A program made the position numbers and the translations under genes. A DNA stretch of 64,000 nucleotides, from IMG/VR virus record IMGVR_UViG_3300009605_000022; one strand, 5' to 3'. Under the pieces are notes generated by a model, which saw only the letters and a program-made list of their open reading frames with translations, was not told the origin of the DNA and did no database searches. This document shows, piece after piece, positions 1-64,000 of this stretch; the first letter of the stretch is position 1; every line of letters starts with the position of its first letter. This DNA comes from an uncultured virus (IMG/VR IMGVR_UViG_3300009605_000022) (Duplodnaviria > Heunggongvirae > Uroviricota > Caudoviricetes).

Positions 1-1
1 A

Positions 2-3000
2 GGTATTCAAGGTTCTCAAGGTTCTCAAGGTACGACAGGTACAACAGGAACACAAGGTAATACAGGTACACAAGGTAATACAGGAACACAAGGAACTACA
101 GGAACACAAGGAACAACAGGTACTCAAGGAACAACAGGTACTCAAGGAACAGCAGGTTCTGGTGGTGGTTCAGGTACTCAAGGTACACAAGGTACACAGG
201 GTACTCAAGGTACACAAGGTACTACAGGAACACAAGGAACTACAGGGACACAGGGAACTACAGGAACACAAGGAACTACTGGAGCTCAAGGTACAACTGG
301 AACACAGGGTACTACGGGAACTCAAGGAACTCAAGGAACACAGGGAACTGAGGGACTATTCGGTGGTAACAGTATAGAATTTAATTATAGCAGTTTCGAT
401 ATTACTGCTGGCTCTCCCGGCCAAACTAATGTCGGATTTAATATTGCATTGCCCGGAGGTGGTGGTACACCTAATTATGGTTTAATTTCTAAAGTTGGTA
501 TTTCTGACTTTGATATTAACACTACAGATGTCAGTGATTGGAACGATTCACTGGATGATGGTACTAGCACAGTAAGAGGGCATTTACGGATTTTTAAGAC
601 TGATGATTCAAATAAATATGTTACTTTTAACATTACAGGGTCTAATGTAGCTGGAGGAGTAGGTGTTACAGCTTACGAGGAAGTACAAGTACAGTATGTT
701 GATAATAATGGTTTTTTCACAAATGGTGATGATATTGTTGTTTCATATGTAAAAAGTGGTGACTTAGGAACGCAAGGAGCTACAGGTACACAAGGTAATA
801 CAGGAACACAAGGAACTACAGGTACACAAGGTACAACTGGTACACAGGGAACTACAGGAACTCAGGGAACAACTGGAACTCAGGGTACAACTGGTACTCA
901 AGGTACTACAGGTACGCAAGGAACTGATGGAACACAAGGAACAACAGGTACACAAGGTACAACTGGTACTCAAGGAACTACAGGAACTCAAGGTACACAA
1001 GGAACACAAGGAACTACAGGAACTCAGGGTACAACTGGAACTCAGGGTACAACTGGTACTCAAGGTACTACAGGTACGCAAGGAACTGATGGAACACAAG
1101 GAACTCAAGGTATCAAAGGAGATACAGGAGACACTGGAGCTCAAGGTACAACTGGTACTCAGGGTACAACAGGAACACAAGGAACTACAGGTACACAAGG
1201 AACAACAGGAACACAAGGAACTGATGGAACACAAGGTACACAAGGAACACAGGGTACAAATGGTACTCAAGGTACTACTGGTACTCAAGGAACGACAGGA
1301 ACACAAGGAACTACAGGTACACAAGGAACAACAGGAACACAAGGTACTGTTGGTGCTACTGGTGGTGGAGGTGCTACTGGTTCTCAGGGTATCAAAGGTG
1401 ATACTGGAGATACTGGTTCTCAAGGTACTACAGGTACGCAGGGAACTACAGGTACGCAGGGAACTACAGGTACACAAGGTACAACAGGTACACAAGGAAC
1501 TACAGGAACACAAGGTACTCAAGGTGCGATAGGAACTACTGGTTCACAAGGAACTACAGGAACTCAAGGTACAACTGGTACTACAGGAACTCAAGGTAAT
1601 ACAGGAGCTACTGGCGCACAAGGAACTACAGGAACACAAGGAACTACAGGTACGCAAGGAACTGATGGAACACAAGGTACAACTGGAACTCAAGGTACTG
1701 CTGGTACAGTTACAGGTGGTTCACAAGGTGCTGTTGGTACACAGGGAACTGATGGAGATACTGGAAGTCAAGGAACTACAGGTACACAGGGTACAACTGG
1801 TACTCAAGGTACTACAGGAACTCAAGGTACTGTTGGTGCTACTGGTAGTGGAGGTGCAACTGGTTCTCAAGGAACTACAGGTACACAAGGTACAACTGGT
1901 ACACAGGGAACAACAGGTACACAAGGAACTACAGGAACTCAGGGTACAACTGGCTCTCAAGGTACTACAGGTTCTACTGGTAGTGGAGGTGCAACTGGTT
2001 CTCAAGGAACTACAGGAACTCAGGGTACAACTGGTACACAGGGAACAACCGGTACACAAGGAACTACAGGTACACAAGGAACTACAGGAACTCAGGGTAC
2101 AACAGGAACACAAGGTACAACAGGAACACAAGGTACAACAGGAACTACAGGAGGCACAGGAAGTCAAGGAGCTGCTGGAAGTAATGGTGGTACAGGAAGT
2201 CAAGGTACACAAGGAACATCTGGTGGTTCAGCATCTCAGGGTACAACAGGAGCTACAGGAACACAAGGAACTACAGGTACAACAGGAAGTCAAGGTACAA
2301 CTGGAACTCAAGGAACTAATGGAACTACAGGAAGTCAAGGTACAACAGGAAATACTGGTACTCAAGGTACTCAAGGTATTAAAGGAGATACAGGTTCTGG
2401 TGGAGCTACTGGTTCACAAGGAACTACAGGTACAACAGGAAGTCAAGGTACAACTGGAACTCAAGGAACTAATGGAGCTACAGGAAGTCAAGGAACTACA
2501 GGTACAACAGGAAATACTGGTCCTCAAGGTACTCAAGGTATAAGAGGATTAGAAGGAGCACAGGGTGCTCAAGGAATATCTGGTGGTTCAGCATCTCAAG
2601 GTACACAAGGAACACAAGGAACTACAGGTGCTGGAGGAGGCACAGGAAGTCAAGGTACAGCAGGTTCTAATGGTTCTACAGGTACACAAGGTACAACAGG
2701 AAGTACAGGAAGTACAGGAAGTACTGGTTCTCAAGGTACAACAGGAACTCAAGGTACACAAGGTGTTAGAGGTCCTATAGGTTCAACAGGACCACAAGGA
2801 ACTAATGGTTCTACAGGTTCACAAGGAACTACAGGAGCTGGAACACAAGGAACTGTAGGAGCTCAAGGATTACCGGGAGACCCCGGAACACCGGGTGGTG
2901 CAGGTTCACAAGGTACACAAGGTATTAAAGGAGATACTGGTGGTGGAGGTTCTCAAGGTACTACAGGAACACAGGGAACTAATGGTTCTACAGGAACACA

Positions 3001-3340
3001 AGGTACTACAGGAGCTGGAACACAAGGAACTACTGGTTCTGGTGGTGGTACAGGTTCTCAAGGAACTGCTGGTTCAAATGGTTCTGGAGGTTCACAAGGT
3101 TCTCAAGGTACAACTGGTGCTACTGGTGGTGGAGGAGGTGGAGGTGGTACTACACTTTCACACGGAGGTTCTGGAGGTGCATCATATAACGTACCCGGAC
3201 CGGGAGCTCCAGTATCATCTATGACATCTGGTGCACCATTAGAAATGTTTGATATGGCTGGCGGAGGTTTCGTAGCTAATGGTTACGTTCACGGAACAAT
3301 AGGTGGAGTGGTCTATTATTGGCCATCATGGACAACATAA
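2..3340 (+). CDS. Collagen-like (Gly-X-Y; GTQ/GTT) fibre protein, 5'-truncated by the window edge
   Basis: Frame is open from nt 2 (ggt att caa ggt tct caa...) through the 449..3340 ORF; hundreds of Gly-Thr-Gln/Gly-Thr-Thr triplets, one globular insert (~355-760) and a short C-terminal domain. Confidence 0.9.
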   Translation, partial: GIQGSQGSQGTTGTTGTQGNTGTQGNTGTQGTTGTQGTTGTQGTTGTQGTAGSGGGSGTQGTQGTQGTQGTQGTTGTQGTTGTQGTTGTQGTTGAQGTTGTQGTTGTQGTQGTQGTEGLFGGNSIEFNYSSFDITAGSPGQTNVGFNIALPGGGGTPNYGLISKVGISDFDINTTDVSDWNDSLDDGTSTVRGHLRIFKTDDSNKYVTFNITGSNVAGGVGVTAYEEVQVQYVDNNGFFTNGDDIVVSYVKSGDLGTQGATGTQGNTGTQGTTGTQGTTGTQGTTGTQGTTGTQGTTGTQGTTGTQGTDGTQGTTGTQGTTGTQGTTGTQGTQGTQGTTGTQGTTGTQGTTGTQGTTGTQGTDGTQGTQGIKGDTGDTGAQGTTGTQGTTGTQGTTGTQGTTGTQGTDGTQGTQGTQGTNGTQGTTGTQGTTGTQGTTGTQGTTGTQGTVGATGGGGATGSQGIKGDTGDTGSQGTTGTQGTTGTQGTTGTQGTTGTQGTTGTQGTQGAIGTTGSQGTTGTQGTTGTTGTQGNTGATGAQGTTGTQGTTGTQGTDGTQGTTGTQGTAGTVTGGSQGAVGTQGTDGDTGSQGTTGTQGTTGTQGTTGTQGTVGATGSGGATGSQGTTGTQGTTGTQGTTGTQGTTGTQGTTGSQGTTGSTGSGGATGSQGTTGTQGTTGTQGTTGTQGTTGTQGTTGTQGTTGTQGTTGTQGTTGTTGGTGSQGAAGSNGGTGSQGTQGTSGGSASQGTTGATGTQGTTGTTGSQGTTGTQGTNGTTGSQGTTGNTGTQGTQGIKGDTGSGGATGSQGTTGTTGSQGTTGTQGTNGATGSQGTTGTTGNTGPQGTQGIRGLEGAQGAQGISGGSASQGTQGTQGTTGAGGGTGSQGTAGSNGSTGTQGTTGSTGSTGSTGSQGTTGTQGTQGVRGPIGSTGPQGTNGSTGSQGTTGAGTQGTVGAQGLPGDPGTPGGAGSQGTQGIKGDTGGGGSQGTTGTQGTNGSTGTQGTTGAGTQGTTGSGGGTGSQGTAGSNGSGGSQGSQGTTGATGGGGGGGGTTLSHGGSGGASYNVPGPGAPVSSMTSGAPLEMFDMAGGGFVANGYVHGTIGGVVYYWPSWTT

Positions 3341-3379
3341 TGACGATAGCTTTAAATACAATGAGGAGATATATTTAAT

Positions 3380-3592
3380 ATGAAGGTTGAAGAACGTGAT
3401 GAACTTTTAGTCCGAATGGATGAAAGAGTAAAGACTGTCTATAATAGAATGGATAGATTCGAAACGCTTTTCACAAATCACTTAGCACATCACGAAACGT
3501 GGGAAAAGGAAATGAATACCGAACTGAGGTGGGGTATTGGTCTTTTAACTACTGTCGTGGCTGGGTTAATCGCAGCAATGAGGTTTATGTAA
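3380..3592 (+). CDS. Small coiled-coil protein with C-terminal TM helix (XhlA/holin-like)
   Basis: LLVRMDERVK coiled coil, hydrophobic C-terminus, GAGGAG RBS upstream. Confidence 0.5.
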   Translation: MKVEERDELLVRMDERVKTVYNRMDRFETLFTNHLAHHETWEKEMNTELRWGIGLLTTVVAGLIAAMRFM

Positions 3593-3593
3593 T

Positions 3594-4052
3594 ATGGCAC
3601 TAGATATAACTTGGAACAACGTAATACGCACACGCACCCGCTTGTTAGCAGGGTCATCGCCTGATGAGGTAGATATTGATACATTAGATATTACTTTAGA
3701 TATGGCAGCGGAATGGTTTCAAGACCAAACTGGTTTAACTTACACACTTAACGCAGAGAATTCTTATGATAATGCAGTAATGTATTATGCATGTTACCTT
3801 TTATGTATGGTTCAAAATGGAGTTGGAATAGAAAGAATACAAGTAGGAGATACTTCTGTTTATTATGATAACGCAGATTATATTCATTTCAAAGAATTGG
3901 CAGACCAAACATTATTAATAAAACTTGGATTGAGCATAAAAAGAACTTCTTACAATGCTTCACCATGGTTGGGAACAGTCAACTGGAAGAAGAACGTCGT
4001 GGGAGTGGATGGCACTTTGAATATGTATCCACCTGTTGACGGGGTGGACTGA
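3594..4052 (+). CDS. Putative head-tail connector/adaptor
   Basis: Size, position in the morphogenesis block, 'IERIQVGDTSVYY' resembles adaptor proteins. Confidence 0.5.
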   Translation: MALDITWNNVIRTRTRLLAGSSPDEVDIDTLDITLDMAAEWFQDQTGLTYTLNAENSYDNAVMYYACYLLCMVQNGVGIERIQVGDTSVYYDNADYIHFKELADQTLLIKLGLSIKRTSYNASPWLGTVNWKKNVVGVDGTLNMYPPVDGVD

Positions 4053-4055
4053 TGA

Positions 4056-5402
4056 ATGACTACAACTTACTTCAACAACTATAATAGAGTAAAACCCGGA
4101 CATATAAACTTTCCAAGAGTATTAAGAAACTTTAATCAAAAAACAGGACAAGTCAGAGGTATAGTATGGCATTCCCCTACACAATACGCTACAGATGCTT
4201 ATGGAATACCAACTACAGTAATTAACAGACAACAAATGGAAGTTCCTGATTTACTTGCTAAAATACAACCTGTCACTACTAAAGATTTCCAACTTGCTAA
4301 AGAAGGTAGGTGGATAACTGGTGCAGCTAAGATTTTTATACCAAGTATGGAATGGTTATTTAAACATTATTCTATCAGTAGTGGGTTAGGTGGTTTTCAG
4401 TCTAATTATGGTCAAGGAAATAGAATAAGACCATGGGACCCTGAAAATGGTAATCAGCTTCCAATGGCTATAGATGGTTTGATGGATAATGTATTTTATG
4501 ATAAAGAAGCAGATATATTAGATTGGAGATATATAATAGAAAAGTCAGGTTCTACAAATTGGAGTGCAACTACAAATTATGCAACTCAGCTAGGTAGTGA
4601 TTGGGGTTTATTTACATCAGATGCATCTAACTCAGTTACTCTCAGTTCAGATAACGATTCTATTACTATAGTAGTATCTGGTACAAGCAACAGTAATACA
4701 TCAGGAACTATTTTCTTTTACAATGGTGAAATGTGGCCAGCACTTAATGCAGCTAATCGATTCTCCTTTGAATATTATACACCAGTTACAAGTTCTACTT
4801 CAAAAGCAGTACAATCCATGACTCCACTGATTATGAGAGTTAACGGAGCAGCTACTGGGTATGATTATCAATATATTAAATATGGTTACACAGGTAACAC
4901 AACACAAGGTCTAAGTACAACACAAGCTTCAGGAGAATGGCAAAAATATGATTTACCTTTTAATTCTGGTTCAGTATTAGCTAACTCAGTAGGAACTACA
5001 ACAGGTTCTCAGTTAACTACCTCAGTTCGTACAGGGATGAGTTCTTGGTTAAGAGAATCTACAGATGGTAAAGGTCAGACTTATGGTCAATCATATTCTG
5101 CTATACGAGATACACCTAACACAGGTAGTTTAAATAATAATGCAGCTGCTACTTACCCATGGGCTATATTAAGTGGTTCATCAAATGAGTATTACTTTGG
5201 TATGAGATTTAAAACTCCTGCCCTATCAGCAGGACATACAGCAACAATTAAACTGAGAAACTTTAAATGGTATAGAGCTATTCCATGGTCAGTTCACTCA
5301 GTTAAAGAGCTAGCAGACTATCAAGTATTAAATTGTGTTAGAGATGATGGACAAAGTCTAAATCAACAAGTAGCACAAGCAGAAGGAGTACAACCGTTAT
5401 GA
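4056..5402 (+). CDS. Putative head-closure protein with a large Ser/Thr-rich insertion
   Basis: 'AKIQPVTTKDFQLAKEG...AKIFIP' and C-terminal 'WSVHSVKE...QVLNCVR' resemble stopper proteins; gene order. Confidence 0.4.
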   Translation: MTTTYFNNYNRVKPGHINFPRVLRNFNQKTGQVRGIVWHSPTQYATDAYGIPTTVINRQQMEVPDLLAKIQPVTTKDFQLAKEGRWITGAAKIFIPSMEWLFKHYSISSGLGGFQSNYGQGNRIRPWDPENGNQLPMAIDGLMDNVFYDKEADILDWRYIIEKSGSTNWSATTNYATQLGSDWGLFTSDASNSVTLSSDNDSITIVVSGTSNSNTSGTIFFYNGEMWPALNAANRFSFEYYTPVTSSTSKAVQSMTPLIMRVNGAATGYDYQYIKYGYTGNTTQGLSTTQASGEWQKYDLPFNSGSVLANSVGTTTGSQLTTSVRTGMSSWLRESTDGKGQTYGQSYSAIRDTPNTGSLNNNAAATYPWAILSGSSNEYYFGMRFKTPALSAGHTATIKLRNFKWYRAIPWSVHSVKELADYQVLNCVRDDGQSLNQQVAQAEGVQPL

Positions 5403-5527
5403 TTTATGCAGCAGAAATAGAAAGAAGAACAATTATGGTGTTTACACAAGCTAATTGGGATAAGATGCCCGATTTCGCAAAACAAGCTTACCTTGATGAC
5501 CCTTACTGTGAAGTAGAGGTAGTATAA
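5399..5527 (+). CDS. 42-aa hypothetical protein (not in ORF track)
   Basis: MIYAAEIERRTIMVFTQANWDK...; ATGA and TAATG overlaps with both neighbours. Confidence 0.6.
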   Translation: MIYAAEIERRTIMVFTQANWDKMPDFAKQAYLDDPYCEVEVV

Positions 5528-6057
5528 TGGCAGCTCCAGACCATCTAAATGAGATAGAGCGTAAACTTATCGATAAGCTCCGTACAGGCACTTACTCTAC
5601 TAATAACGTCGGGGGCACAGCGACAGCATGGACAGACGGCAATGTTAATGTCTTTGGACAATGGCCCGCTACAGAATCATGCAAATACCCGTGTATCATA
5701 GTAGAGCACGTAGCTAATGGCTTAGAAGAGCAATTCTTTGGGCGCCATTTATCAGGTACCGCTGTAGGTGAAATTATGGGAGTAGGCTATGATATGTATG
5801 TAGCAGTGGATAACGACAGCCAATTTAGCGTTACGACAGCAGGCGGAACTGCGGTTTATAAAGGCAGACGTTTGCATAATTATCTCATGCAAAATTGCGC
5901 TAATATTCTTATGGATACTGACTTCAGTGGCACTAACACAGAGATAATAGAAAGACATTTTGCAGGCTTTAGGGAAATAATATTCGACCCTACTACAGAA
6001 ATATGGTACGCAGTCTGCTCTATGATTATTACATTTAAGAATGACCGTCCTAACTGA
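5527..6057 (+). CDS. Putative tail terminator/tail completion protein
   Basis: 'VFGQWP....YPCIIVE' pattern; position before the tail tube genes. Confidence 0.55.
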   Translation: MAAPDHLNEIERKLIDKLRTGTYSTNNVGGTATAWTDGNVNVFGQWPATESCKYPCIIVEHVANGLEEQFFGRHLSGTAVGEIMGVGYDMYVAVDNDSQFSVTTAGGTAVYKGRRLHNYLMQNCANILMDTDFSGTNTEIIERHFAGFREIIFDPTTEIWYAVCSMIITFKNDRPN

Positions 6058-7730
6058 TGGCATACGAACAGTCTGATTTATACACATATCATGGTAGTGA
6101 TTACTATAAGAACTCTCAAGATGTATTAACTGTATTAGAATCAGGTTTTTATCCTTATGTACCTTTTACGAAAGGTATGGAGTTAAGATTACACAATCAA
6201 ATTATACAAGCACAACCCGGAGGACTTACACAACAGAGTTATGAGATGCAGTTAGCTAATTATGAAGCTTCTGTAGAAGACCCTGTCAATAAGAAACTAG
6301 ACCAAACGATTGCTACTAGTATGGGTCTGAAAGGAGATATGAGGAAAGCAGGAGTTGAAATAGGTAATAGACTATCTAATGTAGTTACAAATAAACAGAC
6401 TTCTTTTGCTCAAGGTATACCACCTCGTTTAACCAACCGTCCTATTAATATCCCCGGAGAAATTGCAGTAGATGTAGTAGCTCAAAACATATTTGATAAG
6501 ATGGCAGCTAGAGATAAAAACTTTGGTAGAGAGTTCGAACTTGGTGCAAAGTTACCTAAAGATGCATTACAACAAGGTTTCGATTACGACCCTGAAAAAG
6601 CAGGTGATGAATTTGCAGTTATATTAGAAACTCTTAAAAACAAAGGTGTTGCGAAAACAAACAAAGTAGTAGGAGTAGAAACAACTATAGCTAGAGGTGG
6701 AAAGTATTTCCAACAAATAATGAATCAAGGATATAAAGGAGCTGAGTCTATGTCACAAGAGATGTGGAAGAAAGGAGTTAAAGATGTAGATGCGTTTACT
6801 AAAAGGTTAACTGGAAAGTATGGTAATACTAATGATTTAAAAAAGATAAGAGATTCAATTAAATCAGATGATAAGTCATCTAAACATATGGGTGAATCCT
6901 TAAATCTTATTGAAAGACAGGTATTAGACCGTTTGATAGGTATAACGTCTGTAATAGGACAAAACCCAGAAAAAGACAGATATCTATATCATATGCCTTT
7001 AAAAGGAGATGATGGTTTATGGACTAAAGCAGGTATATTAGTTATAGGTATTAAAAAGGTTGGTGGTAAGTATGAAGGGTTTGCTAAAGATGGAGGTATG
7101 TTTGATATGGGTGTGTTTGGAACTTTAGATAATTTAATCTTAATGCAAGCGCAAGTTTCTAATTTAATTTCAAAAGCTGAAGCTAACGTTATAGGTAATA
7201 TGGCAATGGCAGCAACAAGTAACGAAGCAATATCTAAATTTGCTGATGATGTAGCTATTGGTGCAATAAGTCAAAAAACTGTAGAAATGGCTTCTGAATT
7301 TGATGGAGCTATCAATGTAGCTAGAGTTCTCAGTACGAAACAGTTAGCTACTGCTATTATAGAATCTTTCGAAAACTATTCAGACATGGTAGTAAAAAAT
7401 CCATTGTTCGCAAATGTAGTTAAAGAATCATTAGGTAAATCTAATAATTTATCTCAAACATGGAAAGAAAGAGCATACAGAGCATTACCAAGATGGAGGA
7501 ACGGTGCAGGGTTTACATCTATGTCTTTTGATGACACTGGAAGTAATCCTGAAGGTGCATGGGCAGAGTCTATGAAACCTAATTGGAACAAGGATACAGG
7601 TAAAGGTGTAAACTTAGCTATATCACCTTATTTCTTAGAGAGTAAAAAGAGAATAGCTCAAAAGTTTGGTGAAGGTAGGCTAACAAAGTCAGGCCGACGC
7701 CTCCCAGAGAGCTCTGGAATCAAAGGATAG
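6057..7730 (+). CDS. Hypothetical protein in the morphogenesis block
   Basis: 557-aa ORF coupled to the upstream gene; no motif recognised. Confidence 0.6.
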   Translation: MAYEQSDLYTYHGSDYYKNSQDVLTVLESGFYPYVPFTKGMELRLHNQIIQAQPGGLTQQSYEMQLANYEASVEDPVNKKLDQTIATSMGLKGDMRKAGVEIGNRLSNVVTNKQTSFAQGIPPRLTNRPINIPGEIAVDVVAQNIFDKMAARDKNFGREFELGAKLPKDALQQGFDYDPEKAGDEFAVILETLKNKGVAKTNKVVGVETTIARGGKYFQQIMNQGYKGAESMSQEMWKKGVKDVDAFTKRLTGKYGNTNDLKKIRDSIKSDDKSSKHMGESLNLIERQVLDRLIGITSVIGQNPEKDRYLYHMPLKGDDGLWTKAGILVIGIKKVGGKYEGFAKDGGMFDMGVFGTLDNLILMQAQVSNLISKAEANVIGNMAMAATSNEAISKFADDVAIGAISQKTVEMASEFDGAINVARVLSTKQLATAIIESFENYSDMVVKNPLFANVVKESLGKSNNLSQTWKERAYRALPRWRNGAGFTSMSFDDTGSNPEGAWAESMKPNWNKDTGKGVNLAISPYFLESKKRIAQKFGEGRLTKSGRRLPESSGIKG

Positions 7731-7734
7731 AGAG

Positions 7735-7747
7735 AAAGCTTTATATA
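7735..7747 (+). promoter_or_regulatory. Archaeal-type BRE/TATA promoter for the tail operon
   Basis: AAAGCTTTATATA; near-identical motif at 57840, 60890 and 63461 (+) and 38325, 40307 and 41669 (-), each upstream of a gene. Confidence 0.7.
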
Positions 7748-7819
7748 CTATTCCGACGTTATTTAATACTAGTGTAATGTAATGTCAATTGTCTAGACAA
7801 CAATAAGGAGCAAATAAAT

Positions 7820-8524
7820 ATGGTATATTTCCTAGGAAGAGACGTCAACGTCGGTATAAGCACCGAGTCAACTACGGCTACTGAAAATGTTTCAGTAAGC
7901 ACGCTTAAATGTGTTTCTGGTTCGGCCAGTGGCATTATTTTCGCCGCAGATATGAATGGTACTACATTCGCATCATTTACAAGCGGAGATGGGCTGGTGG
8001 ACGATTTGATTGGCGTAGACATTAGCGTTGGCGCTATGGATGAAGATACTGCTTTCATTGGCCAGAAACAAGGCTCGAAAGTAGAAATAAAAAAAGAGAT
8101 TACAGTATCTCTTACACACAAAAAAGCAAATGATGTGTGGGACATTATATATAATGGACCTTCACAAGCCGCATCATTAGAAGACTTTGCAGCAGACCAA
8201 AACTTTGGTGCAAGATGGGGATTAGACGACACAAGTGGTAGTCCTTTTTTAGGTGTAGGATTGAGTAATCCAAAGGATGTTATAGTTAACGGTTCAACAA
8301 ACGTTTGCTATGGATATCGCATACACGTACAATTAAAGAGCGGAGCAGGAGCTGGAACTACAGAAACAATTTCCATTCCTAACTGCTGTATAACAGGTTA
8401 CACTGTCGGACTTAACGCTGACGGAGTAACTGAGGAAACATTAGAATTTACTACTCAACAATCAATGTTGAATTCAGTAGGTAATAATATTAATAACACA
8501 CTAACACCACAGGCAGGTTTCTAA
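7820..8524 (+). CDS. Putative major tail tube protein, paralogue 1
   Basis: Upstream of chaperones and tape measure; beta-rich; shares YFLGRDV, EIKKE, YGYR.HV and NADG.TEETLEF with the next gene. Confidence 0.65.
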   Translation: MVYFLGRDVNVGISTESTTATENVSVSTLKCVSGSASGIIFAADMNGTTFASFTSGDGLVDDLIGVDISVGAMDEDTAFIGQKQGSKVEIKKEITVSLTHKKANDVWDIIYNGPSQAASLEDFAADQNFGARWGLDDTSGSPFLGVGLSNPKDVIVNGSTNVCYGYRIHVQLKSGAGAGTTETISIPNCCITGYTVGLNADGVTEETLEFTTQQSMLNSVGNNINNTLTPQAGF

Positions 8525-8526
8525 GC

Positions 8527-9153
8527 ATGTACTTTTTAGGAAGAGATGTAGACGTTTATGTCACAACCGAAGCACCATCTGGCGCTTCTGCAACTGGTGT
8601 TTATGTTACAGCTAACGGTGCCCTTGCGCTTGCAAGTGGCAGTGGAGATGTTTTAGCTTTCTTACCATTAAACAGTGGTACGACCTCTAACGCATCTAAA
8701 GATGTAACTGGTGTTGATTTATCAATTGGAGCAGTTGATGAAGATATTTCTTATTTCGGTATCCGTTCAGTCGGTAAAGCTGAAATCAAGAAAGAAACAA
8801 CTGTTTCGTTAACAATGAAGAAAAGCAACAACGTATTCGACTCTATTTATAGTGGAGCTCGTTTCGGTGTATCTGGTTCCTCTGTAGGTAACGCACTTGC
8901 AGATGGTTTAGAAATGCCTAGTAATCAAAAAGTGGCCGCAGCTATCTCATATGGATATAGAGTGCATGTTGTATTGAAAGATGCAACTGAAACATTCACT
9001 ATTCCAAACAGCTGTATTCAAGGACACACTGTATCCATCAACGCTGATGGAACCACAGAAGAAACATTGGAATTTATGTCTTATGTTAGCCCGCTCATAA
9101 CAAGTGGTGCAGCAGCAGATATAACTGGCGCAACTGCCAGAACCGCAATATAA
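8527..9153 (+). CDS. Putative major tail tube protein, paralogue 2
   Basis: Clear paralogue of 7820..8524. Confidence 0.65.
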   Translation: MYFLGRDVDVYVTTEAPSGASATGVYVTANGALALASGSGDVLAFLPLNSGTTSNASKDVTGVDLSIGAVDEDISYFGIRSVGKAEIKKETTVSLTMKKSNNVFDSIYSGARFGVSGSSVGNALADGLEMPSNQKVAAAISYGYRVHVVLKDATETFTIPNSCIQGHTVSINADGTTEETLEFMSYVSPLITSGAAADITGATARTAI

Positions 9154-9199
9154 GCAGGACTGGGGGTGTGATACCCCCTCCTCCTTAGGAGAAAAATAA

Positions 9200-9595
9200 A
9201 TGACAGAAAACGAAGTCGAAGAAATAGAAGAAGTAGAAGAAATGGACACATGGTCCATGGATGATTTGGTAGGACTAACAGAAACTGTACAACACGATAG
9301 TATTGAATACCGTGGAAAACAGTTGAAGTTCCATTTTTGTGAATTAACAGAAAAAGAAGAACCAAAATTTAAAGCACTACCAGATAGCGCAAGCGAACAG
9401 AAGAAAATGGATATGTATCAAAAGTTAGGTGCCGAAAGGTGTTTAAGAATGATATTAAAAGCAAACGAAAAGAACCCAGAAGATATCACAATAGAAGAAT
9501 CACACTGGTTAAAGCTTCCAACAACATTACGTTATGGAATAGCAACTAAGATGATGAACATTGAAACGGAAGTGAAAGCAAATTTTACTCCCTGA
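9200..9595 (+). CDS. Tail assembly chaperone (lambda gpG-like position)
   Basis: Between tube and tape measure; ends with an in-frame slippery heptamer A AAT TTT. Confidence 0.7.
   Translation: MTENEVEEIEEVEEMDTWSMDDLVGLTETVQHDSIEYRGKQLKFHFCELTEKEEPKFKALPDSASEQKKMDMYQKLGAERCLRMILKANEKNPEDITIEESHWLKLPTTLRYGIATKMMNIETEVKANFTP
9580..9586 (+). other. Programmed -1 ribosomal frameshift site A AAT TTT
   Basis: X XXY YYZ heptamer in the correct frame; the -1 frame is open into 9595..9846. Confidence 0.7.
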
Positions 9596-9846
9596 TGCTG
9601 GAATCGCCTGATGCGGTACTTGTCTACATACCACTAATGAAGGGTTTGGGGATGAGTTGGGAAGATATTAAACGCACACCTAAAATGGAATTAGAAGTAT
9701 TACTCCAAGCCATGCACGAGTATGATGAACTTCATTCTATGGATGGGTATGATGATAAAGATATAAATGAAATGGCAAAGAACAAGCCTTCAATACGAAT
9801 GCATTATGCAAGGTATTTAGAAAAAGGGCTAAGTTCAACGATATGA
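9595..9846 (+). CDS. Tail assembly chaperone frameshift extension (gpT-like)
   Basis: In the -1 frame relative to 9200..9595; 'LGMSWEDIKRTP' pattern; precedes the tape measure gene. Confidence 0.65.
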   Translation: MLESPDAVLVYIPLMKGLGMSWEDIKRTPKMELEVLLQAMHEYDELHSMDGYDDKDINEMAKNKPSIRMHYARYLEKGLSSTI

Positions 9847-9889
9847 TTGGAAAGAAAAGAGAGGTTTCATTCGAAGGACTTAAACAATA

Positions 9890-12800
9890 ATGGGTTTTGC
9901 AGGACAAATATTTGCAGCGCGTGTCGCAGTCGGATTGGCTACTCCGAGCCCACAGGCTTTATCGGACGCAGGTAAAACGCTAGCAACAGGTGTCGAAGCA
10001 ATATATGGTAAGTTAAATCAAAAGAAAGTTAAAGCAGCTAAAGATAGAGAGAAAGCAGCTAACGAAGAGTTATCAGCAGCAAAATCTAATTTAAGTAAGT
10101 TTAGAGGTGATGAAGCTTCAAAGCTAGCCAAAGAAACGTCTGACCAGATTGCTCAAGTAGAATTTATTGGAAAGCGTATGAAACAGGCTGTACAAGCCTC
10201 GACGTCAGGTACTGGAGAAGTTTTCGGTCAGTTAAAGACAATGATTCCTAAAGATGTTTCTAAATCTTTATTAGCAGGAACTGACAAAGTAATGAGCTCA
10301 ATAGATAAGGCTCAAAAAATGGGTGCAAATTATGCTAAGATGACTGAAGGTCAGAGAGCAAAACTTCACCAAGGTACTGTAAAAAATATACAAGACAAAG
10401 AAGCTGAGATAAAAGGTATAGATAAGTTAAATAAAAGAAACGAAAACTTCATTAAGCAAATGCAAAAGGAACAGGACCAGTACGAAAAGAATTATGAAGG
10501 AAAAAGAGGTAGAAACTCACACTTCCTAAAAGAAATGAAGTCTTATGACGAAATGATTAAGACAATGAAGAAAGAAAATGTAGAACGAACTGAGGGAATT
10601 GAAAAAATACAAGAAACTATTAAAGTAGCTAAGAATGAGAAACAAGTAATAGATGACATAAAAGAATCTTACAACGCTTCTAAGAAAAGTATTAAAGATG
10701 CAGGAGATGTTTTAGAAAAGAAATATAGCAAAGCTCAAAAGAAAGCTAAGGATGCTACAAAGAAGACCAAAGACGAAATTGCAGCAATGAGCACTAGAGC
10801 CAAAGCTATGGGTCAAAACATAGGTAAGGCTGCTACACAGATATCATCAGGCTTTAACAACGCTTTACGTGACTCTATTGGGGTTATGACGGCGTTCTAT
10901 TACAAACTCAACCAGAACACACAAGAATTAATTGCTTTCGAAAGAGAATTGATTAATGCAGGTTCTGTATTTGAAGGAACTAAAGATGAACTATTTGAAG
11001 CAGGTGAGGTAGTTACTCAGTTCGGACAAAGATTTGGTATTGAAATGCAAAACGGTGCAACAGGTCTTTATCAACTGGCTTCTGCTGGTTTAACGGTAGA
11101 AGAATCTATGAAGGTATTACCAGAAACGCTCAAATTATCTATGGCTGTTCAAGGTGACCACAATACTATTGCTAAATTAACCACACAGACCATTAAAGGT
11201 TTCGGTATGGAAATGGATGATGCTGCTATTATTACAGACAAGTTTGCATACGCTATTCAGAAGTCTCTGATTGAGTATGAAGATTTATCAAGCGCTGTTA
11301 AGTTTGCTCTACCTTTCTTTACATCGACAGGGCAATCTATAGACCAACTGTTAGGGTCTCTACAGATATTGACTAATAGAGCTTTAGAGGCTGGTATTGC
11401 AGGGCGTGGTTTGAGACAAGCTCTAGCAGAGTTTGCTGAAGGAGCAGAAGATAACGATAGAGCTTTCAGAAAGATGGGTATTAACATCTTAAATGCAGAA
11501 GGAGAAATGAAGCAATTGAACGAGATTGCGGCTGATTTCGCTAAGGTAGTAGGCGAAGATACAGTAACTAACACAGAATTATTAACATCATTGATAGACG
11601 ACTTGAATGTGCGTGGTGCTACCGCGTTTGTCCACTTAGTTCAAGCATCTGACGAATTCACTGAAGCTGTACATAATACAGCTAATGCTGGTGGAGAGTT
11701 AGATATGATGGTCGAGAAGCAGAACGAATCTTTGCATTCTCAGATACAAATTTTAAAGAATAATGTTGGCATGATATTTATGCTTAACGATGCTAACTAT
11801 GCAGGAACTGGATATCTAAATGGTTTTCATGAAGCAGTTCATAATGCAGTAGCTACATTGAAAAACTTACTCGTAGTAGAAGAAGAAGGCACAATGGTCT
11901 TAACCGCTTTCGGTCAACAAATACAAGATATCGCTACAAGTGGAATAAACCTTTTAGTAGATGTTATGAAAGAAGCAGTAGTAATAGTTAGAGAATTCAC
12001 TGATGCTGGTGCTTTAAATATGGACTTGCTTAAATTATATGCAATGCCATTAAAAATAGTTTTAGATATATTAAATTTCATAGGTCCAAGTGGGACTAAA
12101 TTCTTATTATATTTCTCAATGTTGAATAAACTATTACCAGTATCAACAATACTTCAAGGAATATACAATTACAAATTATTAGAAGCCACCGCTGCTTCTT
12201 CCGCATTAGCAATCGCTAACGAAAAGGAAGCTGCCGCAAAACGTGCTGTAGTTTTTGCAGATATAGGGGGAGTTCCTGCTAAGAATACTAACACTGCTGC
12301 TACATGGGGTCAATGGTTGGCTACAAATTCATTAACAACGGCACTATGGGGTGCAGTAACTGCAACATATGCTTTCTTAGCACCATGGGCACCATTTATT
12401 GCAATAGGACTTGCTGTTGTAGGTGTTTTCTATATATTAAACAAAGAATTCAATATACTCGGTAGATTAATGGGTATGGTAAAAGAGGGTGTCAAGATAT
12501 TTGGTGAAGCATGGACTGAGGCATATGACGTACATATATTCCCATTCCTCTACACGGTAGGTAAAGAAATAGTAGCATTCGGAGCTATAGTTGGTTTTGT
12601 TATATCAGGTATTGTGCAACATATAAGAAATTGGATTGCAGACAATGGTATGATAGTACAAACTTTAAAATTCGTTTTTGATATAATATGGACAATAGGA
12701 CAAGTTGCAATTGCTTATGTAGTATATAAAGTCAAACAATGGTACAACTTATTTGAAACTGTATTCGATATAATTGGAGAAATATATGCGTTTGTAACAG

Positions 12801-13441
12801 GAGAACAAACTGTATGGGAAACTGTAGAAAATATAGTAGGTCATATCAAAGATTATTTCGTACAATGGTGGGAAAATATAGACGAAGCTATCTCAAGTGT
12901 AGATGCATTAGCAGGACCATGGGATACATTCAAATCGGGAGTTAAGGATGTTTTAGACTATTTCATTGACATGTACAACAAAGTCAAGGACATAGTAGAT
13001 ATAATGCCTAGTGTTGAAGGTTCATCATTTGCAGCTGGTGCTGAAACATCTTACTTAGCAGGTGAAGAAGGATATATACCTGACTTAGGTTTAACTGGTA
13101 ATAAGGATACATCTTACTGGAAAGGCGAAGAAGGACTCTTACCAGATTATGGTATTTTTGGAGCCAATGGTATGTATGTAAGAGGCATGGCTACAGGAGG
13201 CCCAATGGGCACTCGAAGGCCTTATATAGTAGGAGAAAAGGGTCCAGAACTCTTTATGCCTAACAATTCAGGGCAAGTTATAAATAATAGGAGGACCCTA
13301 GATATGTTAGGAAGAAGTATGGAAGGAGGCCCAGCTCTTAACGGACAGCCACAAAAAATAGAAGTGAAAAATCTAGAAGTTTCTTCCGCTAAACTAAAAG
13401 GAACAAGAATGGCAATCGATAGCTTTGCAGGAGTGATATAG
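9890..13441 (+). CDS. Tail tape measure protein (TP901-like core)
   Basis: Long helical protein with 'GLYQLASAG', 'AGRGLRQ', hydrophobic segments and C-terminal 'YIVGEKGPELFMP'. Confidence 0.9.
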   Translation: MGFAGQIFAARVAVGLATPSPQALSDAGKTLATGVEAIYGKLNQKKVKAAKDREKAANEELSAAKSNLSKFRGDEASKLAKETSDQIAQVEFIGKRMKQAVQASTSGTGEVFGQLKTMIPKDVSKSLLAGTDKVMSSIDKAQKMGANYAKMTEGQRAKLHQGTVKNIQDKEAEIKGIDKLNKRNENFIKQMQKEQDQYEKNYEGKRGRNSHFLKEMKSYDEMIKTMKKENVERTEGIEKIQETIKVAKNEKQVIDDIKESYNASKKSIKDAGDVLEKKYSKAQKKAKDATKKTKDEIAAMSTRAKAMGQNIGKAATQISSGFNNALRDSIGVMTAFYYKLNQNTQELIAFERELINAGSVFEGTKDELFEAGEVVTQFGQRFGIEMQNGATGLYQLASAGLTVEESMKVLPETLKLSMAVQGDHNTIAKLTTQTIKGFGMEMDDAAIITDKFAYAIQKSLIEYEDLSSAVKFALPFFTSTGQSIDQLLGSLQILTNRALEAGIAGRGLRQALAEFAEGAEDNDRAFRKMGINILNAEGEMKQLNEIAADFAKVVGEDTVTNTELLTSLIDDLNVRGATAFVHLVQASDEFTEAVHNTANAGGELDMMVEKQNESLHSQIQILKNNVGMIFMLNDANYAGTGYLNGFHEAVHNAVATLKNLLVVEEEGTMVLTAFGQQIQDIATSGINLLVDVMKEAVVIVREFTDAGALNMDLLKLYAMPLKIVLDILNFIGPSGTKFLLYFSMLNKLLPVSTILQGIYNYKLLEATAASSALAIANEKEAAAKRAVVFADIGGVPAKNTNTAATWGQWLATNSLTTALWGAVTATYAFLAPWAPFIAIGLAVVGVFYILNKEFNILGRLMGMVKEGVKIFGEAWTEAYDVHIFPFLYTVGKEIVAFGAIVGFVISGIVQHIRNWIADNGMIVQTLKFVFDIIWTIGQVAIAYVVYKVKQWYNLFETVFDIIGEIYAFVTGEQTVWETVENIVGHIKDYFVQWWENIDEAISSVDALAGPWDTFKSGVKDVLDYFIDMYNKVKDIVDIMPSVEGSSFAAGAETSYLAGEEGYIPDLGLTGNKDTSYWKGEEGLLPDYGIFGANGMYVRGMATGGPMGTRRPYIVGEKGPELFMPNNSGQVINNRRTLDMLGRSMEGGPALNGQPQKIEVKNLEVSSAKLKGTRMAIDSFAGVI

Positions 13442-13443
13442 AT

Positions 13444-16400
13444 ATGGTATCTGTTAGAAAGAATGCATTTTATAAAAAGGCAATTATCCCAGACACAGGA
13501 GTTGCTAAATTAACAGCGTTATTTAAGGATTTTCCTACGTATGAGACAACTAATTTGACACTAGAAGGAGGAGCAAACGCAAATAGGTATGTAGTTTCAG
13601 GAAGTATACCAGACACTCCTAAATATAAACAAGGAAAGCTAAAATCAGGAAAACTCATGGTTTATACTACAGCTACAGAATTATCTGAATCAGCTAGAGT
13701 TCCTCAAGCTTCTTTATATAAGATTAAAAAAGGAATACCAAGCACTGAAGGAAAAGCTTCTATGCTAACTAATGGTAATAAATTATTCGTTATGTCTTCT
13801 ATGTGTGGTACTGACAATATGTACGCAGAAGAAAGCTTTGACGGAGCTGAGAAGACTTTAGGAACTGAGGGTATTAGTGAGGGTGGTAATGGTGGAGTTA
13901 TGCTCCGAGAAAAACCATACGCTGACGCTGGTGCTTTAGCTAAGGTCGTTTATGTAGGCGGTACTTATTCAATATTCCATATGGATGGTGATGGTCCAAA
14001 TGGTGGAACAGGTGCCTTTTTAAGATTCTATTTCGGTATGCAAGAAAATGGTACTGAAAAGGGAGATATGAGTTCAAGAGTTATATTTTTAAAACCAATA
14101 AACCGTAATAAAATAAGTGGTAGATGGACTGTTAAAAATGACCATAGAACTGGTCTCAATCAATATACAGTTTTCGCTCCAGAATGGAAATGGAACGATG
14201 TAAAGGGACTTTTATCATTTATTAAAAGCACACCAGTATCAGAGAGTGATGACGCAACAACTCCTGCTACTAAATCAAATACAATATTTCAAACAATAAG
14301 AAGCAGTCCAGATAATCAAACTGCTTTATCAGAAAATTTAGATGGTGAACCATGGGCATTTAGTACTGTGGAATTATCACAAGAGAATGCAGATGTAGGA
14401 GGACAATCACTGAAATTAGCTCATTTTTGGAATCAAACTGATGGAACAAAACTTTCACAGGATGTATTTGGTCCAACAACCAGCATTAATCCTCAGTTCG
14501 CATGTGCATCAGGAGATATTTTACCTTATCCTGTTGCTTTAGACCAAGCTTTTGCGTCTGATGGAACAACGATACAAGATGTATCAGGAGCAACTGTATC
14601 TTCTCCAGAAGTTAATGTTAAATTTAATATTACAGAATTAGGTCAATCTTTACGTTTGGCTGCCGCAGGTGGCATGCATTACGAATTTGACAAATATGCA
14701 AATAATGCAAATGCTTCAGCAACTGCACCTTCTTATTCTTCTTGGGCAGAAGTAGCTCCCGGAACAACAGGGACAAGTACTAATACATATACAACTCTAC
14801 TGAGGTCCTTTACAGTTACCTTTGGAAACTACCCTGTCGTTGGTGGTGAATCTTTAGATTCTTATTTAAAGAGAGGTATGGAAGGATTTTATTGGGGTAA
14901 TGATTTAACTGTTGATGCTAGTAATTACACTGGTGTAGCAGCTAATCCTCATGACCCTGCCACTACTTACAAAAAGAAAGGAGTTCTTCCTGTTGTTGGA
15001 GGTTTTACAGTAATGAGATACATGGATGCAGATGATTCTGATTCTCCACGTCGTGTAGTAGCTACGCCTTTATTAACTAGAGTTTCTTCTTATGGTTATA
15101 CAGCAAATATATCAGAAAGAGCAATGTTAACTCGTTTTGTCTCTGGTGCAGGAGCGACTTTAACTAATGCCGATGCAAATATTATGATGTTTGGTGCTTC
15201 TACTAAAACAGATTCAGCAAGTAACGCAGCAAATAGAATAATTGATGATTATAGTAGTGCAAGTGTACAATTAGAACCTTCCGTAGCATTAAGTATGGAC
15301 CAATTCGTGAACGCTAAAGTAGTGTTCAATATGAATGGAACAAATAGTAGAGAAAATTGTGATTTAGCAAGAGTTTATTTTACAGATGGTGTATATAGTG
15401 AAGCAGAAGACTCTAACATTACTACAGAACCACCATCAATGCAAATGTATTTTCCTCTCAGTATGGCAGGTCTCAGTACACCTCCAACTGCACCAGAAGG
15501 TTCTATAACTGACTGGTCTTGGACTACAATACCTGAGTTCTGGCCACGTTACATGACAGTATGGTTACAAAATTATTCTTATTTCGATGGAGTTTCAGGT
15601 TCTGCTAACATAGACACAAGGTGGGGAAGGTTTGATACCGGTAATCCAACCTTTGGGGCAGTTATAAGAAATGAATTCCCTGTTGCTTCTGGTGCTCGTT
15701 TAGCTACAGCTTATGTTGATAGTATAAATTTAAAGAATTTTACACCTGAAGTTACTAACCATTCTGCTAATGCTTCTTCATTTACAAAACCAATGAATAT
15801 TCGTTCAGAAGGTATACCAATGTATCTTACATCTGGAGCAGTCATAGACAACGGAGCTACTGCATTACCACGATATGTAAGAGGTTGGGCATCTAATACA
15901 GACAATGCAGGAGAAGAAGTTGCAAGAGCTTTTGTTCCTACATATGTAACTATAGGAATGGACAATTTAGAAGATGCTTTATATACTGTTGATGTTTCCT
16001 CAGCTGGTGCAGTCTCTGAAGGTACTTTATTATGGAATGGTTTTTCCACCCCTGCTTTCTCAGGTTTAGAAAATGTTAATAATTACACTGCTAAAACATG
16101 GGTAATGGGCGTTTCAGGCTCTTTAGCTTCTTCAGCCCCAACAGGTTATAGAAGTGCTAACATGTTAGGTAATCAAATGGCAGGAAATACATATGCTAAC
16201 CCAACAGGTACAGCAGCAACAGCTGTTTCTCGGTTCGCTTTACCAAGTAGACTTACATCAGGTAACATCGATGCATCAGAAGATTTAGCTGGAGGGACTT
16301 ATGCAGACCCATATACCTTATATTTCGCATCTGGAAACAATGGTATAGATACTCGTTCATTTAATGCATTTACTTCTAAAGGAACTATGCAATTAAGAAT

Positions 16401-18618
16401 GGATACTGGAACAGATAACCAATTAGATACAGGTGCAGGAAATGCTAGAAACTGGGTAAAAAGAGAAAATGTATTAGCATCTACTAAAATTAAAGCAATC
16501 CCAGAATTTGATATAGATAGTCCAAATTATGATTTAAACAACCGTAGTATTCGTGTCCAAAATCCAGAAGTCTTTAGAGAAGACACTGTAGGAGACACTA
16601 GTTATGTAATTTATTGTGCAAACGCTTCATTGACAGACCATCAAATAACAGGCAGTGAACAATGTATCACTCAAGCTGGTATATTTGGTGATGAAGGTCA
16701 ACCAGTAGCTTTATGTGTTATGAATGGAACAACCACCGTAACATGTCCATCTAATAGTTTTATTGAAGTAGGTATGACTGTAGCAGATATAGTACAAACT
16801 GCACTGAATTCACAAATTGCTGAAAATACTACAGTTGTAGCTGTAAATACACCGGGAGCTGTAACTTCTATGACTCTCAGTGTAGCTGCAAAAGTTTCAA
16901 CCACAGCTACTTTAAAGTTTGGTGGTAGAGTTACACGAAGTGGATATTTAACTCAACAAGGAAGACCACAAAACGAAATAATAACATTTAACGAAGATGT
17001 AACAGCCATTGTTAACAACGCAAATTTACCATATTTATACGTATCTCCTGTTAAGAAATGGTTAAACATGGAAGTGTATCCCGGTTCAGGTAATGCTACT
17101 ACTAATAAAGCGTGGGAAAGCGGCTCAGCTGGAAGTAATGTCACATATGACAGTATTCTCGGTTTAGGAGAAGCACCAACAGCAGCGACTTTAACAGGTT
17201 CTACTTACAATGAATCTGATTATGGTTACAGTACAACAACTGGTTTGGCTACTGGTAAGAATGCTGTTTACAGAAATCCATGGGTTTTAGACACTGCTGA
17301 AAAAACAGAAACTAACCTAGATTTAGAAGAAGATTTTGGTTTTGGCACCTATGATGCTTCTAAAGACGAAGGTGGACAAGTAGATGTTAAAGCATTACAA
17401 GTAGGATATCAGACAGAGTTTGATATTACAGCAGTTTTAAAGAAAACTAAAGACCCAGAAGAACCAATTTTATTTACATTACAATTAAATACACCAACAA
17501 ACAGACAATCAGCTACGCTAACTGGTAATGATAGTGGTAATTCAGAATTTTTCAAACCTTATTATTTATTCGAATATATAGACCCAGTTCCACAATTGAA
17601 AAACCTTAAAGTAACACCTGCTTTTGATGGTATATCCAAAGAAGCAGACTTATATAAACTAGGAACTGAGAACTTAAATGCAGTAGTATATGAGTGGGAA
17701 GAATCTGGTGACGATATATGGTATAAATACATATTAAGAAAAGATAATGCAACGATACCAGATAAATACAGCAGTTGTTTTTTCCATGCACCATTAAATG
17801 AACCAGATACTATTACCGCACCGGGAACACCTTCTACATATTATGCTTATACTTATGATACAAATACTTTTGTAGATGGTACCAACAAGGCTGATTTAAC
17901 AGCTACTGGTGTAAAAGCTACAATTGAGGGTTTAGCAGGATATGCTGCCCAATTCAATGGAACCACTGCTTCTGTTTCTATACCAAACTCTGAATTTGTA
18001 GGTCCTGTTGGTAAAACAGAATACAGTATTGTGGTCCATGCAATACCAGCATCAGGAATGACTGGTAAAAACGTATTATTATCAAAAGGCACAGAAGCCG
18101 CAGGATTGGTCATTTATGCCTCTGGGTCTACTGCCTATAACCAAAAGATATACGCGACCATAAACAGCGCTACAGCGCTACTTACGGGCACATCTAACAT
18201 TGTATGTGATGGTCAGACCCCATTAAATGTCATTTATACATACAAACAGACAACAGAAGGACGTCCTAACATGGAACTTTATGTTAATGGACGTTTGGAA
18301 AATTATTCAATAAATAACACAGCAGTAACTGCTACAGCTAATTTAACTATGGGAGCATTGTCTGGTAATACTAGTGCATGGGATGGAACAATAGAAGAAG
18401 TTCTTATGTATGACCAACAATTGTGTGTGGTAGAATCAGGAAGTAAGTATTTACATAGTACTATTATGGAAAATGAATATGAAGGTGGAAGTAGTACAGC
18501 TAATTTAGCTACTAAAAACGCACGAGTATTCGCATTTGATTACACTAATATTAGAGGAACTTCTTCAGAAGAAGTAGGAATGTCTAATGAAACATCTTGG
18601 GAGATGACACCACTATGA
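13444..18618 (+). CDS. Large tail/receptor-binding protein with C-terminal LamG/ConA-like domain
   Basis: 'AAQFNGT...ELYVNG...LTMG...WDGTIEEVLMYD' LamG pattern; Ser/Thr-rich. Confidence 0.7.
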   Translation: MVSVRKNAFYKKAIIPDTGVAKLTALFKDFPTYETTNLTLEGGANANRYVVSGSIPDTPKYKQGKLKSGKLMVYTTATELSESARVPQASLYKIKKGIPSTEGKASMLTNGNKLFVMSSMCGTDNMYAEESFDGAEKTLGTEGISEGGNGGVMLREKPYADAGALAKVVYVGGTYSIFHMDGDGPNGGTGAFLRFYFGMQENGTEKGDMSSRVIFLKPINRNKISGRWTVKNDHRTGLNQYTVFAPEWKWNDVKGLLSFIKSTPVSESDDATTPATKSNTIFQTIRSSPDNQTALSENLDGEPWAFSTVELSQENADVGGQSLKLAHFWNQTDGTKLSQDVFGPTTSINPQFACASGDILPYPVALDQAFASDGTTIQDVSGATVSSPEVNVKFNITELGQSLRLAAAGGMHYEFDKYANNANASATAPSYSSWAEVAPGTTGTSTNTYTTLLRSFTVTFGNYPVVGGESLDSYLKRGMEGFYWGNDLTVDASNYTGVAANPHDPATTYKKKGVLPVVGGFTVMRYMDADDSDSPRRVVATPLLTRVSSYGYTANISERAMLTRFVSGAGATLTNADANIMMFGASTKTDSASNAANRIIDDYSSASVQLEPSVALSMDQFVNAKVVFNMNGTNSRENCDLARVYFTDGVYSEAEDSNITTEPPSMQMYFPLSMAGLSTPPTAPEGSITDWSWTTIPEFWPRYMTVWLQNYSYFDGVSGSANIDTRWGRFDTGNPTFGAVIRNEFPVASGARLATAYVDSINLKNFTPEVTNHSANASSFTKPMNIRSEGIPMYLTSGAVIDNGATALPRYVRGWASNTDNAGEEVARAFVPTYVTIGMDNLEDALYTVDVSSAGAVSEGTLLWNGFSTPAFSGLENVNNYTAKTWVMGVSGSLASSAPTGYRSANMLGNQMAGNTYANPTGTAATAVSRFALPSRLTSGNIDASEDLAGGTYADPYTLYFASGNNGIDTRSFNAFTSKGTMQLRMDTGTDNQLDTGAGNARNWVKRENVLASTKIKAIPEFDIDSPNYDLNNRSIRVQNPEVFREDTVGDTSYVIYCANASLTDHQITGSEQCITQAGIFGDEGQPVALCVMNGTTTVTCPSNSFIEVGMTVADIVQTALNSQIAENTTVVAVNTPGAVTSMTLSVAAKVSTTATLKFGGRVTRSGYLTQQGRPQNEIITFNEDVTAIVNNANLPYLYVSPVKKWLNMEVYPGSGNATTNKAWESGSAGSNVTYDSILGLGEAPTAATLTGSTYNESDYGYSTTTGLATGKNAVYRNPWVLDTAEKTETNLDLEEDFGFGTYDASKDEGGQVDVKALQVGYQTEFDITAVLKKTKDPEEPILFTLQLNTPTNRQSATLTGNDSGNSEFFKPYYLFEYIDPVPQLKNLKVTPAFDGISKEADLYKLGTENLNAVVYEWEESGDDIWYKYILRKDNATIPDKYSSCFFHAPLNEPDTITAPGTPSTYYAYTYDTNTFVDGTNKADLTATGVKATIEGLAGYAAQFNGTTASVSIPNSEFVGPVGKTEYSIVVHAIPASGMTGKNVLLSKGTEAAGLVIYASGSTAYNQKIYATINSATALLTGTSNIVCDGQTPLNVIYTYKQTTEGRPNMELYVNGRLENYSINNTAVTATANLTMGALSGNTSAWDGTIEEVLMYDQQLCVVESGSKYLHSTIMENEYEGGSSTANLATKNARVFAFDYTNIRGTSSEEVGMSNETSWEMTPL

Positions 18619-21600
18619 CGTTATATTTTAATGCAGCAACAGGGTCTGCGACCGCAACAGGAGACGTTTTTACTGAGGTTTCAGGTAATTTAAGGTTTAC
18701 TAAACCAGACGTAAGAGCAGTTTATATAGATTGGGGAGATGGTGAAGACCCTGATGGAAACTTTTCACATGACCGCAGATATGCTAATTACCAGTGGGTA
18801 AAATTAGATGAACCAAAAGAAAATATTATCACTACTCACACTTATACAGCTACCGGTACATTCAATCCAGTAGTTCAAACTGTTAATTCAAACGGTTTTT
18901 TCAGTAGATATACAGGTGCAGGGGCAGACCCCGGCTCGTATGTTTTACAACCATATTCTCAAAATGCATTTAGTACAAGTAACTTTACTGCTAATAATAA
19001 TCAGGGTGGAATTCAACCTATTACTATCAGTGATACTGAAGCTACAGCAGTTTTAAAGAGTCAAAATAGAACTGTTTTCTCTGGTATTGACAACTCTATA
19101 TTAGAAAAAGAAGGACCTAAGTTATTATATATGGTAATACCTCCTCTTTGTACAGCAGCTGAATTAACTACTGTTGCTAGTGCTACGTTACAAGTAAAAT
19201 GTGTGATGGATTTTTCTATGATAGAGAATGGAACTCAAGCTACCGAAGTAGGTGGTGGTGGTCGTAGAATTGTAACTTTAGAAAAGACCTTAGCAGGAGC
19301 AGCTTTATCAGGTGCATCAGGTATAACTGTATTAGATGAATTAGATGATGGCACAAGTGCTACTGGTTTGGTTTCTCAAGTTTTAGAAGTAAAATATTTA
19401 GACCCTAAACCAACTACAAATCTCAATGTATACAGTGATAATGATATTTATAACAGATTTAAAATGTTTGTTGTAGTCACTGGTGATGATGGGTTTGAAT
19501 ATCCTCTCAGTTATGTTACAGCAGGTTCTCCTATTAAAAAAGCTAATGACCCATTACGAAATACTATTTTAGATTTTGGTCAAAGTAGAGCAGCAGCCTC
19601 AAATGTTGACATAAGTCAGTATAGATATGATGTAGGTAAAGTATGGTTTCAACCTGCAAATCAATGGGATATTACAGGAACATTACATTTAGGAGACGCT
19701 ACAGCACAAACCAATACAACTAAGACTGTAGGATATACTTACTCAAATGTTCAACCTAACGGCTTAAATGGAGTCAATACTGCTGCATATTTAGCTTTTT
19801 CAGACAGTTCAAGTGCACGTGCTGCTTATGATTATGGCAGTTTATCACAAAAGTTTAGAACTGACCAGTTTATTATAGACGATTTCGGTAGGTTTTTACC
19901 TCAAAACCATTTAACTAGAGTTCAAGTACAACCTTCTAGTTCTACAACAACAACTTCATCACAAACAAGTTCAATGTCTGTTAGACCATTACCTTATAGA
20001 GTCACACCTACTACTCTTTCTACTATGTCAATGGCTACTTCAGGTGCAGCAACAAAATTAGATGTCGCTCCTCTTGCTTCAGGTAATTATTCTAGAGCAT
20101 ATGTAACAGAATCATTCAATCAAAGAACAAGTTCAGCAACTAATCTTGTATCACTTAGTGGAGTTAATACACAGACCTTTGATGACATGTCAGGAGACCC
20201 TAGAACTGACAACGAATATATGATTTTATTATTTTCAGAAAAAATGAATATGATTGGATTTAATATAAACAATTACGCTCAAACTTTAATTAATAAAACA
20301 CTCTCAGGTAGTGCAGTAACACCAGCTGAGACGTATAAAATAGGTGTATCTTATCTACATATAGACAATCCAGACACAAGAAAACAGAATGCTTACTGGA
20401 AAGATTTAGAATTTGAAGATACAACCAGAGTCGGACTCGAACTGAGAAACACTACTTCAGGTTCTTATGATTATCAATACACATCTCTAGGGCAATCAGG
20501 ATATATAAAATATGATATGCCTACAGACTGGAAAGCTACTAATCTTGATAAGCTTGTAGGTGGTCAGTATCTTGTAAATTATAGTGATGCTACAAATGAG
20601 ATGAGCTATACAAACACAGTTACTACGGCAGTCGGTAGTACAACTATTACTCATGCCGCTACTTATGCTCCAGCAGCAGGATATCAAGTAAGTGGTAGTG
20701 GTATCCCTTCAGGAGCAACAATCGAATCTATAACAGATAGTACTCATTTTATTATAACTGAAGCCGCAACAGCAGCAGCTAGTGTCACCTGTACATTTAG
20801 ATATCCGGGAACAGACGATATAATTGTTACTGGGTCTACAATAACAGATGTAGGTATAACAGCATCATCAACGTTTGGTGGTGTTATGAAAGTCACTGGA
20901 CTTACAGGAGAAGATGTAACTGGTGGTGCTATTGATTTAGCAGGTTTAGGAACAGCTGATGAATGTGGAGCTTTTAGATACATAGCTCTATGTAATTCGT
21001 CAGATAATGCTAGTGCAAGTACTAGAGCTAAAATAGAAAAAAGACCTTTGTGGGTAGCTAGTGGTACATCTAATGGATTAAACGCAGCAAGAGATGAATT
21101 ATATTTAACTTATGGAGATACAGAAACATCAGGAGGTAATATTTATGACCCTGTTGCAGGTGGTGTGGGAGATACTTGTGTGTTTGTTATTAGACGTATT
21201 AACATTTATGATGTGTTTAATGGTGTTTCTAAGGTTCAACAAGGAGATAATACAAGTAATGTTAAACTAGCTCCAGTAGATGCTCAAGCTACTGCCTTCC
21301 CTAATTCATACGTTTTTTCTGATACATCAACAAGTACAACTACTATAGGTGGTGCAATGACAGCAGCGTGGTCTGGAAGTTCAAATTTAAAATACGCACT
21401 TAAACTATCTATACAAGGTACAGGTAGTGCAGATGGTGGAGGTTCAAGTGTAAAAGCTTTCCCCGGTATTTATAATATATTTGGTATGAATAACTCTTAT
21501 TCAATGAACGTACAAGAAATAGATGATTCTGGTTGGACTTTAAATGCTTTACCTATAACAAGTGATATTGCTTCTACTCAAGCAGGTAATTATTATCAAG

Positions 21601-22001
21601 CTATTACACGAAAAGGAAAGGTTTTTATAGCTAAAACAGGTGTAGAAATCACTACAATAAGTTTTGCTAGTGTAGCATTAGGTGATACAGAGTCTGCTAC
21701 AGCTTTTGATGATAGAGGTCCCGGTACTAACTATGGATGGTTACATAAACTGAGACAAGTACAAGCTGAGAGTATTAGAGTATATTGGGATGAACCACAA
21801 AAAGATGGAACTTTTGTTAGATTCTGGGGTATTGTAACTGCTCTAAACGAGAGTCATCCAGCAGGAAGTCCAAAGTCTATAGTAAATTATAGCTTTGACA
21901 TGACTGTAGATAGTATTGCTTTGATAGATGAAAACAGTAGATTAATGACAGATATTTTCCCAATGGGAGGCTCAGAAATCAATGACCGAAATTACACCTA
22001 G
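18615..22001 (+). CDS. Tail protein with N-terminal PKD-like domain
   Basis: 'IDWGDG...THTYTATGTF'; likely start is the ATG at 18615 overlapping the upstream stop. Confidence 0.65.
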   Translation: MTLYFNAATGSATATGDVFTEVSGNLRFTKPDVRAVYIDWGDGEDPDGNFSHDRRYANYQWVKLDEPKENIITTHTYTATGTFNPVVQTVNSNGFFSRYTGAGADPGSYVLQPYSQNAFSTSNFTANNNQGGIQPITISDTEATAVLKSQNRTVFSGIDNSILEKEGPKLLYMVIPPLCTAAELTTVASATLQVKCVMDFSMIENGTQATEVGGGGRRIVTLEKTLAGAALSGASGITVLDELDDGTSATGLVSQVLEVKYLDPKPTTNLNVYSDNDIYNRFKMFVVVTGDDGFEYPLSYVTAGSPIKKANDPLRNTILDFGQSRAAASNVDISQYRYDVGKVWFQPANQWDITGTLHLGDATAQTNTTKTVGYTYSNVQPNGLNGVNTAAYLAFSDSSSARAAYDYGSLSQKFRTDQFIIDDFGRFLPQNHLTRVQVQPSSSTTTTSSQTSSMSVRPLPYRVTPTTLSTMSMATSGAATKLDVAPLASGNYSRAYVTESFNQRTSSATNLVSLSGVNTQTFDDMSGDPRTDNEYMILLFSEKMNMIGFNINNYAQTLINKTLSGSAVTPAETYKIGVSYLHIDNPDTRKQNAYWKDLEFEDTTRVGLELRNTTSGSYDYQYTSLGQSGYIKYDMPTDWKATNLDKLVGGQYLVNYSDATNEMSYTNTVTTAVGSTTITHAATYAPAAGYQVSGSGIPSGATIESITDSTHFIITEAATAAASVTCTFRYPGTDDIIVTGSTITDVGITASSTFGGVMKVTGLTGEDVTGGAIDLAGLGTADECGAFRYIALCNSSDNASASTRAKIEKRPLWVASGTSNGLNAARDELYLTYGDTETSGGNIYDPVAGGVGDTCVFVIRRINIYDVFNGVSKVQQGDNTSNVKLAPVDAQATAFPNSYVFSDTSTSTTTIGGAMTAAWSGSSNLKYALKLSIQGTGSADGGGSSVKAFPGIYNIFGMNNSYSMNVQEIDDSGWTLNALPITSDIASTQAGNYYQAITRKGKVFIAKTGVEITTISFASVALGDTESATAFDDRGPGTNYGWLHKLRQVQAESIRVYWDEPQKDGTFVRFWGIVTALNESHPAGSPKSIVNYSFDMTVDSIALIDENSRLMTDIFPMGGSEINDRNYT

Positions 22002-23028
22002 AATCACTATAGAAGGTGAGGATATGGATTACTTACAAGGTGACTACGTACAGCCCGGCAATCTCGGTGCTGCAACGTTGACCTTCTCTTTACCTTTGTC
22101 TTATGCAGGTGATAAAAAATTATGGAATAAAGAAGTTCTTATGTTTTTAAATAAACAAGACTCTGCTCCAATATTTCGTGGATATATAAGAAGAACTAAA
22201 AATACCTTTAATGAGATAGAAGTGTTTGCACAAGATGCTATAGGTTATTTAATAGAAGATGGAGATACTACAACTGCACAACTAAACTTAACTGAGACAG
22301 ACAATCTAGATGGACTGAGCGTATCAGCAGCTATTCAATTAGCAATTAAGAAAGCTCAACTAACCTCTAGACTTGGAGTGCTAGGCAATACTTCTCCAGT
22401 AATGAGCGTAGTTAGGCCCCCTATAAGGGGCACTATAAAGCTTTTAGATATAATAAAGACATTGCTTAGTAAAGCAGTGCTTAATACAGGCACTATACCT
22501 AGGCCTAATATAGCACGCTTAATAGATAATGGTAAGAAGAGCTTACTCTTAATAGAGCTACAGGCTGATTTAGATACTAGTCCTATAGTGCATAGCTACT
22601 CAGAGCTTAATAACATCCTGTCTTTAGATATTACTAATCGGAAGATTCCTTCTGTTTTGGTAGTAAACGGTAAAAATGGAGTAGCAGGAACATTTGCGCA
22701 CGATTCTGCAATTTCAGCTTTTGATAGGAATTACTTAACAGTAAGTAACGATTCATTAGAATCCCCTGCTGAGTGTAAAGACTTCGCACAAAAATTATTT
22801 AAAGCAAATGAAGTCGTACAATATGAGTATGGTATACTAACCTTAGAAGGTGCATACCTTATGGAAAATGATGTTATAAGAGTCGAAACTGATGACCCTA
22901 AGTTCTCTGGTAATTTTAGAGTAATAGGGAAGAAAGTTAGCTTCTCCCCATCTTCATATTCTGTTGGATTAAACATTAACCGTAAACCTCCTACACTCGC
23001 TGAGTATATCTCAAGTAGAGATAACTAA
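21982..23028 (+). CDS. Putative tail hub/baseplate protein
   Basis: 'PIFRGYI...IEVFAQD', 'DVIRV...FRVIGK' pattern; last gene of the tail operon. Confidence 0.55.
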   Translation: MTEITPRITIEGEDMDYLQGDYVQPGNLGAATLTFSLPLSYAGDKKLWNKEVLMFLNKQDSAPIFRGYIRRTKNTFNEIEVFAQDAIGYLIEDGDTTTAQLNLTETDNLDGLSVSAAIQLAIKKAQLTSRLGVLGNTSPVMSVVRPPIRGTIKLLDIIKTLLSKAVLNTGTIPRPNIARLIDNGKKSLLLIELQADLDTSPIVHSYSELNNILSLDITNRKIPSVLVVNGKNGVAGTFAHDSAISAFDRNYLTVSNDSLESPAECKDFAQKLFKANEVVQYEYGILTLEGAYLMENDVIRVETDDPKFSGNFRVIGKKVSFSPSSYSVGLNINRKPPTLAEYISSRDN

Positions 23029-23309
23029 GGATTGTTAGCTCGAGGGTTACCTGTTTTATTATCGCCTAATGGATTACCAGAACCTGATACTCTTTCGGAT
23101 GTTGGTGCGTAATCGCCACTCAAACCATTTCCTCCATAGCTTTCAGAGTTAGCAGCGTTCATTGTTCTTGCTGAAACTGTTCCTTCTATTTGTAATTCAC
23201 CTTCTAGACGAGTTACATCTGAGATACGTCCTTCTGAGTTCAAGTCTGCTTGTCTACCCATAGGTCGTCCTAGATTTTGATTAAAATTAATTTTGTTTAG
23301 TTCGGTCAT
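23025..23309 (-). CDS. Hypothetical protein
   Basis: 94-aa ORF closely packed in the minus-strand operon. Confidence 0.55.
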   Translation of the reverse strand: MTELNKINFNQNLGRPMGRQADLNSEGRISDVTRLEGELQIEGTVSARTMNAANSESYGGNGLSGDYAPTSERVSGSGNPLGDNKTGNPRANNP

Positions 23310-23310
23310 C

Positions 23311-23772
23311 TTAACCTTGTGGTTTGAAACCTACTCTACAGTATTCTATTGAAGTTGCTACGATTGCACCAGAATTTTTATTCTTGATAGATACAAACAA
23401 TTGGTCTATTCCTGTTAGTGGTAATACTGGATTACCTAATTGAATCACACATGAATCATTTGCACCGATAGCAGATACCGAAGGTATTAAGGTAAAGTCA
23501 GCTATACTTCCATCGTCGTCCATAAACTGGACAAGTCTGTCTGCTGCTGCTGCTCCATATGATAATGAAAATTGTAATTCTGTTGCGGCTAATGCCCCTG
23601 TAAAATTCATTCTCATCATCAAAGATGTATATTGTGTCATGTCGATTGCGACAGGATTTGTCCAACTTGCGTCGGCTGCTTTGCTACCTGATTCTCCGAA
23701 ATGTTGCCATGGGTCTGGCGCTACATTACGGCCGAGGTTTGTTCGTTCTTCACTTAGTGTTGTTAAAGTCAT
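23311..23772 (-). CDS. Hypothetical beta-rich protein
   Basis: 153-aa ORF with AGGAG RBS. Confidence 0.65.
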   Translation of the reverse strand: MTLTTLSEERTNLGRNVAPDPWQHFGESGSKAADASWTNPVAIDMTQYTSLMMRMNFTGALAATELQFSLSYGAAAADRLVQFMDDDGSIADFTLIPSVSAIGANDSCVIQLGNPVLPLTGIDQLFVSIKNKNSGAIVATSIEYCRVGFKPQG

Positions 23773-23808
23773 ATATTTTTACTCCTACCCGAAGGTCGTT
23801 TGAGAGGT

Positions 23809-25674
23809 TTAAATCTCACACTTATCGCCAACACATGCGAACTCAGCTTTACCTTGTGTATTGTCTTGAGTTTCATACGATGACAATTCGTTATAGTTAA
23901 TTAGGGGGAGGGCCTTTATAAGCCTTTCGTAAGTTCTATGGTCAATTTCCTCATAAGGAGCTAATTTGTACTTACCTCCAGAGTATGGTAAAAAGGATAC
24001 TCCATTTATAATATCCCAGTTCTGGTACACCCAGTTACCTACTTCGAACCACTCATCATCTCTCACATACACAGTCATACTAGCATTGTGTTCACACCAG
24101 TTGTGTTGTAAGTTTTTATAGTGTTTAAGCTGGTCTAAAGCTGTTACATCCTTTCTGGTTATACAACCATCAGGAGATTTAACTGGGAATTCTAACACCC
24201 ATGTAGATGCATCTTGTTTTGTTTGGCCATTCTCAGGGTTACATTTTATACCTGCATCTTTCATCATATTAAATAATGGGTCACGAGCTGCTATTCTGTA
24301 GCGACGAATGTAGTATTGAGAGTATCGTGGGTGAACTCCAGACGCTGAATCAACCAGTTGCGAAACTGTACCTGATGGTTTAACACAAGTAGTTGCTGCT
24401 GGCATCTTTGTCTTTAGTATACCTGATGCTTTGCGAGATATACGCAAAACACGGCTTTTAAGGGCCGTTAAGGCCTCCGAGGTCAAAACCGAGGGGTTAT
24501 CCATCTGACCCGTTAAACTGACGCCTAGAAGCGCTTCTACGTCACAATTCTTTTTCCACTCCTTTCTTAAGTAAGGAAAGTTGGTGAAAGAACTCTGTAT
24601 TACACCTAACCATGTGGCCGTCTCGACTTTGTCTAACAGCGTATCAAGGTCATCGTCTTCTCTAATTACTACTTCCGAGAGGTTACAAAATTGCATATCT
24701 CGCAACATTATTTCTCCACAAGGATTAGTACCCTGTATGAGTGGAGCGTAACGACGTGAAGGGGCTTTAGCTTGAGCTGAGGAAAGATTGAATATACCTC
24801 TTTCTCCAGTTCCTGATTTAGCTAATGCTCCCCACTCTATCAAGAAGTCTGCTGCGGATGGCTTCTCCCTAAATATAGCACTATTATTTGCCATAGCACG
24901 TTTAATAGGGAAGGGCCAGTCCTTAGCGTGACGCATATCTTTGTCATCAAGGTCGCTCAAAGAGATTTGTGAGCTGCGTCTAACTCCACCTACAACAACA
25001 ATCTCTGCAATCTGATTACATATATCATGAGCTTCGAGGGTTGTAAGCTTTCGACCTTGAGCATTGTGCATAGTTTCACGAATGAAGTCATGCAACTTTA
25101 CTAGCGGTGCGGGACCAGAAGCACGTCCACCCATAGTCATGAGGCGTGCACCTTCTAATCTTATCGCTGAGTAATCGAAATAAATGTTTTGTCCATCATA
25201 GAGGCTTCCCATAAGTGTCTTTACTGAGTCGGCCCAACCTGCCTTAGAATCTTCTATAAGAATCTTAGTCAAAGCTTGACCGGATTTAATTTCAGGCACT
25301 TCAGGCAATTTCATTACTTCTTCTGATTCCACTGAAAAGCCAAACCCCGTTCCACACATCAGTACATATAGGCACTCGGCGAAAGCCTCGATGGAGTTAA
25401 TCTTAGCAAAGGAGCAGTTATATATGCAAGTATTATCAGCCTTAGCTGCGGGACCTGCTGCCCATAAGAAACGCATAGAGGGCATTACTGCAAACTCTAA
25501 CATGTATTTTCTAATCTTGTTTATAGTCTTCTCAGGTATATCAGGTCTTTCTGAAATTATAAAACCTAAAAATCTTTCTATTGTTTCAGGCCAATCTTCT
25601 CGCCTGTTCTCTTCTTCTAACCAACGTGAATACGTTCTCTTATATATAAATTCTGCTACTTCATTTTTAAACAA
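23809..25674 (-). CDS. nrdJ: Class II (adenosylcobalamin-dependent) ribonucleotide reductase
   Basis: YNCSF, GTNPCGEI, FCNLSE, TCVKPSGT and C-terminal CxxxxC motifs; no beta-subunit gene in the window. Confidence 0.9.
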   Translation of the reverse strand: MFKNEVAEFIYKRTYSRWLEEENRREDWPETIERFLGFIISERPDIPEKTINKIRKYMLEFAVMPSMRFLWAAGPAAKADNTCIYNCSFAKINSIEAFAECLYVLMCGTGFGFSVESEEVMKLPEVPEIKSGQALTKILIEDSKAGWADSVKTLMGSLYDGQNIYFDYSAIRLEGARLMTMGGRASGPAPLVKLHDFIRETMHNAQGRKLTTLEAHDICNQIAEIVVVGGVRRSSQISLSDLDDKDMRHAKDWPFPIKRAMANNSAIFREKPSAADFLIEWGALAKSGTGERGIFNLSSAQAKAPSRRYAPLIQGTNPCGEIMLRDMQFCNLSEVVIREDDDLDTLLDKVETATWLGVIQSSFTNFPYLRKEWKKNCDVEALLGVSLTGQMDNPSVLTSEALTALKSRVLRISRKASGILKTKMPAATTCVKPSGTVSQLVDSASGVHPRYSQYYIRRYRIAARDPLFNMMKDAGIKCNPENGQTKQDASTWVLEFPVKSPDGCITRKDVTALDQLKHYKNLQHNWCEHNASMTVYVRDDEWFEVGNWVYQNWDIINGVSFLPYSGGKYKLAPYEEIDHRTYERLIKALPLINYNELSSYETQDNTQGKAEFACVGDKCEI

Positions 25675-25739
25675 ATTTTACCACTCCTTTTGCGGTTCAT
25701 TACTATAGTTTACGCTACTATAAAAGCCTTTTCTTAACT

Positions 25740-25928
25740 TTATAAATTATCTTCAGCATATTGTTTCATCTGCTGATAACCGATAATCTTTGTTAACTCA
25801 GTATAAACTAAGTTTTTATCTATGAGGTTGCCGAAGCTACCTGCTGCCATTCTATCGACTAAGTCTTTCTTAGCCTGTGTAATATCTTTATCACACTGTT
25901 CTATTATATCATCTTTACTTACTGTCAT
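25740..25928 (-). CDS. Hypothetical protein
   Basis: 62-aa ORF in the operon. Confidence 0.55.
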   Translation of the reverse strand: MTVSKDDIIEQCDKDITQAKKDLVDRMAAGSFGNLIDKNLVYTELTKIIGYQQMKQYAEDNL

Positions 25929-26025
25929 TTCATCATTCCTTTTTTATAATCTATTAGTACGCGATGCCCGCAATCACAATCCTCTTTAGGAGGACAAAGA
26001 CAACGGGCGGTACTGGATAACACTC

Positions 26026-26262
26026 TTATGCGAGTATATCCTTCATGCCTAAATCCCCATTCTGGTGAGTGAGTACATCACTTTCAGGGACCTCCATTGG
26101 GTCTCTTTCTCCAGATTTAGGATTGAATCTAAGAACCTTAACCATTACGACTTTTGGTTCTTCCTTAACTTCTTCGACTACTTCTTTAGTAGCCTTTTTG
26201 CTGGCTGCTTTTTTAGCTGCCATGTTTATTCCGCCTCCAAGACGGGGCCACCGTGACGCCAT
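26026..26262 (-). CDS. Hypothetical protein (start may be at MAAKK, 26223)
   Basis: GGAGG RBS before MAAKKAASKK. Confidence 0.55.
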   Translation of the reverse strand: MASRWPRLGGGINMAAKKAASKKATKEVVEEVKEEPKVVMVKVLRFNPKSGERDPMEVPESDVLTHQNGDLGMKDILA

Positions 26263-26310
26263 ACGACTCTAAATCCTTCTGGAGCTGGGTCTCCCTCAGT
26301 CCATTTTGGT

Positions 26311-26487
26311 TTACTTTCTTTTGGTTTTACGGGTGCTTCTGCTTTTACTTTTTTTGCCTCTTTTGACATTTTTCTTCACCTTCTTTGGTAGTTTTGCGCC
26401 CTTAGGCGTCTCCTTCTCCCATTTCTTCGCCATCTTCGGCTTGTTCGCGTGCATCCACGCTCTCTGTTTCTTCGACTTGAACGGCAT
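26311..26487 (-). CDS. Small highly basic protein (MPFKSKKQRAWMHAN...)
   Basis: Pattern common in small phage proteins; Lys-rich; GGAGG upstream. Confidence 0.65.
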   Translation of the reverse strand: MPFKSKKQRAWMHANKPKMAKKWEKETPKGAKLPKKVKKNVKRGKKSKSRSTRKTKRK

Positions 26488-26779
26488 TATTCTGTTCCTC
26501 CTGTGCTTCTTGCAATCTATTAATGAAAGATTGCCACTCCATAACGATATCTTGCTCTTCAACAAAGTCCTGTACGATTTGTGAGTTCCGTTGTAATACT
26601 TCACTCATTTCACTCAACTGAGAGTTTTGTGTGTCCATCTGTTCAGATGACAGTCTTAACTGTGCTACTAACCAATTCATGTTGTCCATTGTTTTAGTAG
26701 GTCCAGTTGCTTGCTCGAACCGCTTCATCCAGTCCTCGACTATATTTAGTCTCTTTTCCATTCTTTTTGCTGTTGCCAT
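26402..26779 (-). CDS. Hypothetical coiled-coil protein with acidic tail
   Basis: 125-aa ORF directly after the primase. Confidence 0.6.
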   Translation of the reverse strand: MATAKRMEKRLNIVEDWMKRFEQATGPTKTMDNMNWLVAQLRLSSEQMDTQNSQLSEMSEVLQRNSQIVQDFVEEQDIVMEWQSFINRLQEAQEEQNNAVQVEETESVDAREQAEDGEEMGEGDA

Positions 26780-26791
26780 ATTTATACCAAC

Positions 26792-27859
26792 TTATTCACT
26801 ACACAAGTTACATTCGCTGCTGCAAACGTTTGCTCGTATTAATTTATCCTTCGAATATCTATTTAAAGCTTTCTGTCTAATGAGCCTTATTTGACGTCCA
26901 CCCTCTCTAGGATTGTCCGTATACCAGCCATATTCGCCTGCCGGTTCATTATATATACTCTTAAATATAAAAGAGATATCTGCATCTTGATAGCCTGCAT
27001 TTACTAATTCTGTTGCTATTATATTATTATGTTCATGATGACTGTGTCCTTTCTGGATAGAATCTTCTATGAGTTTTTGTACGCAAGGTCTTACTGGCTT
27101 TATATACTCTGCTGTAAAGTCAGCCTTGGTTGTCGTAATACCTGCATTCTTTTCTAATTCATTCAACAAGAAGTCTACACTGTTTGATACAGTATGCTTT
27201 ACATCATGCATATCACATACAAACTCTACAAATCTTCTTAAAGCTTTTTTACTTTTGTCAGATGGTATAGTTTCTGGTCTACCTTCTTTAGCTATAGAAT
27301 AGAACCAATCCATATCATTCTTCTTATCCATTATTTCATCAACTGAGAACTGTGTACAATACACCTCTCCAGACATATGTTTAGTATTAACTACTCTTCG
27401 CATACATGATACACTATTCTGAACACATATATCATCTAATGTACTGAGGTAATACTTCTTTTTAAGGTGCTTCAAATACTCTTGTATAGCTGGTCGCTTC
27501 ACGTGTTCCGGTAAGTCCACTGGCATAAAGAAGTCTATATTCATTTGAAAGCCCTTGCCCCCTGTAAGATATATCCTTGGGGTAATCTTTTGTGGTTTGC
27601 AAAACCGGCGTATAAATTTTCTCACATCCTTTAAACATTTTTCTACATCCTTTTTATCATCAAAATCAAACCAAATAGTGTCTATTAAAGCTGAATCGTA
27701 ATTAGCTCTACCATCAGGTTTATCTTTAGAATCATCAAATACATATACACTGGCATAACAATTCTTTACACCATTGTATTTTTTTACTTGTGTTTTTATA
27801 TCAGCTACACTGTAGCATCTGGCTATTCTTGCGGGGATTCCGAATTCTCTGTAGTACAT
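26792..27859 (-). CDS. Archaeo-eukaryotic primase (PriS-like with probable PriL-like C-terminal Fe-S domain)
   Basis: N-terminal YYREFG, WFDFD, TGGKGF, RVVNTKH; C-terminal PC...H...YS...C..C..C. Confidence 0.8.
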   Translation of the reverse strand: MYYREFGIPARIARCYSVADIKTQVKKYNGVKNCYASVYVFDDSKDKPDGRANYDSALIDTIWFDFDDKKDVEKCLKDVRKFIRRFCKPQKITPRIYLTGGKGFQMNIDFFMPVDLPEHVKRPAIQEYLKHLKKKYYLSTLDDICVQNSVSCMRRVVNTKHMSGEVYCTQFSVDEIMDKKNDMDWFYSIAKEGRPETIPSDKSKKALRRFVEFVCDMHDVKHTVSNSVDFLLNELEKNAGITTTKADFTAEYIKPVRPCVQKLIEDSIQKGHSHHEHNNIIATELVNAGYQDADISFIFKSIYNEPAGEYGWYTDNPREGGRQIRLIRQKALNRYSKDKLIRANVCSSECNLCSE

Positions 27860-28125
27860 TTTCTTAAGACCTCAATCTTCTGTGCCCAATCTTTGGGTAT
27901 CGCTAAGATATCCACTCCATCGGTGTCAGACCAGTGCTGGACTAGTATTAAAACCTTTGGGTCATCTATTATCAGTTCACCTATAGTTTCACATACAGCT
28001 AAATGCATCTCTGGTCGCTTAGCGTTTATCGTATGTAGTTTTATTTGTTGAGCAGCATCATTCCATGTTACTTTAACAAGGTCTCCTACATGTCCTAACT
28101 CTGAAGCGTAAACCATTCTTTCCAA
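27823..28125 (-). CDS. Conserved phage-type hypothetical protein
   Basis: 'VKVTWNDA...CETIG...AIPK' pattern. Confidence 0.6.
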   Translation of the reverse strand: MERMVYASELGHVGDLVKVTWNDAAQQIKLHTINAKRPEMHLAVCETIGELIIDDPKVLILVQHWSDTDGVDILAIPKDWAQKIEVLRKCTTENSESPQE

Positions 28126-28454
28126 TCCTCAAACAACCCTGCAACAATAGACAAATCATTATCATGTTTATAATACTTGCTATTAGGTGGGGTTTCATTA
28201 ACCATTACAGCATTGTGTGGTCTTTCAAACAATACTCTGTCATGTGGTATCTGGTTATCTGCTAACCATTCTTTAGTTGCCATAACCCAATCTAATGAGT
28301 TAGGTCTCTTACACCATATAGTTATAGTGTGTCCTTGTTTTTTTAACCACATCATAAACTCTTTTACGTTGGTTAATACTCTTGCTCTTTCTACTTCAAT
28401 GTAGTCTGTACATGGTGTACATATTATTCCATCCATTCCGAATACTAAATTCAT
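28095..28454 (-). CDS. HAD-superfamily-like protein with degenerate motif I
   Basis: 'LVFGMDGIIC', 'GHTITIWCKR', 'TKEWLADNQIPHD'. Confidence 0.6.
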   Translation of the reverse strand: MNLVFGMDGIICTPCTDYIEVERARVLTNVKEFMMWLKKQGHTITIWCKRPNSLDWVMATKEWLADNQIPHDRVLFERPHNAVMVNETPPNSKYYKHDNDLSIVAGLFEDWKEWFTLQS

Positions 28455-30016
28455 TTCTTTTCCTTCTTTATATTATTAATCCAAGTTCTCCACTTATCTC
28501 CAACAGGAACCCAGTCATAATATTTTTTCATATGTTCTCTTGCGTTCTTTCCATGCTCTAACCTAAGCTGAGGATTATTATAATATAATTCTATTGCTTG
28601 TGCTATAGCTGGTTCTGAGACTAACGCTCTTTGTGGTGCTGCTCTTTTAGGAGTATCCCACCACATATCTTTATAAGGTAAAGCGATACCTCTATCACTT
28701 ACATCCTTTTCTAAATCTAAATAATCCCTACCGTTCTGTGCATCACTTCCAAGTGGCATCAGTGGTACTTCTTCTTTTAAGTCATCTGGATTCTTCATCA
28801 TTGTTAACTCGTATCCTGTAGTATAGTTAGTTAATGCACATGGAACTCCACATGACATAGCTTCTATAGATGGGATACCGAACCCTTCTCCACCAGTAGG
28901 TAAAATAAATACATCCATCTGATTGTATATCAAATCTACCATCTCTTGTTCTGTTAATGATTGGTTAGCATCGACACTTCCCATTACTGGTTCATACATA
29001 TACTCTCGAACTCCATACATCTTGGTCATATTATCTATATCCCAACCCATGTAGTCATCCCATTGCATATGTAAAAGTAATTTAATCTGGTCAGGTTTCA
29101 AGTCATTATCTTTAACGAACTGAGAAAAACCTTTTATTAAACGTGGAATGTTCTTTCTATGTTGATTACGCGCAACGCAGCCAACAACGAAAGCTTTGTG
29201 GCCTTTATCTACCAACTTAGGTTTAAAGAATTTTGTATCTACTCCATGTGGTATGTAAGTTAATTTTTTATTAAACTCTTTCAACTGAGGAAACTCAGCA
29301 GCTGCTACTGCTTTACCATACCGAGACATAGCTACAGGATAATCAAAGTCTTGAAATATAGGTGCCCACTCAGGTATTGCTGGTTGACCATCAAAAGGTA
29401 TTATACCACCTACTTTCCATGGTACTCCTGCATAGAGTCTTTTATATGCATCGTTAACCATATTCTGTCTTTGTATTCTTGTAAACTTTGTTCCATCTGG
29501 TTTCATTGCTGGAAGTTGAATACCTGCTGGTTTCTTCTTCTCTACAATATGAGCAAACATTTGTACATCTAAGTGAGTAAATATAAGGTTAGGTTGGAAA
29601 TTACGAATCCATTCATCCATAGATTTCTCTCCAAACTTTTCTTCACCGGGATGCATTATAGGTAACAGTTCAATATGTTCTTTCTTCTCGTCTTGACCGA
29701 GAGGCCATTCTATATCATATGCTGCGTGTTCAGGGTTTTGACATCCTGCATACCCAACATGTATACCTTCACCTGCAAATATAGCAGATATGTTTTTAGT
29801 ATTAGTTCCAAAGCCAGTAGGTGCCCATGGGCTATCTGATACTGGCATTACTCTAAATGCATCTTTCTTCCTAAGCTCAATTAATTGTTCACTTAGATTA
29901 GTAGGTATCTGTTGTTTCTTCTGCCACTCTACTTCATGTTTAGTAGGGGGCCTATTTCTCTGTACTTTCGGCGTAGCTTTCGCTATGCTCTTAGTAATAT
30001 CTTTACGTTTCTTCAT
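28451..30016 (-). CDS. GT-B glycosyltransferase (family 4-like)
   Basis: TGFG, IPHGVD, RNQHRKN, EGFGIPSIEAMSCGVP. Confidence 0.9.
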   Translation of the reverse strand: MKKRKDITKSIAKATPKVQRNRPPTKHEVEWQKKQQIPTNLSEQLIELRKKDAFRVMPVSDSPWAPTGFGTNTKNISAIFAGEGIHVGYAGCQNPEHAAYDIEWPLGQDEKKEHIELLPIMHPGEEKFGEKSMDEWIRNFQPNLIFTHLDVQMFAHIVEKKKPAGIQLPAMKPDGTKFTRIQRQNMVNDAYKRLYAGVPWKVGGIIPFDGQPAIPEWAPIFQDFDYPVAMSRYGKAVAAAEFPQLKEFNKKLTYIPHGVDTKFFKPKLVDKGHKAFVVGCVARNQHRKNIPRLIKGFSQFVKDNDLKPDQIKLLLHMQWDDYMGWDIDNMTKMYGVREYMYEPVMGSVDANQSLTEQEMVDLIYNQMDVFILPTGGEGFGIPSIEAMSCGVPCALTNYTTGYELTMMKNPDDLKEEVPLMPLGSDAQNGRDYLDLEKDVSDRGIALPYKDMWWDTPKRAAPQRALVSEPAIAQAIELYYNNPQLRLEHGKNAREHMKKYYDWVPVGDKWRTWINNIKKEKK

Positions 30017-30027
30017 GTTCCATTCCT

Positions 30028-30222
30028 TTACTGTTTGATTGCTATTATATCCTGTTTGTTAACAATAACCGTACCTTTTTGTCCAGTAAGATAAACAAAA
30101 TGTTCATCATCCTTTACAATCTTTCCTCGACCAACTTTGGTCTTCTCCTCTTCACGCCAAACCACCTTGACTTCTGCATCGCTTAAGAACGTTGCTAATT
30201 GTGTGTTTTCATCTCCATCCAT
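30028..30222 (-). CDS. Putative Sm/Hfq-like fold protein
   Basis: 64 aa; VKVVW...GKIVKDDEHFVYL...IVNKQDIIAI matches the Sm1/Sm2 spacing. Confidence 0.45.
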   Translation of the reverse strand: MDGDENTQLATFLSDAEVKVVWREEEKTKVGRGKIVKDDEHFVYLTGQKGTVIVNKQDIIAIKQ

Positions 30223-30306
30223 TTAATTCACCACGTTGTGGCGGAGCTCGCTACGGCGAGTCCTTTATATATTTCCGCTTGATGAGTATTTAAAGCTTGT
30301 GGCATT

Positions 30307-32535
30307 TTATATCCAATCCAATAGACTTTGCTGTTTAGAATCTAATAAAGTAAGAGGAGGTCTCTTAATTATTTTATTTTTTAAACTAAACTTTTCTAAC
30401 AGAGTACTTACTGTATCCCAATAGTATCGCATGTCTATATTCTCTACATCTTTCACTGTGTCAAGTAATCTGTAACCACTGTTTTCTTTTACATAATAGT
30501 AAGTTGTTCCTGCTTTAGGTGTGATTCCTATCTCTTGACCTAACACTGCCAACTGATAAGTTAAATCTGTCTCAGTCTTATAGTCTTCTAACTTCTTATG
30601 CATAGAACGTCTCATTACAAAATCATCAAGTTCATATTCTTTGAAGTCATATAGTTTCTGTATAAAGGAAGGTGTGATATCATTATTGAGTCTACCTTCG
30701 ATTAACTTCTCTAATACTTTTAAATAGAATTTAGAACGAGATGAAGCTTTGAATGTGCTTCCATGTTTAGTTAAAGTTCCATCTTGATTACGTAAAACAT
30801 AGTTTCCTATCTGAAGCCAGACACCTTCTTTAAAGTAATCTTTATCCATAGAAATATGTTCCGGCTCGGAATTAGGGATGTGATGTTTCATGAGTTGTTG
30901 AAGCCTGTTAGTTAACCAGTCTGCGTCAACATCCACATTAGTATTAATCCCATCAGTATGTACATATACCACAGCATCTTCTCCATATCGGCCACGGATA
31001 ATATCGACACCTGAAAGAAGGAGCCAGCGCGCAATTGCTGTAATAGCAATGCCCACACCCATATCACCATAGCTAACATAAGGATTAGCGTTTGCACCAT
31101 AGAAAGTATTCACCATTATTTTAAGAGCATTGGATTTACTCTTATCCTCCTTAGACGTGCCAACTTTATAAGGTTTACGCATCTCTTTAAATACATTACA
31201 CATTTCATATAGACAACTCTTCTTAGAATTATCTATTTCTAACATAAGTCTTTTGTTAACTTTATTGTCAGGAATGTATAAGATACCATCCTTAAATTCT
31301 ACCTTCTCTTCATAGTCTGCATACCCTACGATACGTGTAGTATCAGGGCCCAGATTAAGCGCCATTGCGATTGATGGATAGAAAGAGCTAAAGTCTACTT
31401 TGACATTCTGATGATGATATCCAGCTTGATATAGCTTGATATGTGCAGCTTGATAGTTACCTTTATCAGCTCTAAATATCTCTGGATGTCTTGTCTTATT
31501 ATTATTAAGCGTTACTATGCCTTGCTTGAATAGAGACCTGCCCTGTAGAATTTTCGTAATGTAGCTACTGGGGGCGTTCATATAGCTTGCCAAGGGTACG
31601 CAAATGGTTTCTGCGATATATTGTATCTGAGGAAAGTAGTGATTATATAAATAGAGCGTTGCATCAACATCGCTTAATACATAATCTTTAATAGTATCCA
31701 TAGGATAATCTAATAAGACCTTGTCTTCAAAATCCAATTCCATCGGTTCGAGCCCAAAGTTTCTTGAAACACTCTTAAGACCTTTAGGGATTCCAGATAA
31801 GGAATAATCAAGGCGAGTCCATCTAAGCAAGTCTAAGATTATGCGGCCGTTGGCTTGCATCTTCAATTCATCATACTTAGTTTCTGGTGTTTCCCAACCC
31901 CACTTGGCACCATCTCTGTTTAAATACGAAAGATACTGGGTGCGTGGGATGTGGTGATAGTTTACTCTGTGCATTATCTGTGGGATATCATAACCTGTTA
32001 AGTTATAACCACAAACAATATCAGGGTCATACTCTTGGAGATATTTTGCAAAGTCCCAAAGTAATTTTTCATCACTCTCTCCATCCCAAACGAACACCTC
32101 ACGCTCTCCAGTGGAACAAACTATCCCTATGGCTACTACAGGATACTTCTCTCCAAATGGAAACGACCCATCAGGAGACTGGGTTTCTATATCAAATACT
32201 AAACACTTTACTTCTTCCGTATTAGGGTAGTTAGCAAAGAACTCAGGGTGTTCAATACAGAGTCTTTCCATAAGGTTTTCACGTCCACCTTCGAAGAGCG
32301 CTGTCTTAGGTATTATATCCCTACCGGGAATATAAGTGTGCTTTGTTAGTTTTAAGCTCTCAGTTGAAGCTATAGTTTTCTTCTCATCACCTTCTCTATC
32401 TTCCATATAGAAGTAGGGTTTGTATGGAGATTCTACAGCCTCAGCCTGACCATTAATATACATACGGACTTTCTGTGCACCTGTTCTCAGGTCGATAGTC
32501 TTTTTGCTAATGGATGCCATTAGTGGTACTTTCAT
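30307..32535 (-). CDS. polB: Family B DNA polymerase
   Basis: FDIET, GYNLTGYD, DFSSFYPSI, KIMVNTFYG, HTDG. Confidence 0.95.
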   Translation of the reverse strand: MKVPLMASISKKTIDLRTGAQKVRMYINGQAEAVESPYKPYFYMEDREGDEKKTIASTESLKLTKHTYIPGRDIIPKTALFEGGRENLMERLCIEHPEFFANYPNTEEVKCLVFDIETQSPDGSFPFGEKYPVVAIGIVCSTGEREVFVWDGESDEKLLWDFAKYLQEYDPDIVCGYNLTGYDIPQIMHRVNYHHIPRTQYLSYLNRDGAKWGWETPETKYDELKMQANGRIILDLLRWTRLDYSLSGIPKGLKSVSRNFGLEPMELDFEDKVLLDYPMDTIKDYVLSDVDATLYLYNHYFPQIQYIAETICVPLASYMNAPSSYITKILQGRSLFKQGIVTLNNNKTRHPEIFRADKGNYQAAHIKLYQAGYHHQNVKVDFSSFYPSIAMALNLGPDTTRIVGYADYEEKVEFKDGILYIPDNKVNKRLMLEIDNSKKSCLYEMCNVFKEMRKPYKVGTSKEDKSKSNALKIMVNTFYGANANPYVSYGDMGVGIAITAIARWLLLSGVDIIRGRYGEDAVVYVHTDGINTNVDVDADWLTNRLQQLMKHHIPNSEPEHISMDKDYFKEGVWLQIGNYVLRNQDGTLTKHGSTFKASSRSKFYLKVLEKLIEGRLNNDITPSFIQKLYDFKEYELDDFVMRRSMHKKLEDYKTETDLTYQLAVLGQEIGITPKAGTTYYYVKENSGYRLLDTVKDVENIDMRYYWDTVSTLLEKFSLKNKIIKRPPLTLLDSKQQSLLDWI

Positions 32536-32617
32536 ATTTTCTCTTTTATTTCCTTTAATTCTTTAAGGATTTTCCTTAACAGAGGACCTGATGGGTCATG
32601 CGGGGTTGCCTTAACCA

Positions 32618-32881
32618 TTATTCCTCTTCGTCGTATACTATATCTTTACCTTCAGGGACTAAGTTTTCTATCTCACCATGGCCATCCTTAGTATCAGAGG
32701 TATATGTTACTTCTACCTCAGTGTCTGGGACATTAGATAGGTCATCACTTGTTGTGGTGCCTTCTTCCATAGTTATTCCCTCAGTTGGAGGGACATAGAC
32801 AATTACTCTTTCCTTAAGTATATCTCTTATCTCTGTTAGTAAATCAATTTTTATATCTTCTCTACCTTTTCTTTCACTCAT
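32618..32881 (-). CDS. Acidic hypothetical protein
   Basis: 87-aa ORF in the operon. Confidence 0.55.
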   Translation of the reverse strand: MSERKGREDIKIDLLTEIRDILKERVIVYVPPTEGITMEEGTTTSDDLSNVPDTEVEVTYTSDTKDGHGEIENLVPEGKDIVYDEEE

Positions 32882-33188
32882 CTTTTACTTCCTTTGTTAT
32901 ATTTTTTGCTTTTCCTTTCTCTACATCAATGTCAGTTACGACATCATCTGTTTCTAATGCTTGAATCAAGTGACAGGCCTCAGCAATAGCTGAACCCCAT
33001 GCTCTGTGGATTCTTGATACTAACCCCATATCATCAGGGTCATCATCTTCATCTTCAGGTTCAAATTGACCTGACATATCATAGTGATACTCACTTGCCT
33101 TTCCCAGCAATCTAATCCATTGTTCTCTTTGTTCTTTTGAATCAAGAGTTACTGTCTCAGTTTCTTCTACATCAGGTTTAAAACTCAT
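32874..33188 (-). CDS. Acidic hypothetical protein
   Basis: 104-aa ORF overlapping both neighbours. Confidence 0.6.
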   Translation of the reverse strand: MSFKPDVEETETVTLDSKEQREQWIRLLGKASEYHYDMSGQFEPEDEDDDPDDMGLVSRIHRAWGSAIAEACHLIQALETDDVVTDIDVEKGKAKNITKEVKDE

Positions 33189-33511
33189 TGACCCTCTCTA
33201 TAAGCTTGTGCTTCTTCTGGTGTCATACGTGCAAATAACTTGTCTATGTTGTTCACCATTAGGTCTGATATCTTTATACCATACACATCACAAAGACGTG
33301 TTAAGTACCATAAGACATCACCCATCTCATCTATGATGAGCTCTTTGTTATCTACGTGGTCACGTATTTCTTTCTTAAATGCTCCACCGACTTCTCCGGC
33401 TTCATTCATTAAACCTATCATTAGGTATTCTTTTTCTCTACGCTTTGGATACTTCGCTGTTGTGCGAGTAAAATCCATATACGTAGATTCTATTCCTTTT
33501 ATATCTACCAT
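33185..33511 (-). CDS. mazG: MazG-like nucleotide pyrophosphohydrolase
   Basis: GLMNEAGEV...KK...DEMGDVLWY...NIDKL. Confidence 0.9.
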   Translation of the reverse strand: MVDIKGIESTYMDFTRTTAKYPKRREKEYLMIGLMNEAGEVGGAFKKEIRDHVDNKELIIDEMGDVLWYLTRLCDVYGIKISDLMVNNIDKLFARMTPEEAQAYREGQ

Positions 33512-33822
33512 ATATTCAACTCCTCAGGTAAATGTTTCATTACCTTCTTTCTCTCAGTTGGCATATATCTATATACCAAGTCTGACTTCTGGTCGCTCTG
33601 CACGACCCAAGGTTTTATAATAATTAAATCCTTCTCTCTGCACCAAGTTCTCTTTTTAAACTTACCACCAATCCTAACCATTCTCATATTCCCATCAGCA
33701 CATAGTGCTTTCATGCGGGAACCACCAGACATCTCAGTTACCACTGCGAATTGTTCACCCTTACGAGGGAACCTAATCTTTCTTGGCGTAGTAGGACTGG
33801 ACTGCTTTGAGTTCTTCGTCAT
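33505..33822 (-). CDS. eif1a: Archaeal translation initiation factor 1A homologue (aIF-1A)
   Basis: RFPRKGEQFAVVTEMSGGSRMKALCADG..RMVRIGGKFKKRTWCREKDLIIIKPW....KSDLVYRY; likely start at MTKNS (33822). Confidence 0.9.
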   Translation of the reverse strand: MTKNSKQSSPTTPRKIRFPRKGEQFAVVTEMSGGSRMKALCADGNMRMVRIGGKFKKRTWCREKDLIIIKPWVVQSDQKSDLVYRYMPTERKKVMKHLPEELNIW

Positions 33823-35248
33823 TATAATCTCCTTCTGCACTGAGCATAAAAGTTTCATAGTCCTTTATGTCAGAGTCTTTTGCTGACTTGAAGACCTTAT
33901 CATAGTCTCCTTTCTTTACGTCTATCGCTGTCTTTGCTCCCGAACCCAACTCAATGTTGTCCCCGCTAAACGGGTCAACAACTTGGATACGGCTACAACT
34001 GCGCCCAATGTATTCTGTAGATACTTCAGGCCACTCTTTTCGTACAAACTTTTTCGTTTCATCTATTAATTCACTCCAATTTATTTTTGCTACAGGCTCG
34101 TTAATAAGAGGACTCTTATAGTATAGTTTATGTTTACCATCATCTTCTACTTCTAAGAACCCAGCTACTAAGAGACCACCTATCACAGGTCTCAGTTTAG
34201 TAAACGGAAGCCCAGCAGCCTTAGCTGCTTTCTTCAGTTCATTCTCTGACATTTTAACAGTGTCACTATCTGCAAAACCAAATCTATCTAACCTTGTTTC
34301 AGGAAATAGTTTTAAGATATCAACACCGTGGCTTGGCATATGTAGACATTCTTCTACGAATGAATTGAGGTAAATCCTCAGTGCCAACCAGTTATGTTTG
34401 GGAGAGACCAGACCATATTCTACATCACCATCTTGCACTTTTGTTATCTCTTGTGGATAAAAACGTGCTATGGCATTGACTAATCGTAACAAATACTGCA
34501 CCTTCGAACGAGATACAGGGAAAGCTGATGGTATGGCTTCTGACAGAAACGGCGCACATGGGTTCTTTATCTTGAGAGCATGTTCATCATCTCTCAGTTC
34601 AATAGAATCCACTATATGTTTCCTTAGGCCATCTATTTCTTCATCGGACATAGTAAACATTGTTGAGGGTCTCGTAGCTGCATGCATTAGTTTATGGTCT
34701 ATTACCCTTTCTGTTTGTTCTACAGTGGGATTAGTGTGCATAATCATACACCTACGTTCCAATTCAGCATCAAAGTATGATGCTCCCTTTTCATTTTCAA
34801 CAGCTACACACATAAAGACGAACTGAGGATATAGTCTTTGTATAACTACATCACTAATAGTCACGTCAGTTTTTTTACGTGTTGCTGTGCGGCCATCGGC
34901 CCATGTTTTTATTATCTCCATTACACCTTCTGGTAATTTTTGAGCTTCGGGAATAGATATAAAACGTGCATTGTTTATATCGTCTGCGTTATACCACACT
35001 GCCGTCTCAGACAAATGTTCAATGGTATGAACCCAGTCGTCAGGAAGTAAATTAAATATTGCTTCCATCAATACAGTTTTACCTGTTCCACTATAGGCTT
35101 TGACACAGAAGTTATTGTCTTCCAGCAGATACGACAAGGATGAAGTTAAAGCTAATGCGTCTTCTCCTAAGAGAGGAAAGAGCTTACCATCTTTATCCTT
35201 TGCATTGTGGAAATATCTCAATAAATCGTGTATTTCATATGTTTTCAT
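33773..35248 (-). CDS. AAA+/P-loop ATPase, possibly the replicative helicase
   Basis: Walker A AYSGTGKT, Walker B-like ISIPE, 'ELERR' arginine finger; lies in the replication block. Confidence 0.55.
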   Translation of the reverse strand: MKTYEIHDLLRYFHNAKDKDGKLFPLLGEDALALTSSLSYLLEDNNFCVKAYSGTGKTVLMEAIFNLLPDDWVHTIEHLSETAVWYNADDINNARFISIPEAQKLPEGVMEIIKTWADGRTATRKKTDVTISDVVIQRLYPQFVFMCVAVENEKGASYFDAELERRCMIMHTNPTVEQTERVIDHKLMHAATRPSTMFTMSDEEIDGLRKHIVDSIELRDDEHALKIKNPCAPFLSEAIPSAFPVSRSKVQYLLRLVNAIARFYPQEITKVQDGDVEYGLVSPKHNWLALRIYLNSFVEECLHMPSHGVDILKLFPETRLDRFGFADSDTVKMSENELKKAAKAAGLPFTKLRPVIGGLLVAGFLEVEDDGKHKLYYKSPLINEPVAKINWSELIDETKKFVRKEWPEVSTEYIGRSCSRIQVVDPFSGDNIELGSGAKTAIDVKKGDYDKVFKSAKDSDIKDYETFMLSAEGDYNDEELKAVQSYYAKKD

Positions 35249-35326
35249 TTTTCAGTTTTCTCCATAGGATATATAACATTGCAAACACAGGACCATCTAA
35301 GATGTATACCCATATTAACATTGATG

Positions 35327-36016
35327 TTAAATCCATTTTTGTTGCGCCTTTGTTACGTTTAATACATTGTTCTCACAAAGTTTAATAGCATAAGTCTTTA
35401 AGTCTTTTTCATCATAGGCTGAGAAGTTATCCTTTAATAATAAATATAAATCTATCATGTTCATAGGGTCTCCATGTCTATCTTTTAAAAACGTTGCTAT
35501 CTCTTCGGGAACTACCCATACTACTGTTTGTTCTTCAGAATTGTATAGGCTTGGTCTGAACTTCTCCTTTACAAACATATCCATATCTGTTTGTGTTAAG
35601 TGGTATCCGTTCACCGCACTACCAAATGAGGTCATTAGCTTAGTTCTCTTTACCTCGAACACAAAGTCAGTAGGGTTGGAAGTGTTTTCTATACACTTAG
35701 CAAATACCTTCTGAAATAATGTATGTGTTACGAGAGGAACTGAGAGGTATGAAACTTTAACTTTACCCCCACCTGCATATTCTGAGGTAGGCATATAGAT
35801 TCCATACGTAAACTCCTGTATCTTAGGAGTATTATTAGCACAGTATACACAGTCACCTTCTTGAGCCCAACACTTAACCCTTCTTCTTGCTGAGGGGTTC
35901 CAGTGCCGAACTCTATGAATAGGTGCTATGAATGCGAACTGAGCTAACGCCGTCATATCGTCCTCTAACCAGACTCTATCACTCTTTTGCGATTGTATCC
36001 AATCACTGTAGCTCAT
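35327..36016 (-). CDS. Putative ssDNA-binding protein (gp32-like Zn motif)
   Basis: HW...C.....DCVYC motif; next to the ATPase. Confidence 0.4.
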   Translation of the reverse strand: MSYSDWIQSQKSDRVWLEDDMTALAQFAFIAPIHRVRHWNPSARRRVKCWAQEGDCVYCANNTPKIQEFTYGIYMPTSEYAGGGKVKVSYLSVPLVTHTLFQKVFAKCIENTSNPTDFVFEVKRTKLMTSFGSAVNGYHLTQTDMDMFVKEKFRPSLYNSEEQTVVWVVPEEIATFLKDRHGDPMNMIDLYLLLKDNFSAYDEKDLKTYAIKLCENNVLNVTKAQQKWI

Positions 36017-36189
36017 TCTATAGTTACTGTTGCTTTCCTTATGACATGTTCACCAGCAATTTCATCATACATCCATACAACATTATCACCTGCTTCTAAT
36101 TGCATACGTTCTAATATTGCATCTGGTATGTAAATTCTTTTATACTGGTCAATTGTCTTAACTGAACTGACTTGTTTTAATTCACTCAT
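36013..36189 (-). CDS. AbrB/MazE/SpoVT-like DNA-binding protein, 58 aa (not in ORF track)
   Basis: KTIDQYKRIYIPDAILERMQLEAGDNVVW; ATGA overlaps at both ends. Confidence 0.8.
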   Translation of the reverse strand: MSELKQVSSVKTIDQYKRIYIPDAILERMQLEAGDNVVWMYDEIAGEHVIRKATVTIE

Positions 36190-36563
36190 TTTATCTCCAC
36201 CAGTTTAGCACTGGTTTTTTCTTTCTTTTCTATAGCGACATCTAATATACCATTGTTCATAGTAGCTTCGACTGACTCATTGTCTAAGTCATAGTCAAAT
36301 CTTTTACTCCAGTTATATTCTTTGTCACCTTGTTTCGCTTCTACTGTAACTTTATTAGTTCCTACTTCTAAAGCAACATCTTCTTTACCAAATCCTGCTA
36401 ACTCAATAGTTACTGTTACAGTTCCGTTCTCTTCATTAACACTAACGGGGCTGTTCTCTTTCCTTCGAAGTTCTTGGTGCCATGCATGTGGTGCTGACTC
36501 TATCTCTCCTAAGAGGTCCATCCACATATCCATCATGGTTTCTATGTCACGACGAAATACCAT
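36186..36563 (-). CDS. Small heat-shock protein (Hsp20/alpha-crystallin)
   Basis: IELAGFGKEDV...ATMNNGILDVAIEK...LVEIK; GGAGG RBS before the ATG at 36563. Confidence 0.9.
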   Translation of the reverse strand: MVFRRDIETMMDMWMDLLGEIESAPHAWHQELRRKENSPVSVNEENGTVTVTIELAGFGKEDVALEVGTNKVTVEAKQGDKEYNWSKRFDYDLDNESVEATMNNGILDVAIEKKEKTSAKLVEIK

Positions 36564-36778
36564 CAGTCCTCCACTTTCGATGGACCATCTGCTACACGTT
36601 TCATTAATCTGAAGTAGGGCTTTGCTGCTCCTTCTTTCCAATAGGAGTTTCTGAACATTACAAATTCATCTCCTGCTTCTGATTTACCTGTGTAGTAAAC
36701 GTTTCCGTTCTTATCTGTGTTCCGGAACAATCCGGCTCTGAGCTCAAGGCTCGTTTTCTTAGTTTCTTTTTCTGTCAT
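36563..36778 (-). CDS. Small hypothetical protein (DUF736/PC4-like pattern)
   Basis: GLFRNTDKNGNVYYTG...MFRN...KPYFRL. Confidence 0.55.
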   Translation of the reverse strand: MTEKETKKTSLELRAGLFRNTDKNGNVYYTGKSEAGDEFVMFRNSYWKEGAAKPYFRLMKRVADGPSKVED

Positions 36779-36801
36779 ACTTTGGGTTCTCCGTGTTTAT
36801 T

Positions 36802-37059
36802 TTATCCATGCATTGAACCTGAGGTCTGCATGGCTGTCTTAATATCAATCTCAAGTAATTTTTCTCCATACTTGTCAATCAATAGTTTCAATGTTTCAGT
36901 GAAGAATGCTCTAACGTCTATGTTCTCGTTAGGTGATACCTCCATTTGAAAAGTCCCGATGCGTAGTAGATGTGTTATCTTACTTGCATCCATCTTGGCC
37001 ATCATCATTTCAGCGGCCATATCTGCCATCTCGTCGGGTTTAGAAGATGAATCTGTCAT
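36802..37059 (-). CDS. Hypothetical protein
   Basis: GGAGG RBS, operon packing. Confidence 0.55.
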   Translation of the reverse strand: MTDSSSKPDEMADMAAEMMMAKMDASKITHLLRIGTFQMEVSPNENIDVRAFFTETLKLLIDKYGEKLLEIDIKTAMQTSGSMHG

Positions 37060-37309
37060 CTATTACCTCCAACTTAATCAATATTTTTCTTAGGTTTTTA
37101 ATCATACCTTGTGTTTCTCCAATCCTGTTATCCAAATCGTCAAATCTTTGAGTCATATGTTCTATGCGACTAAGCACATCCTCAATATTTTGAACAAAAG
37201 GAAACCAATTGCTATCAGAACTATAATGTTCTTCGTTACGTTTCACTATACCCTCAGTCCACGTTCTGTGGTGCTCGAGAGCCAGTTTCTTTTCGTCTGT
37301 GCTTACCAT
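37040..37309 (-). CDS. Hypothetical coiled-coil protein
   Basis: Operon packing. Confidence 0.55.
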   Translation of the reverse strand: MVSTDEKKLALEHHRTWTEGIVKRNEEHYSSDSNWFPFVQNIEDVLSRIEHMTQRFDDLDNRIGETQGMIKNLRKILIKLEVIDDRFIF

Positions 37310-37550
37310 TCTTATTTCTCCTTAGTTTTTTCATGAGTATTTTATTTTTACGTGGGTTGGCATGAACACCTTCCCCACTCCATCCGTCGACATAGTATCT
37401 TATGTAGCCCATCCAATAGTCTCTACAATTTTCCTCAGTTGGTTCCAGTCCTCTTATCTTGACTTTCTCCATGAGTCTCTGTCTCATCTTACTTGTTTTA
37501 CCTTTAGACCATATACGGTCAAAGGCTTCCCATCTTTCATTCATAACCAC
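37254..37550 (-). CDS. Hypothetical basic protein
   Basis: Operon packing. Confidence 0.5.
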   Translation of the reverse strand: MVMNERWEAFDRIWSKGKTSKMRQRLMEKVKIRGLEPTEENCRDYWMGYIRYYVDGWSGEGVHANPRKNKILMKKLRRNKNGKHRRKETGSRAPQNVD

Positions 37551-37641
37551 AAATGTCCTACTACTGCTCCGAAGCCGAATCCAAATAAGAATCCTGCTAT
37601 GAGCATTACTAAGTCTGCACTGATGTGTAAGTCTTCGTCAC

Positions 37642-37980
37642 TCATCCGAACATACTTCCTGAATATGAATCATTCATTGATGGACCTGAATTAGTGCTGA
37701 TAGAATCTATAACTTTATCAGCTCCTGCATCTTTAGCTCGACCAATCATCATCTCTAATAGTTTAACATAAGCTAAGAGAAACAACTGTTGCTCTCTGTT
37801 TAGTATAAACATCTTTGAGACTTTCTCGAGGTCTCTACCAACATGCAAAATGTCGATAGAGTCCATAGCTTTTACCATAACTTCCCATGATGTAGTCTCT
37901 TCCTCTGACATCATGTCCTTGAGGGTAAGTGTCTCATCACCTTTTGCTAATGTTAAAAACTCTTTTAGTAACTCGTTCAT
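37642..37980 (-). CDS. Hypothetical protein
   Basis: 112-aa ORF. Confidence 0.6.
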   Translation of the reverse strand: MNELLKEFLTLAKGDETLTLKDMMSEEETTSWEVMVKAMDSIDILHVGRDLEKVSKMFILNREQQLFLLAYVKLLEMMIGRAKDAGADKVIDSISTNSGPSMNDSYSGSMFG

Positions 37981-37982
37981 AT

Positions 37983-38288
37983 TTACTCTACTACCAATCT
38001 ATCTAATCGATATGCTCTTGCGTGGTTTGCGAACTGAGATGTATACTGTTTTAAGTTATATCTGTTGTCCTTACCTACAATGTAGAACTTACCTGCTTTA
38101 GACATAATCATGTCTTCTGGTAAGATTTTCCTTACTGACTCACTGTCTGAACTGTGCTTCCATGAAGCAAAGTCAAACTGTGTTCTTTTTGCTGGGTTGT
38201 ATCTGATACTAACCTGCTTGTGCTGACCTGTCTTTTGGTAATGCTTTACAGCATCCATTAGACTGTTGATTTGTTCTGTTCTTTTCAT
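37983..38288 (-). CDS. Stand-alone WYL-domain-like protein
   Basis: VSIRY...RKILP...FYIVG.D...RAYRLDRL; own TATA at 38325-38337. Confidence 0.65.
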   Translation of the reverse strand: MKRTEQINSLMDAVKHYQKTGQHKQVSIRYNPAKRTQFDFASWKHSSDSESVRKILPEDMIMSKAGKFYIVGKDNRYNLKQYTSQFANHARAYRLDRLVVE

Positions 38289-38417
38289 TTAAATCACCTT
38301 GATATCTAACCAAAACCACCTAACTATATAAAGCTTTGGCTATGTAAACTGAGACCTGTAAAGAATACACTCTCAGTTGTGCCCATAATGGGACTTGTAG
38401 TGGAATTATGTCCATAA

Positions 38418-38498
38418 TTATTTACATCTTGTGCAATATTGATTGCCTTCATAGTCCGAGAAGATAGCTTTACTACCACACATCGGACACGTTATCAT
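38418..38498 (-). CDS. 26-aa zinc-ribbon microprotein
   Basis: MITCPMCGSKAIFSDYEGNQYCTRCK. Confidence 0.6.
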   Translation of the reverse strand: MITCPMCGSKAIFSDYEGNQYCTRCK

Positions 38499-38503
38499 AT
38501 TTC

Positions 38504-39166
38504 TTACCATAGTGTTACCTTAAGTTTTATCCATGCTCTTACCCATCCATTAGGTTTAGGATTCTTGTAGCCTTTCCTAAGTTTCTTTGCACACCATCGA
38601 TACATTTCATTAGCGTATCTAATTGGTTTTCTAACATTTCTTGGTAGATATTTTAATCCACGTTCACCAAAGTAAAGTGACGCTTCAAACATATCTAAGT
38701 ATCTATTATGGTCTGTTCCTATATAATGGTATCCCCGTGCGACATCTTCATCATAGTCTCTGACGAAGTTAATTATCTGGTAAGCTCTACCTAAGTGCTC
38801 AGCGTAAGGATAAGCTGACTCTGGTGCATCTAATAGCTTAGCCATCATCAGTCCAATAACCTCAGCTGAACCTCTGCAATATCTTAGCATAGATTCATCA
38901 TCATGTATCTTATGATTCAAATCCATTCTCATAGAATTATAGAAGTCATGCTTCCATTCCATAGGCATATCATATTTTTTCTGAACGTATGCAAAGTTGT
39001 AAGCTAACCTCTCAAGGTCACCTACTACCTCGTCACCGTCGACTATGTTGTCTATGTGTCTTATAAATCCATACAACGCATATACATCCTTTTGCTTCTC
39101 AGTTGGAAAAGCTTTAGTGCAACATGCAAATGTTGTTGAACATTTATCCATTACTTCTTTCGTCAT
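38504..39166 (-). CDS. crtB: Phytoene/squalene synthase family protein
   Basis: VYALYGFIRHIDNIVD, YCRGSAEVIG, LGRAYQIINFVRDYDED..RG; likely start at MTKEV (39166). Confidence 0.85.
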   Translation of the reverse strand: MTKEVMDKCSTTFACCTKAFPTEKQKDVYALYGFIRHIDNIVDGDEVVGDLERLAYNFAYVQKKYDMPMEWKHDFYNSMRMDLNHKIHDDESMLRYCRGSAEVIGLMMAKLLDAPESAYPYAEHLGRAYQIINFVRDYDEDVARGYHYIGTDHNRYLDMFEASLYFGERGLKYLPRNVRKPIRYANEMYRWCAKKLRKGYKNPKPNGWVRAWIKLKVTLW

Positions 39167-39429
39167 GTTAATAACATGTATCCTACTGTAAATGATATAA
39201 CTATGAGACATGCCCATATGTATAACAGATAGTCGTAGGTTGTCCATTCCTCTTCTTTTTTATTCATTTGTTTTTTTACCTTTGGTTTTGCTACTATAAA
39301 GTGTGGAACTTTGTTCCAACAATCATCACAGAGATAGGCTCTGAGATGAGGGTCGTCACTCATGTAGTGTATTTTACACATCTTACAGTTGTGCCATAAT
39401 GCTTTGTAGTAAGTTGGATTAGGAGTCAT
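39163..39429 (-). CDS. Zn-finger protein with C-terminal TM helix
   Basis: CKMC...CDDC and hydrophobic tail. Confidence 0.55.
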   Translation of the reverse strand: MTPNPTYYKALWHNCKMCKIHYMSDDPHLRAYLCDDCWNKVPHFIVAKPKVKKQMNKKEEEWTTYDYLLYIWACLIVISFTVGYMLLT

Positions 39430-39688
39430 CTACATTGCTCTCCATTCGACAGTCACAGTTGGGACATGCCCAAATATATGTTCCTCTGATAGCGTGAACA
39501 CTCTTGACTCTCTCAATTGGCTTACCATCTTTGTCTTTACAGTAACAGTAGACTCTCATTTCCTTTTCTTTATAACTCTCTTTACAGGTTTTCTTTCTAT
39601 AATCCTATTGAAGTCTACGAACTGACCACCCTTCTCAGAGGAAGGAGGTAGTGTGTAAGCTTCATATGGTTGCTTGGTTGCTCTTTTT

Positions 39689-40204
39689 TTAATCATTTAT
39701 GTTTTCCTCGTATAGTTTTTGTAAGTTCCATCTTAACGGTGCTTTTAATCTATCGACAATATAAGCATGTTTATCGAACCAACTCCACTTTACTGATTTC
39801 TTATCGAACGCCTTACTATATAAGTATTTCGCTTGTGAAGGTGTTATCGCATAACATTTCTTATTTCGGTATTCCTCTCTTCGTATCAATATAAAACTCA
39901 GTCCACCAGCTCTTTCTAACTTGGCACCTTCTTTTATCTGGTGCTTAGCGATAGCAGGAGTATTACCATACCAAAGAGGGAAGCTACTAAGATTCCGAGA
40001 AGTTTTAGCCTCGACCATAATTGGTCTTCCTCTGTAAACCGAGAAGAAATCGGCCGGTTGCTTTTCGGCCACAGCAATTTTAACAAACCTATTAATATCA
40101 TTGGTATCTTGTATCCTGAACCACCATATGTGTCTACTCGACTGGAGGCTTCTTCGTATTTCATTTTCGAAGTTCTTTCCTGTGTCTTTTCTTTTCTTTG
40201 CCAT
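39689..40204 (-). CDS. Holliday junction resolvase (RecU/Hjc-like PD-(D/E)XK)
   Basis: GKNFE...PADF...VEAKT...HQ. Confidence 0.8.
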   Translation of the reverse strand: MAKKRKDTGKNFENEIRRSLQSSRHIWWFRIQDTNDINRFVKIAVAEKQPADFFSVYRGRPIMVEAKTSRNLSSFPLWYGNTPAIAKHQIKEGAKLERAGGLSFILIRREEYRNKKCYAITPSQAKYLYSKAFDKKSVKWSWFDKHAYIVDRLKAPLRWNLQKLYEENIND

Positions 40205-40340
40205 ACATCTCTATTATGACTATATAGTGAAAACATGATTATACTATATTATTGCTTAGTTAATCATGCTCTATTAGTCATGCTATATAGATATACTACT
40301 AAGAGATATATAAAGCTTTGCTAAGTAGAGCTTAATACTC

Positions 40341-40532
40341 TCAGTCTGTCTTGAGATACTTGCTTGGTTGTCTGTTATGAAACATGTCTCCATTGTATTC
40401 ATATCCATACTGCCAATGATGCTCAATGCTGGACTGAGAACCTGAAGGTTCATACTGATGACAATGATGAGGCTCTTCGGTTGATGCAGCAAAGCCACAT
40501 TCTTCACAAAAGTATTCATCATCCTCAAGCAT
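40341..40532 (-). CDS. Small Cys/His-rich protein
   Basis: CEECG...HHCH. Confidence 0.45.
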   Translation of the reverse strand: MLEDDEYFCEECGFAASTEEPHHCHQYEPSGSQSSIEHHWQYGYEYNGDMFHNRQPSKYLKTD

Positions 40533-40629
40533 CAGTAATTACCCTCTGCGGTGTATCCTATAATCCACAGTGTAATAAATATCCACCATAGATAAATAGG
40601 TAACTTCATTAAGTGTCCGTATTCTACGT

Positions 40630-40818
40630 CTACCAGTTGTCTGTCATTACTTTCTCTGTCTTGCATCCTATACAGTATCCTCCAGTCCGAGCATCTTCAG
40701 CGATGCTTATTCTCTTTTCGCATTCTTTACATTCCATGTAGGCTAACCCTAACGATTGACCCTGAATCTTTCTCAGTTTATTTTGTGTTAAAGTTTTCTT
40801 ACTTACTTTCTTACTCAC
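40630..40818 (-). CDS. Small Zn-finger protein
   Basis: CKEC...CIGC. Confidence 0.55.
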   Translation of the reverse strand: MSKKVSKKTLTQNKLRKIQGQSLGLAYMECKECEKRISIAEDARTGGYCIGCKTEKVMTDNW

Positions 40819-41095
40819 GTGTCATTCCTCTCTGTTCGAGCATCAACCTATCAACTGCGTCTTGAGCGACTTGTTCCATGAACGTCTTCTCTTCTTGAGC
40901 TATCTTTAGGTTTTCTTCCGAACCGTCATAGATTAACTGTCGAACCATCTTTATCGATTCCTTAACTGAATCGTTGTCAGTTACCTCAGCGATGTAGAAG
41001 TCTAAGTCATCCATCATGCTACGTGCAACCTGAGGGCTACACCAATCTAACACTATTTTCATAAAGTGTATTGCGTCTGTTTTATTTGTTGCCAT
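40811..41095 (-). CDS. Hypothetical protein
   Basis: 94-aa ORF. Confidence 0.55.
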   Translation of the reverse strand: MATNKTDAIHFMKIVLDWCSPQVARSMMDDLDFYIAEVTDNDSVKESIKMVRQLIYDGSEENLKIAQEEKTFMEQVAQDAVDRLMLEQRGMTRE

Positions 41096-41186
41096 GTTTA
41101 TTTCCTTCCATATTTTCTTGGGCGAAGTGTGAACTTCTTTTTACTAAATCCAAATTTAGTATCTAACCATACTATTATTTCTCGTA

Positions 41187-41624
41187 TCATTGTTTCTTCT
41201 CCGGTGGCCAATAGTATTCATACTCGTTTATGATTGCGAGGTCCGTTTGTGCATCAGCATCGAATCGTTGTTTATAAAAGTCATAGTCCTTACGTAGTAA
41301 GTTCATTCGATGTGACTTGTGCAGTTCCGGATAGCCTAACCACTGAGGGAATACTATCGGCTGTTCTATCTCATATAGTTGCATCGTGTTGTTGTAACCA
41401 CGTGCAATCCATTCTTCTATCATTACGTTAGTGTAATGTTTGAGAGCGTTCTCATAACCACGCCACATTAAACGTGCGGGGTGGTTAAGCCAACCTTTCA
41501 TAGTGTAGTCTGGGCTGAGTGAGTTGATGAGTTGCATACCCTCTACTCTCTGCTTACCGAGACGACGGTAGTCTAAAAGTTTGGCGACTGTCTTAAAGTT
41601 TTTTGTTGGTAAAAATGTTTGCAT
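41187..41624 (-). CDS. Pyrimidine-dimer DNA glycosylase family protein (DenV-like)
   Basis: MQTFLP...LDYRRLGKQRVE...HPA..MW.GY...HKSHR.NLLRKD. Confidence 0.85.
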   Translation of the reverse strand: MQTFLPTKNFKTVAKLLDYRRLGKQRVEGMQLINSLSPDYTMKGWLNHPARLMWRGYENALKHYTNVMIEEWIARGYNNTMQLYEIEQPIVFPQWLGYPELHKSHRMNLLRKDYDFYKQRFDADAQTDLAIINEYEYYWPPEKKQ

Positions 41625-41681
41625 ATTTTCAATTCCTATTTGTTATATTTGATATATATTGAAATATCTATATAAAGGTTG

Positions 41682-42004
41682 TGGTGCACGAAGAGAGAAC
41701 GGCTTCTCAGTTTATAACTCAAAGATACCCACTAAAGGGTCTTCTTTGTTTAGCCTCTTATCACGAAGAAGGAAAGGCCACGAACGTTTTATACCATAAT
41801 GATTAGGCTGTTCATGTAAACTTTAGGTTCGCTTTTGTGTCTGAGATAATTACGTGCTAACTCCATAGTCTACGTTTCGCTCTGTGTCTCAGCTAATTGG
41901 TTCTCTTTACGACTAACACCAATCCGTTAGTCACCTATGTATCTTTCATCGCTATGCGACGTTCTCGATACAAATGAGTTTCAAAATTCAAAGTCCCCGT
42001 GCAC
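41682..42004 (-). ncRNA. Candidate ~320-nt structured ncRNA with closing stem and pseudoknot
   Basis: No ORF; 11-bp terminal helix (41994-42004 with 41684-41694) containing G-U pairs only on the minus strand; internal hairpins; H-type pseudoknot. Confidence 0.65.
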
Positions 42005-42013
42005 TGTTTGGTG

Positions 42014-42079
42014 GGATACAAGCTGAGTAGAGGAAAATACAAACCGACTCACAGTTAAATAAATTCTCAACTTATATCC
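42014..42079 (-). other. 14-bp RNA stem-loop
   Basis: GGAUAUAAGUUGAG pairs with CUCAGCUUGUAUCC; two G-U pairs fix the minus strand. Confidence 0.7.
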
Positions 42080-42087
42080 TGTCACCC

Positions 42088-42165
42088 TTAGCTAAAGTAA
42101 ATGAATATCCACATCCATAACACAACAAAGAAACCCAACAGTATTATCCATTGGGCTTCTTCCAT
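42088..42165 (-). CDS. 25-aa membrane microprotein
   Basis: MEEAQWIILLGFFVVLWMWIFIYFS; AAGGA upstream. Confidence 0.45.
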   Translation of the reverse strand: MEEAQWIILLGFFVVLWMWIFIYFS

Positions 42166-42185
42166 GTGCGGTGGTCCTTTCAGTC

Positions 42186-44303
42186 TCAAACTTTTATCAC
42201 CTTTCTTATTATTTTGCTTACCTCAGTAGATAACTTCTCGGTATCGTCAACAATTACATAGTTGGTAAACATCTGAGCCATACTTGATTCACGTGCACCT
42301 GAGATACCTATCTGAATAACACTCCAACCTTGTCCTTCTATATGTCTGACACACTTCTTAGTATGTGCGATTCCATCGAAGTGTCTGTAGTTTTTAGCTG
42401 AGGGCTCTCCATCTGAGATAACAATCATAAGTCTGTTACTACCCATTGATGGTGATTCAGCTTTTACTCTGTCAGCTGAGGCTAAGATAGCCATACCGTC
42501 TCGGTTCTCTGACCGAGCTCTCATAGCTCCCATAGCTTTTAAGTCACTCTTATAAGTTGGTGACCAGTAACAAGACATGTTTGTCTCACCGGTTCCATCC
42601 CAATCGTAACCGTCAGCAGTGTGACCATAAACCCATAAGTTTAGTTTGTCATTATCTTTGAGTGCTTCACGTATAGCGATTGCACTCTCACGTGCTTTTT
42701 GCATTTTGTATGAACCCATGCTACCTGACTCGTCAACTAAGAGACATACATCTAATGGTTTGTCTTCGTCAACAATAATGTTTTTGAATAAGTCAGTTCG
42801 ACCGAGGGGTATCTTATGTAACATACGTTTATCTAATCTACCTCTTGGTTGGTTGCGAATAGTGTAGGCTTGAGTGTTACCATAGAGTTGTATACGTTTC
42901 TTCAGTTGACTGATGCTCTGTTTCATTCTTGATACACCGTTGTCGTATGAATACTTGGCGTCGGTATGACTCTTTTGGTTTCTCCATGTAACTTTAGTTC
43001 CTTGTTTTAAACCGAGAGCTCTACCTGTGTCCCACTTTTCTTCGCTATACATAGTGTCTTCTAACTCTGTGATAGCTTTTTCTAAGTCTGTGCTGATAGT
43101 ATCTAAGTCTGCACTGTAGTCAGCCATCTCAGTTGATGCACTCTCTACTCCGTCCATGATAGTTCGCATAGGTCCGGCTCTATCTTCATACTTTTTGTCA
43201 TCGGTAGCTTTCTGAACTAATTTATCTAAGATGTCATCTAACTGACTCTCAGTTAATAATTCTTTTGTCTTATCATCCCAATCATTCATAAGCCTATCCA
43301 TTTCAGCTTCAGCTTTTTCTTTGGGTGATGGACCATCCTTTGCATCCTTCTCAGCTATATCTTTTGCCAACTGATTCATATACTCATAGATAGTTACAGT
43401 TGCTTCCCACATACTTTCTCGGTTGTTGTTTGAATTGACTAAAGCTCGAGCAAAGAACTGAATGTGATTCGCATGTCTTTTCTTTCTCTCTTCATCTAAA
43501 GCTGAGGGATATCTAACTAAGGCCAGTAAAGTATTGATTACATCACCGAACTCATTTACTTTTTCCATCTTGCTTCCATGCTTATCGAAGTAATGCTCTT
43601 TCACTTTTGCAATGTAGTGAGTGAACCCACCATGTGTTTTACCTAACTGAGACTCGATGAACTCATCTTCGAGTATGTTAGCTATATTATGTATAAGCTT
43701 TTCTTGAGGTGGTCTCAGCTTATGGTCATAAGCATATACTCTTTCTAATTTTAATAAAGGCTTACTGTAAACTAAATGTAACTTCTCGTGTATAGCAAGA
43801 CCAGCAACAATATCTAACTTAGAATCGTCTCGGTCTAACAATGTGCCGTCAACATAGATTAATCCACGGTTGATGTTGGAATAACTTTTCTCGGTTGCAT
43901 AGTTTAATACATGTTTTACAGTTGGGTCTACAACTTTACAGAGAGAATCAAGATGAGCTTTGTGTTTGACTAATCTTTTTTCTTTGTCCGCTCTGTCGAA
44001 GTGAGATGATGCACCCCACATAGAGGTCATAGCTCCGACGCCTCGGTTCCACCATGAACCACCACTACCCCACGTGAATCCGCTACTTCTACCATAAAGG
44101 TCACCAGTAGCTGAGACAGTTGGTGCAGTTGAACTGTATGCTTTTGCTACGTGTGGAGTGAGGAAAGGGTCGACTGTATTGTATTTGATACCACAGGCTT
44201 TACAGTTCCCGTGACCATCATCCGCAGTCCAGTCATCACATGCGTCACAGAAGTCATCTTCCGTGTCCTCAGCCCAATCGTCTATTGAATGTCCGTAATC
44301 CAT
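42186..44303 (-). CDS. VWA-domain protein (CobT/NorD-like, MoxR partner)
   Basis: MIDAS LVDESGSM, ISDGEP; N-terminal HEKLH and ILED. Confidence 0.9.
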   Translation of the reverse strand: MDYGHSIDDWAEDTEDDFCDACDDWTADDGHGNCKACGIKYNTVDPFLTPHVAKAYSSTAPTVSATGDLYGRSSGFTWGSGGSWWNRGVGAMTSMWGASSHFDRADKEKRLVKHKAHLDSLCKVVDPTVKHVLNYATEKSYSNINRGLIYVDGTLLDRDDSKLDIVAGLAIHEKLHLVYSKPLLKLERVYAYDHKLRPPQEKLIHNIANILEDEFIESQLGKTHGGFTHYIAKVKEHYFDKHGSKMEKVNEFGDVINTLLALVRYPSALDEERKKRHANHIQFFARALVNSNNNRESMWEATVTIYEYMNQLAKDIAEKDAKDGPSPKEKAEAEMDRLMNDWDDKTKELLTESQLDDILDKLVQKATDDKKYEDRAGPMRTIMDGVESASTEMADYSADLDTISTDLEKAITELEDTMYSEEKWDTGRALGLKQGTKVTWRNQKSHTDAKYSYDNGVSRMKQSISQLKKRIQLYGNTQAYTIRNQPRGRLDKRMLHKIPLGRTDLFKNIIVDEDKPLDVCLLVDESGSMGSYKMQKARESAIAIREALKDNDKLNLWVYGHTADGYDWDGTGETNMSCYWSPTYKSDLKAMGAMRARSENRDGMAILASADRVKAESPSMGSNRLMIVISDGEPSAKNYRHFDGIAHTKKCVRHIEGQGWSVIQIGISGARESSMAQMFTNYVIVDDTEKLSTEVSKIIRKVIKV

Positions 44304-44662
44304 TGTTCTACCTTTTCTATTTCGTCTTCGTCTTCAGCTATGAACTTGAACTTAAAGCACTCGAGTGACTTCTTAGCTGAGCCTACACTACACTGATAGA
44401 CAAACATGTCTTCAGCTGAGACTAATCCTAATGCCATCTCACTTGCTTGATTCCTATTCATAGTTGGTTTTACAGGAATAATAATATCTTCATCCTGTAG
44501 TAATCTTCTTTTGTATGCACCGATGTGTCTACCATTTATCTCAGTTTCTGGAAATACATCCTTAATAATGTGTGAACACATAGTGGGTTTCAATCCTAAC
44601 TGTAATAACATTTTAGCCAACTGATGCCAATACGTTTGTTTTCTGTTTCCTTTCTTACTCAT
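44282..44662 (-). CDS. Hypothetical protein
   Basis: Likely start at MSKKGNRK (44662). Confidence 0.55.
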   Translation of the reverse strand: MSKKGNRKQTYWHQLAKMLLQLGLKPTMCSHIIKDVFPETEINGRHIGAYKRRLLQDEDIIIPVKPTMNRNQASEMALGLVSAEDMFVYQCSVGSAKKSLECFKFKFIAEDEDEIEKVEQWITDIQ

Positions 44663-44824
44663 AATAAAACTCCGGTTCTCTATCTTCGAAATCGCTAACG
44701 AGCTGAGCAATGATGCCATAAATAATACTATTCTCCATATCTGTAGCCGGTTCGAGTGTTGAGAAGTAATCAGCTAAGATAGCAAACTCTTCCATGTCTA
44801 ACCCTACAACGAACTTAGGCAAAC

Positions 44825-45988
44825 TTAGTCCCCCATAGATTGAATGACTTGTATAACTCTAACTCTCTCAGTGTCGTCACCTGCTTGAACAGGGTAGAAT
44901 GGTAGACAGGTATGTTTGAGTGCATCGATTAAACTCATGCCGTCAACTACTAACTCAGCTACTGCTAAACACATACGTGTTGAGACAGCAGTCGTAAGTT
45001 CGTCTGAACTGTGTAGGTCACGCACTCTCTTAGCGAAGTCTACTATCTTCTCTGCTGAGTAGTCATCTAACTGAGGGTTACGAATCATAACTAATTCTTT
45101 TTCTTTACTCATAGGTAAGTAGTCTAACTCATAGATACCACCTGTGAACCTATCTTTCCATGCTCTATCTAAATCATGAGATGCACCGAGATACTCTCGG
45201 CCTATGTTAGCAGTAGCATAGAAGAATGCTTGACTGTCAACTGAGACAGCGTCAGCGTCTTCACTCTCATCGAGTGCTAAATACTTTTGACCATCTAACA
45301 CTGGCATGAGAATATTAGCTAAGTCACCTGTTCGGTCACGGGTAACCTCATCTAACATAATGAATGAGTTCTGTTGAATTGCTTGGACAAACCGAGATGG
45401 TTTGAACCATGTTCCTGCTTCTTTGTCATACTTAGTATCACCTAACAGTTTAGCTGAGGGATTCATAGTATCACCAAAGTTGAAAGAATAAAATTCTTTA
45501 TTGGTAATGTCTGCTAATATCTTACCGAGACTACTCTTACCACATCCTGATGGACCTGTGATGAGAATGTTCTTACCTCGAAATATATTGCGTAACATTG
45601 TGTAGAATGTAATGTTATCGGCGAACTTAAATTCCTCCGGTATTTGAACTGAGCCTCTTAGCTTAGCCATTACTGTTTGCTTTTCTTCTACGGGTTCCGG
45701 TTCACTGGCCGGTGCCTCTACTTGCATGGGGTCTTCCTCAGTTGGTTCGTCTTTACCGAACAAACTGCCTAAACCCTCGTGAGTCGTTTCTGATTCCATT
45801 GATTCTCCAGTATCATCTTCCTTTATAAAGGTATCGGTCATTGGACTGAGACCTGCTTTCCATCTCTTTATACCACGGGTATCGGCTGAGACATGCCATA
45901 TTCTTCCGTCACCACCTTTCTTCTCATGTCCTAAGTCATACCATGTCGCGGACTGAGTAGGTGATGGTCTTGTTTTTCTTTCTGCCAT
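44825..45988 (-). CDS. MoxR/CbbQ/CobS-like AAA+ ATPase
   Basis: GPSGCGKS, MLDEVTR, ATAN, DRAWKDRF, STR. Confidence 0.9.
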   Translation of the reverse strand: MAERKTRPSPTQSATWYDLGHEKKGGDGRIWHVSADTRGIKRWKAGLSPMTDTFIKEDDTGESMESETTHEGLGSLFGKDEPTEEDPMQVEAPASEPEPVEEKQTVMAKLRGSVQIPEEFKFADNITFYTMLRNIFRGKNILITGPSGCGKSSLGKILADITNKEFYSFNFGDTMNPSAKLLGDTKYDKEAGTWFKPSRFVQAIQQNSFIMLDEVTRDRTGDLANILMPVLDGQKYLALDESEDADAVSVDSQAFFYATANIGREYLGASHDLDRAWKDRFTGGIYELDYLPMSKEKELVMIRNPQLDDYSAEKIVDFAKRVRDLHSSDELTTAVSTRMCLAVAELVVDGMSLIDALKHTCLPFYPVQAGDDTERVRVIQVIQSMGD

Positions 45989-45990
45989 AT

Positions 45991-46341
45991 TTAGTTGGAC
46001 CTCTTTCTTTTTATTAATCTTTGGTCGACACGAGATTTATCGAAGCCATAGGTTCTCTGTCCATGTATTCCATAGTTCTCACCTTTGACCTGATATTTCT
46101 TTACTGAGTTAACTACTCGTGCTCTGTCTATTGGTTCCAATGTGCTGAGGTCATCCACGAACTTACCTAAGTTCGCACTTACAGACCAAGCATTATCTTC
46201 TACGTCTCCGTAGAGTGAAGTTAAGAACTCCCTCAACACAGTGAACCTTTTATCTTCAGTTGACCCTACACTTAACAAAGGGACTTTGTCAACGTGCTGA
46301 GTCATAAAGTTATTGAACTTATTAAATGTTTCTACATTCAT
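45991..46341 (-). CDS. Hypothetical protein
   Basis: AGGTGA RBS. Confidence 0.6.
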   Translation of the reverse strand: MNVETFNKFNNFMTQHVDKVPLLSVGSTEDKRFTVLREFLTSLYGDVEDNAWSVSANLGKFVDDLSTLEPIDRARVVNSVKKYQVKGENYGIHGQRTYGFDKSRVDQRLIKRKRSN

Positions 46342-46447
46342 AGTTCACCTGTAATATAATCATTTACTAAACAGTGTTCGCAACTGCTTTTATTTACCTC
46401 ATGACCACCAGTGTCATAAGTTGAGTATTCACCACAATCTACGCAGT

Positions 46448-46741
46448 TCATTGTTTCCTCACTGTAACAAACATTGCGTTCTTAGTTCGGTTGTTTACTT
46501 TCTGAGCTAACCATGCCTCAGTTCCTATCTCTGCCATATAGTCAACAGTGTCTTTGTATACTCCGAACGTTAGACATTGATGTGGCTTAGGTGCATGACG
46601 GAAATACTTCTCAGTTCGAGCAATCCTTTTAGCACGTATCTTACTACCGTCTCGGTTGGCTGTCCTGAGAGACACTTGTTGTAGTTGGGCTGGGCTTAGT
46701 TGTTGTAGCATTTCAGCTATTGAGTCGATGTTACTTTTCAT
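46448..46741 (-). CDS. Hypothetical protein
   Basis: TATA-like element at about 46766-46777. Confidence 0.6.
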   Translation of the reverse strand: MKSNIDSIAEMLQQLSPAQLQQVSLRTANRDGSKIRAKRIARTEKYFRHAPKPHQCLTFGVYKDTVDYMAEIGTEAWLAQKVNNRTKNAMFVTVRKQ

Positions 46742-46789
46742 CTGATACTACATAGTAAACGCCCTTTATAAGCTTTTCCCTAAATCGGG

Positions 46790-47325
46790 GAGACCAACTG
46801 AGATTAACGTGTTTAAAACTATACTGAGAGCTATCCCTATATTAACTATATTAAGATATGGCTCTATTATGCAATATAGAGATATAATAAAAATGCTTTA
46901 TAGAGCTTGATTTGTAGAGCTATGATATACTGAGCAATGCTTAACTGAGCATGTTTTATTAAGCAATGCATAACTATGCTTATAATATATACACCCCCCT
47001 ACTATATAATACTTTGTCTCAGTTCACACATAACTGATAAAAGTTTTTTAAAACAGGCTCTACTAAGCAATTTTCTCATGCTCAGTTAGCGACAATGAAC
47101 TTAAACTGGTTTTAGTTTGGTATAGCTCAACTGAGAAGTGCTCAATTACTCACTGAGGGGGCCTGATAGAGCTTGCTCTTTTCTCACCCTGCCCTACAGA
47201 TAAACTGAGAGCTTGTTTTCTCACCCTCGGTTAGCGAGCTGAGAGATTTTTCTCATCGAGCCCTATAAAGCTAGGCTGAGAGAAGCTAAAAATAAAAAGA
47301 GAACTTAATAGAGCTGAGCTGAGAA
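46790..47325. repeat. Non-coding region with many short repeats (CTGAG, TAGAGC, TTTTCTCA); candidate origin or control region
   Basis: AGAGCTTG..TTTTCTCACCCT at 47168-47190 and 47208-47227; about a dozen CTGAG/CTCAG copies; AT-rich left half. Confidence 0.5.
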
Positions 47326-47326
47326 A

Positions 47327-47345
47327 TCCATACGTGTGGAAAAAT
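47327..47345. repeat. Module-boundary palindrome, copy 1
   Basis: TCCATACGTGTGGAAAAAT. Confidence 0.75.
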
Positions 47346-47375
47346 AAAAAAAGTTAGTTTATATAGGGGTGGGTA

Positions 47376-47575
47376 GGAGGATTTAATGTATACCTCCAAA
47401 CGCATTATGCCACTACATAGTAGATGCGTTACCAGTCTAACCTTCCTCCAGCAGTTGCTTCTCGGTTGGTTAATCCTGTGCCTTAGTCCGTGGCGGACTT
47501 GTTCGGCCATACCCGATTACGGAAGAGCTACTTCCATAAATGTAAAAGTGGGCAGTTTTCTGAGTTGCCCAGCTG
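47376..47575 (+). ncRNA. Candidate ~200-nt structured RNA (strand uncertain, + favoured)
   Basis: Five consecutive hairpins; plus-strand TTTATATA at 47358-47365; stem 47549-47571 extends by G-U pairs only on +. Confidence 0.4.
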
Positions 47576-47589
47576 CTTGATGTATTGAC

Positions 47590-47922
47590 TTACTTAAGCA
47601 ATCCTGCTTTCTTCATAGCTTTTTTCAATTCAGCTTCGGTAATTTTACCAGACTGAAGTGAAGCGACTACGGAATCAACAGATACTCCTTTGCGTTTTGC
47701 TCCTCTGAATGCTTGTAACTCGTTTGTGCGAGATGCAACCATTGAGGCGAACTTGTCTTCGTTCCTAAGCACATCTGATATTGCTATCATTGTGTCGTAT
47801 TTTACCCCTGTCGGGTAACGCTTACTTTCTCCGACGCCCTCGAATCCGAGATGGTCCAGTAAACCTGAAACCACCTTTTCATCTTTAGGTGCCCAGAGAT
47901 AATCCATGTTTGCTTTACTCAT
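47590..47922 (-). CDS. Hypothetical early protein
   Basis: AGGAG RBS; type-A promoter upstream. Confidence 0.7.
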   Translation of the reverse strand: MSKANMDYLWAPKDEKVVSGLLDHLGFEGVGESKRYPTGVKYDTMIAISDVLRNEDKFASMVASRTNELQAFRGAKRKGVSVDSVVASLQSGKITEAELKKAMKKAGLLK

Positions 47923-47935
47923 GTTTTCTCCTTAC

Positions 47936-47964
47936 TTACCAATAGAGTGTCCCTATTTAAGTTT
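47936..47964 (-). promoter_or_regulatory. Type-A promoter, copy 1
   Basis: (+) TTACCAATAGAGTGTCCCTATTTAAGTTT. Confidence 0.75.
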
Positions 47965-48202
47965 AACCCCTGCTGACTATTTGTCTGAGGTGCATTCTGT
48001 CAAAGATGTGAGGATTAGATAATCTCACGGACTCTGCTATCTCAAGATGCTCACCGCGGGAACCTGTTCCTACTGGTATCATCTCTTTATACATTCCATA
48101 CTTACCGTATGGGGTCGTGCCGACTTCAACAAAGTAGTCGACTGTCTGATTTTGACCGGCTCTCCAAGGAAGAGCTGTCTTAGTTTGAGTTGCTTTGCTC
48201 AT
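47963..48202 (-). CDS. Hypothetical early protein, probably leaderless
   Basis: ATG about 22 nt from the type-B TATA box. Confidence 0.7.
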   Translation of the reverse strand: MSKATQTKTALPWRAGQNQTVDYFVEVGTTPYGKYGMYKEMIPVGTGSRGEHLEIAESVRLSNPHIFDRMHLRQIVSRG

Positions 48203-48206
48203 AATA

Positions 48207-48255
48207 TACCAAGGACACCACCCTATATAAAGCTTTTTTCACCCGAGTGGAAAAA
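48207..48255 (-). promoter_or_regulatory. Type-B promoter plus boundary palindrome, copy 2
   Basis: (+) TACCAA..CTATATAAAGCTTTTTTCACCCGAGTGGAAAAA. Confidence 0.8.
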
Positions 48256-48260
48256 TAAAA

Positions 48261-48690
48261 AATGCAACTTCACCTGAGGCTCCGCGTGTTTAAGAAACAC
48301 CTCAGGGAGCGGTTGCCCGAGAGCACATTAATCTGCATAGGTAGTGCTACACGTGGGGTGTGACCTGTCGCCAGTCAAAAGGATATCCTTCACGAAAGGC
48401 GAACACAAGCATGAACAGGTGTGATACTCATAGCTTAACGGATTGATTCTATAACAGGGATAAAGTGATTCAAAGGTGATACATAATGTTAGCTACACGT
48501 CGTTCTAAAACTTAGATGCGCATCGACCGGAAAGGGATTGGGTCAGCACTGTTCAGCTAGTATTTGTTATGTGAATGTCTCGTTGTTGCGTATGGTTCGA
48601 TTTTGTTTCCTTGTCAGGTCACGTGTTACAGCTGATAACTGTAAGTGAGCGGGTGCAATACTATTTTGCTATTTTCATCTCCCCGCTCTG
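48261..48690 (-). ncRNA. Candidate ~430-nt structured ncRNA with its own promoter and U-rich terminator
   Basis: No minus-strand ORF in the track; starts directly under the type-A promoter; long-range GUGACCUG/CAGGUCAC helix; nested 3' helices; ends at UUUUUUAUUUUU. Confidence 0.7.
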
Positions 48691-48721
48691 TATTACCAAT
48701 AGAGTGTCTCTATATAAGCTT
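48691..48721 (-). promoter_or_regulatory. Type-A promoter, copy 2
   Basis: (+) TATTACCAATAGAGTGTCTCTATATAAGCTT. Confidence 0.8.
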
Positions 48722-48946
48722 TTCTCCCATGGACTTTATCTCACTGACATACACGTCACCGAGTTCAAAAGAACCATAAGTAAAATCTGATTTGACAGCG
48801 CAGAACCAACGGGCGTGTGGGTTCTTCGCTTCATTCTCAGCGTTTTGGTATTTCTTTAATACTCTCCATTCAAAGCCACGTGGGCCAGTCCAGACCTCGT
48901 AAGGGTCATCTGTTTTGCGGGTTTTACCGCACATGTTTTTAGTCAT
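48710..48946 (-). CDS. Conserved-looking small viral protein, probably leaderless
   Basis: KTRK.DDPY...EWRVLKKYQ...ARWFCAVKS...ELGDVY. Confidence 0.75.
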   Translation of the reverse strand: MTKNMCGKTRKTDDPYEVWTGPRGFEWRVLKKYQNAENEAKNPHARWFCAVKSDFTYGSFELGDVYVSEIKSMGEKLI

Positions 48947-48950
48947 ACAA

Positions 48951-48998
48951 TACCAAGGGTGGGGGTCTATATAAAGCTTTTTTCACACGAGTGGAAAA
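48951..48998 (-). promoter_or_regulatory. Type-B promoter plus boundary palindrome, copy 3
   Basis: (+) TACCAA..CTATATAAAGCTTTTTTCACACGAGTGGAAAA. Confidence 0.8.
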
Positions 48999-49389
48999 CC
49001 TCGAGGCGGGGGCAAAGGCCATAGCCCCCTAGAGGTGTCAAAACTGCTTACGAAATACGTCTGGCCTTTTTGATAATCTTATTCGTTCTCTTCTTCCAAC
49101 CTCGTTCTAAGTAGGTATCGTAGCTCATAAGCCACACCCACAGCAAGGTGCATCTTCACACCCGCAGAGGACAATATAGTCTCCTGCTTCACTTATACCA
49201 GAGATGACCATGTCATCTAAAATATCTAAGATGCTCTTCATTTGGTCAACCCCAGCTTGATTGCTTTTAGTTGGTCCAATACTCCGGAATCAATTTTATT
49301 CTTTTGTATGGTTCTGCGTGCTACTCTCCTGAAGCGGAAAGCGTTTCTGGTGTCTTGTATTGTTTGTTCTAACATGTTTATCTCCTATC

Positions 49390-49554
49390 TTACCATACTC
49401 CACAGGCTATATAAAACCTTTCATCATCGAACCGTGGGTTCTCTGCTTCATACTTTTTTGCGAAGTCTTTTGCTACCTGCATCTTTACCGATGCCGGCCA
49501 TCCTGTTGTCCTTATTAGGTCTGCTGTTGCTTGAAAATCTTTTCTTGTGTTCAT
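49390..49554 (-). CDS. Small protein (TRKDF...A.I...NPRFD..RF..AC pattern)
   Basis: GAGG RBS; start at MNTRKDF; followed by further short ORFs down to about 49050. Confidence 0.7.
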   Translation of the reverse strand: MNTRKDFQATADLIRTTGWPASVKMQVAKDFAKKYEAENPRFDDERFYIACGVW

Positions 49555-49569
49555 ATTTATTTCCTCGTA

Positions 49570-49600
49570 TATTACCAATAGGGTGTCCCTATATAAGCTT
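49570..49600 (-). promoter_or_regulatory. Type-A promoter, copy 3
   Basis: (+) TATTACCAATAGGGTGTCCCTATATAAGCTT, identical to 50320-50350. Confidence 0.8.
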
Positions 49601-49742
49601 ACCGGTGCCTCCACTTTCTCATTCTCACCAGCATACTTTGAGTTTGTAAACTCCTGCTGTAGAACTCTTCGAATTCCATTTTACCACCATATGATTTATA
49701 GTGATGCCAATTTGCTAACCTTTGTGTTTCGTATTTAGTCAT
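49599..49742 (-). CDS. 47-aa hypothetical protein, probably leaderless
   Basis: Start at MTKYETQ directly under the type-B promoter. Confidence 0.6.
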   Translation of the reverse strand: MTKYETQRLANWHHYKSYGGKMEFEEFYSRSLQTQSMLVRMRKWRHR

Positions 49743-49746
49743 AGTA

Positions 49747-49796
49747 TACCAACGGGTGTGTCTATATAAAGCTTTTTTCACACGTGTGGAAAAGCT
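49747..49796 (-). promoter_or_regulatory. Type-B promoter plus boundary palindrome, copy 4
   Basis: (+) TACCAA..CTATATAAAGCTTTTTTCACACGTGTGGAAAAGCT. Confidence 0.8.
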
Positions 49797-50132
49797 GGCG
49801 CCCCGCCGACTTAAAAGAAGCCGGTTATGGGGGTAACCTGCGTTTAGCTGTCCTACCATTATAGGCTGGCTTACTAAACTGAAGATGCGTCGCTACGTTT
49901 AACGCTCGGGCGGACTTATGCCTAAGGCCCTTCGCCATCACTTGTCAGGCGTCTCCTATTGTCCACGATGCTGGACAGTTTATTAGACTGACTCATACAC
50001 TTGCCCTTTCCGTTGGGGGAACCTACTCCTTCGGCCTCCTTCTTACAGTGTTCGTGGACTCACGGAACATAATCTCTTTTGGGCTGAGTGTAATACTATT
50101 TTACTATTTTCATCGTCTCAGCCCGTTAGAGG
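49797..50132 (-). ncRNA. Candidate ~335-nt structured ncRNA
   Basis: More GC-rich than the genome; no credible ORF; begins with the same hairpin motif as 48647-48688; several hairpins; G-U pair in CCGGCUU/AAGUCGG supports the minus strand. Confidence 0.65.
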
Positions 50133-50140
50133 TGCGTGGT

Positions 50141-50209
50141 TTATAATTTTCTTGTTGCGTATGATATTCCTACTAACCATGTTAGTAAGCTACTTTGGTA
50201 TGTGTTCAT
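50141..50209 (-). CDS. 22-aa microprotein
   Basis: MNTYQSSLLTWLVGISYATRKL; GGAGG RBS; TAATG coupling. Confidence 0.45.
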   Translation of the reverse strand: MNTYQSSLLTWLVGISYATRKL

Positions 50210-50307
50210 TAGTCGCCTCCTTTTCTTATTAAGTATTGATAGTGAAATGGTCTACCGTTTTTCTTAAAGTCTTTTGCTAGCTTTGCCCAGTGTTGTCTTC
50301 GTGTCAT
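50209..50307 (-). CDS. 32-aa basic microprotein
   Basis: MTRRQHWAKLAK...; AGAGG RBS under the type-A promoter. Confidence 0.55.
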   Translation of the reverse strand: MTRRQHWAKLAKDFKKNGRPFHYQYLIRKGGD

Positions 50308-50319
50308 GTTTTTCCTCTG

Positions 50320-50350
50320 TATTACCAATAGGGTGTCCCTATATAAGCTT
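50320..50350 (-). promoter_or_regulatory. Type-A promoter, copy 4
   Basis: (+) TATTACCAATAGGGTGTCCCTATATAAGCTT. Confidence 0.8.
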
Positions 50351-50441
50351 ATCCCCTGAACTCCGTCCAGCACTCCCAACATAGTTGAGAGTTGAAAAGT
50401 GTATAAGTCATGCATGCTGATTTATTACATTCTTCGCACAT
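50349..50441 (-). CDS. 30-aa Zn-finger microprotein
   Basis: MCEECNKSACMTYTLFNSQLCWECWTEFRG. Confidence 0.6.
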   Translation of the reverse strand: MCEECNKSACMTYTLFNSQLCWECWTEFRG

Positions 50442-50442
50442 T

Positions 50443-50559
50443 TTATTCCTCACCGGTCCAAAATGTTGCGAACATTTCAGTATCGCAATCTTCACATAGT
50501 CCACCGAATAATTCGATATCTTCCAAGCCACAGTCTTCACATTGTTGTTTTAATTCCAT
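50443..50559 (-). CDS. 38-aa Zn-finger microprotein (not in ORF track)
   Basis: MELKQQCEDCGLEDIELFGGLCEDCDTEMFATFWTGEE; GAGG RBS. Confidence 0.6.
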   Translation of the reverse strand: MELKQQCEDCGLEDIELFGGLCEDCDTEMFATFWTGEE

Positions 50560-50687
50560 TTGTATTCCTCGCTAATATACCAACGCGAGGTAACATATAT
50601 TACTTTGGGTGGGGCCTATCGTCGTGAACCTCAAAATCCTAAACAGGGGTATATAAGGGGGCCAATCCCGCTCGCGTTTTTTGGTGA

Positions 50688-50715
50688 AATTTTTTTTCAC
50701 ACGTGTGGAAAAATT
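50688..50715. repeat. Module-boundary palindrome, copy 5
   Basis: AA-T-run-CACACGTGTGGAAAAATT. Confidence 0.8.
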
Positions 50716-50762
50716 GCTGGGGGTTTATATACCCCCTTTTCCGGCGAATGGACTATATATAC

Positions 50763-50903
50763 TTATAGCTGTTCGTGAATCTGGTCAACGATGTCATGAA
50801 GTATGTCTAACATATAACCACGAGTTAATACGTCATTATGACCATACTTATTTTTTTGCATCGAACCGATGTCAACTTTATCTAAATCAATTTCGAATTT
50901 CAT
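50763..50903 (-). CDS. 46-aa hypothetical protein
   Basis: MKFEIDLDKVDIG...; GGAGG RBS; ATGA overlap. Confidence 0.6.
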   Translation of the reverse strand: MKFEIDLDKVDIGSMQKNKYGHNDVLTRGYMLDILHDIVDQIHEQL

Positions 50904-51127
50904 TTTTCTACCTCCTTTATTTTTCCTGCCATTTCTTGAACCTCTTTTAGAACATACTTTGCAAAGTTATTCCAATCGGTTTTATTTCTTGAATCTTTTG
51001 CTAATGAATCCCATGCCATTATAGTGGACCTGAGATTATTGTAAGCGTTAGCTTCGTTTCTGATTTGCTCATTGCTTAATGCTGGGGCTTCTTCTGCCCT
51101 CTTGATGTAGGTGATTAACATGCTCAT
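50900..51127 (-). CDS. Hypothetical protein
   Basis: Operon packing. Confidence 0.6.
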   Translation of the reverse strand: MSMLITYIKRAEEAPALSNEQIRNEANAYNNLRSTIMAWDSLAKDSRNKTDWNNFAKYVLKEVQEMAGKIKEVEK

Positions 51128-51129
51128 GT

Positions 51130-51342
51130 TTACACCCCCAATTCATAGAAGCAGTCAAGGCATACCTTGTAGCCTCTTGCCCTGTGGGCTTGAACTGCAT
51201 CGTTGCAACACTCGCACATATCTTGTGCGTTGTTTAATTCTTTCATGCCTTGCTCGATGGCCATATCTAATTGGTGCATCATGCTGTCTAACTCGGTTAT
51301 TATTTCGTTGTTGTTCATATTTGTTTCCTCTGTATTACTCAT
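51130..51342 (-). CDS. Small Zn-finger protein (start may be at MNNNE)
   Basis: CECC...CLDC. Confidence 0.55.
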   Translation of the reverse strand: MSNTEETNMNNNEIITELDSMMHQLDMAIEQGMKELNNAQDMCECCNDAVQAHRARGYKVCLDCFYELGV

Positions 51343-51418
51343 AGCGACCTACTTAATAAAGGTTTCGTTGGGAGGGGTATACCCCCCCTACCCTAGGCCC
51401 CTACTGGGGGTGCCCCCC

Positions 51419-51733
51419 TTAGGCCCTCCTGTGCCCAGTGTTTGCCATACCTTGACATTCTGGCTCAGAGCCATATTGTCGGTAGTGTTCAGCAACCAAA
51501 GAAGCTTCATGTTCTAAAGCTTCCCATGGGTTTGAAAATTCTTTCAATACTATCATGGATACATCATGACCTTTTTTAGGCCTGTGTTTACTAAGTCTTG
51601 ACTGGGGGTCTTGAGTTAGTCCGTAATAGATTGCATCCTTATCTATTCCTTGTGTATAATCGACGTCAAAGAAGTGATAACTTGTCTTTTCTGTCTGTCT
51701 GGCTAGTTTGTATATATAGTAGTTGTTGTTCAT
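51419..51733 (-). CDS. GIY-YIG nuclease family protein
   Basis: YIY...YYGLT..P..RLSKH...ALEHE. Confidence 0.75.
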   Translation of the reverse strand: MNNNYYIYKLARQTEKTSYHFFDVDYTQGIDKDAIYYGLTQDPQSRLSKHRPKKGHDVSMIVLKEFSNPWEALEHEASLVAEHYRQYGSEPECQGMANTGHRRA

Positions 51734-51824
51734 ATTACTTACCTCTTACCTATACAGGGGCAACACCCTATATAAGCTTAAGTGTTTTAAAGGAGGGGGT
51801 ATATAAGTAAATCCAAGCAAATGG

Positions 51825-51902
51825 AAAAAAACGCAAAAAAAATGACAAAAAAATGCAAAAAATCGCGCAAAAAATGCGCTAAAAAAACGCCAAAAACGCG
51901 CC
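51825..51902. repeat. Seven helically phased A-tracts (intrinsically bent DNA)
   Basis: A5-A8 tracts start at 51825, 51835, 51847, 51857, 51869, 51881 and 51892. Confidence 0.8.
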
Positions 51903-52265
51903 AATGTCGCGCGCTATAAATTTATTAAAAATCGCGCTAATGTATATATTATCTTATTATATTATCTTTTTCAGTATACCCCCGTCTAAAAAAATCATGC
52001 CCCCACCTAAACACACAGGCGCCTAGGGGTTTAAACAAATCGAGCCATTTTTTGAAAGCACTAAATAAGAATATACTATAAGCACTGTGTTTAAACTATA
52101 TATCGCTAAGTATCTCTTGCATTATTAATCAAGCTCTTTTAACCATGCTCTATTAGTCTCTCTTACGCGCGTAGGATAGCCAGTGAACTGAGAAGCAAGC
52201 TCTACATACCACAACTCTTATATACTCTGAGGTAGTATAATTATATACAAAAAAGGAAACTAACT

Positions 52266-52751
52266 ATGTCCAAAAAAACCCAAAACGCAATTAAGTGGAT
52301 GTGTAACGACATTCGCGATTTGCTAATAGAAAAGAACAAGGCCTATGGCAACTCAGCTATAGACCCTGAGAACATATTCAGTAAGCTCGATAATGCACAA
52401 GCTATCTGTGCACGTATCGATGATAAGCTAGCTCGTATAAAGAACAGAGGGCTAGATGATAAAACAGAAGACACACTTGATGACCTCATAGGTTATTTAG
52501 TATTGCTCAAAGTCGCGAGGAGCGAGGAGGCAGCTAATGTGACTGTATGGACCATGTGTAATTGTGCGTTAGGGTGTACTATGTGTAGCAAGAGCTGTGA
52601 TTGCGTTTGCAATATGGAGCCTAATACATCTGATAAGTTTAGCGACTATAGCGAAGGTTATGCACCTCCGTGGAGTCAAGAGATAGAAAAGGTAACGGTC
52701 TTTGTTAGTGACCCCGGAGATGAAATGAAGCCTATAGAGAAAAAGGCTTAA
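52266..52751 (+). CDS. Nucleotide-modification-associated (MazG-fold, DUF1599-like) protein with Cys-rich tail
   Basis: EKNKAYGNS...RIDDKLARI...EDTLDDLIGY. Confidence 0.65.
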   Translation: MSKKTQNAIKWMCNDIRDLLIEKNKAYGNSAIDPENIFSKLDNAQAICARIDDKLARIKNRGLDDKTEDTLDDLIGYLVLLKVARSEEAANVTVWTMCNCALGCTMCSKSCDCVCNMEPNTSDKFSDYSEGYAPPWSQEIEKVTVFVSDPGDEMKPIEKKA

Positions 52752-53827
52752 TGGAGCTTAATATGATTGAGATAAAACATTTAATGAAAGACTCTTTAGT
52801 GCCTTTGGCTTTAGAGAGAGGAGGAACTGTAAAGCCTCTTATAATACCAGCAGCCGAGACCGGTGGGTTAGGATTATGCAACCCGTCGATATACCACGTA
52901 CCTAAGACATCTAAGTACTTGATTAATGTGCGTAATGTATCTTATTACTTACACCACTGTGAAGGAGACCAGAAGTACCAAACACCATGGGGTCCTTTGA
53001 ATTATGTAAGACCAGATAACGATGCATACCTAAGAACTAAGAATTTTATATGCGATTATAATTTAGGACAGGGTAAGATAACCAAGCATAAACTATTAGA
53101 TACATCTAAATTTAAGAAAGAACCTGAGTGGGACTTTGTAGGATTAGAGGATGGACGTATAGTGGAGTGGGAAGGTAAAACATATTTAACCGGCGTTAGG
53201 CGCTACGCGCCTGATGGCAAAGGAAGGATGGTGCTGTCTGAAATTGAGATTACTAAAAAAGGAGTCAAGGAAGTTGGTCGATATGTGATGGACTCTCCTA
53301 ATGGTCCTGAAGAATACTGTGAGAAGAACTGGATGCCTATCTTAGATATGCCATTCCATTATGTTCATACAGCTAACCCACTTAAGATTGTCAAAGTAGA
53401 TATAAATGAAAAGTGGAAACATAACCCAATAAAGTATAGGTGTCCTGTTAACGTAGTACACGAAGGTAAAGAAGAGATACCTCTACAGTTAGACCCTCGT
53501 GGCAGTTCACAACTTGTACCATGGAAGGATGGTTATCTATGTGTAACACATGAATGTGACTACTGGCATAATGAGAAAAATGACAGAGACGCACATTACT
53601 ATCACAGGTTTATATACTGGGACAAAGAATGGAACCTAAAAGGATATTCACAACCGTACAAGTTTATGGATGGTAGAATAGAATTCTGTTGTGGTATGGC
53701 AGGTCACCCTGATGCACAGTGTGATGACATGCTTATAACATATGGCTTCCAAGATAATTCTGCTTATGTACTACACATAAAAGAAGACCATATACTAGAG
53801 TTATTGGAGCATTCAAATAAGGAATGA
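52751..53827 (+). CDS. Beta-propeller glycosidase/phosphorylase-like protein
   Basis: NPSI, GLEDGR, EKNWMP, RGSS, YYHRF, IEFCCG, YGFQD. Confidence 0.6.
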   Translation: MELNMIEIKHLMKDSLVPLALERGGTVKPLIIPAAETGGLGLCNPSIYHVPKTSKYLINVRNVSYYLHHCEGDQKYQTPWGPLNYVRPDNDAYLRTKNFICDYNLGQGKITKHKLLDTSKFKKEPEWDFVGLEDGRIVEWEGKTYLTGVRRYAPDGKGRMVLSEIEITKKGVKEVGRYVMDSPNGPEEYCEKNWMPILDMPFHYVHTANPLKIVKVDINEKWKHNPIKYRCPVNVVHEGKEEIPLQLDPRGSSQLVPWKDGYLCVTHECDYWHNEKNDRDAHYYHRFIYWDKEWNLKGYSQPYKFMDGRIEFCCGMAGHPDAQCDDMLITYGFQDNSAYVLHIKEDHILELLEHSNKE

Positions 53828-55449
53828 ACAATTACTGGAAAACCACAGCGTGGCCTACGCTAGAGATAACAACCTCAATTCCTAAAGCAGGATGCGTAGT
53901 TGATTGTGTCTTTTGTCCACAACGAGTCTTACAGAAAGTATGGGATGCTGAGAAGTTCACTACTAACGCAGCTAGAACTATGAAGCTCGAGGACTTCAAG
54001 ATGGTAATAGATAAATTACCTAAAGAAGTGAGGATTACTTTCTCAGGGTTCACCGAACCTTGGTTAAATAAAAATACTACTGACATGTTGTTATATGCAC
54101 ATGAGCAGGGACATAGGGTATCCGTATTTACTACAGCAGTAGGTATGCAACTCAAAGACGTTGAAAGAATAAAAGACATTCCATTCTGTGGTGGACCTAA
54201 TGGTGGGTTTACTTTACACTTACCTGATACAGAAAGGTTAGCCAAACATCCAGTAAATAAGAAGTACATTAAAGTAGTTCAAGCACTTAAAGACGCCAAT
54301 ATCAATAATTTTCAAACGATGTCTATGGGCATGGTTCATGAAGAGGTGGTAGATATTTATCCAGACGAAGAAGTCAATAAATATGAAATGTGGCACAGAG
54401 CAGGTAACCTATTAGGTGAAGCTCAACTTAAACCAGAAGTAAAAGAAGTATGGGATAGATTTAAATCAATAATGCATGAGGATGAAATGACATGTGGTTG
54501 TGTAGAAGATTTATATCATAATATCTTATTACCTAATGGTGAAGTATCTTTATGTTGTATGGATTATAATTTAGAAGAGATACTTGGTAATTTATATACT
54601 GAAGAGTATGACGACATACTACCACCACCAAATACTACATATGATATGTGTAGCAGGTGTGAGAATGGTGTTCCACCTATGAAACTAAGTGGATGGGAAG
54701 AAGAGATAACAATAAACCCACAAGGAACATCACCAGAGAGTAATGCACCTATTCTCGTCAAAGAAGAAACAATAGATAGATTAGATTATAACAATTACTT
54801 TGTTCCAGAAGCTATGGTACAATATTTAGATAATAATAAAGTTCCAGAGCATGAAATAATAAACTGGGCTAAGAATAACTTCTGTCATAACGAAAAGACG
54901 TTTGTAGACATAGGAGCACATGTTGGTACATATACATGGACACTAGCACCGTTCTTTAGTAGTACAGTTAGTTTCGAACCTACTAAGTCAACATATAATT
55001 ATTTATGTGGAAACGTAATGCTTAAGAACCTGTCAAAGAAAGTTACAACTCATAACGTAGCTTTAGGTGCAGAAGAAACTACCATGATGTTTTACGAAAG
55101 AAGTAAAGATGGTGGTACTAATGGATTGAACTTAGATTACAACAATGGTAAATGGTTAGGTAATGACCAAGACCACTACGAAGTAAAAGTAAATAGATTA
55201 GATGATTATAAACTAATGAATGTAGGATTTATAAAAATAGATGTAGAAGGCTATGAGCTTGCAGTATTAAAAGGAGCAACCACAACATTACAGAACAATG
55301 GTTACCCTCCAATACTATTCGAAAGCTGGCCTGCTAACAATCCAGAGAATACTTTATTGAAAGATAATTTATTTAATTACTTATTCGCATTAGGATACAA
55401 AATAGGAAGTACACCACACCCCGAGATATTTATAGCAAGGAAAGATTAA
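53824..55449 (+). CDS. Radical SAM/SPASM protein fused to an FkbM-family methyltransferase
   Basis: CVVDCVFC, FSGFTEP, NGEVSLCCMD, C..C; then VDIGAHVG, SFEP, IKIDVEGYE..VLKG. Confidence 0.85.
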   Translation: MNNYWKTTAWPTLEITTSIPKAGCVVDCVFCPQRVLQKVWDAEKFTTNAARTMKLEDFKMVIDKLPKEVRITFSGFTEPWLNKNTTDMLLYAHEQGHRVSVFTTAVGMQLKDVERIKDIPFCGGPNGGFTLHLPDTERLAKHPVNKKYIKVVQALKDANINNFQTMSMGMVHEEVVDIYPDEEVNKYEMWHRAGNLLGEAQLKPEVKEVWDRFKSIMHEDEMTCGCVEDLYHNILLPNGEVSLCCMDYNLEEILGNLYTEEYDDILPPPNTTYDMCSRCENGVPPMKLSGWEEEITINPQGTSPESNAPILVKEETIDRLDYNNYFVPEAMVQYLDNNKVPEHEIINWAKNNFCHNEKTFVDIGAHVGTYTWTLAPFFSSTVSFEPTKSTYNYLCGNVMLKNLSKKVTTHNVALGAEETTMMFYERSKDGGTNGLNLDYNNGKWLGNDQDHYEVKVNRLDDYKLMNVGFIKIDVEGYELAVLKGATTTLQNNGYPPILFESWPANNPENTLLKDNLFNYLFALGYKIGSTPHPEIFIARKD

Positions 55450-55451
55450 CA

Positions 55452-56111
55452 ATGAGACAAATAGAAATAAAATTAGAAGAATACCTAGCAGACCCCACAG
55501 AACCAATGACCAGTTTCAACATGGGACTTGAGTATGAACTCATAGGGCAGTATGCCTCTGCAATGGGATACTATCTGAAAGCAGCTGAATTAACAGATGA
55601 TGATAAGTTAGCATACGAATGTTTACTTAGAAAAGCAATGTGTTATAAAGAGTTACCAGATAGATGGGCACATGTAAGAATTAATTGTTTACACGCAGTT
55701 AGTTTGATGCCAGAAAGACCTGAAGCATATCATTTGCTGTCTGTAGCTTACGAGAACACAGGCAATTGGATAGAATCATATACATGGGCTAAAGTAGGAC
55801 AAAGATTAAATGGAATAGCTAAGAATGATATATTAAGAACAGATGTACAATATGCTGGACATTATGTATTAAGATTTCAACAAGCTGTTGCAGAATGGCA
55901 TCTAGGTAGATTCCAAGAATCAATAGACCAATTCAAAGCTTTACTTGAAGAAGAACCTTTAGACTTAGCTTATCAAGGTCATTGTAAATGGAATGTAGAC
56001 CACCTAGAAGGTAGAGATGCAGATGCACTTGCTGGTATTAAGAAAGGTAAGAGCACTACTGATAAAGATGAGATAATTAAAAAGATAATGGAGAAACAAC
56101 AAAAGAAGTAA
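55452..56111 (+). CDS. TPR-repeat protein
   Basis: Helical repeats: AMGYYLKAAE, PERPEAY, GRFQES. Confidence 0.7.
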   Translation: MRQIEIKLEEYLADPTEPMTSFNMGLEYELIGQYASAMGYYLKAAELTDDDKLAYECLLRKAMCYKELPDRWAHVRINCLHAVSLMPERPEAYHLLSVAYENTGNWIESYTWAKVGQRLNGIAKNDILRTDVQYAGHYVLRFQQAVAEWHLGRFQESIDQFKALLEEEPLDLAYQGHCKWNVDHLEGRDADALAGIKKGKSTTDKDEIIKKIMEKQQKK

Positions 56112-56113
56112 TT

Positions 56114-56863
56114 ATGTTAGATGAGCTAGAAGATGTAGGTTGGATATCCGAAGAAGACTTCAAAGAGATGAAGAGTCTCGGTATAGAAACCCCTAAAGAG
56201 TATTTTAAATATAAAGATAATATAACCACTAGAGATGTAGAAGATATATTATTAGAATCAGTAAAACATGTTACAGTTAAAGAAGGCTCATTACCTACAT
56301 TGATTGTTATCGACGATTTCTTTAACGACCCTGATTCAGTAAGAGACTTTGCTATGACTAGAGACTTTGTACCACGTGGAGAACATGGTGCAGTAGGGCA
56401 CAGAACTTTAGTTCACCATCATTTTGATGGAGTAAGAGAACACTTTGAAAAAGTACTTGGTTCTAAGATATTAGATGGAAAAGACATAGGTGGTTGGGAT
56501 TACCAACCTAATGGTACATTCCAACACTGTATGGCAGAAGACCCTTTTGTTATTCATGCAGATGACCAACAATGGGCAGCTATGGTATATCTAACACCTG
56601 ACGCACCACCAGAGTGTGGAACTTCTATGTATAGACATAAAGAGTCAGGAATGGATGCAATACGTAAAAAGGAGTGGCACATATTTAAAGAAAACTTTTA
56701 TGATGCAACACCCTTTGAGTTAGTAGATAAGATAGGAAACAAATACAATCGTTGTGTGATTATGGATGCTAAACTAATACACGCAGCTTCACAATACTTT
56801 GGCGACAATATAAAAAATGATAGATTATTTCAAATATACTTTTTTGATACGGAGAACAAATAA
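56114..56863 (+). CDS. 2OG-Fe(II) oxygenase (DUF6445-like)
   Basis: IDDFFNDPD.VR, HAD, YLTPD...GT..Y, YNR...H, RLFQ. Confidence 0.8.
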   Translation: MLDELEDVGWISEEDFKEMKSLGIETPKEYFKYKDNITTRDVEDILLESVKHVTVKEGSLPTLIVIDDFFNDPDSVRDFAMTRDFVPRGEHGAVGHRTLVHHHFDGVREHFEKVLGSKILDGKDIGGWDYQPNGTFQHCMAEDPFVIHADDQQWAAMVYLTPDAPPECGTSMYRHKESGMDAIRKKEWHIFKENFYDATPFELVDKIGNKYNRCVIMDAKLIHAASQYFGDNIKNDRLFQIYFFDTENK

Positions 56864-57837
56864 TGACAGAAACTAAATGGACAGCGAGTCACATGAGGCT
56901 CAGCCCAAGTAAGATTAATACTTACATGAAATGCCCCCGAGAGTTCTACTATAACTATATAGCTAAACTCCCACAAAAGAAAACAATACATTTGTTCAGA
57001 GGAACATTAGTACACAAAGTCTTAGAAGAACTTTTTAAGCAACAATTTAAAACTTTACCACAATGGGAGAAAGGAGAACCTAAGGTATGGGTACAAGAAC
57101 AATTCGAAAAAGGATGGGAAGAAAAGATAGCTAAACACAAATGGTTATGGGACGTACACACTGATTTAGAAATGGATGCTATGTATAAAGAGACAGAAGC
57201 ACTATTACAAAACTTTGTAGACTCTGTAGATAAGAAACTAACAGAAATGGTTGAATGGAAGATATTCCGTAATAAACAACAAGCATGGAATGCAGTAGCA
57301 CCTAAGTATGCTGAGAAGTGGGTTAAGTCTCACGAGTATGCAATCGTAGGAGTTATAGATGTTGTATGTAATGATTTCGATGGTGGCACTACACTACTTG
57401 ATTATAAGACATCAAAAAGATATGGACCATACCTACCAGAAGAATATTACAGGCAGTTAATTATTTATGCCTTTTTATATACGTTAGAGATGGGAGAGAT
57501 GCCTAACTTTGTAGGTGTTAACTATCTTCGTTTTGATGATACATTCTTTGTTAAGGTAGGACAAAAGGAACTTGATGAAGCTAAAGACTTAATTAAGATG
57601 GTACACGATTGTATCAAAGAACGTCAAGAGTATGAAGACAGATATGAACAGAAACCACAGAACTTATGTAAGTGGTGTTCTTTCCATAAATCTCAAGGTG
57701 GACCCTGTGATGCTGAAGTTCCAAAATGGGAACCAAAGTTCAAAAAACGTAAAAAAGAAAATTATGCAGATATATCAAAAGATTCTAAATTGAACATAGA
57801 ATTAGAAAATCAGGACCAGTTTCCAGACTACGACTAA
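56863..57837 (+). CDS. Cas4/RecB-like PD-(D/E)XK exonuclease
   Basis: LSPSKI....CP, GTLVH, GVID, DYKT, QL..Y, C..C....C. Confidence 0.85.
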   Translation: MTETKWTASHMRLSPSKINTYMKCPREFYYNYIAKLPQKKTIHLFRGTLVHKVLEELFKQQFKTLPQWEKGEPKVWVQEQFEKGWEEKIAKHKWLWDVHTDLEMDAMYKETEALLQNFVDSVDKKLTEMVEWKIFRNKQQAWNAVAPKYAEKWVKSHEYAIVGVIDVVCNDFDGGTTLLDYKTSKRYGPYLPEEYYRQLIIYAFLYTLEMGEMPNFVGVNYLRFDDTFFVKVGQKELDEAKDLIKMVHDCIKERQEYEDRYEQKPQNLCKWCSFHKSQGGPCDAEVPKWEPKFKKRKKENYADISKDSKLNIELENQDQFPDYD

Positions 57838-57874
57838 GGAAACCTTTATATAAGCGCGTGATGTAAAATATAAC

Positions 57875-58831
57875 ATGGCGCGCGATGATTATGGAGCTAT
57901 CTCTGTAATCTCTGATGATGAACGTGAAGCATTAGGGATAGGAGGTAGAAGACCAGACGATGAAGAAGAAGGTCTTTTTGAGACCATTGGTAAAGCTGGA
58001 GATAAACTTGGAGAAACTAAATTAGGTAAAAAACTAGGTTCTATACTTACGGTACTATTATTAACTATGTTTGGCAGCGGCGCTGTAGATGTCGGTATGC
58101 TACAAGATATTTTTGGAGGAGAGGAAGAGCCCATATCAAAGGGTGGATGTATGGACGTTGGAGCTGTCAATTTTAAAAGTGATGCAACTTTTGATAACGG
58201 CAGTTGTGTATTCCCCCCTCCTGTAGTGTATGGATGTACAAATCCAGATGCAGATAATTATAACGCACAGGCTACCCATGATAATGGGCGATGTCAATTT
58301 CTTGGTGGGAGTCCTAACAACAACACAAATAACAATGAGACACAGACAAACGAGACAGTTTATGGGTGTATGGACTTAGAAGCTGAGAACTATAATGACC
58401 GAGCTGAGGAAGATGATGGAAGCTGTGAGTATGAAGAGTATGATTGTACAGCTAACCATACTTATTTTTATAATGGTTTACAATACGGAAACTATTCTAG
58501 AGAAGACAACTCTTTAAATATTACAGTAGACATAGATACAGACTGTGACCTAGACACATTACCAGTTATGGTTTATTATGACATAGGTCATATGAAGGTA
58601 GTGGACAACGAAACAGTGTGGAATGGTTATATGTTTAATAATTACTTTTTTAACGTAACTGGTTGGGAAGGTAATGAATATCAACTATCCTCAGGGGTAG
58701 AATACTTTACAGAACCTTATACAGGATGGTATATGGTATATGTGAATTTATACGCAGACTACAATAGAGATGGTGAGTATGAATACGTAAATTACTTTTA
58801 CATAGAAGAAATTATATTGGAGGAGGAATGA
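57875..58831 (+). CDS. Membrane-anchored protein with three GC(M/T)(D/N)..A.N(Y/F)...A..D(N/D)G.C repeats
   Basis: TM helix followed by three Cys/Asp-rich repeats; TATA at 57840-57852. Confidence 0.75.
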   Translation: MARDDYGAISVISDDEREALGIGGRRPDDEEEGLFETIGKAGDKLGETKLGKKLGSILTVLLLTMFGSGAVDVGMLQDIFGGEEEPISKGGCMDVGAVNFKSDATFDNGSCVFPPPVVYGCTNPDADNYNAQATHDNGRCQFLGGSPNNNTNNNETQTNETVYGCMDLEAENYNDRAEEDDGSCEYEEYDCTANHTYFYNGLQYGNYSREDNSLNITVDIDTDCDLDTLPVMVYYDIGHMKVVDNETVWNGYMFNNYFFNVTGWEGNEYQLSSGVEYFTEPYTGWYMVYVNLYADYNRDGEYEYVNYFYIEEIILEEE

Positions 58832-58961
58832 AGGCTAGAGAAATGCTAGTCCTTACAAATATGTTAGCGAAAATTATATCAGAAGTGGATGACTTGAAAA
58901 GAATGATTAGCAAATCAGTTAATGACGATTTTAGAGAAAACTACACTGAAGGTGAAGAGGA

Positions 58962-59492
58962 GTGATTGAATGGATAAGTATACTAGAAATATTGGCAGTA
59001 ACAATGGCAGCGTCAGCTACCATATTAATGCTAGTAATAATAGTGCAATTTGCGCGCCGCATGATGCCAAGTATACCACCCAAGAAAGTAGTGCTGATAG
59101 AACAAACAAAAGAAAAGGAGAAACCAAAAATGAGTAAAGAAGCAAAGGAAGGAGTTACATTTAATGACCTATTTATGTTTATGATTGCAGTACCTCTAGT
59201 TTTACTGTGGGTTGGATTTGCAGGGTTCGTTATACATAGCGGACTTGGTAAACCTGAAGTTCTTGAAAACATTGAAGCATACACAACTTTAATAGCTATA
59301 TTAGGTGGGCCAGCCCTTCTAATTATTAAAGATGCTCTAGATGTTTGGAAACAAGAACAAGCAGAGAAAACAGCATTCTACAAGATTAAAGCACAATCTG
59401 TTATTGATTATAATGAATCTACACAGAAGCAAGCACAAATGATAGAAGCTAAGGCACAAGAACAAGAACATAAGATGGAGATAAAAAAATGA
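58962..59492 (+). CDS. Three-TM membrane protein
   Basis: Three hydrophobic segments and a coiled-coil tail. Confidence 0.7.
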   Translation: MIEWISILEILAVTMAASATILMLVIIVQFARRMMPSIPPKKVVLIEQTKEKEKPKMSKEAKEGVTFNDLFMFMIAVPLVLLWVGFAGFVIHSGLGKPEVLENIEAYTTLIAILGGPALLIIKDALDVWKQEQAEKTAFYKIKAQSVIDYNESTQKQAQMIEAKAQEQEHKMEIKK

Positions 59493-59616
59493 ACGACTTT
59501 GAGATGAAACAAATGAGAGCTGAGCTAGATGGACTACATGAGACAGTAGAAGTATTGTTAGCATGTATAGGCAAAGATATGTACGCAGAGCACGACTGCT
59601 GTTGTGATGAGAGCGG

Positions 59617-59868
59617 TTGCTGCGTAACCGAGGAAGAATAAACATGGTAGAAGAACCAGATTTTATGAATAAACAAAAGAAGGCTTTTGGTATTTACAAA
59701 GGAGATGGTAGTGGAGAAGTTAACACAAATCCTGAACAAGGAACACCCAATGCAGATTGGTGTGAGAAAGTTAATTCATTACCAACCTATAGTGCACCTA
59801 ATGGTAACAAGGAAACTTACACCGACAAGGACTATAGATTTAAACCAAAAGACGATTACATAGACTAG
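59617..59868 (+). CDS. Hypothetical protein (start probably at MVEEP)
   Basis: GAGG RBS before the internal ATG. Confidence 0.5.
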   Translation: MLRNRGRINMVEEPDFMNKQKKAFGIYKGDGSGEVNTNPEQGTPNADWCEKVNSLPTYSAPNGNKETYTDKDYRFKPKDDYID

Positions 59869-59878
59869 GATTGATTCT

Positions 59879-59998
59879 ATGGCTTATGTAAAGAAAAACA
59901 AAAACGGGGTCCCCCGAAAGAAACCTACCAAGCGTAGGGTGAAGAAAGGTGAGAAGGCCTTCCGTGGAAAAGACGGAAAACTCAGGAAAAAGAAATAA
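59879..59998 (+). CDS. 39-aa highly basic protein
   Basis: MAYVKKNKNGVPRKKPTKRR...; TAATG coupling. Confidence 0.55.
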   Translation: MAYVKKNKNGVPRKKPTKRRVKKGEKAFRGKDGKLRKKK

Positions 59999-60258
59999 TG
60001 GCAATAAGTAATAAACAAGTAGCAAAAACAAACAAGAAAGAAGGAATCGATAAAACTCTAACAATGAGGAAATCAGGTTCTGGAGAAAAAGTCTTCAGCC
60101 ACGTTGGCGGTAAGACCCATGCTTTAGAAAAGAATCCTATATCTAAAGAAACAGCTCTTAAACAAATTAGAGATGTAACAGAAACAGAGATAGCAGATAG
60201 AAAGCACCACGGTCACCACATAGGTAAAAGACAAGCAACCAAAGATACAAGGAAGTAA
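59998..60258 (+). CDS. Basic hypothetical protein
   Basis: 86-aa ORF. Confidence 0.6.
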   Translation: MAISNKQVAKTNKKEGIDKTLTMRKSGSGEKVFSHVGGKTHALEKNPISKETALKQIRDVTETEIADRKHHGHHIGKRQATKDTRK

Positions 60259-60436
60259 TAATGATATTTAGAAATGGTTCAGAAAAGAAACATGAATGTC
60301 TTTCACATGACCACTTTATGGATGAAGATGGTAAATCTTGGAGCGGTATGAATACAGCTGTTCCTAAGACACGTGAAGCATTGATGAAAAAGAAAGGACC
60401 AATTATAGGTAGGTCACCAGCAGGAGTTGATGAATA

Positions 60437-60604
60437 ATGGTAGCTAAGAAGAAAGGACTGTATGCAAACATACACGCCAAAAGAAAGCGCATTAAGAAAG
60501 GCTCTGGTGAGAAGATGAAGAAGAAAGGAGCTAAAGGACGACCTACAGCTAAACAATTTAAAAAAGCAGCAAAGACTGCTAAGAAAAGAGGCAAGAAGAA
60601 ATAA
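60437..60604 (+). CDS. 55-aa highly basic protein (GLYANIHAKRKR pattern)
   Basis: Not in ORF track; TAATG coupling on both sides. Confidence 0.7.
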   Translation: MVAKKKGLYANIHAKRKRIKKGSGEKMKKKGAKGRPTAKQFKKAAKTAKKRGKKK

Positions 60605-60891
60605 TGGCGCCTGCAAAGAAGAAGGATGCCAAATTAACAAGAGCGGGAGTATCAGGTTATAACAAACCTAAGCGAACGCCTAAACACCCAAAGAAATCAC
60701 ATGTAGTAGTTGCTAAAGAAGGTGGTAAGACTAAACTAATTAGATTTGGTCAACAAGGAGTAACTACAGCAGGTAAGAAAACAGACAAGAAATCTATGGC
60801 CCGAAGGAAGAGTTTTAAAGCGCGCCACGCTAAGAATATCAAGAAGGGAAAGATGTCTGCTGCATATTGGGCTGATAAAGTTAAATGGTAA
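60604..60891 (+). CDS. Basic protein of a common marine-virus type (KLIRFGQQG...SFKARH...SAAYWA)
   Basis: Motif recognition. Confidence 0.7.
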   Translation: MAPAKKKDAKLTRAGVSGYNKPKRTPKHPKKSHVVVAKEGGKTKLIRFGQQGVTTAGKKTDKKSMARRKSFKARHAKNIKKGKMSAAYWADKVKW

Positions 60892-61005
60892 GCTTTATAT
60901 ACTCAGGGGTGCTAATTATTATAGGCTCTCTCGTTAGGGCCAAGGCTTCATAGGATAGGCATACGCCAGTGTCCAAGAAGGAGCCCACAAAAAAAGGAGA
61001 CATAT

Positions 61006-61455
61006 ATGTCGAACAATACAACAAATGAAACAAATGATAACTCAACAGTACTAGATACTAATGAGACAGCAGATGGTAATTTATCTGCTATTATCGAGAG
61101 TGTAGAAGAATCAGGACTTTTGGATAGTCTAATGGATGAACCGTTATTGGTAGGACTCGTTGCAGTAGTATTAGGTCTTGGTGCTTACATAGCATACACA
61201 GTACCAGCTGTTAAAGCTTTAGTATTTAAATACTTAAAGAATAACGAAGCCGAACTTATGGAACTATTAGATAAAAACTTAACAAAAGTTCAGATGAAGG
61301 CATTCGAGAAGCTGGATGAAGCAGCTCAGAAGCACGTAAAGGACTCAATGGTCAAAAATGTTTTAGTCACCGCATGGGATGAGAAAGACGATGAATTAGC
61401 CGCATTGGTTAAATCAAAAGTCAAATCAGCTCTTGACGAAGGCAAAGCACTTTGA
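61006..61455 (+). CDS. Membrane protein with N-X-T/S sequons at the N-terminus
   Basis: NNTT, NET, NST, NET, NLS; one TM helix; own promoter at 60890. Confidence 0.7.
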   Translation: MSNNTTNETNDNSTVLDTNETADGNLSAIIESVEESGLLDSLMDEPLLVGLVAVVLGLGAYIAYTVPAVKALVFKYLKNNEAELMELLDKNLTKVQMKAFEKLDEAAQKHVKDSMVKNVLVTAWDEKDDELAALVKSKVKSALDEGKAL

Positions 61456-61802
61456 ACGTAGAGGAATACGAGCAGCGGTTACGTCAGCGAGTAGGAGAAG
61501 GGGAATATGAACGTCATAAAGAACTTGTACGCTTGCTGGCTCGCAATCTTGCTCTTGAAGACATACTGTGGGAAGAAATTCTTGTATCTATTCGGGATGT
61601 TAACAAAAGAACAGAGCTACTGCGACAGAGAAATTCAATCGTTCGTGACATACATACGGAGTTCCGAGCGTTAAATATAGAAGTGCCTACAGTGGCAGAA
61701 GAAAGAACAGCAGACTTTGCATCTTTCTTAGGAGATTTAGGAAATGACGACGACCAAGCTACCTCAGGGGGTAGCACCGCCAAGTCCAGTGAAGAGTCAT
61801 AA
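61452..61802 (+). CDS. Possible terminase small subunit
   Basis: Helical 116-aa ORF immediately before TerL. Confidence 0.45.
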   Translation: MNVEEYEQRLRQRVGEGEYERHKELVRLLARNLALEDILWEEILVSIRDVNKRTELLRQRNSIVRDIHTEFRALNIEVPTVAEERTADFASFLGDLGNDDDQATSGGSTAKSSEES

Positions 61803-63459
61803 AAGCACCATTACGGCATCAATAACCGGAACTGGGCTCCATGATTCAAGAGAGTTAGAGAATATATTCGAAAAGTGTAGACAAAGTCCTGACAAAATGT
61901 TGAAGTTGGTCAGAGCTTTTTGCGAAACGTACTTAATGGACCAAAAGCAACGACCTCTTAAACTTAGACCTTTACAGGAAGATATCATTGTAAATGCATT
62001 GACCTATCCCGAGAATGGAAAGCAACGTAAGTTAGCAATCCTAGCGCCAAGGGGCAGTGGGAAATCATTCGCACTTTCTGTAGCTGTATGTATCTATATG
62101 TTTTTTAATAGATTTAGAGACTTAGTGTTTATCTTGGCTCCAACTGAGGACCAAGCAGCTCTAATATTCAATTACTGTTATCGTCATTTTGCTGATAACA
62201 AATTCTTGGATAGCTTAGTAGACGGGTATCGTTTTCATAACAAGCCCAATATAACACTTAAGGGGGGCACTGTAATGCGCAGAGCTCCATTAGCGCCTAC
62301 TAATCAAGGACAAGCTATACGTGGACAACATCCAACTTTCTTAATAGTTGACGAGTCTCCGCTTATAGATGACCGATTGTTCATTGACAATGTAGAGCCT
62401 GCTATTGTTTCTAATAAAGCTCCTTTTATAAACTTGGGTACGCCTAAGTCAAAGGAGAATCATATGTATCGTTATCTTTATGATGACGCTTATGAACAGA
62501 CATTTACACGCATGCATTATACATGGAAGGATGCCATTAAAAAGGGCAACGCTTATGACCCACCGTACACCGAGGAGGAGATGCTCGACAAAATGATAGA
62601 GTGGGGAGAGGATTCCATATATTGGAGAACTGAATATGAATGCGAATTCGTTGAAAGTGTATCTAATGTATTCCAACCAGAAAAGGTGAAAGCATGTTAT
62701 GAGGATTACGAACTTACTAAAATCGATGGAGAAGTCAGAGGGCAGGGAGGCAGTAATATCACTGTTGCTGTTGACATTGGCAAATCTGTTAATTCTACTG
62801 TTATTAGTGCATGGCGTCTTGAAAAGTCTGATGCCGAGAATATTGCAAGAATGGTATACTGTGAAGAAATTAATGCACGAACTGGCGGACACGACATACC
62901 ATATCAGCGTAGACGTATCATGGACGTGGCTCTGGGTCTTAGTGCCGATAGGGTTATTATTGACGCTACTGGTATTGGTGGTGCGATTGAACAGGACATC
63001 AGAAGAGGATGTGTAGATAATGGTATTCACTTTATTGGTTTTGTTTTTACGGGCGGTCCTAAAGGAACTAAAACACAGATGTACAGGGATTACCAATCGT
63101 TTATCCAACAAGGAAGAGTAAAAGTACCTAATCCTAAACTTTTAAATAAAGACGACGCAAAAGTAATAAACAAATGGACCAGAGAACATTTCGATTTAGA
63201 ATACACTATGGATGCAGCTCAGAAGACTGAAAGGATATCTGCACCTAGTAATAAACATGATGATTACTGTGATAGCTCAGCAATGGGTATACACGCAACT
63301 TTGAGTATGTTACCATCTCAAGGAACATTTGCTTCAGCGTCTGTAAACAGACCTAGAAGAGTTGAAAGAGCGGAAAGACCAAATCACACTGGAGGTCCAC
63401 TTTTTGCAACAACAAGACGTAGAAATCAGCTAAATAAGCCTAGTTATACCAATTTGTGA
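61744..63459 (+). CDS. terL: Terminase large subunit
   Basis: LRPLQ, APRGSGKS, LIVDE, GTP, EYECEF, AVDIG, IDATGIG, HDDYCDS. Confidence 0.95.
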   Translation: MTTTKLPQGVAPPSPVKSHKSTITASITGTGLHDSRELENIFEKCRQSPDKMLKLVRAFCETYLMDQKQRPLKLRPLQEDIIVNALTYPENGKQRKLAILAPRGSGKSFALSVAVCIYMFFNRFRDLVFILAPTEDQAALIFNYCYRHFADNKFLDSLVDGYRFHNKPNITLKGGTVMRRAPLAPTNQGQAIRGQHPTFLIVDESPLIDDRLFIDNVEPAIVSNKAPFINLGTPKSKENHMYRYLYDDAYEQTFTRMHYTWKDAIKKGNAYDPPYTEEEMLDKMIEWGEDSIYWRTEYECEFVESVSNVFQPEKVKACYEDYELTKIDGEVRGQGGSNITVAVDIGKSVNSTVISAWRLEKSDAENIARMVYCEEINARTGGHDIPYQRRRIMDVALGLSADRVIIDATGIGGAIEQDIRRGCVDNGIHFIGFVFTGGPKGTKTQMYRDYQSFIQQGRVKVPNPKLLNKDDAKVINKWTREHFDLEYTMDAAQKTERISAPSNKHDDYCDSSAMGIHATLSMLPSQGTFASASVNRPRRVERAERPNHTGGPLFATTRRRNQLNKPSYTNL

Positions 63460-63501
63460 CAAAAGCTTTATATACTATATTAACGTTAATTATAAATAGC
63501 C

Positions 63502-64000
63502 ATGTCGTTGATAGATAATATTAGGCGACGCTTTGCTCTAACAGGAAGCGCACCAGCCTTTGAAAAAGATGAGCCCCGCTCTTATGGGGACGGAGTTATC
63601 AAACGTATTGCATTAAGTAAGGGAGGTACCTCTTTTCAACAAAAGAAGTATGAACCTCATATTGGACGTCCAAGAACTTACATGAATGTATACCTAGCTG
63701 ACCCTATCGTTCGTAGTCTTATTGATTTACCATGTTTTTATGCGGTAAAAGATAACTATGACATAGTCACAGCTGATGATAGCTTAAGAGAAACAATAGA
63801 AACCATGTTCCGAGATATTAATATAGAGAATATATTATACGGGTGGTTGAGAAATGCCCGAGTTTTTGGTAATGGATACTTGGAGTGGACCGGCGATAAC
63901 TTAATTGTCCGTTCTAGCCAAAACATGTTTGTTAAAAGAGACAAGCATGGACAAATAGAATACTACTATCAGGATTTAGGAGATGATAAAGATTCTATAT
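63502..64000 (+). CDS. Probable portal protein, 3'-truncated
   Basis: Frame open from ATG 63502 to the window end; follows TerL; 'YLADPIVRSLID...ARVFGNGYLE'; TATA at 63461-63474. Confidence 0.7.
   Translation, partial: MSLIDNIRRRFALTGSAPAFEKDEPRSYGDGVIKRIALSKGGTSFQQKKYEPHIGRPRTYMNVYLADPIVRSLIDLPCFYAVKDNYDIVTADDSLRETIETMFRDINIENILYGWLRNARVFGNGYLEWTGDNLIVRSSQNMFVKRDKHGQIEYYYQDLGDDKDSI

Follow-up and report, generated by a model that had tools for sequence, protein, structure and literature searches.

What kind of element follows two micro-ORFs at positions 49797–50132 of an uncultured virus, and what might it do? The question arises in the window, the whole 64,000-nucleotide stretch of IMG/VR record IMGVR_UViG_3300009605_000022 analysed here. 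A first-pass annotation had described a GC-rich, structured, non-coding segment of ~335 nt, headed by a hairpin that recurs at 48.3–48.7 kb, and had taken it for either a processed ncRNA or a very long structured 3' untranslated region (UTR).

The source is a tailed dsDNA virus: the window encodes a tape measure protein, a tail fibre, a large terminase, a family B polymerase (PolB) and a ribonucleotide reductase (RNR). Homologues of the element are marine wherever contig names or sequencing runs state a habitat. Between 46.7 and 51.8 kb the minus strand carries a run of short cassettes, each lying 3' of a repeated TATA-like motif and several also preceded by a 20-nt palindrome. We take these motifs to be putative archaeal BRE–TATA promoters of an early region; a sigma-70 promoter and terminator scan gave chance-level results. 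The virus probably infects archaea, with Poseidoniales a plausible host, and 'Magrovirus' is only a likely label because host assignment failed. No PolB homologue carried a host name, the squalene-synthase-like gene matched mixed taxa at ~30–36% identity, and RNR found a match in one of 61 Poseidoniia genomes (47% identity). A relative's tRNA-Glu reached at best 84% likeness to tRNAs of Poseidoniia genomes, in a comparison without a control group, and an exact pattern search of these genomes returned no match to it.

Several other features of the window are recorded here. A squalene/phytoene synthase-family gene lies at 38504–39247 on the minus strand (E 4e-35; closest cellular relatives ~30–36% identical), an AAA plus VWA pair of CobS/CobT-like character at 42186–45988 (minus strand), and a radical SAM-SPASM domain fused to an FkbM methyltransferase at 53824–55449 (plus strand). 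The first gene of the cassette block (51419–51733, minus strand) shows a weak GIY-YIG nuclease match of 22.5 bits against a cut-off of 22.6. The block is flanked by a low-complexity T/A-rich repeat tract (51815–51903) and an ORF-poor AT-rich stretch (46800–47340), possibly a genome end or origin region.

The conserved RNA and its fold

The cassette that contains the element is organized as follows.

50339–50350, minus strand: BRE/TATA-like promoter (repeated motif D1/D4), putatively archaeal
50209–50307, minus strand: 32-aa micro-ORF, replaced by other ORFs in relatives; no PHROG match
50141–50209, minus strand: 22-aa micro-ORF of a family ending S-Y/F-A-T-R-K; no PHROG match
50081–50124, minus strand: handle, an optional stand-alone module of ~45 nt
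50070–50072, minus strand: UUA linker, at -5 to -3 from the core in 42 of 48 distinct flanks
49841–50067, minus strand: core RNA 'type A', ~227 nt in two domains; scores 254 bits with model R1, whose training set includes the window
49797–49840, minus strand: optional 3' tail with a CCGGCUU/AAGUCGG hairpin; of 61 loci, 16 have the tail start and 6 this hairpin
49773–49793, no strand assigned: palindrome and short U tract, 5' of the next promoter; putative transcript end

The start site of the cassette is predicted near 50320, and the transcript probably ends at the palindrome and U tract (49773–49793). The two micro-ORFs (50307–50209 and 50209–50141), the shared hairpin, all the arm sequences and the downstream palindrome occur where the first-pass annotation had placed them. 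The segment is indeed GC-rich, at 50% against 38.5% for the window. It also contains a structured RNA, of a length different from that described: conservation runs from UUCCNUGAG (50067) to the close of the 3' hairpin (49841), so that the conserved RNA measures ~227 rather than ~335 nt.

Homologues were collected with a handle motif (30 IMG/VR loci, or 35 with a looser pattern) and a 25-nt core motif (67 metagenome loci). Metagenome and viral loci together yielded 53 distinct full cores, three metagenome loci that lack the 5' end having been dropped. The resulting alignment, A1, has 52 rows, the window standing in for the identical L062 and L063 being left out; the rows are related, with a mean identity of 78%, a minimum of 63% and ~31 effective sequences (at 93%). 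Two scans with other motifs recovered the same family and two divergent loci, L113 and L164, together with many chance matches; 15 matches of one scan and most of the other were dropped as unrelated. Model R1 finds a single match within the window (49840–50070) and scores 77–81 bits on L113 and L164, in which the P4 or P3 pairs are swapped and the layout is kept.

The non-coding character proposed earlier is borne out: none of the 52 homologues is open in any sense frame, and their lengths vary freely modulo 3. Single-sequence folding energy does not exceed chance (the 336 nt give z -1.44 and the core z -0.51), so the evidence for structure is covariation, which is strong. RNAalifold applied to the 52-row alignment gave 43 pairs, 22 of them with compensatory change, and unaided it arrived at nearly the same nested fold. 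The full model of 55 pairs, including three crossing helices, is paired in 96.5% of 2860 cells across the homologues, with compensatory changes, both sides altered, at 29 of the 55. The covariation score was 0.362, compared with 0.131 for shuffled and 0.048–0.081 for slid controls, which flatter the fold because the structure was derived from the same sequences; the count of further pair types did not exceed that of the shuffles (144 of 500). A mutual-information scan that took no account of structure has 11 model pairs among its 20 highest, and its third-ranked pair revealed the helix PK3. In seven held-out homologues all parsable helices are preserved: PK1 and Pa in 7 of 7, P1, P4, P5 and PK2 in 6 of 6, and PK3 in 4 of 4. 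The invariance of 25 nt of domain 2 (the P4 3' strand and most of P5) is partly by construction, since these nucleotides served as the search pattern; L113, which was found with another pattern, keeps P5 and alters P4 compensatorily.

Could the segment be no RNA at all, and instead a DNA-level element, a coding region or a set of chance hairpins? The unremarkable folding energy and thin expression evidence would suit such a reading. Against it stand the strong covariation, which extends to crossing helices, the want of any conserved reading frame, and G-U/G-C interchange that works on the minus strand only (one pair is GU in 28 rows and GC in 23). It is largely refuted, and type A is almost certainly a real functional RNA. 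Comparative analysis establishes, at the level of sequence, an evolutionarily selected minus-strand RNA fold at the 3' end of a micro-ORF promoter cassette. The alignment supports well a fold of two branched domains and three long-range helices, two of which cross between one pair of loops.

49961–50059, minus strand: domain 1, nested junctions in which Pa closes Pb, Pc, Pd and Pe (alignment and covariation)
50059-52/49968-61, minus strand: Pa, closing helix of domain 1
50051-47/50001-49997, minus strand: Pb, domain 1
50035-21, minus strand: Pc, domain 1
50017-04, minus strand: Pd, domain 1; its loop pairs in PK1
49990-76, minus strand: Pe, domain 1, with loop CUAAUAA
49881–49956, minus strand: domain 2, a four-way junction in the order P1, P3, GAA, P4, GA, P5
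49956-52/49885-81, minus strand: P1, domain 2 junction
49950-34, minus strand: P3, domain 2, with loop UGACAAG-N4
49930-08, minus strand: P4, domain 2, carrying loop L4
49905-49887, minus strand: P5, domain 2
49842–49879, minus strand: 3' hairpin Ph, whose loop pairs twice with L4 (PK2, PK3)
50008–50067, minus strand: PK1, 5' UUCCN (50067-50063) with Pd loop N'GGAA (50012-50008)
49922-20 with 49870-68, minus strand: PK2, L4 to Ph loop
49915-12 with 49853-50, minus strand: PK3, L4 to Ph loop

The hairpins read earlier from the single sequence fare unevenly in this fold. UGUUC-CGUG/CACG-AACA and UGUCCA/UGGACA are paired in 58.5% and 50.7%, respectively, across the 52 homologues, and their strands have other partners. 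The GUUUAG/CUAAAC stem is real (100% paired), unlike the CCUA/UAGG stem drawn inside it, which is incompatible with a long-range helix that is paired in all 52. The CCGGCUU/AAGUCGG sequence is present; occurring in only 6 of 61 loci and outside the core, it belongs to an optional tail and not to the conserved RNA.

The variable pair of PK1 is AU in 25 rows, GC in 23, UA in one and other in three, two of these last being the misaligned L038 and L040. PK2 shows at least three Watson–Crick pairs in 50 of 52 homologues, register shift allowed, and at least three pairs in 12 of 14 loop types, as against 44 of 162 non-cognate pairings; PK3 is paired in all 52. PK2 and PK3 cross: L4 pairs with the Ph loop twice in the same order, which implies either a nested double pseudoknot or contacts between molecules. 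The Pe loop we take, by its consensus, to be T-loop-like.

PK1 invites comparison with exonuclease-resistant RNAs. According to the accessible part of PMC8374639, viral xrRNAs combine a three-way junction with a pseudoknot formed by the 5' end, and they block RNase J1; type A shares with them a 5' end paired into a junction by a pseudoknot and a location behind a coding region. If domain 1 worked alike, a 5'–3' nuclease would degrade the micro-ORF message and stall at PK1, leaving a stable sub-transcript. The extreme 5' bases of type A do pair into a branched domain, and in L164 domain 1 heads a different body. On the other side, an RNase J family (TIGR00649) scored over its cut-off in none of 61 Poseidoniia genomes, the weak matches being mostly ORFs of ~650 aa, although Poseidoniia are themselves only a plausible host group; L113 and type B, a related form, have no PK1; and type A comes from a DNA virus, has no sequence or model match to xrRNAs and is known from sequence alone, from which a threaded ring is not readable. 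We consider this explanation highly improbable.

Rfam 15, a search suggested earlier, gave no match to type A in segment 49797–50132, and its models, including GOLLD, ROOL and other orphan RNAs, matched none of type A, its divergent forms and the type B loci scanned. The core and handle motifs had no exact match in cellular genome contigs, and R1 found nothing in two sets of Poseidoniia-class genomes (0 of 2 and 0 of 151, searched without a positive control) or in the nearest virus record, G001 (57 kb, 81% complete). Compared with one 16S and one 23S rRNA of the Poseidoniia class, the core, its domains and the handle showed similarity or complementarity no better than shuffles; a resemblance to the 23S GTPase centre was rejected at sequence level on this basis. 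Type A is an uncatalogued RNA family, of which no description was found in the mostly open-access literature. Fremin et al. 2023 predicted 8495 candidates of 29–151 nt from IMG/VR (accessible part of PMC10690425); terms for the type A and handle motifs are absent from three supplements of that study, and a fragment of either may already be among its unnamed models.

Exchangeable modules around the core

In the handle a variable, covarying outer stem surrounds a near-invariant, A-rich centre, which contains a small inner stem that also covaries. The module exists in a long form with an extra hairpin and a short form without it. Of 42 copies, 40 have an outer stem of five pairs or more, and 29 different arms occur (for L004 the automatic pick is not its adjacent stem), and the inner pair is C-G in 36 of 43 and U-A in 7. 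A second copy lies in the window at 48653–48687 (minus strand), and L013 and L029 carry tandem copies. The body of type A is unlike the 48.3–48.7 kb segment, as had been noticed: only the 27-nt handle aligns significantly. The view that one handle sits on different RNA bodies was likewise right, with the qualification that it is optional for both. It precedes type A in 32 of 61 loci, is optional at the start of the 48.3–48.7 kb RNA, and is found as well downstream of manA, upstream of type B or tRNA-Glu, between ORFs and alone. Being optional and present in other settings, it is an independent module and not, as had been supposed, the 5' end of the RNA. If the RNA is processed, its 5' end is likely near 50070–50067, at the conserved UUA followed by UUCC, and not near 50130.

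The handle has some resemblance to a CRISPR repeat; as a CRISPR repeat unit it was rejected, with no exact cellular match, flanks that form a covarying stem and an inserted hairpin that is tolerated. As a C/D box sRNA it gave only a sub-threshold snoR31 match (E 6.5), and no conserved D box was found in 43 copies.

In 37 of 42 rows, which are related and were counted without a formal null, a UUA follows the handle at a distance of at most 14 nt; it is a candidate mark of processing or of the 5' end. The 22-aa ORF is usually 5' of the handle, and handle-bearing loci follow this ORF; type A also occurs without it. Among the 29 handle-less loci the core starts 1–2 nt after a stop codon in 22, a count that leaves out eight handle-bearing rows labelled 'other', and these stop codons belong to three unrelated ORF groups (regex-assigned). 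Altogether, type A follows at least four unrelated micro-ORF families and has a separate promoter downstream; it is never directly 3' of a TATA box, the nearest being at least 114 nt away. These exchanges show, as far as sequence comparison can, a type A fold that depends neither on the protein encoded upstream nor on the handle or the gene that follows.

Expression was examined in four of 23 sequencing runs, all four of them RNA, as contigs that give neither ends nor strand. The core is covered in one of the four, X7, by a single 588-nt contig of a relative that joins upstream ORFs, handle and core; the neighbouring ORFs stand at similar depth to the core, a pattern that gives no sign of type A abundance or of its separation from the message. 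X2, X3 and X15 had no contig on the core, and contig data cannot show absence. The 48.3–48.7 kb RNA is covered in all four runs.

This arrangement could fit a cis-acting 3' UTR whose fold shields the micro-ORF mRNA from 3'–5' decay or sets the termination or translation of the cassette. Type A always lies 3' of an ORF at the end of a unit, close behind the stop codon in those 22 handle-less loci; the single RNA-run contig links ORFs, handle and core; and an exosome is present in candidate hosts, with the Rrp41 family over its cut-off in 42 of 61 Poseidoniia genomes. However, the ORF upstream is readily replaced by others, no such element is found in adjacent micro-ORF cassettes of the window, the stop codon may simply overlap the conserved UUA, and the conserved unpaired bases and three pseudoknot helices are, we infer, more than a decay block would need. 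A cis-acting role is unlikely, though it deserves serious attention.

A further idea is a ribozyme, with catalysis residing in the core or, alternatively, in the handle, which would then be a small self-cleaving element dividing an ncRNA array into units. The handle's near-invariant centre within a freely covarying stem, its tolerance of an inserted hairpin and its position between manA, type A, type B and tRNA units are consistent with cleavage, and crossed pseudoknots occur in known ribozymes. Yet neither core nor handle matches an Rfam ribozyme, 29 of the 61 loci have no handle, and the copy in the 48.7 kb unit stands right at a promoter, where a cut is unneeded. The ribozyme reading is very doubtful.

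Neighbouring RNAs and the type B form

The element belongs to an ncRNA island with manA, a second conserved RNA and, in five relatives, tRNA-Glu; a tRNA/tmRNA scan of the window itself found none. In the window, manA (47366–47539, minus strand; 64.6 bits) is the sole Rfam match, 2.3 kb from type A, and it is present in at least six related loci. No gene follows it in its unit, and in L164 it has a TATA-like motif immediately 5' of it; both speak against cis-regulation here. The second conserved RNA (48258–48692, minus strand) represents a family of ~400 nt with no Rfam match and many homologues among the fetched loci, and it may be the better-expressed RNA of the island. A 9-nt CCUGACAAG common to this RNA and type A is treated as chance because it is not conserved in relatives of the former.

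A second form, type B, was recognized in L003, L008, L009, L013, L015, L016, L019, L024, L026, L028–L030, L293 and L302, an example being L008 ~3070–3270 (plus strand). It has in common with type A an upstream Pe-like hairpin and the order P1/P3/GAA/P4/GA/P5, and by eye its P3 and P4 differ from those of type A by compensatory changes. The P4 arm is larger, with a T-arm-like loop. All eight distinct parsed copies bear a 6-nt palindromic loop, with six different palindromes, a feature that kissing-loop dimers would be expected to show; in type A no palindromic loop is conserved. Model R1 reaches ~25 bits on two intermediate forms and misses the typical type B loci searched, so what links A and B is the motif parse. 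The PolB of four type B viruses is 57–72% identical to that of the window. The two types never occur together in 92 locus rows, which are short and redundant, and L014 carries a B-like form in the slot of type A. A tRNA-Glu(TTC) is often found downstream of type B, as in L003, L008 and L026.

Possible modes of action

Among catalogued RNAs, manA (RF01745) offers the closest comparison in setting: it is of similar size, found in marine viruses, and has a multi-branch fold with loop–loop contacts. By eye, both RNAs show a GCC/GGC-type stem with an ACAA-containing loop after the closing helix. In contrast, no manA match appears on 49797–50132 at E up to 10, the gathering threshold of 55.2 bits being out of reach, although this search does recover the neighbouring manA at 64.6 bits, and R1 does not match manA. 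The manA helix order (closing stem, P3, three-hairpin multiloop, two 3' hairpins) is not that of type A, which has a different junction, a 5'-end pseudoknot domain and a crossed double pairing of one loop pair, and which lies behind a stop codon whereas manA is in a putative 5' UTR.

GOLLD and ROOL are likewise encoded by viruses, rich in pseudoknots and kissing loops, near tRNA genes and unassigned in function, and measure 659 to over 800 nt against 227 nt for type A (accessible part of bioRxiv 10.1101/2024.12.08.627333). Unlike them, type A has no Rfam match, probably an archaeal host, and exchangeable types with detachable modules. As in ornate viral ncRNAs, a covarying complex structure, no coding frame and a viral distribution were found. 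By analogy, type A plausibly works like manA, GOLLD and ROOL, and belongs to none of them. Neither Rfam nor helix order supported a likeness to hammerhead, twister, pistol, c-di-AMP, SAM-II or CRISPR repeats.

Riboswitch aptamers typically show T-loop-like loops, pseudoknots and conserved junctions with exchangeable arms. All of these have counterparts in type A, whose short conserved junction with exchangeable peripheral arms could form an aptamer for a metabolite or a signalling nucleotide; manA was itself first put forward as a riboswitch candidate, as stated in the accessible part of Weinberg et al. 2010 (PMC2864571). Against this, a riboswitch would be a leader placed before a consistent gene, with an expression platform, whereas type A has no such platform and the gene that follows varies and has its own promoter. 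No Rfam riboswitch matches the window at E up to 10, and an AdoCbl-II match in L128 (E 3.6, below cut-off) is at chance level. A ligand-binding role is doubtful.

The overall best explanation, to which we assign a probability of roughly 0.4, is that type A is a released, trans-acting, self-associating scaffold or decoy RNA. It would probably be made from the strong cassette promoter, early in infection, and its transcription would stop in the U tract belonging to the next palindrome. Cleavage at the conserved UUA, or close to it, would free it from the micro-ORF message; PK1 would lock the new 5' end and the Ph pseudoknots the 3' end. The RNA would then act in trans as a compact, protein-free fold, like orphan 'ornate' viral RNAs, most likely self-associating through the L4–Ph double contact and binding or sequestering a host factor during takeover. 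These steps (cassette transcription, UUA release, trans action, self-assembly or decoy) are given in order of falling confidence. That type A is a discrete trans-acting RNA seems somewhat favoured; self-assembly or decoy activity as its mechanism is put forward more tentatively.

Covariation is blind to whether pairing is within or between molecules, so the PK2/PK3 contacts may be of either kind. Related observations are given in the accessible parts of two preprints: manA RNAs form pentamer-based cages via kissing loops in vitro (bioRxiv 10.64898/2026.07.01.735769), and a covarying 'tertiary' contact of ROOL turned out to be intermolecular (bioRxiv 10.1101/2024.12.08.627333).

A more elaborate version of this scheme would be a modular toolkit in which types A, B and manA are exchangeable protein-free particles sharing a T-loop junction. 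The crossed L4–Ph helices would act in trans to chain type A monomers into a ring or cage, and cutting of the array would fall to the ~45-nt handle, as a novel small element that either is catalytic or recruits a nuclease. This version is distinctly unlikely; if true, it would amount to a self-processing, self-assembling RNA system in an archaeal virus.

In the accessible parts of the papers cited here, manA, GOLLD and ROOL come from bacteria, their phages and metagenomes. They are striking structures with no known function. Type A joins them as an uncatalogued family whose fold, with its three pseudoknots, is unusually well determined and whose size permits direct transcription, probing and cryo-EM. 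The natural swaps (A for B, divergent forms, presence or absence of the handle, upstream ORFs) can serve as a set of mutants: they direct attention to a single conserved junction as the functional part, and through them the cage, aptamer and ribozyme hypotheses can be tested directly. The finding also suggests that, in what is probably their early region, these ocean viruses deploy several RNAs besides small proteins. Structured segments near a handle in L007 (~2900–3300) and L010 (~2900–3400) are neither type A nor typical type B and are possibly more RNA types.
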